34,514 nt of DNA from Candidatus Aenigmatarchaeota archaeon (lineage in GTDB: Archaea > Aenigmatarchaeota > Aenigmatarchaeia > GW2011-AR5 > JACRAC01): positions 182,500 to 217,013 of the forward strand of contig JAWCMQ010000001.1 of assembly GCA_039091255.1 (NCBI GenBank), given 5' to 3'. How positions within the stretch are numbered: the first letter of the stretch is position 1; each line of letters opens with the position of its first letter. The translations under genes and the position numbers were made by a program. Below, piece after piece: positions 1 to 34,514 of this stretch. The notes beneath the pieces were generated by a model. The model was not told the DNA's origin, searched no databases, and was given only the letters and a program-made list of their open reading frames with translations.

Positions 1-1
1 T

Positions 2-217
2 TATGCGCTGGCAATGCGCCGCTACCTCAGACTTGACAGCAGAAACGTCGTGCGCGCTCATGTTTGGAATTTGCTGCAAGATTGTGCTGGAAACTGCAGG
101 CTGAAGGTTGCCATAGTCCGTAAACTGCGCCAAGCCGGCGGCCATGACAAGCGCAACCAAAAACAGCGTAAACAGGAGCCCGCCAACAACCTTGCAAGCC
201 GCTGAAAGAAGCGTCAT
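2..217 (-). CDS. Hypothetical membrane/secreted protein, 5' part only (runs off window start)
   Basis: Manual translation from ATG at 217: MTLLSAACKVVGGLLFTLFLVALVMAAGLAQFTDYGNLQPAVSSTILQQ..., open to window edge. N-terminal hydrophobic helix; TATA-like CTTATATTT about 25 nt upstream. Confidence 0.7.
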   Translation of the reverse strand, partial: MTLLSAACKVVGGLLFTLFLVALVMAAGLAQFTDYGNLQPAVSSTILQQIPNMSAHDVSAVKSEVAAHCQRI

Positions 218-348
218 ACGCACACTATAGCGCCGTGAAATATAAGCTTGCTTCTTAAGCATCGCCCGCGTTATATGCGCAACCTGAGAAGCGTTAGGCG
301 TAAAGCAAAGCATTTATGTCCATCGGCGCCAATGCTTTCTTGCAGGTT

Positions 349-504
349 GCGCCTGTAGTCTAAAGGCCCTTTCCGAGGGAAAGCCCTGGGAAAGGAACGG
401 AGCTATCAGCTGCTAGCCGGAAAATGGTAGGACATCAAGCCTTGGAACACTGAGCGTGTAAGCCTTCCAAGCTGATTATCCGGGTTCGAATCCCGGCGGG
501 CGCA
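349..504 (+). tRNA. tRNA-Gly(UCC) with two introns (364-424 at position 15/16; 438-461 at 29/30)
   Basis: Acceptor GCGCCTG/CGGGCGC+A, D-stem GTCT/GGAC, anticodon stem TCAGC/GCTGA with loop CT-TCC-AA and T-arm CCGGG-TTCGAAT-CCCGG all form once the two inserts are removed. Strict BHB at the second insert. TTTATG box at 313-318. Confidence 0.9.
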
Positions 505-606
505 TTCGTGATTTTCTGAAAAGGCTGCAGCATGCTTTCTAGGCCGACCTCTCGATTTTCTGAAAGCACCAAAAAGCATATATAGAGGCCCGACGAGCTT
601 GATTCC

Positions 607-873
607 ATGGCAAAGCACAAATCACTCCTAATGACATACATCAAGAGGAAGCATGCCCACGAATCAGCGAGCGCGCTATTCACGCTTACAGTCCTTGTTA
701 TGCTCATCGCGGCCCTCGCAGCACCGGCTCTAATGCTGCCGCAAATTGGGTCGCAGCACAATGTGTACCCTTCGACAGGACTTGCAAGCGGGCAATCAGA
801 AGCGCTTGTTGCCATATGGCTGCTTGTGCTTGTTCTGCTCCTGCCGGTAGAAATGGCCCTGAGAAAAAGATAA
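607..873 (+). CDS. Small two-TM hypothetical membrane protein
   Basis: 88 aa with two hydrophobic stretches; TATA-like ATATATA about 25 nt upstream (leaderless); fills the gap between tRNA and secY. Confidence 0.65.
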   Translation: MAKHKSLLMTYIKRKHAHESASALFTLTVLVMLIAALAAPALMLPQIGSQHNVYPSTGLASGQSEALVAIWLLVLVLLLPVEMALRKR

Positions 874-912
874 GCTGCAGCGCTATTTCTTAGCATCGCG
901 TGCTGCGCAAGC

Positions 913-2457
913 TCATTCGAAGAATCCGCGCAGTGCCGGATGCATCTCTTCAGCATACCTAGCAGCGATAATCTCGTAGAAATTGTAGATTATCATCACC
1001 GTCAGCAGTATCCCTGTGCCTGTTCCGATGGCATTCGTCAAGTCGGCGAATGCAGCCAGCCCACCGACGGTCAGTCCTCCCAGTACCGCCAACGTCGGAA
1101 TGTATCGGTTGAGTATCTCGCGTATTATGCGCGGGTCGCGCCTGAAGCCCGGAATTTGCAATCCAAGTTCCTCTATCTGGCCGGCAACAGATTCAGCATC
1201 CATGCCCGATGTCGTGACCCATATCACCGAGAATATCACGCAGAAAAGCATGAAGAACGCAAGGTAGCCGACTACGCGAACTACATCCATTGGCAATGGC
1301 AGGCCGACCGTCACCATCGTAAGCGCAAACGCTGCCGCAAAGCCCATTGCGGCGGACATGGCAGTTATCCTGCCGACTTTTGGCATTTTCCTGTAAAAGG
1401 CTGCAAACGAGCCTGCGAAGGTTATGCCAAGCCACACGAGCATGAATAGCTGCACCGAAACGTTGTTGGGAGCGGAAAGGAAGTACATCAAGCCATCGAC
1501 TGGTTGTCCGTGTTGGTCGAAAGTCCCGAGTATGGGAATCCCCCGATTCGAGAGCATCGAACCTGCAAGCATAAGGTTGGCTAGTAGCGCGGCGGTGAGT
1601 ATGACAGGCATGTTAGACGTGTATACGAACTTCAGGGGCCATCGCCTTCCGAAGCCGCGGATAGACGTGAAGGCGAGCGGGATGTCGACGCGTATCGCCT
1701 GTATATAGATGACGACAAAAAACACGACGAGCGTTGCGGCAAGCGGCAGCAGTGTAAGCCATGCCTGGTTAAGCTCACCCAGCCTGAGGTATCCTATGGC
1801 CGCGGGTATCATGCCGGCAGGCACATCCGCACCCGGAGGCGTCAGCGGATTCAGCGCGCGCACGAATATCGTCTTTGTCACGCCTGCCGCTATAAATAGT
1901 GACACGCCGGAGCCTATGCCCCACTTGGACACAACCTCATCCATAAGCAGAACGATGATGCCGCCGGCAGCAAGTTGCCCGACTAGCAGCGCAATCATGC
2001 CAAGCGAGCGGTCTGCCGGCGCAACGACGCCGAAATTTATGTAGGCCCATGCCTCGAATAGAGCAAAGAATATCGTCAGCAGTTTTTGGACGCCCATGAA
2101 GCGTGCGCGGCCTTGTTTGGTCTTCATATCCCACGGGATGATCCCGGAGCCGACAAGAAGCTGGAGTATGATCGAAGCCGTGACTATGGGCCCGATGCCA
2201 AGCGTCATCAGCGTCCCCAACCTCGAGCCAAGCACCATTTCGAGAAACGTAAAGCGCTCGATTTCAGCGGCTGTGACGCCATAAACTGTGATTTGGCCAA
2301 GCACAAGGAATAGCAGAAGTATAGCTCCTGTCCACATGAGCCTCTGCTTGAAGCTTAGATGAACTTTCGGTTCGGCTATCGCTGGCAAGCGCTGCACAAT
2401 CCTGTCAATGATGCTAGCGCGAACAGCTTCGCCTTCGCCTAGGACCTGGTCAGCCAT
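913..2457 (-). CDS. secY: Preprotein translocase subunit SecY (Sec61alpha)
   Basis: LGIGPIVTASIILQLL, LLMDEVVSKWGIGSGVSLFIAAG, IPGFRRDPR and GTGILLTV motifs; last gene of the spc cluster. Confidence 0.98.
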   Translation of the reverse strand: MADQVLGEGEAVRASIIDRIVQRLPAIAEPKVHLSFKQRLMWTGAILLLFLVLGQITVYGVTAAEIERFTFLEMVLGSRLGTLMTLGIGPIVTASIILQLLVGSGIIPWDMKTKQGRARFMGVQKLLTIFFALFEAWAYINFGVVAPADRSLGMIALLVGQLAAGGIIVLLMDEVVSKWGIGSGVSLFIAAGVTKTIFVRALNPLTPPGADVPAGMIPAAIGYLRLGELNQAWLTLLPLAATLVVFFVVIYIQAIRVDIPLAFTSIRGFGRRWPLKFVYTSNMPVILTAALLANLMLAGSMLSNRGIPILGTFDQHGQPVDGLMYFLSAPNNVSVQLFMLVWLGITFAGSFAAFYRKMPKVGRITAMSAAMGFAAAFALTMVTVGLPLPMDVVRVVGYLAFFMLFCVIFSVIWVTTSGMDAESVAGQIEELGLQIPGFRRDPRIIREILNRYIPTLAVLGGLTVGGLAAFADLTNAIGTGTGILLTVMIIYNFYEIIAARYAEEMHPALRGFFE

Positions 2458-2944
2458 TCTTTATCACGCAAGAACGATGCTGCGCCTCCTTTCCGCTCAT
2501 GCTTTCAGATTCGCTGCCTCCGGCGCCTGAAACAATAAGCTTTCCGCCTGAGGCTTTCACTGCAGCGGCTGCTCCTTTCGATGCACGCGCGACTTTTATT
2601 TCCAGCGGGCGCGAGAGTTTCCCACGCCCCAGCAGCTTTGTGTAGCCGAGTGCTGAAAGGTCTATCTCTTTCTTGCCAGATTTCTCCGCGAACTTGTCAA
2701 CATCATCAAGGTTTATCACAACGTCCTCCGTCAAAACAGCTGCTGGAGGCTTGAACCCACGATACCCAAAGTGGTGCGGCGCATACTTGTAGACATAAGA
2801 TCGCTTGTGCTTCGTCGAACCTGCCCATCCCTTGCCCCCATGGCTTCCTTTTCCGCGGTGCTTCTTTTTCCCGCCATAGCCAGCGCCTCCTTGGCCGCGC
2901 ATCTGCCTTATGCGCGGCTCAGGGCGAGGCAATCTTTTGACCAT
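2450..2944 (-). CDS. rpl15: 50S ribosomal protein uL15
   Basis: RG..G.GYGGKKKHRGKGSHGGKGWAG, KLLGRGK; conserved position before secY. Confidence 0.97.
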   Translation of the reverse strand: MVKRLPRPEPRIRQMRGQGGAGYGGKKKHRGKGSHGGKGWAGSTKHKRSYVYKYAPHHFGYRGFKPPAAVLTEDVVINLDDVDKFAEKSGKKEIDLSALGYTKLLGRGKLSRPLEIKVARASKGAAAAVKASGGKLIVSGAGGSESESMSGKEAQHRSCVIKNG

Positions 2945-2960
2945 ATCTCGAACACCCGCT

Positions 2961-3353
2961 TCACATCATTCGCTTTACGAGTTCGTTTATGTCTGCTCCT
3001 CGGTAGCCAAGATCGCCGTTGGGCCAGTTGAGCTTCACTGATGTGAGCCCGCCAGCAGGCGGCTTCAGCCCAAAGCCACCCCTTGCGATGCGCTCCCCTA
3101 GCGCGGCCAACGTCTCAGCGGACGGTTCGCCCCAAGCTACAAAGTTCTCTACTTTTTTAATCATGCCGAGCGTAACCGGCTTGCGCTCGAGAACTGCTCC
3201 CCAATACCTGCGCTTCAAGCCGAGCATTTGCATCGTATCCTCGATTTCACCCTTCACGCCGACTTCCCCGCGCAACCTTATCACGAGTATTCTGCCAGTC
3301 TCTTCGGATTTGGCCGGGGTGCCTGCTTCTTTCTTTTTGGTCATCACCATCAC
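2961..3353 (-). CDS. rpl30: 50S ribosomal protein uL30
   Basis: VIRLRG, TMQMLGL, GMIKKV..FVAWGE, LKPPAGG, GDLGYRGADINELVKRM. Confidence 0.95.
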   Translation of the reverse strand: MMVMTKKKEAGTPAKSEETGRILVIRLRGEVGVKGEIEDTMQMLGLKRRYWGAVLERKPVTLGMIKKVENFVAWGEPSAETLAALGERIARGGFGLKPPAGGLTSVKLNWPNGDLGYRGADINELVKRMM

Positions 3354-4168
3354 TCTTCGACCTCAACGCCGCCTTCCAGTTCAGGCCGAGCAATGACATC
3401 TTCCTTCTTTGGCTTTTCTGCAAGCTCAGCTGCGATTTCCTCCAGCTCTTTGGCCTCGAGTTCGGCGGTCTCGTCTTTTTCCCTCTTTTCCTCGCCTGCG
3501 AGTTCGACAGGCGCTTTCACATCAGGCAAGTCCAGCTTCATGCGGTTCATCGATTTCAGCGCATCGTACAATGCCCATGCATAATTATATCGCGTCCGCG
3601 ACTGGCCCTCTGTTTGAGACCATATGTCACGTATCCCTGCAAGCCTCACAATCTTCTTGCCCTCATCCGCTATGCAAAGCCCTACGCCTGTCGGAGCCGG
3701 GAAAAGCTTGATGAATACCGATCCTCTTTTTCCTGATGCAACAACCGGTATAGAATGCCCTTGTTTGCACCTGCACTCCCATGAACCGCAGCCAAGCTTT
3801 ATCGGAATGATGTTCAGCTTCGCGGCATCGGTAGCCTTGCTGATGGCGATGCTGTGCTCATTCGATGTGGCTTTGCCCAAGCCAACGTAACCGAGGCTTC
3901 CGACGGCAACAAGCGCCGAAATCTTATAGCGCCTGCCTGAGCGGTGCATGCGCGCAGTCCTGCGCGTGGATGTTCGCGTAATGCCTCCACCCTTGCCCGG
4001 TGAGCCTCCGAAAAACAGCACTTCAGACTTGAGGTTGGGAAGGAGCTTGTCCACTATCCAAGGCTCGCGTATCTTCTGGCCCGTCGAAAATATCTGCTCA
4101 ATGCTTGTTATTTCGCCAGCTAGCACTTTCTTTCCAAGTTCTGTTCTTGCTTTTAACTCGTATACCAT
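3350..4168 (-). CDS. rps5: 30S ribosomal protein uS5
   Basis: RTELGKKV, RMHRSGRR, GCGSWEC, PAPTGVGL, LAGIRDIWS; acidic C-terminal tail. Confidence 0.97.
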   Translation of the reverse strand: MVYELKARTELGKKVLAGEITSIEQIFSTGQKIREPWIVDKLLPNLKSEVLFFGGSPGKGGGITRTSTRRTARMHRSGRRYKISALVAVGSLGYVGLGKATSNEHSIAISKATDAAKLNIIPIKLGCGSWECRCKQGHSIPVVASGKRGSVFIKLFPAPTGVGLCIADEGKKIVRLAGIRDIWSQTEGQSRTRYNYAWALYDALKSMNRMKLDLPDVKAPVELAGEEKREKDETAELEAKELEEIAAELAEKPKKEDVIARPELEGGVEVEE

Positions 4169-4229
4169 TCGGCTTCACCGCAAGCTAGCCCGTCCTCGCA
4201 TGCTTTGAAGGAGAGCTGATTTTGCGAAA

Positions 4230-4802
4230 TCATCCTTTAAACATAGCCTCGATTTTTGCTTTAACCTCCTCAAAGTTCTTAACTATGCTTTCGGCCTCTG
4301 ATTTGCCGAATTGCCTGGTGTGCGCCTGCGACCCCTTAAGCTTGCTTGCCCATGCAGCGATGTGCTCTCCGCGAATGCGCGCATCATCTGGCAGGTTTGC
4401 ATCACTCGCTGGCACGTCCATCCCCGCATCCTTGGCACCCTTAACAACCGCATATAACGCATTGCCCTTTGTCGAAGCCTGCAACCCTATGTCGAGCACG
4501 GCTTTTGTGATGCCCGCCTTCATAGCTTTGTGCCCAATCAGAAATCCTGTGAGATAGGACGCAGGGATGCTTCCGCAATGGCATTTCCATCCCAATTTCT
4601 TGAGGCTGCTCGAAATCTCTTCTAGCAGCGTCCTGTCTCCGTCTTCAGCGTATCGCACAATCTGCGCGTGAATATTGTCATTTCCGCGTCTTACGACAAG
4701 CCTAGGCAGGCCTGATTTCAACAAAGCGAGCCTGGCACGGTAATTAGTCCGTCTTAGCAGTCGACGCTTGAACGGCATCCTTTGGCCTGGCTTAAGCCTC
4801 AT
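4230..4802 (-). CDS. rpl18: 50S ribosomal protein uL18
   Basis: TNYRARLALLKSGLPRLVVRR, AVLDIGL, RIRGEHIA. Start reset to ATG 4802 (MRLKPG). Confidence 0.96.
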   Translation of the reverse strand: MRLKPGQRMPFKRRLLRRTNYRARLALLKSGLPRLVVRRGNDNIHAQIVRYAEDGDRTLLEEISSSLKKLGWKCHCGSIPASYLTGFLIGHKAMKAGITKAVLDIGLQASTKGNALYAVVKGAKDAGMDVPASDANLPDDARIRGEHIAAWASKLKGSQAHTRQFGKSEAESIVKNFEEVKAKIEAMFKG

Positions 4803-5328
4803 TTTTCGATTCACCTGCCACTTTTGTGCGACTAACTGTTTCGGTTGCGTGCTTCTTTTTTGCAGCTTTTTCCCTTGCCTCAACAGGCGCCTTTGTGAGC
4901 TCCTCCACGCACGCCTTTATGTGCGCCCGAGAGCGGAAATAGCCGCCACCTGATTTTCTGTACATCTGTTTGTACGTCTTCTTGTCGATCTTGCCGCTGA
5001 TGAGCAATTCTTTAAGCATTGCCCGCTGCGCGCGTATGGCGTTCATCCACGCAGATTTGCGCCTGAAACGCGCGCCAAGGGCGCCCTTGCGCGAGCCTTT
5101 GCCTTTGCGCCTGCCGGCGCGCTTTTGCTCAGCAATGTAGCGCGCACGACTTCTGCTTACGCCTGATTTTGGCTCTTCGCGTATCACTCCGCTGCCGATT
5201 AGGCGACGCACGTCAGCTGCTGTTATCGCTTGCGCAATCTCGCCAAGCTTGGCCGGATCCATCCATATGCGGGATTTGCCGCATTTCAATATCTTCGCCG
5301 CAAGGCGGCGCTGTGCTGCGACTTCCAC
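4792..5328 (-). CDS. rpl19e: 50S ribosomal protein eL19
   Basis: QRRLAAKILKCGKSRIWMDP, GRRKGKGSRKG, WMNAIRAQR. Start reset to GTG 5328 behind a GGTGA RBS. Confidence 0.96.
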   Translation of the reverse strand: MEVAAQRRLAAKILKCGKSRIWMDPAKLGEIAQAITAADVRRLIGSGVIREEPKSGVSRSRARYIAEQKRAGRRKGKGSRKGALGARFRRKSAWMNAIRAQRAMLKELLISGKIDKKTYKQMYRKSGGGYFRSRAHIKACVEELTKAPVEAREKAAKKKHATETVSRTKVAGESKNEA

Positions 5329-5335
5329 CCTCAAA

Positions 5336-5935
5336 TCACCTTGCTGATTCGGCTTTTGGTTCTGGCTCCGACTTCGGTGCCTTTTCGGAACGTGCTTTCG
5401 CTGCCGGCTTTGCTTCTTTTTCAGGTGCCCTCTCCGCTTCCGCTCCACTCGCCCCGCCTGCAGCCTGGGCTCCTGCCTTAGCGCGCTCAGCCCGCTGGCG
5501 CTCGATGACGCGCATGCGGTGCTGTGCGGCTGCGATTTTCTCCTTGTTCAATATGACGACGCCGCACTGCTCGGCTTTCATCACGATTTCGGCAACCGTC
5601 CGCAAGCCGAGTCCGGATGCGAGCACGGCTGCTTGCTTCTCTCTGTCGATGCGCGCCAAATCGGCAACGTTTTGCACAACAACAGGAAAATACCCACCAA
5701 CCATGCCGCGCCTTGCTGCGGCATGCCCAAAGCCTGCGTTCACCTTTGGCGGCTTGCCTTTTCTTCCCTGGCGCATCTTCGAATGAAGGCCAACTGGCCG
5801 CCTCCATTTCATCCCAAGCTTTTTGCATTTGAACCACTCATAGCGCAGAAAGCGACTGCGCCTTTTGCCATGGCTGCTCCGCCCTCCATCGTTCGACAGT
5901 CCAGCCGAAGATTTCGCAGCTCCGTAATCAGGCAT
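5336..5935 (-). CDS. rpl32e: 50S ribosomal protein eL32 with N- and C-terminal extensions
   Basis: FLRYEWFK.KKLG.KWRRPVGLHSKMR; position between rpl6 and rpl19e. Confidence 0.95.
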   Translation of the reverse strand: MPDYGAAKSSAGLSNDGGRSSHGKRRSRFLRYEWFKCKKLGMKWRRPVGLHSKMRQGRKGKPPKVNAGFGHAAARRGMVGGYFPVVVQNVADLARIDREKQAAVLASGLGLRTVAEIVMKAEQCGVVILNKEKIAAAQHRMRVIERQRAERAKAGAQAAGGASGAEAERAPEKEAKPAAKARSEKAPKSEPEPKAESAR

Positions 5936-6506
5936 TTGCAAACTCCCACCCTGTCATGTAGATGCCATCAAGGAAAACGCGCCTGTCGCGAGCGCGTATC
6001 CTGCAGGCGTTTTCGATGTTTGCAGCTGTCTGAGAAACGGCATCTTTATCGATGCCTACAACTGTAATCTCGTCCTTCTTAACATCGACTTTCACGCCTC
6101 CCAGCACCTTGGCCTTGCGCACAGATTTCTCGCCAAGAAAGTTTCTTATGACTATCTCATTGCCCTTGACTTCAATCGTCATGGGGAAATGCGTATGGAA
6201 AATCTTCAGCTTATAGCGATAGCCTTTGGTTACGCCAGCTATCATGTTGCTTATGTGCGCCGCAATTGCGCCCACGAAGGATTTAACTCGTCTGAGATCG
6301 GCGCCCTTGACAACTATTTTTTCATCCAGCTTTGCGATTGAAATGTCAGCATCGAATATAGGGTTGCTAAAGCGCCGCTTTAGAGAACCCTTCGGTCCGC
6401 TAACTATGACTTCACAGCCCTCTACATCAACTTTGACGCCGTTTGGAATCACTATCTCTTTTTCCACCCAAACACCTTCTGCTTCAGCGCAGCATGCCGT
6501 CTCCAA
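5928..6506 (-). CDS. rpl6: 50S ribosomal protein uL6
   Basis: GPKGSLKR, HISNMIAGVTKG, HFPM, NFLGEK, DRRVFLDGIY. Start uncertain. Confidence 0.96.
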   Translation of the reverse strand: METACCAEAEGVWVEKEIVIPNGVKVDVEGCEVIVSGPKGSLKRRFSNPIFDADISIAKLDEKIVVKGADLRRVKSFVGAIAAHISNMIAGVTKGYRYKLKIFHTHFPMTIEVKGNEIVIRNFLGEKSVRKAKVLGGVKVDVKKDEITVVGIDKDAVSQTAANIENACRIRARDRRVFLDGIYMTGWEFANA

Positions 6507-6514
6507 AGCGCTTC

Positions 6515-6889
6515 TTAATACACATACATCAGCAACCTGCCGCCGATGCCTTTTTCGATTGCTTCCTTATGCGACATTACGCCTTGCGATGTTGAAACCA
6601 CAATCAGACCCACATCGCGCGATGGAAGATAGCGCTTTTCAAACTTCTCAAACTCTTCGAGGCTCACTGGAAACCTCGGCCTGATTACACCCATCGCGTT
6701 AATTCTTCCCGCGAGCTGGATGCGTATAGTCCGCTTGCTCTCCTTGAACTGGCCAATATAGCCAGCCTTTTCCATTGCACCGAGTATCGCCTTCACAAGC
6801 TTCGAGCATGGAACAACGCACTCGCGCTTGCCTACAGCCTCTGCATTCTTTATTATCGACAACGCATCCGATAGCAGATCATGCCGCAT
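6515..6889 (-). CDS. rps8: 30S ribosomal protein uS8
   Basis: MRHDLLSDALSIIKNAE, IRPRFPV, STSQGVMSHKEA, GGRLLMYVY. Start reset to 6889. Confidence 0.96.
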   Translation of the reverse strand: MRHDLLSDALSIIKNAEAVGKRECVVPCSKLVKAILGAMEKAGYIGQFKESKRTIRIQLAGRINAMGVIRPRFPVSLEEFEKFEKRYLPSRDVGLIVVSTSQGVMSHKEAIEKGIGGRLLMYVY

Positions 6890-6894
6890 TGCTC

Positions 6895-7053
6895 TCACCG
6901 ATACTTTTTGAACCCTATGTCTTCCGCGACCTCGCGGAAGCACTTGCGACAATAGTTCAATCGATATTTTCGGATTATAGCTTCCATATTGCCGCACCGC
7001 ACGCACTTATGCGCGCCTTTTCCAAACTTTCGCTTGACAGCTTTCAGTCGCAT
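6895..7053 (-). CDS. rps14: 30S ribosomal protein uS14 (Zn-binding), absent from ORF track
   Basis: Manual translation [52 protein letters not shown]; CxxC...CRxCFRE motif; canonical position. Confidence 0.97.
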
Positions 7054-7059
7054 GGGTTA

Positions 7060-7632
7060 TCACTTATCGCTCTCGATGATCCTTACGCCGTACTCGCGCT
7101 TCATAAACTCCATCGCATCAGCCGCAGTTAATGCGTGCTTTTTGCCGATGACACTGGCGATGCGCTTGCGCTTGATGCTATACCCTGGACGTTCGAGGGT
7201 CACACAAACGTTAAATCCTATCATAGGCATTTTGGGGTCGTAAGCTACACCAGGCACATCAATGTACTCCTTCACGCCGAAATTGACGTTGCCTGTGGCA
7301 TCGAAGCAGCTCGCCGGCAACTTGCCTTCGCGAGCTTGCAGCAGGCGCTTAAGCAACGCCACAGCAGCATGCTTTCGAACCGTGACCTTGCAGCCGATGG
7401 GCTTGCCCTTGGCGATGTTGAAGGTGCTGCGCGTGCGCGATTTCGTTATCACGACGTTCCGAGCAGCCACGCGTTCCAACAAAGTCTTGGCTATGTCAAT
7501 AGGCAGCCTCGTGCCGCAACCGATGTTGAGCACAACCTTCTCCACGCGCACGGCGCGCATTGGGTTTTGTGCCCTTGCTTGTGCAGCGCTGTGTTCGGCG
7601 GCGGCCGTTATCCCTTCAGCACCCATCATCAT
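7060..7632 (-). CDS. rpl5: 50S ribosomal protein uL5
   Basis: NPMRAVRVEKVVLNIG, PIGCKVTVR, FDATGNVNFGVKEYID, LERPGY. Confidence 0.97.
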   Translation of the reverse strand: MMMGAEGITAAAEHSAAQARAQNPMRAVRVEKVVLNIGCGTRLPIDIAKTLLERVAARNVVITKSRTRSTFNIAKGKPIGCKVTVRKHAAVALLKRLLQAREGKLPASCFDATGNVNFGVKEYIDVPGVAYDPKMPMIGFNVCVTLERPGYSIKRKRIASVIGKKHALTAADAMEFMKREYGVRIIESDK

Positions 7633-7636
7633 TCAC

Positions 7637-8323
7637 CTACAGCGTAATCAGCGGCTTGTCCTGGCCAATTGCGAACGCGAAAGCCTTCAGCGTTTCGGTT
7701 GTTTCTTTATCATGCCTGATGACCACGCGATTCGGCTGAGAGCGGCGCAGCACAATGATGTCTTCGACTCTGCCCATCTTGCCGCGGTTGATGCCATCAG
7801 CTATCAGCACAAGCGTGCCGCGCTTGAATTGAACATGTCCTTTGATGGTGCTGTCGACTAGATCGTAAACCACAACATCGGATGTCCTGTAGACATCCTT
7901 GTCCACAAGCATGTTGCGTCCGTCATGGAAGTTAAGCTGAGTCTTGCCTCGGACGTTCGTCTTGCCGACCACTTTGAGCAGCTTTATTCTGCTCTCTGCT
8001 TCGCTAATGGGCTTGAGCTCAAGGCCGCGCTTGCAGGGCAATACACGCCAGTACTTGTCGCCGACTGCGAGGACATCCATAAGACCAACAGGAAAGCCCA
8101 TATCCTTTCGCACGCGGCCATCGATTTTCACGGCCCTGTTATTGAGCAAGCTGCGCGCCTCACGCGCATTCTCTGCTATGCCAAGCACATCGCGCAATAT
8201 ATGGCCGAGCGGCAGGCATGCTGACTTTGCATGCGGTCCAGGCCGTGGCACTATCGCATATCGCGCCTTTGCCTTGCGCACAATTTTCCACAACTTCGGA
8301 GATGCCATGCGCTTTATGATCAT
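7637..8323 (-). CDS. rps4e: 30S ribosomal protein eS4
   Basis: KRMASPKLW, PRPGPH, DGRVRKD..FPVGLMDV, HDGRN. Confidence 0.97.
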   Translation of the reverse strand: MIIKRMASPKLWKIVRKAKARYAIVPRPGPHAKSACLPLGHILRDVLGIAENAREARSLLNNRAVKIDGRVRKDMGFPVGLMDVLAVGDKYWRVLPCKRGLELKPISEAESRIKLLKVVGKTNVRGKTQLNFHDGRNMLVDKDVYRTSDVVVYDLVDSTIKGHVQFKRGTLVLIADGINRGKMGRVEDIIVLRRSQPNRVVIRHDKETTETLKAFAFAIGQDKPLITL

Positions 8324-8736
8324 GCCTTACCACCAGCTTTAGCAAGCGCTGCTTGCGCTTTTTTCTGGAGCGTTTTCATGCGCTCTTTGTCATCCATGTT
8401 TAGCCGCAGCACCACCACGTTTGAAGGCTCGATCGCAGCGTCAACCTCTTGGCCTGACGCCTTTTTGCGCTTGAGCCCCTCAACGAACACCTTAAGCGTC
8501 TTGAGATCAACGCGAGAGACTTTGCCGCTCTTTCCTCTGAACTCACCCCGCATCACGCGGACCTCATCGCCCTTGCGAAGCGGCACGGCGCGGCGCATGT
8601 GCTGCTTTCGGAGCTCCTTAGATAAGTGAGCTGACACAAGCTTATGCCGAACATGAAGAGGCGCATTTGCGCGCCATTTGCGCTGCTTGCGCGGCTGCTT
8701 TGACGAAATCCAATATCGCGACCACAGTTTCTTCAT
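8320..8736 (-). CDS. rpl24: 50S ribosomal protein uL24
   Basis: SSKQPRKQRK..NAPLH, RKGDEVRVMRG KOW motif. Confidence 0.96.
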   Translation of the reverse strand: MKKLWSRYWISSKQPRKQRKWRANAPLHVRHKLVSAHLSKELRKQHMRRAVPLRKGDEVRVMRGEFRGKSGKVSRVDLKTLKVFVEGLKRKKASGQEVDAAIEPSNVVVLRLNMDDKERMKTLQKKAQAALAKAGGKA

Positions 8737-8743
8737 AGCATCA

Positions 8744-9145
8744 CTACACAACAACGCTTGCGATCTTTCCTATCATCGAAAAGCGCCCAACAACTTCTTT
8801 GGCTATCGCCGTGCGTATTTCGGAGCCTGTTGGCTCATGCGTCTTCGGATTTATCAGCACCGCAGCATTATCTGTGAATGCAACGCGCGTGCCATCAGGC
8901 CGACGGAACTCCTTTTTTTGGCGAACAATGACTGCATGCACAACTGTTTTTCGGATTTTTTCATCGCCCTTGATGACGGAGCACACGACTATATCGCCTA
9001 TTCCAGCCTTCGGCAGCTTGCGGTGCTTTCCTTTGAACTTAAGGACAGCGATGACCTTCAACTCCTTTGCGCCACTGTTGTCTGCGCATGCAAGCACAGT
9101 TCCAAGCTGTATGCACTTTGTCGTCTTTGCAGTCAATCCAAGCAT
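8744..9145 (-). CDS. rpl14: 50S ribosomal protein uL14
   Basis: CADNSGAK, AVIVRQKKEFRRPDG, FTDNAAVL. Confidence 0.97.
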   Translation of the reverse strand: MLGLTAKTTKCIQLGTVLACADNSGAKELKVIAVLKFKGKHRKLPKAGIGDIVVCSVIKGDEKIRKTVVHAVIVRQKKEFRRPDGTRVAFTDNAAVLINPKTHEPTGSEIRTAIAKEVVGRFSMIGKIASVVV

Positions 9146-9178
9146 GTTCGATCACACACGTCTTCAGCTCTCAGCCTC

Positions 9179-9511
9179 TTACGCGACTTTCTCGATAACT
9201 ACAAACGCTTTCATCTTAGACAGCGGCCTGCACTCGGCTATGCGGACAATGTCGCCCTCTCTAGCCGCGATGCATGGAGGATTGTGCGCAGCTACGCGTG
9301 TGCGGCGCCTTGCATATCGCTCGTATTTTGGGACATAGTGGAGGTAGTCCCATTGCACGATAACAGTAGCAGGCGTCTTGTCGGAAACTACGCGCCCCTC
9401 AAACACTCGACCGCGCACGCGCAGACTGCCGTGCCATGGGCATGTGATGCTCGTGCAACTAGCCTTTGGCTTTCGGGCGTCAAGCCCAATGTCCATTTTT
9501 TTTCTTGCCAT
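9179..9511 (-). CDS. rps17: 30S ribosomal protein uS17
   Basis: CPWHGSLRVRGR, PKYERY, HNPPC, ECRPLSK. Confidence 0.97.
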   Translation of the reverse strand: MARKKMDIGLDARKPKASCTSITCPWHGSLRVRGRVFEGRVVSDKTPATVIVQWDYLHYVPKYERYARRRTRVAAHNPPCIAAREGDIVRIAECRPLSKMKAFVVIEKVA

Positions 9512-9544
9512 CTAGCACCTCACCGATTTTTCCTTTCGCAAACA

Positions 9545-9814
9545 TCACCACTTTTTTGCCATCTTTTTGATGCGGTCTTCCGGTCGCGCTAGTATAGTGC
9601 GGCCTTCGATGTCAACGGCCTTGCCATCGAGCCATACACGAAAGGTCGATCCCTCCTTCTCTACTCGTTTCGCACCGATTACGAGCGTCTTCATCGTCTC
9701 ATCGCGTATCACGCCTGAAATTCCAACCTGCGCAGCATTCCGCGCTGCGACGACACGACAACGCAGCCCTATGAGCTCGTGCTGTACGATGTTCTTCGGG
9801 GTGCGCATGTTCAT
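9545..9814 (-). CDS. rnp1: RNase P protein component 1 (Rpp29/POP4)
   Basis: HELIGL, GISGVIRDETMKTL, RPEDRIKK; conserved position. Confidence 0.95.
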   Translation of the reverse strand: MNMRTPKNIVQHELIGLRCRVVAARNAAQVGISGVIRDETMKTLVIGAKRVEKEGSTFRVWLDGKAVDIEGRTILARPEDRIKKMAKKW

Positions 9815-9836
9815 CTGCGCCTCACAACTGTGCAGC

Positions 9837-10139
9837 TCATCGCACTTCGATCATGTCAGGCGGAAAACCTTCCTTCATGAGGAGCTCCTTGACGCGTTCG
9901 CGATGATCGCCTTGAAGCTCAATCGTGTCATTCTTCCACGTTCCACCACACGCAAGGCGCGACTTAAGCTTCTTCAGAAGCTCCTTGATGTCGATTTTCG
10001 TCGCATCAATGCCGCGCACAACCGTCATATACTTGTTGAAGCGTGTCGGGATGACGGAAATCGTTATCTTCTGGGCTTCCTTCGCCATTACCTCGCACGC
10101 GCAAAGCTCCTCAGGCAGGCCGCATTTCGGACAAACCAT
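9837..10139 (-). CDS. Translation initiation factor aIF1 (SUI1/YciH)
   Basis: [32 protein letters not shown]. Confidence 0.96.
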
Positions 10140-10148
10140 TTTTTTACA

Positions 10149-10367
10149 TCACACCTCCTTCTTCGATTCCGTTGGTTTCGGTTGCTGCGAAATCCTCAAT
10201 AGCGTATGAATCCTGGCAATAGTCTTCCGAAGCGCACGTATGCGGCCCGAACTCTTCACGGTCCCGATTTCGCTGGCAGCACGCTCCTTTGCGAGTTCGA
10301 GACGCGCATCCCGCAATTGGGCCGCAAGCTGATCCGCGCTAAGCTTTCGCATATCCTTAAGCTTCAT
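10149..10367 (-). CDS. rpl29: 50S ribosomal protein uL29
   Basis: MKLKDMRKLS, GRIRALRKTIARIHT. Start reset to 10367. Confidence 0.95.
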   Translation of the reverse strand: MKLKDMRKLSADQLAAQLRDARLELAKERAASEIGTVKSSGRIRALRKTIARIHTLLRISQQPKPTESKKEV

Positions 10368-11058
10368 TTCCTTTCGCCTCGTTCTCTCCAGATGGCTGCT
10401 TTTCCGCAACTTCAGCAGTCTCGAGCTGAGCAGCAGCTACCGCGGTCTCTTCGGGCGGCTTTTCAGCGGGCTTCGGCTTTTCGACAGTAATCTTCTTGTC
10501 GCTGTGGGCAACCATTATCGACGTCGTCACACCTATGTTTCCAAGTTTTGGCAGCGCGGTCGCGGTGCCTGTTATAACATCCCGCTTTGCCGGTTCGCCG
10601 CACTTCTTGATGTAACCGGCTGTGAACCGCATCGAACGTGCCTTTTCCCCGCCCAACTTTCCCTTGATTACGATTTCGCAGCCTACCGCGCCAGCGCGCA
10701 TCACGCGTTCGAGGTAATAGCTGCCGATTTTCTTCGGGTTCATGCCTTTCTCCAGCGCAGCAGCAATCGACTGCGAAACGATGCGTGGATCCATGTCCGG
10801 ATTCGATATCTTCTGGACATCAATCTGCGGGTTCTCAAGCCCAAACATAGCCCTCAGCTTCTCGGAAACTTCGCGTATCTTGTCCCCCCCGTGCCCTATA
10901 ACCAAACCGGGCGACGTTGTGTGCACCGTGATGCGCACACCCAGTGGGGTATATGCAACATCAATAAGGCCGCATTTTATGCCTGCAAACTCTTTCTGCA
11001 AGAATTCCTGCAATTGGATAAGTTCTTTGGCTTTTTTGATGAACAGGCGCTCTTTCAT
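10357..11058 (-). CDS. rps3: 30S ribosomal protein uS3
   Basis: TPLG, PGLVIGHGG KH motif, GAVGCEIVIKGKL, GYIKKCG. Confidence 0.97.
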   Translation of the reverse strand: MKERLFIKKAKELIQLQEFLQKEFAGIKCGLIDVAYTPLGVRITVHTTSPGLVIGHGGDKIREVSEKLRAMFGLENPQIDVQKISNPDMDPRIVSQSIAAALEKGMNPKKIGSYYLERVMRAGAVGCEIVIKGKLGGEKARSMRFTAGYIKKCGEPAKRDVITGTATALPKLGNIGVTTSIMVAHSDKKITVEKPKPAEKPPEETAVAAAQLETAEVAEKQPSGENEAKGNEA

Positions 11059-11516
11059 TGCTTAGATTCACCCTTGGCTTTTTGCATCTCAGCAGGCAAA
11101 GTTTTGGATTCATCGGCCGCTATTTCCGACTTTGCCTTGCCTCGCTCGATCAGCATGACCTCCAAATTCGTAGATTTCATTCGCGAACCAAATGCCAACT
11201 TGCGCCGCGCACGGCGCATATGAGTGCCATGCGTGGCAGCCGCGTGCACAAACAAGCGTTTTTCATCCAGGCCAAGCGACCTTGCGTTCGCTTCGCAGCT
11301 TGTGAGCAGCCTAAGCATGCTGACTGCCGCCTTTGTGTAATACTTGCCCTTCAGGCTGCGCTGTCCGGCAACGAGGTCCTGCAGCAGCCGCTTCGCAACC
11401 GTCAGCTTCTTTCCGCGCACGACCGCGCTTAATTTGACTGCATCTTTCGCCGAAATCCGCAAGTTTTGCCCGAAAGCCTTAGCATGCGGCTGTTCGGGTT
11501 CAAATGTATAGGGCAT
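11055..11516 (-). CDS. rpl22: 50S ribosomal protein uL22
   Basis: NLRISAKDAV, YYTKAA, EANARSLGLD; position between rps19 and rps3. Confidence 0.95.
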   Translation of the reverse strand: MPYTFEPEQPHAKAFGQNLRISAKDAVKLSAVVRGKKLTVAKRLLQDLVAGQRSLKGKYYTKAAVSMLRLLTSCEANARSLGLDEKRLFVHAAATHGTHMRRARRKLAFGSRMKSTNLEVMLIERGKAKSEIAADESKTLPAEMQKAKGESKQ

Positions 11517-11598
11517 GTTTTAGCTAACCTCTATGACCCAACAAGCCGCTGCATCGCAGCGGCAAATGCTCATCCAAGCAAGTTATCTGTCATCCTCC

Positions 11599-11988
11599 TT
11601 ATTTCAGCGGCACGAACTTGCTGCCGCGAGTAGCGCCAAATCCTGGCGCGCCGTGCTGAACGCGCTTGCGCGTTTGCGAAAATTCACCTAAATAATGTCC
11701 TATCATTTCAGGCGTTATTGTGACAGGGACATATTCCTTTCCGTTATATACAGATATTGTTGCGCCGAACATCTCAGGAAGTACTATCATGTTCCTCAAG
11801 CGTGTGCGTATCGGCTTGGAAGTGCCTTTGCGCGCTCGCACCTTCTTCAGCAATTTCTGCTGCGTTTCAGTGAGGCCGCGCTTTAGTGTGCGACGCTGCC
11901 GCGCTGGCAGAAGCTCTGCGACCTGCTCGATTGTTAGCTTCTGTAGCTCTTCCGCGCTCTTTCCGCGATATAAAAAGACCCTCGGCAT
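11599..11988 (-). CDS. rps19: 30S ribosomal protein uS19
   Basis: [36 protein letters not shown]. Confidence 0.98.
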
Positions 11989-12014
11989 TTCGCTGCACCT
12001 TCTTCATCAATCCT

Positions 12015-12713
12015 CTAAGCTTTCTTCTTGCCCGTTCTTCTGGGCGATATAGAGCCAACCTTCGCACCAGGTGGCTTGAATCGCGACACAGTCACGGACA
12101 TGCCCGGCTTAGTCTTTCCGCCAAATGGATGATCAACAGGGTTCATCGCTACGCCACGCACATGCGGCCACAGCCTGTTTGTAGCACGCATCGCGTAGTA
12201 TTTGTTGCCAGCCTTCATGAACGGTTTTTCACCGCGGCCTGCTCCTGCAGGCACGCCTATCGTGGCCCGGCAATCGGCAGACAGCGTAACATGCCGCTTA
12301 GACGGCAGCTCAACAACGCACGTATTCGTCCCGCGTGTCACGACAAGAGCTGCAGAGCCGGGTGACCTGCAAAGCTTGCCGCCATCGCCAGGCTGGAGCT
12401 CTATGTTGAATACCCTCATCCCTTCAGGGATCTTCCCGAGCTCGACGACATTGCCCGGCGAAACTGTCTCGCCGTAAGCAATGGTCTGTCCGACGAATGT
12501 TCCATCTGCAGGTATCATCAGCTCATGCCTCCCTGCAAAATCTACGACAGCAACTGGCGTCTTCTTGCCTGTCGAGTGCACAAGCTCGATGACCTTTCCT
12601 TGGGCTGCCTTGGCAAATGCGGGATACTTTATCGCACCGATGTAGCGATGGCTTGGAGCGATGTAGCGGGGTCTTGCCTGGCCGCGCCTCTGCTGACGAA
12701 GGTTCTTGCCCAT
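12015..12713 (-). CDS. rpl2: 50S ribosomal protein uL2
   Basis: MGKNLRQQRRG, PGDGGKLCRSPG, WPHVRGVAMNPVDHPFGG. Confidence 0.98.
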   Translation of the reverse strand: MGKNLRQQRRGQARPRYIAPSHRYIGAIKYPAFAKAAQGKVIELVHSTGKKTPVAVVDFAGRHELMIPADGTFVGQTIAYGETVSPGNVVELGKIPEGMRVFNIELQPGDGGKLCRSPGSAALVVTRGTNTCVVELPSKRHVTLSADCRATIGVPAGAGRGEKPFMKAGNKYYAMRATNRLWPHVRGVAMNPVDHPFGGKTKPGMSVTVSRFKPPGAKVGSISPRRTGKKKA

Positions 12714-12724
12714 GCTTCACCACA

Positions 12725-13123
12725 TCATATTATTCCAAGCTTTATTGCAATCTCGCTTGCAGCGCCTGGCTGAGCGAGCTTAATCATCGCCTTCTTCCTG
12801 CCCTCTTGGTCCAAGACTGTGCGTACAGACTTCACTTTCGATGCGAAAGCCTTTTCAAATGCCGCCTTGATGGTCTTCTTATCGGCATCGCGTTTCGCAA
12901 TGAACACCAGCATATTCTCGCCTTCGATGGCTCGAACGGCCTTCTCGGTCATTAGCACGAACCGCAAGACCTCCCACGGATCGGAAAAGGCGGCCGGCGG
13001 CTTGGCAGCAATCGGACGGAAAACGTGCGGCTTTTCTTTCTTGTGCTGCTTTATGCCCCACTTTCTGCCTTTTCCGCGCAGGCGAAAATCGCCGCGAGAC
13101 TTTATCTTCAAATTCGAACCCAT
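12725..13123 (-). CDS. rpl23: 50S ribosomal protein uL23 with basic N-terminal extension
   Basis: TEKAVRAIEGENMLVFI, KKAMIKL, ASEIAIKLGII; TAATG overlap with the rpl4 stop. Confidence 0.96.
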   Translation of the reverse strand: MGSNLKIKSRGDFRLRGKGRKWGIKQHKKEKPHVFRPIAAKPPAAFSDPWEVLRFVLMTEKAVRAIEGENMLVFIAKRDADKKTIKAAFEKAFASKVKSVRTVLDQEGRKKAMIKLAQPGAASEIAIKLGII

Positions 13124-13950
13124 TATTGCTCAACCACCCTTTGCTTCTTTTCGTGGTATCCAAAAACATCGTCCACGAGCGCAAGAGCGCCTTTTGTTAT
13201 CAAAAGCAGCCTGCCGGCCTGTGCGCCGGGCGCAAGCAATTCAGCATTCAGTTTGCTCAGCTCGACAGCATCCGCGCCTGCAATGTTCCTACAGGCCTTC
13301 AGCGCTTTGCATTCGGATTTTGTGACAATCAGAATTCCCCTCTTGCGCTTGTAGCGGCGTCCACGCATCTTGCCCTTGCCTGCGCGCACCTTGCGCTCTT
13401 TGCAGCGCTCAATTTCATGCGCAAGCCCGAGGTTTTCGACAAGTGCTGCAACATCTTTTGTTTTGGCTAGGTTTTCGAACTCATCAACCACAACAAAGAG
13501 CTCTTTCGCAGCATGCCCTCGGCTAGAAAGAAGCTCAGCATTAGCGCATGCAGCCAAAGCAGAGCGTATCGCTAGCGCATGCTCCTTATTGTTCACCTTC
13601 TGCTCCCATACCTTGCTTGCCATCGGTGGGTGTGCCCTGCGGCCTTTGACGGCATGTGGCGCAAATCGTGCGCGCCACGCCATCCAGCCTGCGCTGCGGC
13701 CGTGTATGCGCGGCATGCGCGACATCTCGCGGTTCATCATGCTAAAGCGCTCATGCCTGCGCCCATGATAGTGCGCTGACGTTCGCTTTCCTGCTAGCAC
13801 GTCTGAGCCGTATGGCTGCCTTCGCTTGCTCTGCACCGCAAACACCGCCCTGGCTATGACTTCAGGCCGATGCGGCGTGCTGAACGTCCGCGGCAGCTCA
13901 GCCTGCCCAACAACTTTTCCATCAAGACCATATACGTTTACCTTAGCCAT
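13123..13950 (-). CDS. rpl4: 50S ribosomal protein uL4
   Basis: RRQPYG..AGKRTSA, GRRAHPP, RAGKGKMRGRRY, LAPGAQAGRL. Confidence 0.97.
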   Translation of the reverse strand: MAKVNVYGLDGKVVGQAELPRTFSTPHRPEVIARAVFAVQSKRRQPYGSDVLAGKRTSAHYHGRRHERFSMMNREMSRMPRIHGRSAGWMAWRARFAPHAVKGRRAHPPMASKVWEQKVNNKEHALAIRSALAACANAELLSSRGHAAKELFVVVDEFENLAKTKDVAALVENLGLAHEIERCKERKVRAGKGKMRGRRYKRKRGILIVTKSECKALKACRNIAGADAVELSKLNAELLAPGAQAGRLLLITKGALALVDDVFGYHEKKQRVVEQ

Positions 13951-13962
13951 GCACGCATCACA

Positions 13963-14952
13963 CTATACGCCCTGTTTTGATGCAAGCGAAATGTACTTTA
14001 TGTCAATGGGCGTTTCCTTGCGCTGAGGCCTAACGGCTTTGCGCAGCACGACGAGCCTCTTCACAGGGCCAGGGACAGAACCGTCCAACAATAGCCACGT
14101 TTTCGGGATAACGCCGTATCCTATGAAGCCACCCATAGGATTGATTTTGCTTGCATCCTCACCGATAGCGAGCAGCCGTTTGTTGAATTCTGTGCGCGTA
14201 AAAAAGCCGCACTGACCTGCCAACGGAACGCGCCAGTCTAGCTTACGAGGAACGGTGGAACCGACCGAACCTGCATGCCTGTGCATCTGCTTGTCTTTCC
14301 TGCCTTGTATACGTATGCCAAAACGCTTGACAGGACCTGTATAGCCGTGGCCTTTTGTTACGGCTGTAGCATCAAGCCATTCGCCCGCTTTGAGCGCATC
14401 TACAGCAGCAAGCTCTTTCCCCAACGCCGATTTTGCATACTCGAGCTTCTTAGCGACATCTGTGCCGCAGATTCCGATTTCAAGCACGTCCGGCTTCTTT
14501 TTGTTCATGCCCGACTTTTTTGGCTGTGTCGCGACTATCAACCGAACGTCCGCAATATCTTCTGGCTTAGGTTCGGACTTCTTTTTTGCGGCTACAGTCT
14601 TGCGGTTAAGCTCAAGGTCCTTTGGAATGGCATCAAACCATACTTCGCCGGCAGGCGCAAGCCCACTAAGAGCTTGCTTATAGAAGCGATATCCGAGAAC
14701 GAACAAGGGAGGAGAATCAAGAACGGTTACAGGACGAAAAATGAGCTTGTTATGCGTTGGCGAGTTGGGCCGCGTATCAATCATATGAATGTGCGTCATG
14801 CCCGCCTTCCATGCGGCAAACCCCATTGGCTTTACTTCTGCGCGAACTCGGCCGCCTGCATGCGACCAATTCACGCAGGGATAGATTCGGCTAGCCCGCT
14901 TTCGCGGCCAGAACTGCAGCGATCCACGCCTCGAGCTTCGGTATCGTGCCAT
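13963..14952 (-). CDS. rpl3: 50S ribosomal protein uL3
   Basis: RRGSLQFWPRKRA, KAGMTH, TKGHGYTGPVKRFG, GSVPGPVKR. Start reset to 14952. Confidence 0.97.
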   Translation of the reverse strand: MARYRSSRRGSLQFWPRKRASRIYPCVNWSHAGGRVRAEVKPMGFAAWKAGMTHIHMIDTRPNSPTHNKLIFRPVTVLDSPPLFVLGYRFYKQALSGLAPAGEVWFDAIPKDLELNRKTVAAKKKSEPKPEDIADVRLIVATQPKKSGMNKKKPDVLEIGICGTDVAKKLEYAKSALGKELAAVDALKAGEWLDATAVTKGHGYTGPVKRFGIRIQGRKDKQMHRHAGSVGSTVPRKLDWRVPLAGQCGFFTRTEFNKRLLAIGEDASKINPMGGFIGYGVIPKTWLLLDGSVPGPVKRLVVLRKAVRPQRKETPIDIKYISLASKQGV

Positions 14953-15220
14953 CTTGACTTCGCCTGCAACTGTGCCGTATCGGCAAAGAGCAAAGACCAG
15001 CGCTCCTCTTGCTCTCCACGTCCTCAGCACGCTCATTCATTTCGCTTTACATATGATGCGTACATTTTACACGCTAGCTTCACTTATCAGAACACGTAGC
15101 CTATGCGCACAAGCGGCAAGCTCGCGCGGGTCTGAGAGTGTGCCTATATCCTATCGTGAAGTATTTAAGCATTGGGTCGGAGGCGTGCAGCCCCGTTGGT
15201 GCATTCAGGTGAGACGCTAA

Positions 15221-15228
15221 TTTTATAA
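15221..15228 (+). promoter_or_regulatory. TATA box upstream of the structured non-coding element
   Basis: TTTTATAA about 25 nt before the first hairpin at 15253; no credible plus-strand ORF follows. Orientation is not certain. Confidence 0.55.
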
Positions 15229-15252
15229 GCACGGATTGTTGAAGATAGTTAG

Positions 15253-15430
15253 CAGCAATTAAACGCACGACTGCGCTTGCTGTACATCTGCACGTTCGAA
15301 TCCGGGCATCTCAAGAGTTTCCTGCTTCGGCAGGACTGAAACCGCCTTCGGGTGGTTTCCTTTGCTTGAGCCTAGAGGATGAGATGAGCCGTGCAGATAT
15401 AAGCTTAGCGACCAGCGCGAAACTGGGCGA
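15253..15430 (+). ncRNA. Putative unknown structured RNA containing a strict BHB-flanked 66-nt insert (15310-15375)
   Basis: Outer stem ATCTGCACG/CGTGCAGAT; BHB ATCC-GGGC-[ATC]-TCAAG / CTTGA-GCCT-[AGA]-GGAT; two cUUCGg hairpins inside; upstream TATA box. Confidence 0.7.
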
Positions 15431-15444
15431 ATGCGGCAACGGTT

Positions 15445-17037
15445 CTATTCAGAAACCTTCACGCGCAATTTCTTTCCAATTCTATAGTTTGCTTTCTCAC
15501 CAACCCTTGTTCCGAAAAGACAAGCGCGCGCATGCTCAGCAATCTTGTCGCCTTCCTTATCCGACTCAATTGCGACATGATCAATCGCGTTCTCGATCGC
15601 TTTCACGGTGCTAGCGACACTTTTCTCTACGCTTGTGATAGCTCCCCTTAAGCTGTTTTTTGCGGCAAATGCATCATGCTTGATGAGCCCTGCAGCATTG
15701 TGAGCCTTCAACAATGTGCCCAAAAGTCCGCTCCGCACCATTTCGCTGAATACATGGCTCGGCGCCACGCGCTCGCGCTTTTCAATCGCTTCCATTAGGA
15801 GCAGACCCAGCATGGCTGCGCCTATCATCCTCAAAATCCCCGAGACCAAGAAGACCGCCCTTATCTCGGTTATGCCAGCTATTCCGAAGAGAGGCGACAC
15901 AACAAACGCGCTTGCAATCAATCCGCCTATAACCGGTCCTGTTATACCTGCAACACCGAACACAACGTTTGTCAATGCCGAATAAACCGGCCGTTCTGCT
16001 ACAGGCGAAATCTCAAGCATGTAATTGAAATACGAGAGGTTGTAGCCAGCCCATACAGCACCGCTGAAAGCTTCTGCCACAACGAGAAGGTAAAGATATT
16101 CTGGAGGCACAGGTATCCATAGCAGCGGAACGAGCACTATCCAAAATGCCGAGATTATCAGAATAACGCGGTGGCCATAGCGGTCTGAAAAGCGGCCCCA
16201 TGCGCGTTGGACAGAGATGCCTGCAACGCCACTCGCGACTGCAAGTATCGCTATCCATATGTATTCCGCTCGGAGCGCATTCAGCAGATGGACTGTAAAA
16301 AATGGTGAAGCCACCATTACAGCGAATTCAAAAAAACCCAACGCAAGGAGGAAGCGCCTAAGCCTCCCGTCGCGTAATGCATTGCGCATTGCAGAAATCG
16401 TATGCGCCCTGTGTTCGAGCTGGAGTGGCGGCTCCGGCACCTGCCATAGCAAGGCGGAAGAGGTCAGTCCTGCCAGCATGCCGACTCCGAATATCACGAT
16501 AAAGCCAAACATGTTGCCTCTTCCAAAAAAGTCGAGCACCCATCCTGCAATAAGCTCTGCACCCAAGCCAGCAACGGTGGTGTAGGCAAGCCTTCGGCTA
16601 AAATAGCGCCCACGCACATAATCAGGCACTATGTCGCCTGTGATGGACGCCCATGCCGGCGAAGAAAATGCGCTGATGATGGAAGCAAGCGTTACGAAGA
16701 CCATCAGCCCTGCCAATGACCAGCCAGTGAAAGCGATAGGCAGCATAAGTATGCCGAGCCACATCAGCCTCGAGAGCGTCGTCGCCCCAACAAGTATCGA
16801 TTTCCTTTTCCGCATGTAGTGCTGCGTCAGGATAGCAGAAGGCACTAGCGCAATCGTCCAAAAAACGTTGGGTATAGAGTTAAGGAGGCCGACATAGAAA
16901 GCGTTTGCGCCAAGCGCCAGCGCGAAGGCGACGAGGAATACAGACGTCATGGCGTACATAATGCTTGCAAATATGCCTTCGCGCACAAGCAATTGCATGC
17001 CGAGGCGCCGCTTGCCCTCATGCCATATTTGCTCCAT
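15445..17037 (-). CDS. MFS transporter with soluble C-terminal tail
   Basis: About 12 hydrophobic segments; WASITGDIVPDYVRGRYFSRR and WGRFSDRYGHR MFS loop motifs. Start reset to 17037 to avoid overlap with the HIT gene. Confidence 0.9.
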   Translation of the reverse strand: MEQIWHEGKRRLGMQLLVREGIFASIMYAMTSVFLVAFALALGANAFYVGLLNSIPNVFWTIALVPSAILTQHYMRKRKSILVGATTLSRLMWLGILMLPIAFTGWSLAGLMVFVTLASIISAFSSPAWASITGDIVPDYVRGRYFSRRLAYTTVAGLGAELIAGWVLDFFGRGNMFGFIVIFGVGMLAGLTSSALLWQVPEPPLQLEHRAHTISAMRNALRDGRLRRFLLALGFFEFAVMVASPFFTVHLLNALRAEYIWIAILAVASGVAGISVQRAWGRFSDRYGHRVILIISAFWIVLVPLLWIPVPPEYLYLLVVAEAFSGAVWAGYNLSYFNYMLEISPVAERPVYSALTNVVFGVAGITGPVIGGLIASAFVVSPLFGIAGITEIRAVFLVSGILRMIGAAMLGLLLMEAIEKRERVAPSHVFSEMVRSGLLGTLLKAHNAAGLIKHDAFAAKNSLRGAITSVEKSVASTVKAIENAIDHVAIESDKEGDKIAEHARACLFGTRVGEKANYRIGKKLRVKVSE

Positions 17038-17060
17038 GATTAGAAGAAAGAGAAAGGTGA

Positions 17061-17070
17061 TTAATATATA
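17061..17070. promoter_or_regulatory. Shared bidirectional TATA element
   Basis: TTAATATATA lies about 24 nt from both divergent starts (17037 minus, 17095 plus). Confidence 0.6.
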
Positions 17071-17094
17071 TTTCTCTTCATCAATCGAATACGT

Positions 17095-17556
17095 ATGCCT
17101 CAAAATTGCCCATTCTGCAACCCGGATGTTATAAAGCGCCATGCATACGGCGAAACGAACCTATTCCGCTTTTTCTACAATCATAAGCCGATACTGCCGG
17201 GGCACTCTCTCATCGTTCCAAAGCGGCATGTGGAGACTTTCCTTGACCTGACAGATGCCGAACTGAGCGAGCTTGCGTTATCGGCAAAGCACCTTGCTGC
17301 TGCTCTCATGGCAGCGTACGGCTGCGACGGCATTGACATGCTGATACAAAATGGCCGGACAGCAGGCGCTTCCGTCGACCACATCCACTGGCACATCGTG
17401 CCGCGCAAAGCAGGCGACATCGATGGCGACCCAAGCATGTGGATAGCAAAAATAATAGAATCGGAACATGCGAGGCAGACGATTCCCCAAGCGGAGATTC
17501 AGAACAACATCAAGAAAATCCAGATGCACATCGGCAATTTTTCGGCAGGACTTTAA
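17095..17556 (+). CDS. HIT-family nucleotide hydrolase
   Basis: CPFC, PGHSLIVPKRH, QNGRTAGASVDHIHWHIVPR histidine triad. Confidence 0.95.
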   Translation: MPQNCPFCNPDVIKRHAYGETNLFRFFYNHKPILPGHSLIVPKRHVETFLDLTDAELSELALSAKHLAAALMAAYGCDGIDMLIQNGRTAGASVDHIHWHIVPRKAGDIDGDPSMWIAKIIESEHARQTIPQAEIQNNIKKIQMHIGNFSAGL

Positions 17557-17605
17557 TGCTCGCGTTTCGAAGTGCTTAAATAGGCGTCTGCGCGAACAGC
17601 AGAAA

Positions 17606-18472
17606 ATGGACAAAATAACAGCGCAAACATTGCGTATTGCTAAGGTGAACCCCAAAGATTTTGATGAAGAGTTGTCTGGGTATCTCAGGGCTATAGAGAA
17701 TGCCTATCCGATTGGAATACCGCCATCGACCTTCGCGCATTATACAAGAAAGGTCATCGAAAGCGCCATGCGGTTTGTTCCCCTAGTTGATGTAAGGATG
17801 TTTCTCGGAAATTGCCTCGCATGCCTGCGAGAGTTGCGAAGCGCGCCGATGGGCGCTTTTTCGGAAGCCCTCGCCGATATCTGCTACGCCATATACGATG
17901 CGAAAGATGCGGCGCTTGAGCGCAAAATGGGGATATCGAAGCATTGCGAGAGGACTTCGCAGTATGCTGAGGCGCTTGCAGAATCGCTAGGGATGCCCTC
18001 TGACGATGTTACAAAGGTCCGCTTGTCCGCATACTTCCATGACGTGGGCAAGCTGGCGGTTCCTGACCACGTGCTGCTCAAGCCCCATCGGCTTGAGGGA
18101 CTCGAATGGTATTACATCATAGCGCATCCAGGGATGGGGAGAGACATATTCAGGTCGCTTACGCGCGTTTTGCCTGATGTTTCCGATGGCATATATTCAC
18201 ACCACGAAAATTGGAACGGAACAGGATATCCAACGAGAAGGCGCGGAGAAGAAATACCGCTTTATGGGCGCATACTGCGAATCGCCGATGCGTTCGATGC
18301 AATGACGTCCAGAAGGCCTTTCGAAAAGGCAAAAAGCCTCGACGAAGCGATGAATGAGATTATGGAAAATCCTTACGGCCAATTCGATCCGCAGATGGCC
18401 AGGAAAGTGGCCTGCTTCAAAAGCGCATACGCAAACATTGGTCAAAGCCGCAACTATGAGAATAAGAAATAA
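17606..18472 (+). CDS. HD-GYP domain phosphodiesterase-like protein
   Basis: HCERT, FHDVGKLAVPD.VLLKP, HP.MG, HHENWNGTGYP, IPLYGRILRIADAFDAMTSRRP. Start reset to MDKIT. Confidence 0.92.
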   Translation: MDKITAQTLRIAKVNPKDFDEELSGYLRAIENAYPIGIPPSTFAHYTRKVIESAMRFVPLVDVRMFLGNCLACLRELRSAPMGAFSEALADICYAIYDAKDAALERKMGISKHCERTSQYAEALAESLGMPSDDVTKVRLSAYFHDVGKLAVPDHVLLKPHRLEGLEWYYIIAHPGMGRDIFRSLTRVLPDVSDGIYSHHENWNGTGYPTRRRGEEIPLYGRILRIADAFDAMTSRRPFEKAKSLDEAMNEIMENPYGQFDPQMARKVACFKSAYANIGQSRNYENKK

Positions 18473-18511
18473 TGCCGATTTCTCACCGCCCTATAGGCAA
18501 CCGGCAAGCGC

Positions 18512-19015
18512 TCAATCCCGCCTTACGACAAGCGCCCGCGGCTTGCTCCGCACACCAACTACGTTTCTCCACGGTATCCGCTTGCTACCTTGCGCCACGC
18601 CGATGCTTAGGTAAGGGCCTGTCAGCACGTGATCGAATTTCAGCTCTTTCGATTCAGCATCCCATACCATCCCGATATCATCCACATGCCCAATGTGCCT
18701 GCCGGCGCTGTCCACAAGCTTTTCACTAAGAATATGCTGGCACACGAGCATCGCGTCGCCTGGGATGGGCTGGCAACCCAAAGCAAACCAGCGGGTAGTA
18801 AGGTATACGTCCCTGCCGAAGCTTTTCACAACATGCCAAGGTACGAACCGGTTATGGACTACTATGCCTGCTACTGCAGCATGCCCATCAGCAAAGCGCA
18901 CTACAACGTCACGCAGCCGTCCCGCCCTGAAGCCCGCAGAATCGATGACTTCTTTTCCCATTACATCTTTTGAAAAGGAGATTGCTCTGGTTGCTATGGA
19001 AGCCTGCAGCAGCAT
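18512..19015 (-). CDS. Tandem PRC-barrel domain protein
   Basis: Two repeats of G/SKxVxDSAG..xGxxxD followed by IPW/VPW. Confidence 0.85.
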   Translation of the reverse strand: MLLQASIATRAISFSKDVMGKEVIDSAGFRAGRLRDVVVRFADGHAAVAGIVVHNRFVPWHVVKSFGRDVYLTTRWFALGCQPIPGDAMLVCQHILSEKLVDSAGRHIGHVDDIGMVWDAESKELKFDHVLTGPYLSIGVAQGSKRIPWRNVVGVRSKPRALVVRRD

Positions 19016-19215
19016 AACTCACACCCTAAAATTTTCTCTGCGCTTAACAGCTCTCGTCCCATTAATATACTTTGTGGTAAGTGGCAGAATCCGTTCGAAC
19101 GCAAAGACTGTAGGTTATTTTGCAACCAAGCGAGCTGTTTGGCTTGAAAGCAAGCAAGTTTTAATTCTGACGAGCAATTCACTTAGGAGTCCGCACAGGA
19201 TTTGAGAGGAGCGAA

Positions 19216-20232
19216 CTATCCCCCCTCAGAAGACAGCCAAGTGATTTTGACCTCATCCGTCCGCCACTTCGCATTGAAGTCCGCTTCGCTCGGCTCGAGC
19301 AGCCTTTGCCCGCTTTTGGCAGCAAGCAGCCCTGCCCAAGCTATCATCGCGCCGTTGTCGCCTGCCACGTCGGACGGGCAGACGAAAAAGCGAGTGCCAC
19401 GCTCCTTGCACATCGTCCGCAGCATCTCCTGCAGCCGCCTGGAAGCCGCAACGCCGCCCGTGAGCAGGCACTCTGCCTTGCCGGTGTGCGCAAGGGCCCG
19501 CTCCGTCACTTCGGTGAGCATGGCATAGCACGTCTCCTGGAACGAAAAGCACAAATCAGCAAGCGCCGCACCCTTCTTCAGCTTCTGCAAAGCCGCAGTA
19601 ACAATGCCAGAAAACGAAAGATCCATGCCTTTCACAACATAAGGCAGCTCGATGTAAGCACCCTCTCCCTTATTTTTTCGTGCGTCGTCAGCAAGCCGTT
19701 CCATTACAGGCCCGCCAGGAAACCCGCCGCCCGCTTCGCGGATGAATGTGTCGATTGCGTTGCCAATTGCGATGTCAAGCGTCTCACCGAACACGCGGTA
19801 GCGGCCAGCGGCATAGCCGATTATCTGAGTGTTCCCTCCGGAAACGTACAAGGTAATAGGGTCGCTGGCGCCCGTTCTCAGCTTTCCAATCTCGATATGT
19901 GCTACACAATGATTCACAGGCAACAGCCGCTTTCCGTGCTTGCGAGCGAGTGCTTGCGCAAATTCCAGCGTCGCCCGCAAGCAGGGGGCAAGCCCTGGGC
20001 CTGAAGAATAGGCAACGAAATCTATGTCTTTCATGTCAGCCTTGGCATCCGCAAGCGCCCTTTCCAAAACCGCCTGAGCGCAACCATCGTGATGCTTTGC
20101 TGCCTCTGTTGGATGGATGCCACCGGCTGTCGGCTTGTAAATGTCCCGCGCATTTGCTATCACATTGCCGCGGTCGTCAACGATGCCGATGCCAAGTGTG
20201 TGCGCCGTTCCCTCGATTCCAAGCACAAGCAT
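19216..20232 (-). CDS. kae1: KEOPS t6A biosynthesis protein Kae1
   Basis: LGIEGTAHT, NHCVAHIEIG, YVSGGNTQ, GETLDIAIGN, DNGAMIA; not fused to Bud32. Confidence 0.97.
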   Translation of the reverse strand: MLVLGIEGTAHTLGIGIVDDRGNVIANARDIYKPTAGGIHPTEAAKHHDGCAQAVLERALADAKADMKDIDFVAYSSGPGLAPCLRATLEFAQALARKHGKRLLPVNHCVAHIEIGKLRTGASDPITLYVSGGNTQIIGYAAGRYRVFGETLDIAIGNAIDTFIREAGGGFPGGPVMERLADDARKNKGEGAYIELPYVVKGMDLSFSGIVTAALQKLKKGAALADLCFSFQETCYAMLTEVTERALAHTGKAECLLTGGVAASRRLQEMLRTMCKERGTRFFVCPSDVAGDNGAMIAWAGLLAAKSGQRLLEPSEADFNAKWRTDEVKITWLSSEGG

Positions 20233-20417
20233 GCCGGTCAGAATACGCCTATGCGCAACAAAGATTTAAGCAACAGCCAGAAGCATATCATCTTCTTGTG
20301 CGTTGCTCATCTCATAGTGACACTAACCCTTTGCCCAGCGCTTATAAACCCTTCGTTCCGAGTTTAAGAACAGCCGCTCATAAGCGCGGCAATTCGCAAA
20401 GATAAGAAGTGATTCAA

Positions 20418-20576
20418 ATGGCAGGGAAAGCATTCGGCGGCTATCAGATAAGCTTCGCAGGCCGCAAGGAAACGCTCGAAGAAGTTTTTGGCGACAAGCC
20501 CATTGCACCAAGCGAAATGACGAAGAAGCTATGGGCATTCGTCAAGGCTCATAAGCTGTCCACAAAGGCGGCATAA
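20418..20576 (+). CDS. Small SWIB/MDM2-like protein (52 aa), absent from ORF track
   Basis: MAGKAFGGYQISFAGRKETLEEVFGDKPIAPSEMTKKLWAFVKAHKLSTKAA*; L..vfG..P...sE.TKKLW.fvK.h.L pattern; AGTGA RBS-like site and upstream TATA-like boxes. Confidence 0.8.
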   Translation: MAGKAFGGYQISFAGRKETLEEVFGDKPIAPSEMTKKLWAFVKAHKLSTKAA

Positions 20577-20596
20577 GCCTTTAGCTGTTTTGTTTT

Positions 20597-20710
20597 ATTG
20601 TGCTCAAGAAAGCAATCGGGCATGATACTTCTTGGGCACAATTTGTGCAGCAAGTCTTCGTTACCGAAGAACTCATCTGCTGCACAATATTTCTCCCTTC
20701 CGAGCACAAT
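20597..20710. repeat. Tandem long hairpins / inverted-repeat element between convergent genes
   Basis: 14-bp stem 20597-20610/20629-20642; 10-bp stem 20643-20652/20678-20687; 9-bp terminal IR ATTGTGCTC/GAGCACAAT. Confidence 0.65.
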
Positions 20711-20769
20711 CACCAACTTATTTGACGCGCTATGGGCAAGAACGAAATCGAAAAGGCTCTTGCTAGCTT

Positions 20770-21069
20770 TTACTTCATTGGCTGCTGAACAATTCCATAG
20801 CCGCACTTGCCGCAGTATTTTCGGTTCTGGCACACTGCAAGGAACGCTCCTGGGCCGCAACGCGGGCAGCTTTCATTTTTGCGCACGAGCTTGCTTCCTT
20901 CAACCTTGTACAGCTTCCAAACCTGCACCTTGGTGTGCTTCTTCTTAGAGCGCGGGCGCTCCTTCTGCGACCGCTTCTCTTTCTTCTTTTCCTCCTTTGC
21001 GGCCGCCGCCTCAGCCCGCGCTTCCTGCGGTGCCATTGCTTCAACAGTTTTCTTTACTTCCTTTGCCAT
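20770..21069 (-). CDS. rps27ae: 30S ribosomal protein eS31 (S27ae) with N-terminal extension
   Basis: CPRCGPGAFLA...YCGKCGY; follows rps24e. Confidence 0.96.
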   Translation of the reverse strand: MAKEVKKTVEAMAPQEARAEAAAAKEEKKKEKRSQKERPRSKKKHTKVQVWKLYKVEGSKLVRKNESCPRCGPGAFLAVCQNRKYCGKCGYGIVQQPMK

Positions 21070-21107
21070 AGCTACCATCAGCCTCGCTCGGCTTTTTGGG
21101 CAACACA

Positions 21108-21437
21108 TCACTCCTTTTCAGGCTTTGCAGGCGCAGTCGCCGGTGCTGCTTGCGCAGCCGCCACTTCAGCTTTCTTTTCCTCTTTCGGCTGCTTCGACAA
21201 GTCTGGCACCTTCGGCTCGCTCCACACGTGCACTTTTACGCGCGATGCTTGCTTGCCGACGCGCGTGAATATCCCTTTAACATCGACCTGCTCCGGCTTG
21301 ATTCCCCATTCTCTAGCAAGTATCTGCTGAACAGCCGCACGCGAAGGTGTCGCCTCGGAGCCATGCTCCACAAGCGCGACAACTTCTTTGCGCTTCATGA
21401 ATGGGTTGTCTTTTTCGCTGAAAATCGAGACCTTCAT
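21108..21437 (-). CDS. rps24e: 30S ribosomal protein eS24
   Basis: KDNPFMKRKEV, H..EATPSR. Confidence 0.93.
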   Translation of the reverse strand: MKVSIFSEKDNPFMKRKEVVALVEHGSEATPSRAAVQQILAREWGIKPEQVDVKGIFTRVGKQASRVKVHVWSEPKVPDLSKQPKEEKKAEVAAAQAAPATAPAKPEKE

Positions 21438-21493
21438 GATAGGAGTCACCTATATTATAACCGCGTCCTTCAGCAATGCCCCAATCGCGCCTG

Positions 21494-21679
21494 TCATTTC
21501 ACCCTTAGCGCATACCGCCCCGGTGCCTTTATTCCGAGTTTCTGCGCCAACTCGGAACTTGGGTCGAATACAACAACTGTTCCTTGGAACGATGTTGTCG
21601 TCTCGCCGGATTTGCAGCTTGGGCAAATGTTGCCCTGCGTAATCACGAGCCGGCATATTTTACACGCATGCTTTGTCAT
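21494..21679 (-). CDS. spt4: Transcription elongation factor Spt4 (RpoE'')
   Basis: ACKIC..CPSC, DPSSELAQKLGI..PGRYAL. Confidence 0.95.
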   Translation of the reverse strand: MTKHACKICRLVITQGNICPSCKSGETTTSFQGTVVVFDPSSELAQKLGIKAPGRYALRVK

Positions 21680-21710
21680 GCCTGATTTTCACCGATTCAC
21701 AAAATTGCAA

Positions 21711-22277
21711 TCACTTCTTTGCCTCCTCTTTCTTCTTGGCCTTCTTTTCTCGCTCTATCCACTCGAGTGCGCCAAGATGAGGCTGGCGCATCGTCAGCGC
21801 AATTTTAGAGCGACCGCCCTTGCCAAGCGAAACCGAAGCAACACGGGCGCGAACAATGGCGCCCTGCTGTAGTTTGGCGCCGGATTTCTTGCCAACAAGC
21901 GTCGAAAGCTTTTCGTTGTATGCGACCTTGTCATCCATGACTTGGCTTATGTGCACAAGCGCATCCATAGGGCCTATGCGCGTGAATGCCCCAAAAGCCG
22001 TTATGTCGATGACCTCGCCCATCACTACCTCGTTCACCTCGGGCACAAACGTCAGAACCTTGAATTCAACTGTATAGTGAATGGCGCCATCTTCAGGCAA
22101 TATCTCGCCTTCTGACACGTTTATGATGTCGGTAACCACCAATAACACGCCTATCTCAGGTTCGAGCCGACCTTCGACCTGCTCCTGCAAACTTTGCTTG
22201 ACTGCTTCGTTTATCTCAAGCCCGAATTTTGAAGGCGGCACGCGCACCGTGTCGCGGACCGTCAAAATCTTGTACAT
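21711..22277 (-). CDS. rpoE1: RNA polymerase subunit Rpo7 (E')
   Basis: MYKILTVRDTVRVPP, FGAFTRIGPMDALVHISQV, LTMRQPHLG. Start reset to 22277. Confidence 0.97.
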   Translation of the reverse strand: MYKILTVRDTVRVPPSKFGLEINEAVKQSLQEQVEGRLEPEIGVLLVVTDIINVSEGEILPEDGAIHYTVEFKVLTFVPEVNEVVMGEVIDITAFGAFTRIGPMDALVHISQVMDDKVAYNEKLSTLVGKKSGAKLQQGAIVRARVASVSLGKGGRSKIALTMRQPHLGALEWIEREKKAKKKEEAKK

Positions 22278-22280
22278 AGC

Positions 22281-22482
22281 GATGCCTCGATTGTGCCACC
22301 AGCAACATGCCGAAAGCATCCGTTGCCAAAAGTCTAATGTTAAACGGAACAACAGAATTAAAAGCTTTCTGGGACGCCGAAGTGGCCGTTTTGGCAAGCT
22401 TGCTGCTCGCCTCCCGGCTCGTGTCCTTTGGAGTCACGCAGCCGATTGGAAGCATCGAGGAGACCGTCACGGACAAGGCATC
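22281..22482 (-). other. Multi-branched base-paired intergenic element (candidate ncRNA/leader)
   Basis: Nested stems CCTCGAT/ATCGAGG, CAGCAA/TTGCTG, TTGCCAAAA/TTTTGGCAA, CGGCT/AGCCG, CGTG/CACG. Confidence 0.45.
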
Positions 22483-24465
22483 CTACACAAACAACGGCGC
22501 AAACACGAGCGCGACTATCGACATCAGCTTAATAAGGATGTTCAGTGATGGTCCGGCCGTGTCTTTGAACGGGTCGCCGACCGTGTCGCCCACAACGGCT
22601 GCTCTGTGCGCTGCAGAACCCTTGCCGCCGAGCTGGCCGCCCTCTATGTATTTCTTGGCGTTGTCCCACGCCCCGCCTGCGTTCGCCATCATTACCGCTA
22701 CAAGAAAGCCTGTGGCAAGCGCACCGATGAGCAGTGCGCCTAGCGCGGCCGCACCCAGCGCAAACCCGATGAGTGGTGGCACGCATATTGCCATCAGTGC
22801 AGGCAATACCATCTGACGCTGTGCAGCAGCCGTCGAAATCGCCACGCACCGCGCATAGTCAGGCTTAGCAGTGCCTTTCATTATGCCTTTTATTTCCCTC
22901 CACTGCCTGCGCACCTCCTCGACCATCTCAAAAGCTGCCCGGCCGACAGCGCGCAGCGCCATCGAGCAGAAGAGGAACGGAAGCAGCGCGCCTATGAAAA
23001 GGCCGACAAGCACTGTAGGCTCGGCAAGGTTTATCGCACTAATCCCTACTACGCCGATGTAAGCGGCGATAAGCGCCAGAGCAGTAAGCGCAGCCGAGCC
23101 TATGGCAAACCCTTTCCCTGTCGCGGCCGTCGTGTTCCCGAGTGCGTCCAGTGCGTCGGTGCGCTTTCGGACTTCGGGCTTCAGGTGCGACATCTCCGCG
23201 ATTCCGCCGGCGTTGTCCGCAACCGGTCCATAGGCGTCGCTCGCCAGCGTTATGCCGAGCGTGCTCAGCATCCCCAGAGCCGCAAGTGCGATGCCATAAA
23301 GGCCGCCGAAAGAGTATGATAGAAGAATGGCCGCTGAAACTATAAGGACAGGTAACGCCGTCGACTTCATCCCTACCGCGATGCCAGTTATGATATTTGT
23401 TCCAGCGCCGGTTTGGGCTGATTCGGCTATCTGCCGCGTTGGCCTGTATTTGTCGGATGTGTAATATTCAGTCGTGAACCCTACAGCCACGCCGGAAACC
23501 AGGCCGGCAAGGACAGAATAATATAGGCCGATATCAGCACCCAGCCACGATACGGCCGCGTATGTAAGGATTATTACGAGCACTGTAGCTACGACGATGC
23601 CGCTCCTCAGCGCGCGCAGCAACACAGACTGGTTTGCATCGTCTCCGCGCGCACGCACGAAGAAGAACCCAATCATTGAAGCTATTATGCCGACAGCTGC
23701 CACAAGCGCAGGCAGCATCATGCCTATCGCTCCGAGCCCCGCCGCAAGCGCGATTGCGGCAATCATCGAACCGACGTAGCTTTCATAAAGGTCGGCGCCC
23801 ATTCCGGCGACATCGCCGACGTTATCGCCGACGTTATCGGCGATGACAGCAGGATTGCGCGGGTCGTCTTCTGGTATCCCTGCTTCGACCTTGCCTACAA
23901 GGTCGGCTCCGACGTCAGCCGCTTTGGTGAATATCCCGCCGCCGACGCGCGCGAAGAGCGCGATAGAGCTTGCGCCAAGGCCGAAGCCAGCTATGTTTGC
24001 GATGGCATCCGCTGGCTCGAGCACTAGCGAAAGCGCATTGTACACGCCAAGCAATCCGAGCAACCCGAGTCCGACGACAGTCAAACCCATGACAGAACCA
24101 CTCGAAAAAGCCACTCGCAAGCCGGCGTTCAGGTTCTCGCTTGCAGCCTGGGCAGTTCTGGTGTTCGCCCTGGTGGCGATGGACATGCCGATGAACCCAG
24201 CCAGCACAGAAAGTATGGCGCCTACGAAGAAAGCCGCAGCCGTGTACGGGCTTATCGCAACCGCAAGTATCGCACCGAGCACGACTATGAATACTGCTAT
24301 GACCTTGTACTGGCGCTTCAGGTAAGCAACCGCTCCTTCCCGTATTGCAGCAGAGATAGCCTGCATCTCCTCGGTGCCAGCTGGCTTGCGCAGCACGCGC
24401 ATCGCTGTCGCAGCCGCAAAAAGAAGCGCCAATGCGCCCGCGCCAAATGGGATAAACTCGATCAT
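22483..24465 (-). CDS. hppA: Membrane-bound pyrophosphatase, K+-dependent, probably Na+-translocating
   Basis: [62 protein letters not shown] (Ala) indicates K+ dependence; ADLYESY places Glu as in Na+-PPases. Confidence 0.96.
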
Positions 24466-24513
24466 ATTCCAATTTCAATCCAATAAAAGTTTATATACGT
24501 TATGCCTCTCCAC

Positions 24514-24882
24514 TCATGCTTCGACTACATATTTCTTCTGCCGCATGCGCAAAACCGCTATTCCCGCTTGCTTAGCCCGCGCGATGAGCTTTATGTCGTT
24601 CGTCGCTATCGCACAGCCGCGCTCCGTGGCTGTGCGGAGCAGCGCATCATCGACAGGCCCGGCAGCCTCGATTACTTCAGTGCTCTTTTTTCTGATGATC
24701 TCGAGCGCCACTCGAGCCTCTGCTGCCACCCGCCCCTTACCATGGCTTAATGTTTCAATCTCATGCACAACGCAACTCAAAGTTGCTGGCTTATAGCCCA
24801 GACGCTCCAGTTCTGCAAAGATGTCTACCTTGAATTTTGCAGGCACAAGCAGAAAGTTGGCATCGAGCAGTGCGCGCCTCAT
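24514..24882 (-). CDS. PIN-domain ribonuclease (Fcf1/Utp24-like)
   Basis: ALLDANFL, VVHEI, VDDALL, IATND; ATGA overlap with the upstream gene. Confidence 0.92.
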   Translation of the reverse strand: MRRALLDANFLLVPAKFKVDIFAELERLGYKPATLSCVVHEIETLSHGKGRVAAEARVALEIIRKKSTEVIEAAGPVDDALLRTATERGCAIATNDIKLIARAKQAGIAVLRMRQKKYVVEA

Positions 24883-25307
24883 GCCACACACACTCCCCTG
24901 CTGCACGTTGGCTTCTCCCTTGGGCAATCCGCGTTGCTGCAGCATTGAGATAACGCATCAGAAGCAGACCAGCACATGCCGTCGCAGCCAAGCGTGCCGA
25001 TGCGGCCCTGCGCGCTCTCGAACGTCCCTTCGGCAGAGCCGCTTGAGACGAGCCAGCACGCCCGGCCGCACTCAGCCGCGCAGACGGGATCAGCCAGCGC
25101 AGGCGAGCCCATCGCCCCTATCGCATTAGGCGCTGCAGCTTGCGGACTCGGGGCAGACGCGCCAGCAACAAGCGCAGTAATCGCACCTCTATTCGCATAG
25201 GCTCCGGCAACCACGACAATCGCGACTAGTCCAAGCAATAGATAAGCGTAAAGCGACCGCGGCGTTTCGCCATCAACAGGGGCCTCATTGCGCTTGGGCA
25301 TCATCAT
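24879..25307 (-). CDS. Membrane-anchored Cys-rich hypothetical protein
   Basis: N-terminal TM helix, Ala/Pro linker, C-terminal QCCSNADCP...CSRGVC; translationally coupled to the PIN gene. Confidence 0.7.
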   Translation of the reverse strand: MMMPKRNEAPVDGETPRSLYAYLLLGLVAIVVVAGAYANRGAITALVAGASAPSPQAAAPNAIGAMGSPALADPVCAAECGRACWLVSSGSAEGTFESAQGRIGTLGCDGMCWSASDALSQCCSNADCPREKPTCSRGVCVA

Positions 25308-25362
25308 TCTTTCTCGCCTATTGTTTTATATCTGTTTCAACAAGTAGTATCTTTGTGGCAGC

Positions 25363-25878
25363 ATGCGCATCCTCATGGTAATCGCCCTTCGCAATTTTCG
25401 CGATGAAGAGCTTCTCGTGCCAAAGCGGCTCTTCGAGAGCAAAGGCTGGACCGTGACGATAGCCAGCCGCGCAAAATCCGGAGAGCAAGCCGAAGGCATG
25501 CTTGGCGCCCGCGTAAAAATAGACCTTGACATAGCGCAAGCGCAGGCAAAAGACTACGATGCTGTAGTCTTCGTAGGCGGAACTGGCGCGGCGGCATATT
25601 TCAACGACCCAACTGCGCACATGCTCGCTTGGCAGGCTTACGACAGTGGAAAAGTCGTCGGTGCTATCTGTATCGCGCCATCAATCCTCGCGAATGCCAA
25701 TGTTTTGCAGGGCAAGCGCGCAACCGCCTGGCCCAGCGAGCGCGAGAATATCGCATCAAAATCAGCCGAATACACAGGCGCTGATGTCGAGGTTTCAGGC
25801 CGCGTTGTCACAGGCAAAGCCCCGTCATCAGCCAAAAAGTTCGCCGAAGCGATTGCAAAGCTGCTCGAACAGAAATAA
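25363..25878 (+). CDS. DJ-1/PfpI family protein
   Basis: FRDEEL, YDAVVFVGG.G, GAICIAP nucleophile elbow, VVTG..P. Confidence 0.95.
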   Translation: MRILMVIALRNFRDEELLVPKRLFESKGWTVTIASRAKSGEQAEGMLGARVKIDLDIAQAQAKDYDAVVFVGGTGAAAYFNDPTAHMLAWQAYDSGKVVGAICIAPSILANANVLQGKRATAWPSERENIASKSAEYTGADVEVSGRVVTGKAPSSAKKFAEAIAKLLEQK

Positions 25879-25897
25879 AACAGAAATAAAATAACTC

Positions 25898-25990
25898 GCG
25901 AAGCGAGCTATTTTGACAGGACGAGCGAAGCGAGCTATTTTGACAGGACGAGCGAAGCGAGCTATTTTGACAGGACGAGCGAAGCGAGCT
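25898..25990. repeat. 27-bp tandem direct repeat, about 3.4 copies
   Basis: GCGAAGCGAGCTATTTTGACAGGACGA at 25898, 25925 and 25952 plus a 12-nt partial at 25979; no spacers. Confidence 0.95.
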
Positions 25991-26028
25991 GTTGAAACTT
26001 TTATACCCCCGAAAGACTATTTCTCCAT

Positions 26029-28197
26029 ATGCCTGTCACAAAGGTCCGCAAGCGTGACGGACGGCTCGAGGATTTTAGCATAGCTAAAATCGCCACGGCA
26101 ATACACAAAGCGCTTATGGCAACAAAGACACCGGATGCGCAAAGTGCGCAAAAGCTCGCTGAAGAGGTTACTGCCATTCTTAACAAGCGCTTCGAGCGTG
26201 TCATACCATCCGTAGAAAACATCCAAGACATTGTTGAAGAAACGCTGATGCGGCACCATCTCACGAAAGCCGCAAAAGCGTACATACTCTATCGCCAACG
26301 CCGAGCAGAAGAGCGAGAAGTCAAGAGGGCAATAGGGGTGCCAGACGAGCTGAAGCTTGGCATAAATGCTATCGCCGTTCTTGAGCGGCGCTACCTGCTC
26401 AAGAACGAGGAGGGTAAGGTTATCGAAACACCTGCGCAGCTTTTCCGCCGTGTCGCCAGGGCAATCGCCCAGGTTGATAAGCATTATGGAGAAGATGCGA
26501 AAGCGTCGGAAGAAGCGTTCTACGCGATGATGGCAAGCCGCGAATTCCTTCCAAATACACCCACGCTTATGAACGCCGGTACCCCGCTGGGGCAGCTGAG
26601 CGCATGCTTCGTATTGCCTATAGAGGATTCACTGAAATCGATATTCAAGGCTGTTGCCGACATGGCCACAATACAGCAATCGGGTGGAGGGACGGGCTTC
26701 GCCTTCAGCCGATTGAGGCCTAAGGGTGACATCGTGCGCAGCACAAAAGGCGTAGCTTCAGGCCCAATATCATTTATGCGCATATTCGATGTTGCAACAG
26801 ACACCATCAAGCAGGGTGGCAAACGCCGCGGCGCAAATATGGGAATATTGCGCATTGACCATCCTGACATCGAAGAGTTCATAACAGCCAAAGCACGCGA
26901 AGGCTTTCTTGCAAACTTCAATCTTTCCGTTGCGGTCACCGACAAATTCATGCGTGCCGTGGCAAAAGACCAGGAATATGAGCTCATCAATCCGCGCACC
27001 GGCCATGCTGTCCGCAAGGTGCGCGCTCGCGACATCTGGGACCTTATCATAACATATGCCTGGCGGACAGGCGATCCCGGCATAATCTTCATCGACGAAG
27101 TTAATCGATCGAATCCAACGGCGCATATCGGGAAGATAGAGTCAACAAACCCCTGCGGCGAGCAGCCGCTTCATCCCTATGAATCGTGCAACCTTGGCTC
27201 CATAAACCTTGCCAAGATGCTGCGTAAAATAACTCCGCGTGAAGGGAGTAACAATGCGCCTGTGGGATGCGAGCAACCAGCCGAATACGAGATTTGGTGG
27301 GAGAAATTGCGCTCAACCGTGCGCAATGCGGTTCACTTTCTGGATAACGTAATAGATGCGAACAAATATCCGCTACCGGAAATCGAGCGCATTACAAAGG
27401 CGAATCGGCGGATAGGCTTGGGTGTTATGGGATTTGCGGATATGCTTCTCCTGCTCGGTGTGCCTTACGACAGCACTGCCGCGCTAAAGCTTGGCGAGAA
27501 GGTAATGAAATTCATAAACGAGGAGGCTCACAAAGCCTCGGCTACCATCGCTGAGAAGCGCGGCAGCTTTCCGAACTTCAAAGGCTCGCTGTGGGAAAAA
27601 AGAGGCTGGAAAGCGATGCGCAATGCGACATGTACGACTATAGCGCCGACAGGTACCATCAGCATCATCGCCGGCTGCTCGAGCGGAATCGAACCGCTGT
27701 TTGCTGTAGCATTTGTCCGAAACGTCCTTGAGGGTACTCGCCTTTTCGAGATCAACCCTATCTTCGAGCAGATTGCAAAAGCGCGAGGCTTCTATTCTCC
27801 TGAGCTCATGCAAGAAATTGCTCGCACCGGCAGCGTCCGAAAGGTTGCAAAAGTTCCGGAAGACCTGCGCCAGCTGTTCGTGACCGCGCTCGACATCGAA
27901 CCCGAGTGGCACGTGCGCATGCAGGCGGCGTTCCAGCGGCACACAGATAACGCGGTTTCGAAGACAATAAACTTCAGGCATGATGCGACAGCCGAAGAAG
28001 TTCGCAAGGCATATGAGCTCGCGCACAGGCTAAAATGCAAAGGCATAACCGTCTACCGCTATGGCTCCAAGCGCGAGCAGGTTCTTTACATCGGCGAGCT
28101 CGAGCGAAAAGAGCGTCCCGAAGCTCCGCCTTTCGTAACGGCAGAATCTGAGTTTGCTGGCGGATGCCCCACCCCGCTCTGTCCCGCACCGGCATAA
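26029..28197 (+). CDS. nrdJ: Adenosylcobalamin-dependent (class II) ribonucleotide reductase with ATP cone
   Basis: VRKRDG ATP cone, PNTPTLMNAG, LSACF, QGGKRRGANM, TNPCGEQPL, RRIGLGVMG, TIAPTGT, C-terminal CxxxxC; TATA at 25999. Confidence 0.95.
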   Translation: MPVTKVRKRDGRLEDFSIAKIATAIHKALMATKTPDAQSAQKLAEEVTAILNKRFERVIPSVENIQDIVEETLMRHHLTKAAKAYILYRQRRAEEREVKRAIGVPDELKLGINAIAVLERRYLLKNEEGKVIETPAQLFRRVARAIAQVDKHYGEDAKASEEAFYAMMASREFLPNTPTLMNAGTPLGQLSACFVLPIEDSLKSIFKAVADMATIQQSGGGTGFAFSRLRPKGDIVRSTKGVASGPISFMRIFDVATDTIKQGGKRRGANMGILRIDHPDIEEFITAKAREGFLANFNLSVAVTDKFMRAVAKDQEYELINPRTGHAVRKVRARDIWDLIITYAWRTGDPGIIFIDEVNRSNPTAHIGKIESTNPCGEQPLHPYESCNLGSINLAKMLRKITPREGSNNAPVGCEQPAEYEIWWEKLRSTVRNAVHFLDNVIDANKYPLPEIERITKANRRIGLGVMGFADMLLLLGVPYDSTAALKLGEKVMKFINEEAHKASATIAEKRGSFPNFKGSLWEKRGWKAMRNATCTTIAPTGTISIIAGCSSGIEPLFAVAFVRNVLEGTRLFEINPIFEQIAKARGFYSPELMQEIARTGSVRKVAKVPEDLRQLFVTALDIEPEWHVRMQAAFQRHTDNAVSKTINFRHDATAEEVRKAYELAHRLKCKGITVYRYGSKREQVLYIGELERKERPEAPPFVTAESEFAGGCPTPLCPAPA

Positions 28198-28242
28198 GCG
28201 CTGGCGCTATTCTGGCTGCGCGCGAAGAGGATTCGAACTCCT

Positions 28243-28416
28243 TCAGAACTTCCCCTCTTCCATCTTTCTGATGGATTTTGAGCCGCAATCGGGGCATGCC
28301 TGCGGCTGGGGTTCTGCTTCGCCTGCGCGGCTGGGCATGGCAGGCGACGTGAAAATGTAGCCGCACGCCTGGCAGCACCATCGCGGCTGATGGACATGGA
28401 ACTTGGCTTTGGGCAT
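28243..28416 (-). CDS. Small zinc-ribbon (CPxCG) protein
   Basis: CQACG...CPDCGSKSIRK. Confidence 0.7.
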   Translation of the reverse strand: MPKAKFHVHQPRWCCQACGYIFTSPAMPSRAGEAEPQPQACPDCGSKSIRKMEEGKF

Positions 28417-28473
28417 GGCACAACCTTCAGCATTTTCTATGCGCAAACATTATGAAAGGAGGCAATCGATTCG

Positions 28474-28983
28474 TTACCAATTTATGCCTTTTACGGCGAC
28501 CATTTTCTTGGGGTAGCGGATTTCCCTTATTTCATTTACATAATCAGCTCGCCTTAAAAGCTCCTGCGGAGCATACCGACCTGTTATTATGATGTGCGTT
28601 TTTTTAGGTGCCTCATCCAGAAGGTCAAGCACAGCCTTCGTCGAAATCAGCTTTCCCCACGCTGCCAGCGCAAGCTCATCAAGGACAAGAATATTGGGCT
28701 TTGCTTTCAGCACACGCTTCGCCAGCTCCATTCCGCGAGCGACTGCTGCGATGTCTGCAGGATCAGGATGCTTGAAGTCTATCCATCCAGGCCTTCCAAC
28801 CTGATAGATTTCGTAGCATGGCTTGAGCATGCGCGCTGCCTTGACTTCGCCTGTGCTCCGTCGGGCCTTCATGAACTGTATTATCACTGCTTTCTGGCGA
28901 TGGCCAACTGCGCGCAACGCAAGCCCGAGCGCGTTCGTAGTCTTTCCAGCTCCCGTTCCCATGTATAGGTAGATATAGCCCAT
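28474..28983 (-). CDS. Cob(I)alamin adenosyltransferase (CobA/CobO/BtuR family)
   Basis: YMGTGAGKTTNALGLALRAVG, IQFMK, LVLDEL, TGRYAP..L..ADYVNE. Start reset to 28983. Confidence 0.95.
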   Translation of the reverse strand: MGYIYLYMGTGAGKTTNALGLALRAVGHRQKAVIIQFMKARRSTGEVKAARMLKPCYEIYQVGRPGWIDFKHPDPADIAAVARGMELAKRVLKAKPNILVLDELALAAWGKLISTKAVLDLLDEAPKKTHIIITGRYAPQELLRRADYVNEIREIRYPKKMVAVKGINW

Positions 28984-29338
28984 GAGCAAAGCCTCGTGCT
29001 TGAAATCAGCAGAAGCGCGCCTCCTGCCGCATGCATCAACTCGCAGCATGCGCCACTTAAAGATTTCGTTAAGGCAGATTGCGAGCCCTCGTCAACCGAA
29101 TTGGGCCAATGCCACAAGGCATGCCACTTGCCGCCCTTTTCGTACTGCCGATTTGCGCAAGGAGCGTAAAGCAGAAACAGGAAAGAAAAGAAAATCATCG
29201 CGACTGTCACACGCTTAGCAACATGGCTTCTTCTTGTCCATTCATGCCACCTTTAGACTTTCTTCTTGGCGTCCATGTTTCCACCCCTGGGTTTGGCTGC
29301 TTCCGCGCAGCCAAAGGCAAATATGGCAAAGTCATCTG

Positions 29339-29890
29339 TCAGCAGATGTTCTCTCCGACCTCGCGAAGCAGCGTCATGTTGAGGTATATCGGCGTGTCCG
29401 TGCGCAACGCTAGCGCTATGGCATCGGAAGGCCGCATATCAAGGTCGAGCACGCTGTTGCCAGACCGAAATATTGCGCGCGAAAGGTAGGCACCCTCACT
29501 GCGGCCGTAAAGCGTCGTGGCCTCGAATGCTATGTTAAATTCTTCCAGCACCGATGCCCAGCCATCGTATGCGTTCGGCCGCTCACCGCTCTTATTGGCA
29601 AGCGCCAGCTCAATTGCCTCTGCGCGCTCTGGTGACGTTTCTGCGATGATTGCAAGGCAGCCGCGGCCGATTGTCACCTGCGTGCCGTCCACATCGAGCA
29701 CGTCCTGCTCGCGGAATTCATCGCCAGGCGCAAAATACGGAGACGTAGCCGCCTCTGTGCGCTTGGCTGCCTGCTCAACCGGAGCCGAATAGTTCACCAG
29801 CAACCACACAATGCCCAGTGCAACCAGAAAAGCAAGCCCAAAAGCGGTCCATTCTTCGCCGCCAGCCTGCTTTTTGGGTTTCCTGGGCAT
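29339..29890 (-). CDS. DUF151 / bifunctional nuclease domain protein with N-terminal TM helix
   Basis: AEAIELAL, ERPNAYD, LDMRPSDAIALALRTDTPIY; hydrophobic AFGLAFLVALGIVWLLV near the N-terminus. Confidence 0.85.
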   Translation of the reverse strand: MPRKPKKQAGGEEWTAFGLAFLVALGIVWLLVNYSAPVEQAAKRTEAATSPYFAPGDEFREQDVLDVDGTQVTIGRGCLAIIAETSPERAEAIELALANKSGERPNAYDGWASVLEEFNIAFEATTLYGRSEGAYLSRAIFRSGNSVLDLDMRPSDAIALALRTDTPIYLNMTLLREVGENIC

Positions 29891-30045
29891 CTTATCGCCA
29901 ACATCTACTGCCGAAATCAAATCTTAAAAAGCATCAAAATGCCCCAAGCACCCTTTAAAAGTGGCTAAGCCCTGCGCCACCGAAATCTTTAAATACTGCT
30001 ACATCACCTAAAAGTAGTAACAAATACGGAGATGACGGCGGTAAA

Positions 30046-30285
30046 ATGGTATCGCAAGCATATCGGAGCAAAACAGCGCCGTTTGAAGGCGGGCATGCTG
30101 GCCCTACGACTCTTGGAAAAATGCTGACATCGCCCGGCTTCGATATGGGGCTGTATGAGAAGATTGCGCAACTGCCCAAAAACGTGCAGAAGGGCGATAT
30201 AGACCAACCTATGAGGTATCGCGGGCAGCTGTTTTCTTCGTCTGCCGGTGTGAAAGCTGCAGAGCGCATGGCATACGGCGTTTAA
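30046..30285 (+). CDS. Hypothetical protein (79 aa)
   Basis: Fills an intergenic gap; TTTAAATA box at 29988; no recognisable motif. Confidence 0.5.
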   Translation: MVSQAYRSKTAPFEGGHAGPTTLGKMLTSPGFDMGLYEKIAQLPKNVQKGDIDQPMRYRGQLFSSSAGVKAAERMAYGV

Positions 30286-30359
30286 GCAGTTCGAGCACGC
30301 ATCGGCTTTTGCTGGATTCTGGCTGAAGCCATAAACATTTCTTTCGAATTCGGCGTGTC

Positions 30360-33300
30360 TTACCCGACATTCCCTACCAGGTCTATCGCGAACGACTCCA
30401 CGCTGCACATGGCCCAGCCTTCTGTCGAGCAGTTTGAGGATGGCCCAACCGTCACCGTCACGTTTGCGCTGCACGTCCGCGTGTCCCATGTGCCGGGCTT
30501 GCCCGGAACTGCTATGCCAGCCGTAGGCCAGCTTTGCGTCCCATTGTCAAGGATGCGCCAGTAGCAGGCGCTCTCGTCCAATGCAAGATTATCATAATCA
30601 GAGATGCTGACGTTGAACGCCGCTCGCTGCCAGCTCAGGTTCGCCGGGTAGAGCGTAGTCGTGTTCGGCGCCTGCTCGTCTGCCAGCGGCGCGAACGTGC
30701 TCTCAAAGTTCGTTATGTTCGCATATGCCACATTGGCAGCCTCATCGACGCCCCATTGCCCTGCCTGATAGAATCCGCTCGCCGTCCAGCCGCTTGCATT
30801 ATGCTTCGCAATGCGCAGCTTCGACTCGTTGGCGCCGCCCAGCTCGCCGTCGCTGTACGAGAAGTTCAGGAACAGCCAGCTGTCCGCTGAATTGTTCGTC
30901 GCATTCACCCATTTGCTGATGTTCGTGGCACCCGACGGATCTGCAGGCGCTTCAGTAGGCAGCATGCCTCTGAGGCAAATGTCCAGCGCGATGAACGAAA
31001 TGCGGTTCTGCCAAGTTATGAGATTTATCACCGTATTGTTCAGTGCGTTTGAGCTCGAAAAGAAATCCCACACCGCGTTATTCTGTGCGGTATTGTTAAT
31101 GACGGTGTTATGGGCGCTACCGCTGGTGAAAGAAATGCCATATCTGCTATTCGAAGCAGCTGTGTTATTAATGATGATGTTGTGATAGCTATGGTAAATT
31201 GCGATGCCGTCCTCGCCGTTTGACGTGAAAATGTTGCTGGTGATGTTGTTGTAGTTCGACTGCCAATCTATCCAGACACCAGGTCCAAGGTTACCACTGG
31301 CAGAGTTGTTGGCAATGACGTTATAGGTGCTTGTTGTTATTTGGAATGGATAGCGGCTGTTGTAAACTGTGTTGTTAACGAAAGAGTTTGCCGAACCGAA
31401 ATAGACCCTGAATGCTCTTCCCGCCGGATAGGGTGCGGTGTTGTTCGCCACGATGTTCGACTCGAACATGCCCTGTGAAACATTCCACAGCATCAGCGCA
31501 TCAGTGAAATTCGCGATGACGCATCTTTTTGCGGTGATGTGCGACCTGTTTGCGGCATATATACCGTATCCGCTCCCGTTTCCTACGATGCTATGCCCAT
31601 CACAATCCAGCGTCACATTGTCGGCTGTTATGTTCATGCAGGTGCCGTTAACGTAAATCGACTGATTCATGATGTACGTCGCGTTCGGAGTATCAAGGTC
31701 TCCACAAGCGCTGAGAAGATGGTCGCCAAAAACGCCGAACGTGCTGCCGAAGTCTGTTATGTTCGCATAGACGATGTTATCGCCAGCGCTGACATCGCTG
31801 ACGCTCCAAAATGCCTCGCTCGTCCAGCCGCTGGCGTTGTGCTTCCAAACTTTGAGCGTGCTCTCGCGCACGCCTGCTACGTCTTCATCGCTATAGCTAA
31901 GGTTAAGGAACAGCCAGCTGTCTGCCGAGTTATTGGTGGCATTGACCCACCTGCTGATATTGAGCTTTCCGATGGGATTAGCCGGCGCCTGGCTTGGGAG
32001 CAACCCCTTGAGCGCGACGTCCTTGGACTCGAACGATACGACGTTCTGCCAGCTTGTCAAATTGGCGACCAAATTGCCAAGCGAACCGGACCACGAATAG
32101 AAGTCCCACTCGGCGTTGCCATAGACTGTGTTGTTGGCAAAGCTGTTGCTCGAGCTGGCGTCGAGGTAGATGCCTATTCTCGAATCGGTGAAGCGGTTGT
32201 GCTCGATGACGTTCGAGTTGCTTGCGTTGGTCATTGACAGCGCCACGCCTGTAGCCGCGGTGACGTTGTTGCGCGCAACCGTGCTTGAGGTGGCGTTCGT
32301 CATCTGTATGGCGGCATATGACGAATTGGAGAGGTTCGCAGCGATGATGTTCCATGCTACCGTCTCGCCAGAGCTGTCGTGAATCGTCACAGCAGGCAGC
32401 GGGTCGGGGCCAAGCGTGGATATGCGGTTATGGCTGATGTTGTTGCCATTGGAAGCGAACGAGATGTGCACGCCTGCGTAGAGCGTCGAGATGTTGCTCC
32501 ACAGCATGTCGTTCGAAGAGGCCCCGAGCGCCAGCAGGACGCCGTAGCCCGCGATGGCAGGCGTAGAGATGTTGCTGTAGATGACTGTGTTTCCTGTGCC
32601 GTTCTTGATGTAAACGCCCGCCGTCGCCATGCTTTCGAGGCTCATGTTGGCGAGCGTGTTGTTCGCGTTCATGCCGTCGATTAGCATCATGCCGTACGAG
32701 ATGTTGCCAGAGGCGTTGAAGCGGACTGTGAAGCCGTCGACGACGTTCCAGGTGGAGTTCTCGAACCGCATGCCTATGCCGAATTCGCCTGCCGTGGCGT
32801 TGTAGGTCTCGTTAGAGACCGACACGCCCCTCACGCTCGTGCCGCTGACGTTGATGAAGTCTACGCCTGACGCCACTCTGTCGATTATGACGTTCGAGAT
32901 GAGGCTCAACGACACCGTGTCGAACGCCACGCCTATCGTGAAGTTGGATATGTGGCAATCCTTGACCGTGATGTTGGTGGCTTCGAACGCGATCACGCCT
33001 ACGCCGCTGCCGTTGCCGATTATGGAATAGCCGTTGCAATCGAGCGTGACGTCATCGGAATCTATTACGAAGCATGCGCCGCTCGCGATGACGTCGTTGA
33101 GCACCTCGAATTCCTGCGGCTCGTCGATGACCTGGCAGACCGTCTCCTCTTTGGCGGCGTACGTCGTGAAGCTCGAGACGTTGTAGATGTACGTGCCGTA
33201 GGTGTCGTTGACCTCCTTGCACTGCGGCTGCGGGCATGCGTCGAACGAGCCCGTGTCGTTGAAGTCGACGACAGGCGACGAGCCAAGGAAAGGCAGGTTG

Positions 33301-34514
33301 AAGAACGTGAGCTGGGCGGACTTGTTGAGCTGGCTTCCTGCGGCATGGCTCGAGTTGACACGGGTTGCGTTGCGGGCGATAGACACGACAGCCGAGAGGT
33401 TCGTCTCGGTCGCGATGCTGAGCGGCTCCGTGTACTCGATGTAGCCCTCCAGCTCATCGATGAACAGCGGGCTAGAGCCTGTCAGGCTGCTGTTCCTGAA
33501 TATGCTCGCGAGGCTGCGCACGACCCTTACGCCGGAGCGCGCATAGCTGAGCGTGTTGTTCTCGAAGACGTTGCCGCTCGCGTCGCGCACATGCACGGCA
33601 TCGGACCTGTTTCCGCCTGCGGTTATGTTGTTGGAGGCGAGTGTGTTGAGATTGCTGTTCTCCTTCAGCAGGATGCCGTGGCTGTCGTTTCCGGCTACCG
33701 CAATCGTGTTGCCCTCGATGCGGTTGCGGATGCTTTCGTTTGCGATAGGCAGGTCGTAGGAGAAGTATGAGAGCTTGAAGCCGTTTGCTTCCGTCTCTCC
33801 GCTGCCGGCGACCGAGCACGTCAGGTTGTTGAGGCCTGTCGTAAAAGCGCTCGCCGGGATGCTGGTCTGGTGCAAAGCGCCGCATTTGTTTTTCGCGTAG
33901 AAGCTGAGAATCGTGTTGCCGTTCAGCTGGCAATACACGTCCTCGCCGCCTATCACGATTATGCGGCCGCCTGTCACTGCTGTGCTGAGTGTGAAGTTGA
34001 GCAGCGTCTCTGTCTTGAAGCCCTCGCCTTTCGCGCAGGCGAAGTCCCTATGCTTGCCGCATCCGTGGGCCGGGCTGCACTCGAACTCATAATCGTTTTT
34101 CCATCCGGTGGACGCGCACGTGACGCCGCCTGTCGTGAAGCACACATTGCACGTGTCGACGTTCGGCTCGGGGTTGCAGGTCGGGTAATTGGGGCTGATT
34201 GTGTAGCTCACAAGCTCGATGGTGCCGTTGCCGGGGGAGAGCATGATGCCGTGGTTTTGGGATGCGCCGTCTGTGGATATGCTGTTGCCCTCTATCGCGT
34301 TGTCTGCAGCGCCCTCCAGAGCTATGCCATAGTTGTCGGATGTGCCGTTGGTGCGGATTGTGTTGTTGAGGAGCGTCGAGTTTGCCACGCCGCGCATGCG
34401 TATGCCATAGCCGTTGCTGCCGCTACTGCTCCCCTTTTGTATGATGCAGTTTTTGACTGTGACGTTCTGGAGCGTCATGTTTTCGGGTGCAGTGATGTTG
34501 ACACCCCAGCTGTA
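30360..34514 (-). CDS. Large surface glycoprotein with parallel beta-helix (NosD/CASH-like) repeats; 5' end outside window
   Basis: Frame open to window edge (>1380 aa); repeated TLDCxG.SI.GNGSG, GI.l...s.nn.i.nN repeats and many N-x-S/T sequons. Confidence 0.92.
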   Translation of the reverse strand, partial: YSWGVNITAPENMTLQNVTVKNCIIQKGSSSGSNGYGIRMRGVANSTLLNNTIRTNGTSDNYGIALEGAADNAIEGNSISTDGASQNHGIMLSPGNGTIELVSYTISPNYPTCNPEPNVDTCNVCFTTGGVTCASTGWKNDYEFECSPAHGCGKHRDFACAKGEGFKTETLLNFTLSTAVTGGRIIVIGGEDVYCQLNGNTILSFYAKNKCGALHQTSIPASAFTTGLNNLTCSVAGSGETEANGFKLSYFSYDLPIANESIRNRIEGNTIAVAGNDSHGILLKENSNLNTLASNNITAGGNRSDAVHVRDASGNVFENNTLSYARSGVRVVRSLASIFRNSSLTGSSPLFIDELEGYIEYTEPLSIATETNLSAVVSIARNATRVNSSHAAGSQLNKSAQLTFFNLPFLGSSPVVDFNDTGSFDACPQPQCKEVNDTYGTYIYNVSSFTTYAAKEETVCQVIDEPQEFEVLNDVIASGACFVIDSDDVTLDCNGYSIIGNGSGVGVIAFEATNITVKDCHISNFTIGVAFDTVSLSLISNVIIDRVASGVDFINVSGTSVRGVSVSNETYNATAGEFGIGMRFENSTWNVVDGFTVRFNASGNISYGMMLIDGMNANNTLANMSLESMATAGVYIKNGTGNTVIYSNISTPAIAGYGVLLALGASSNDMLWSNISTLYAGVHISFASNGNNISHNRISTLGPDPLPAVTIHDSSGETVAWNIIAANLSNSSYAAIQMTNATSSTVARNNVTAATGVALSMTNASNSNVIEHNRFTDSRIGIYLDASSSNSFANNTVYGNAEWDFYSWSGSLGNLVANLTSWQNVVSFESKDVALKGLLPSQAPANPIGKLNISRWVNATNNSADSWLFLNLSYSDEDVAGVRESTLKVWKHNASGWTSEAFWSVSDVSAGDNIVYANITDFGSTFGVFGDHLLSACGDLDTPNATYIMNQSIYVNGTCMNITADNVTLDCDGHSIVGNGSGYGIYAANRSHITAKRCVIANFTDALMLWNVSQGMFESNIVANNTAPYPAGRAFRVYFGSANSFVNNTVYNSRYPFQITTSTYNVIANNSASGNLGPGVWIDWQSNYNNITSNIFTSNGEDGIAIYHSYHNIIINNTAASNSRYGISFTSGSAHNTVINNTAQNNAVWDFFSSSNALNNTVINLITWQNRISFIALDICLRGMLPTEAPADPSGATNISKWVNATNNSADSWLFLNFSYSDGELGGANESKLRIAKHNASGWTASGFYQAGQWGVDEAANVAYANITNFESTFAPLADEQAPNTTTLYPANLSWQRAAFNVSISDYDNLALDESACYWRILDNGTQSWPTAGIAVPGKPGTWDTRTCSANVTVTVGPSSNCSTEGWAMCSVESFAIDLVGNVG

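Follow-up and report, generated by a model that had tools for sequence, protein, structure and literature searches.

Here we show that the window, by which we mean the whole stretch of 34,514 nucleotides of archaeal DNA that was analysed, carries a free-standing small-RNA gene (15222-15430, plus strand) that is oriented divergently from rpl3, and that this element is a member of a conserved, uncatalogued small-RNA family in the order to which the archaeon belongs. The best explanation for its architecture, to which we give a probability of about 0.62, is that the RNA would be cut out of its precursor by EndA at a BHB motif and circularised by RtcB as the 66-nt product of a processing stem.

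The window corresponds to G000:C1:182500-217013, and the host genome (G000; 0.7 Mb, 83% complete) is that of a DPANN archaeon of the Aenigmatarchaeota, whose L3 protein, encoded in the window, shares 52-63% identity with Candidatus Aenigmatarchaeota records. Window DNA was found in four sequencing runs, all of them DNA runs of hot springs metagenome, and the contigs from these runs are identical to the window and show no strain variants. The RNA gene sits in a gap of 408 nt between an MFS transporter gene (15445-17142, minus strand) and rpl3 (13963-15036, minus strand), which is followed downstream by the genes for L4 and then L2. The window copy of the RNA gene and the rpl3 operon probably share a bidirectional promoter region. 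The AT-rich block AAGTATTTAAGCATTG, when read on the minus strand, is probably a TATA-like box belonging to the promoter of the rpl3 operon, as judged from its position and from the archaeal TATA consensus. The RNA gene has a TATA box of its own, TTTATAAG, and its transcription would start at about 15250-15255. The coordinates of the features are given in Table 1.

Table 1. Features of the RNA gene and its promoter region, in window coordinates
Feature	Position	Strand	Remark
AT-rich block AAGTATTTAAGCATTG	15159..15174	-	identical in window and L035 (intergenic alignment)
TATA box TTTATAAG of RNA gene	15222..15229	+	kept in L035
5' leader hairpin	15253..15281	+	sequence not conserved; other hairpins there in L035
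Outer (processing) stem, 5' strand	15286..15294	+	9 bp with 15390-15398
BHB outer helix h, 5' strand ATCC	15300..15303	+	pairs with 15377-80; covariation at 4/4 pairs across family members
BHB central 4-bp helix H, 5' strand GGGC	15304..15307	+	pairs with 15370-73
5' bulge ATC	15308..15310	+	predicted cut after 15309; ATC or AAC in most family members
Predicted excised RNA, 66 nt, three-way junction	15310..15375	+	~95% identical in L035
Helix h', TCAAG/CTTGA	15311-15/15365-69	+	5 bp, arm of predicted excised RNA
Hairpin 1, cUUCGg loop	15320-35	+	inside predicted excised RNA
Hairpin 2, cUUCGg loop	15338-59	+	inside predicted excised RNA
BHB central helix H, 3' strand GCCT	15370..15373	+	one G.U pair in helix
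3' bulge AGA	15374..15376	+	predicted cut after 15375; AGT in L035 and G008, TGA in G057
BHB outer helix h, 3' strand GGAT	15377..15380	+	partner of 15300..15303
Outer (processing) stem, 3' strand	15390..15398	+	present in sequence and MFE fold; covariation
3' trailer hairpin CCAG...CTGG	15412..15426	+	not conserved

All the helices, bulges and hairpins that an earlier note on this DNA had listed, as well as the 9-bp stem and the TATA box, are present in the sequence, and the minimum free energy (MFE) fold of 15253-15430 holds all the listed helices (-65.9 kcal/mol, z -2.73; 2 of 200 shuffled sequences folded as well). The BHB of the window consists of two 3-nt bulges on opposite strands that are separated by exactly 4 bp, each bulge lying 3' of its strand of H, and it is flanked by an h of 4 bp and an h' of 5 bp. 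The plus strand is the strand of the RNA gene, because both tetraloops read cUUCGg on this strand, because the bulges lie 3' of H on both strands of the helix only when the plus strand is read, and because the G.U pairs become A.C mismatches on the other strand. In the related locus L035, three one-sided substitutions, located in h and in the two hairpins, each produce a U.G pair, and in 7 of the 10 aligned sequences the pair in column 21-96 is G.U.

It should be noted that BHB geometry by itself is no evidence of a real element. A scan of the genome for strict BHBs (h of at least 4 bp, 4 bp between two 3-nt bulges and h' of at least 4 bp, with 10-300 nt enclosed) gave 3610 matches, compared with counts of 3060, 3160 and 3138 for three sequences simulated with a first-order Markov model; by proportion, the genome count corresponds to some 150 strict BHBs per window-sized stretch. 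Survival of the BHB in the MFE fold is not decisive either, being observed for 6 of the 3610 real and 3 of 3168 simulated instances. The "exact BHB geometry" pointed out in the earlier note is present but carries no weight by itself; the window element is significant because of its conservation and covariation in relatives. The other five survivors in the genome include a genuine T-loop intron of a tRNA (C1:130723-130777) and a paralog of the window element (C7:17775-17914). A further strict BHB that survives local MFE folding lies in the window itself, at 27758-27815 on the minus strand (C1:210257-210314; 51 nt enclosed, h 5, h' 5); since about three such survivors are expected per genome, it may be due to chance.

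The closest relative of the window element was found beside rpl3. A covariance model built from the window sequence alone (R1) matched one of 23 metagenome rpl3 loci, L035, with 74.6 bits (E 1e-16). The L3 protein encoded at L035 is 76% identical to that of the window, and the element lies upstream of rpl3 on the same side and strand as in the window, on the strand opposite to rpl3. The inner 66 nt and the BHB core are nearly identical in the two loci and the flanks have diverged; the outer stem of L035 has another sequence and is still paired, with 4 of its 9 pairs being compensatory relative to the window. Both TATA-like blocks of the intergenic region are kept, the BHB is retained in the MFE fold (z -4.37), and an internal loop of the window stem is absent. 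This conservation bears out the view, put forward in the earlier note, of a free-standing non-tRNA RNA gene on the plus strand that is divergent from rpl3 and has a TATA box of its own.

Beyond L035, a search with R1 gave no match in 27 GTDB rpl3 loci or in 69 other genomes of the order. Locus L036, whose L3 protein is equally close, gave no R1 match and has another gene upstream of rpl3. Sequence searches with the 251-nt region returned only the region itself from 41 relatives and the own genome, and nhmmer found nothing in 27 rpl3 loci. When 59 loci (58 rpl3 loci and the own locus, L034) were scanned for strict BHBs present in the MFE fold, only the own element and that of L035 were recovered from 1105 candidates; therefore, the other lineages scanned have no syntenic element beside rpl3.

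Members of the family do exist at other positions. A second model made from the window and L035 (R2), run with the filters off, scored a gene in genome G008 at 23.8 bits (E 6e-4), and a third model (R3) was made from all three. Among 70 genomes of the order, R3 matched four, namely the own genome, G008, G002 and G057, so that the window-type copy was detected in only 4/70; R2 and R3 each gave no match in 150 other genomes forming an evenly drawn sample of the phylum. A pattern of the shared core, run over 371 genomes of the phylum, found the own genome and G008 only and nothing outside the order, and a backwards control gave 0 matches. A core string of 25 nt had no exact counterpart in viral contigs, and the flanks of the rRNA, 5S, SRP and RNase P genes contained no BHB with the family core; a BHB-like match at the 5S gene corresponds to helix I and looks like chance.

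In the smallest gene of the family, that of G008, a TATA box is followed by a stem of 7 bp, the BHB, an RNA of 57 nt, the returning stem strand and a T-rich tail, and the enclosed RNA forms two hairpins with sequences quite unlike those of the window (MFE z -5.76). The copy in G002, a genome of the same family as that of the window, also has cUUCGg loops, shows two U.U mismatches in h' and adjoins a Met-tRNA synthetase gene; the G057 copy adjoins a radical-SAM gene. The paralog in the own genome (C7:17775-17914) is a further copy that the earlier note had not reported. It is intergenic and has the core GGGC-AAC-TCAGA ... TCTGA-GCCT-AGA, as in the window, with an 11-bp outer stem, an enclosed RNA of 133 nt and a TATA box about 25 nt upstream; as a BLAST query it returned only itself and one 25-nt match. 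The strict BHB, with its bulges, 4-bp spacing and handedness, is conserved between the window, L035, G008 and this paralog. Across the family, a TATA-like box typically lies 25-33 nt 5' of the outer stem, T-runs follow 3' of it, and the two-hairpin architecture recurs with other hairpin sequences in G008, G002, G057 and the members described below.

Most copies, a point that the earlier note had missed, lie not beside rpl3 but beside another gene. The paralog region (C7:17724-17959; about 1225-1460 of locus L070) and the G008 RNA are each located directly downstream of a gene for an ATP-cone/Mrr_cat/AF1548-like_C protein. The two neighbouring proteins are orthologs (53% identity, E 2e-86), and both match PDB 1Y88, "hypothetical protein AF1548". 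Neither NCBIfam nor the protein atlas gave a functional name for the AF1548-like protein, and we found no description of the function of AF1548 in the literature. The protein is encoded in 48 of the 70 genomes of the order. Across 30 AF1548-like loci taken order-wide (L078-L107), two of which are incomplete downstream, the RNA lies directly downstream of the gene and on the same strand in 20 (19 by RNA profile, plus the own copy on C7). The BHBs of these 20 RNAs vary: 11 have an h and an h' of at least 3 bp each, five have an h of only 2 bp, and four are broken, the disrupted helix in these four being the one next to the 3' bulge, with H, the 5' bulge and h' persisting. The window, G002 and G057 copies are not beside an AF1548-like gene. 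This ATP-cone/PD-(D/E)xK nuclease family (PDB 1Y88), which is uncharacterised, is flagged as a possible partner of the RNA. The 645-nt intergenic region on C7 contains further hairpins, and also a weak C/D-box-like match (SNORD27 model, E 0.64, L070:1489-1532).

A search of 34 sources with R3 gave 10 matches, and in the alignment of these 10 sequences 28 of 37 pairs are compensatory. Paired cells amount to 91.8%, compared with 65.4% after shuffling (none of 500 shuffles reached the observed value) and 28-47% with slid partners. All nine pairs of the outer stem are compensatory, and helix H is paired in 100% of its cells, two of its pairs being invariant and one compensatory. Because these alignments were fitted to the structure of the model they lean towards that structure; the controls with slid partners and the independent MFE folds agree with it. 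Across the family, the outer stem ranges from 6 to 16 bp and is free in sequence and length. Selection maintains the core of the BHB together with the two-hairpin junction that it encloses, and the flanks behave as a clamp whose sequence and length are arbitrary. The letters with the highest conservation, G-R-G-C-A-W, are on the 5' side, in what would be a discarded exon, and they are as conserved as the product side. This exceeds what BHB geometry needs, and therefore leaves room for another reader of the motif. The loops of the enclosed RNA, on the other hand, are 3-6 nt long and all vary across the family, which makes base-pairing to targets unlikely.

None of the known RNA classes that we considered accounts for the element. 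Rfam gave no match at the gathering threshold, one noise match around the locus at E<=10, and no match on five family loci, and ARAGORN found no tRNA in the window. The earlier note had seen no signature of tRNA, 5S, SRP or RNase P RNA, and this is upheld. SRP RNA, 5S, RNase P and rRNA fragments had no match at the locus at E<=10, and the genome carries its SRP RNA (123.3 bits), 5S, 16S and 23S genes and a weak RNase P candidate elsewhere. A detached rRNA helix was rejected, as R2 and R3 match no rRNA gene in the genomes searched. C/D box sRNAs have a C box (RUGAUGA) and a D box (CUGA) that form K-turns, and H/ACA sRNAs have a pseudouridylation pocket and an ACA after the lower stem; the element has no conserved boxes (by eye), no ACA after the stem and no match to an Rfam snoRNA, and a K-turn or H/ACA pocket in the window stem was discarded because the loop is absent in L035. 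A hammerhead core does not fit either, the junction strands being 4, 2 and 5 nt long, not 7, 3 and 1, and a CUA "anticodon" at the ligation loop is not kept in G057 or G002.

Several observations on the stable RNA genes of these genomes were made along the way. Fourteen Rfam tRNA matches in G000 score above the cut-off, the majority with lengths of 110-141 nt, and nearly all the tRNA genes are interrupted. Window positions 439-504 on the plus strand (C1:182938-183003) give a sub-threshold Rfam tRNA match (24 bits, E 0.004) with a good T-arm and 3' acceptor strand and a poor 5' part, and probably represent the 3' part of a further tRNA gene that is disrupted by an intron. An identical 59-nt tRNA 3' portion with the same score is found at C7:34263-34321 and C6:66488-66546, and may be a contig-end repeat or a shared tRNA 3' half. 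The 23S gene (C4:149446-153121) measures 3676 nt against 2987 for the model, and the 16S gene (C4:153858-156009) 2152 against 1478; inserts or introns amounting to several hundred bases are therefore probable in each gene. Several other Aenigmatarchaeota have an uninterrupted tRNA-Ile(GAT) gene on either strand 0.7-1.3 kb upstream of rpl3 (loci L007, L009, L027, L029, L031, L056 and L059), and the window has none there.

EndA cuts BHB motifs at canonical positions in the two bulges. Both EndA (PF01974, 95.3 bits) and RtcB (PF01139, 573.8 bits) are encoded in G000, which makes the formation of a circle the most economical mechanism; the EndA gene lies in the region C6:65183-65461 and the RtcB gene in the region C7:9146-10453. 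According to the model that we favour, the transcript driven by the TATA box would fold into a long hairpin in which the lower leader/trailer stem clamps the BHB, and EndA would then cut both 3-nt bulges at the positions given in Table 1. RtcB would join the ends to give a covalently closed three-way-junction RNA of 66 nt with two UUCG-capped hairpins and a 5-bp arm, leaving the leader and the trailer as by-products. The conserved ends of the piece would form a third arm, in the window CTTGAG / CTCAAG with a 5-nt loop, which would exist in the circular form only. The circle predicted in the earlier note stands in so far as the 66-nt piece follows from canonical EndA cutting; cleavage, circularisation and the role of the excised piece as the functional product are predictions from structure and conservation. 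In those members of the family in which the BHB is relaxed or broken, cleavage would need an EndA of broad specificity, or might not occur.

Other explanations of the conserved structure have to be weighed against EndA/RtcB processing. One of them, which we consider unlikely, is that the structured RNA is not cut by EndA, and that the BHB is a conserved internal-loop motif for binding a protein such as the AF1548-like protein, the whole hairpin being functional. The conservation of core letters beyond geometry, including the exon-side GRGC-AW, together with the relaxed or broken 3' side of the BHB in 9 of the 20 AF1548-adjacent members, in which H, the 5' bulge and h' persist, keeps alive the reading that a protein other than EndA, possibly the neighbouring nuclease, recognises the motif; the same-strand position of the RNA directly downstream of the nuclease gene at 20/30 loci and the frequency of BHB geometry by chance point in the same direction. 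However, a strict and correctly handed BHB is present in the window, L035, G008, the C7 paralog and 11 of the 20 adjacent members, the outer stem of 6-16 bp resembles a clamp, and the window, G002 and G057 copies lie away from the nuclease gene; the EndA of G000, moreover, must already handle non-canonical sites. It is less probable still that the 66-nt piece is a discarded intron and that the ligated hairpin, a stem with the 7-nt loop GGGCATA, is the functional small host RNA. Splicing would indeed give a stem with the conserved 7-nt loop G-R-G-C-A-W-N in every member, and the exon-side letters are conserved, but neither the sequence nor the length of the stem is conserved, L035 lacks the internal loop found in the window stem, and the product of the G008 gene would be a bare 7-bp hairpin. 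BHB introns are characterised by conserved, functional exons and a less constrained insert, and the opposite is found here, since the enclosed two-hairpin junction is kept, with 28/37 pairs compensatory, and is about 95% identical in L035, where the flanks have diverged. The meaningful spliced host RNA that had been proposed earlier is therefore not sustained, given an outer stem of varied length in which 9/9 pairs are compensatory and a flank in G008 that amounts to a 7-bp stem.

About as improbable is a selfish origin, in which the element would be an orphan BHB intron or a mobile module without cellular function. G000 is rich in BHB introns, which nearly all its tRNAs carry, its rRNA genes exceed the lengths of their models by about 670-690 nt, and the window-type copy occurs in different contexts in the own genome and L035, in G002 and in G057. 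Against this, there is a single copy per locus type with its own promoter, synteny is kept even though the neighbour protein is only about 40-59% identical across families, and compensatory evolution maintains the helices; in addition, the element has no sequence match elsewhere in the genome or to viral contigs and is, by eye, unlike the GCCCTTTT-type tRNA introns of G000. The possibility that the locus is a piece of a disrupted tRNA, i.e., of a split, permuted or multi-intron gene missed by standard finders, can be given hardly any weight. The sequence at 15293-15302, GTTCGAATCC, is similar to a T-loop, finders miss T-loop and multi-intron tRNAs of G000, and in 6/25 and 2/23 other loci a tRNA-Ile(GAT) gene is located 0.7-1.3 kb upstream of rpl3, with one unclear call of a 4-base anticodon in each set. 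Yet neither a tRNA model nor ARAGORN matches at the locus, the T-loop-like string is GTTGAGATCC in L035 with the equivalent of C56 lost, the bases flanking GTTCGAATCC form no T-stem, and the enclosed loops of 3-6 nt are nowhere conserved. A relic of tRNA-Ile was likewise rejected, as a tRNA with the anticodon GAT appears elsewhere, at C1:86105, by our own reading (ARAGORN calls it Leu(CAA)).

Returning to EndA/RtcB processing as the preferred reading, our best guess is that the RNA is a stable protein-binding or structural RNA with a shape-specific protein partner. A more specific version of this view, which we put forward tentatively and which is doubtful in its full form, is that these are dedicated circular-RNA genes: EndA and RtcB would produce a three-armed circle of about 52-66 nt whose third arm has a conserved C-N-N-N-G loop, the circle would act as partner or regulator of the AF1548-like nuclease whose gene lies directly upstream in most genomes, and the window paralog would have become wired to a ribosomal-protein promoter. 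The archaeal splicing endonuclease is known to act on tRNAs, on precursors of rRNA, on one or two mRNAs and on the permuted SRP RNA of Thermoproteus, and a conserved stand-alone gene family framed by a cut-and-join motif would widen this list. If the view of dedicated circles is true, this would be the first RNA family in archaea whose members are made for no other purpose than to be a BHB circle, and a natural example of a gene built for a small circular RNA, in a DPANN archaeon, a group whose RNA biology is almost unexplored. Such RNAs escape annotation that is based on Rfam.

Our literature search found no description of the RNA family; supplementary lists of circular RNAs, which were outside that search, could bear on this point. 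According to PMC7714728, BHB sites occur in tRNAs and rRNAs, in one mRNA (Watanabe et al. 2002), in the 5' UTR of HVO_1309 and in a 16S-like precursor, and seven circles in Haloferax are flanked by a BHB. Intergenic circles are reported in PMC12558985, where the omega-RNA circles are without a BHB. The closest precedent is described in PMC4731332: circularisation at a BHB restores a functional SRP RNA in Thermoproteus.

The permuted SRP RNA gene of Thermoproteus resembles the present element in being a free-standing gene for a non-tRNA, non-rRNA product that relies on BHB cleavage and ligation (PMC4731332). It differs in that a known molecule is encoded there in permuted order, whereas no known RNA was matched here and a normal SRP RNA gene lies elsewhere in the genome. 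The BHB introns of archaeal tRNAs and rRNAs, and the intron in the 5' UTR of Haloferax HVO_1309, share with it the motif, the predicted enzymes and the circular excised piece (PMC7714728). In those cases, however, the host exons are conserved and functional, whereas in the present family the stem flanks vary, and conservation is found in the enclosed RNA and in the core of the BHB. The processing stems of archaeal pre-rRNA likewise form a leader-trailer helix with a BHB around the RNA that matters, the flanks being discarded and a circle being expected from EndA and the ligase (PMC7714728, PMC10351888 and a 2026 bioRxiv preprint). In contrast to these stems, the family is neither located in an rRNA operon nor made of rRNA, has its own TATA box, and would yield products of 52-66 nt (133 nt in the paralog). 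The element nevertheless resembles a processing stem that encloses its product more than it does an intron within a host RNA, because its outer stem varies freely, its core and the enclosed junction are kept, and the exons of the G008 gene amount to only a 7-bp stem.
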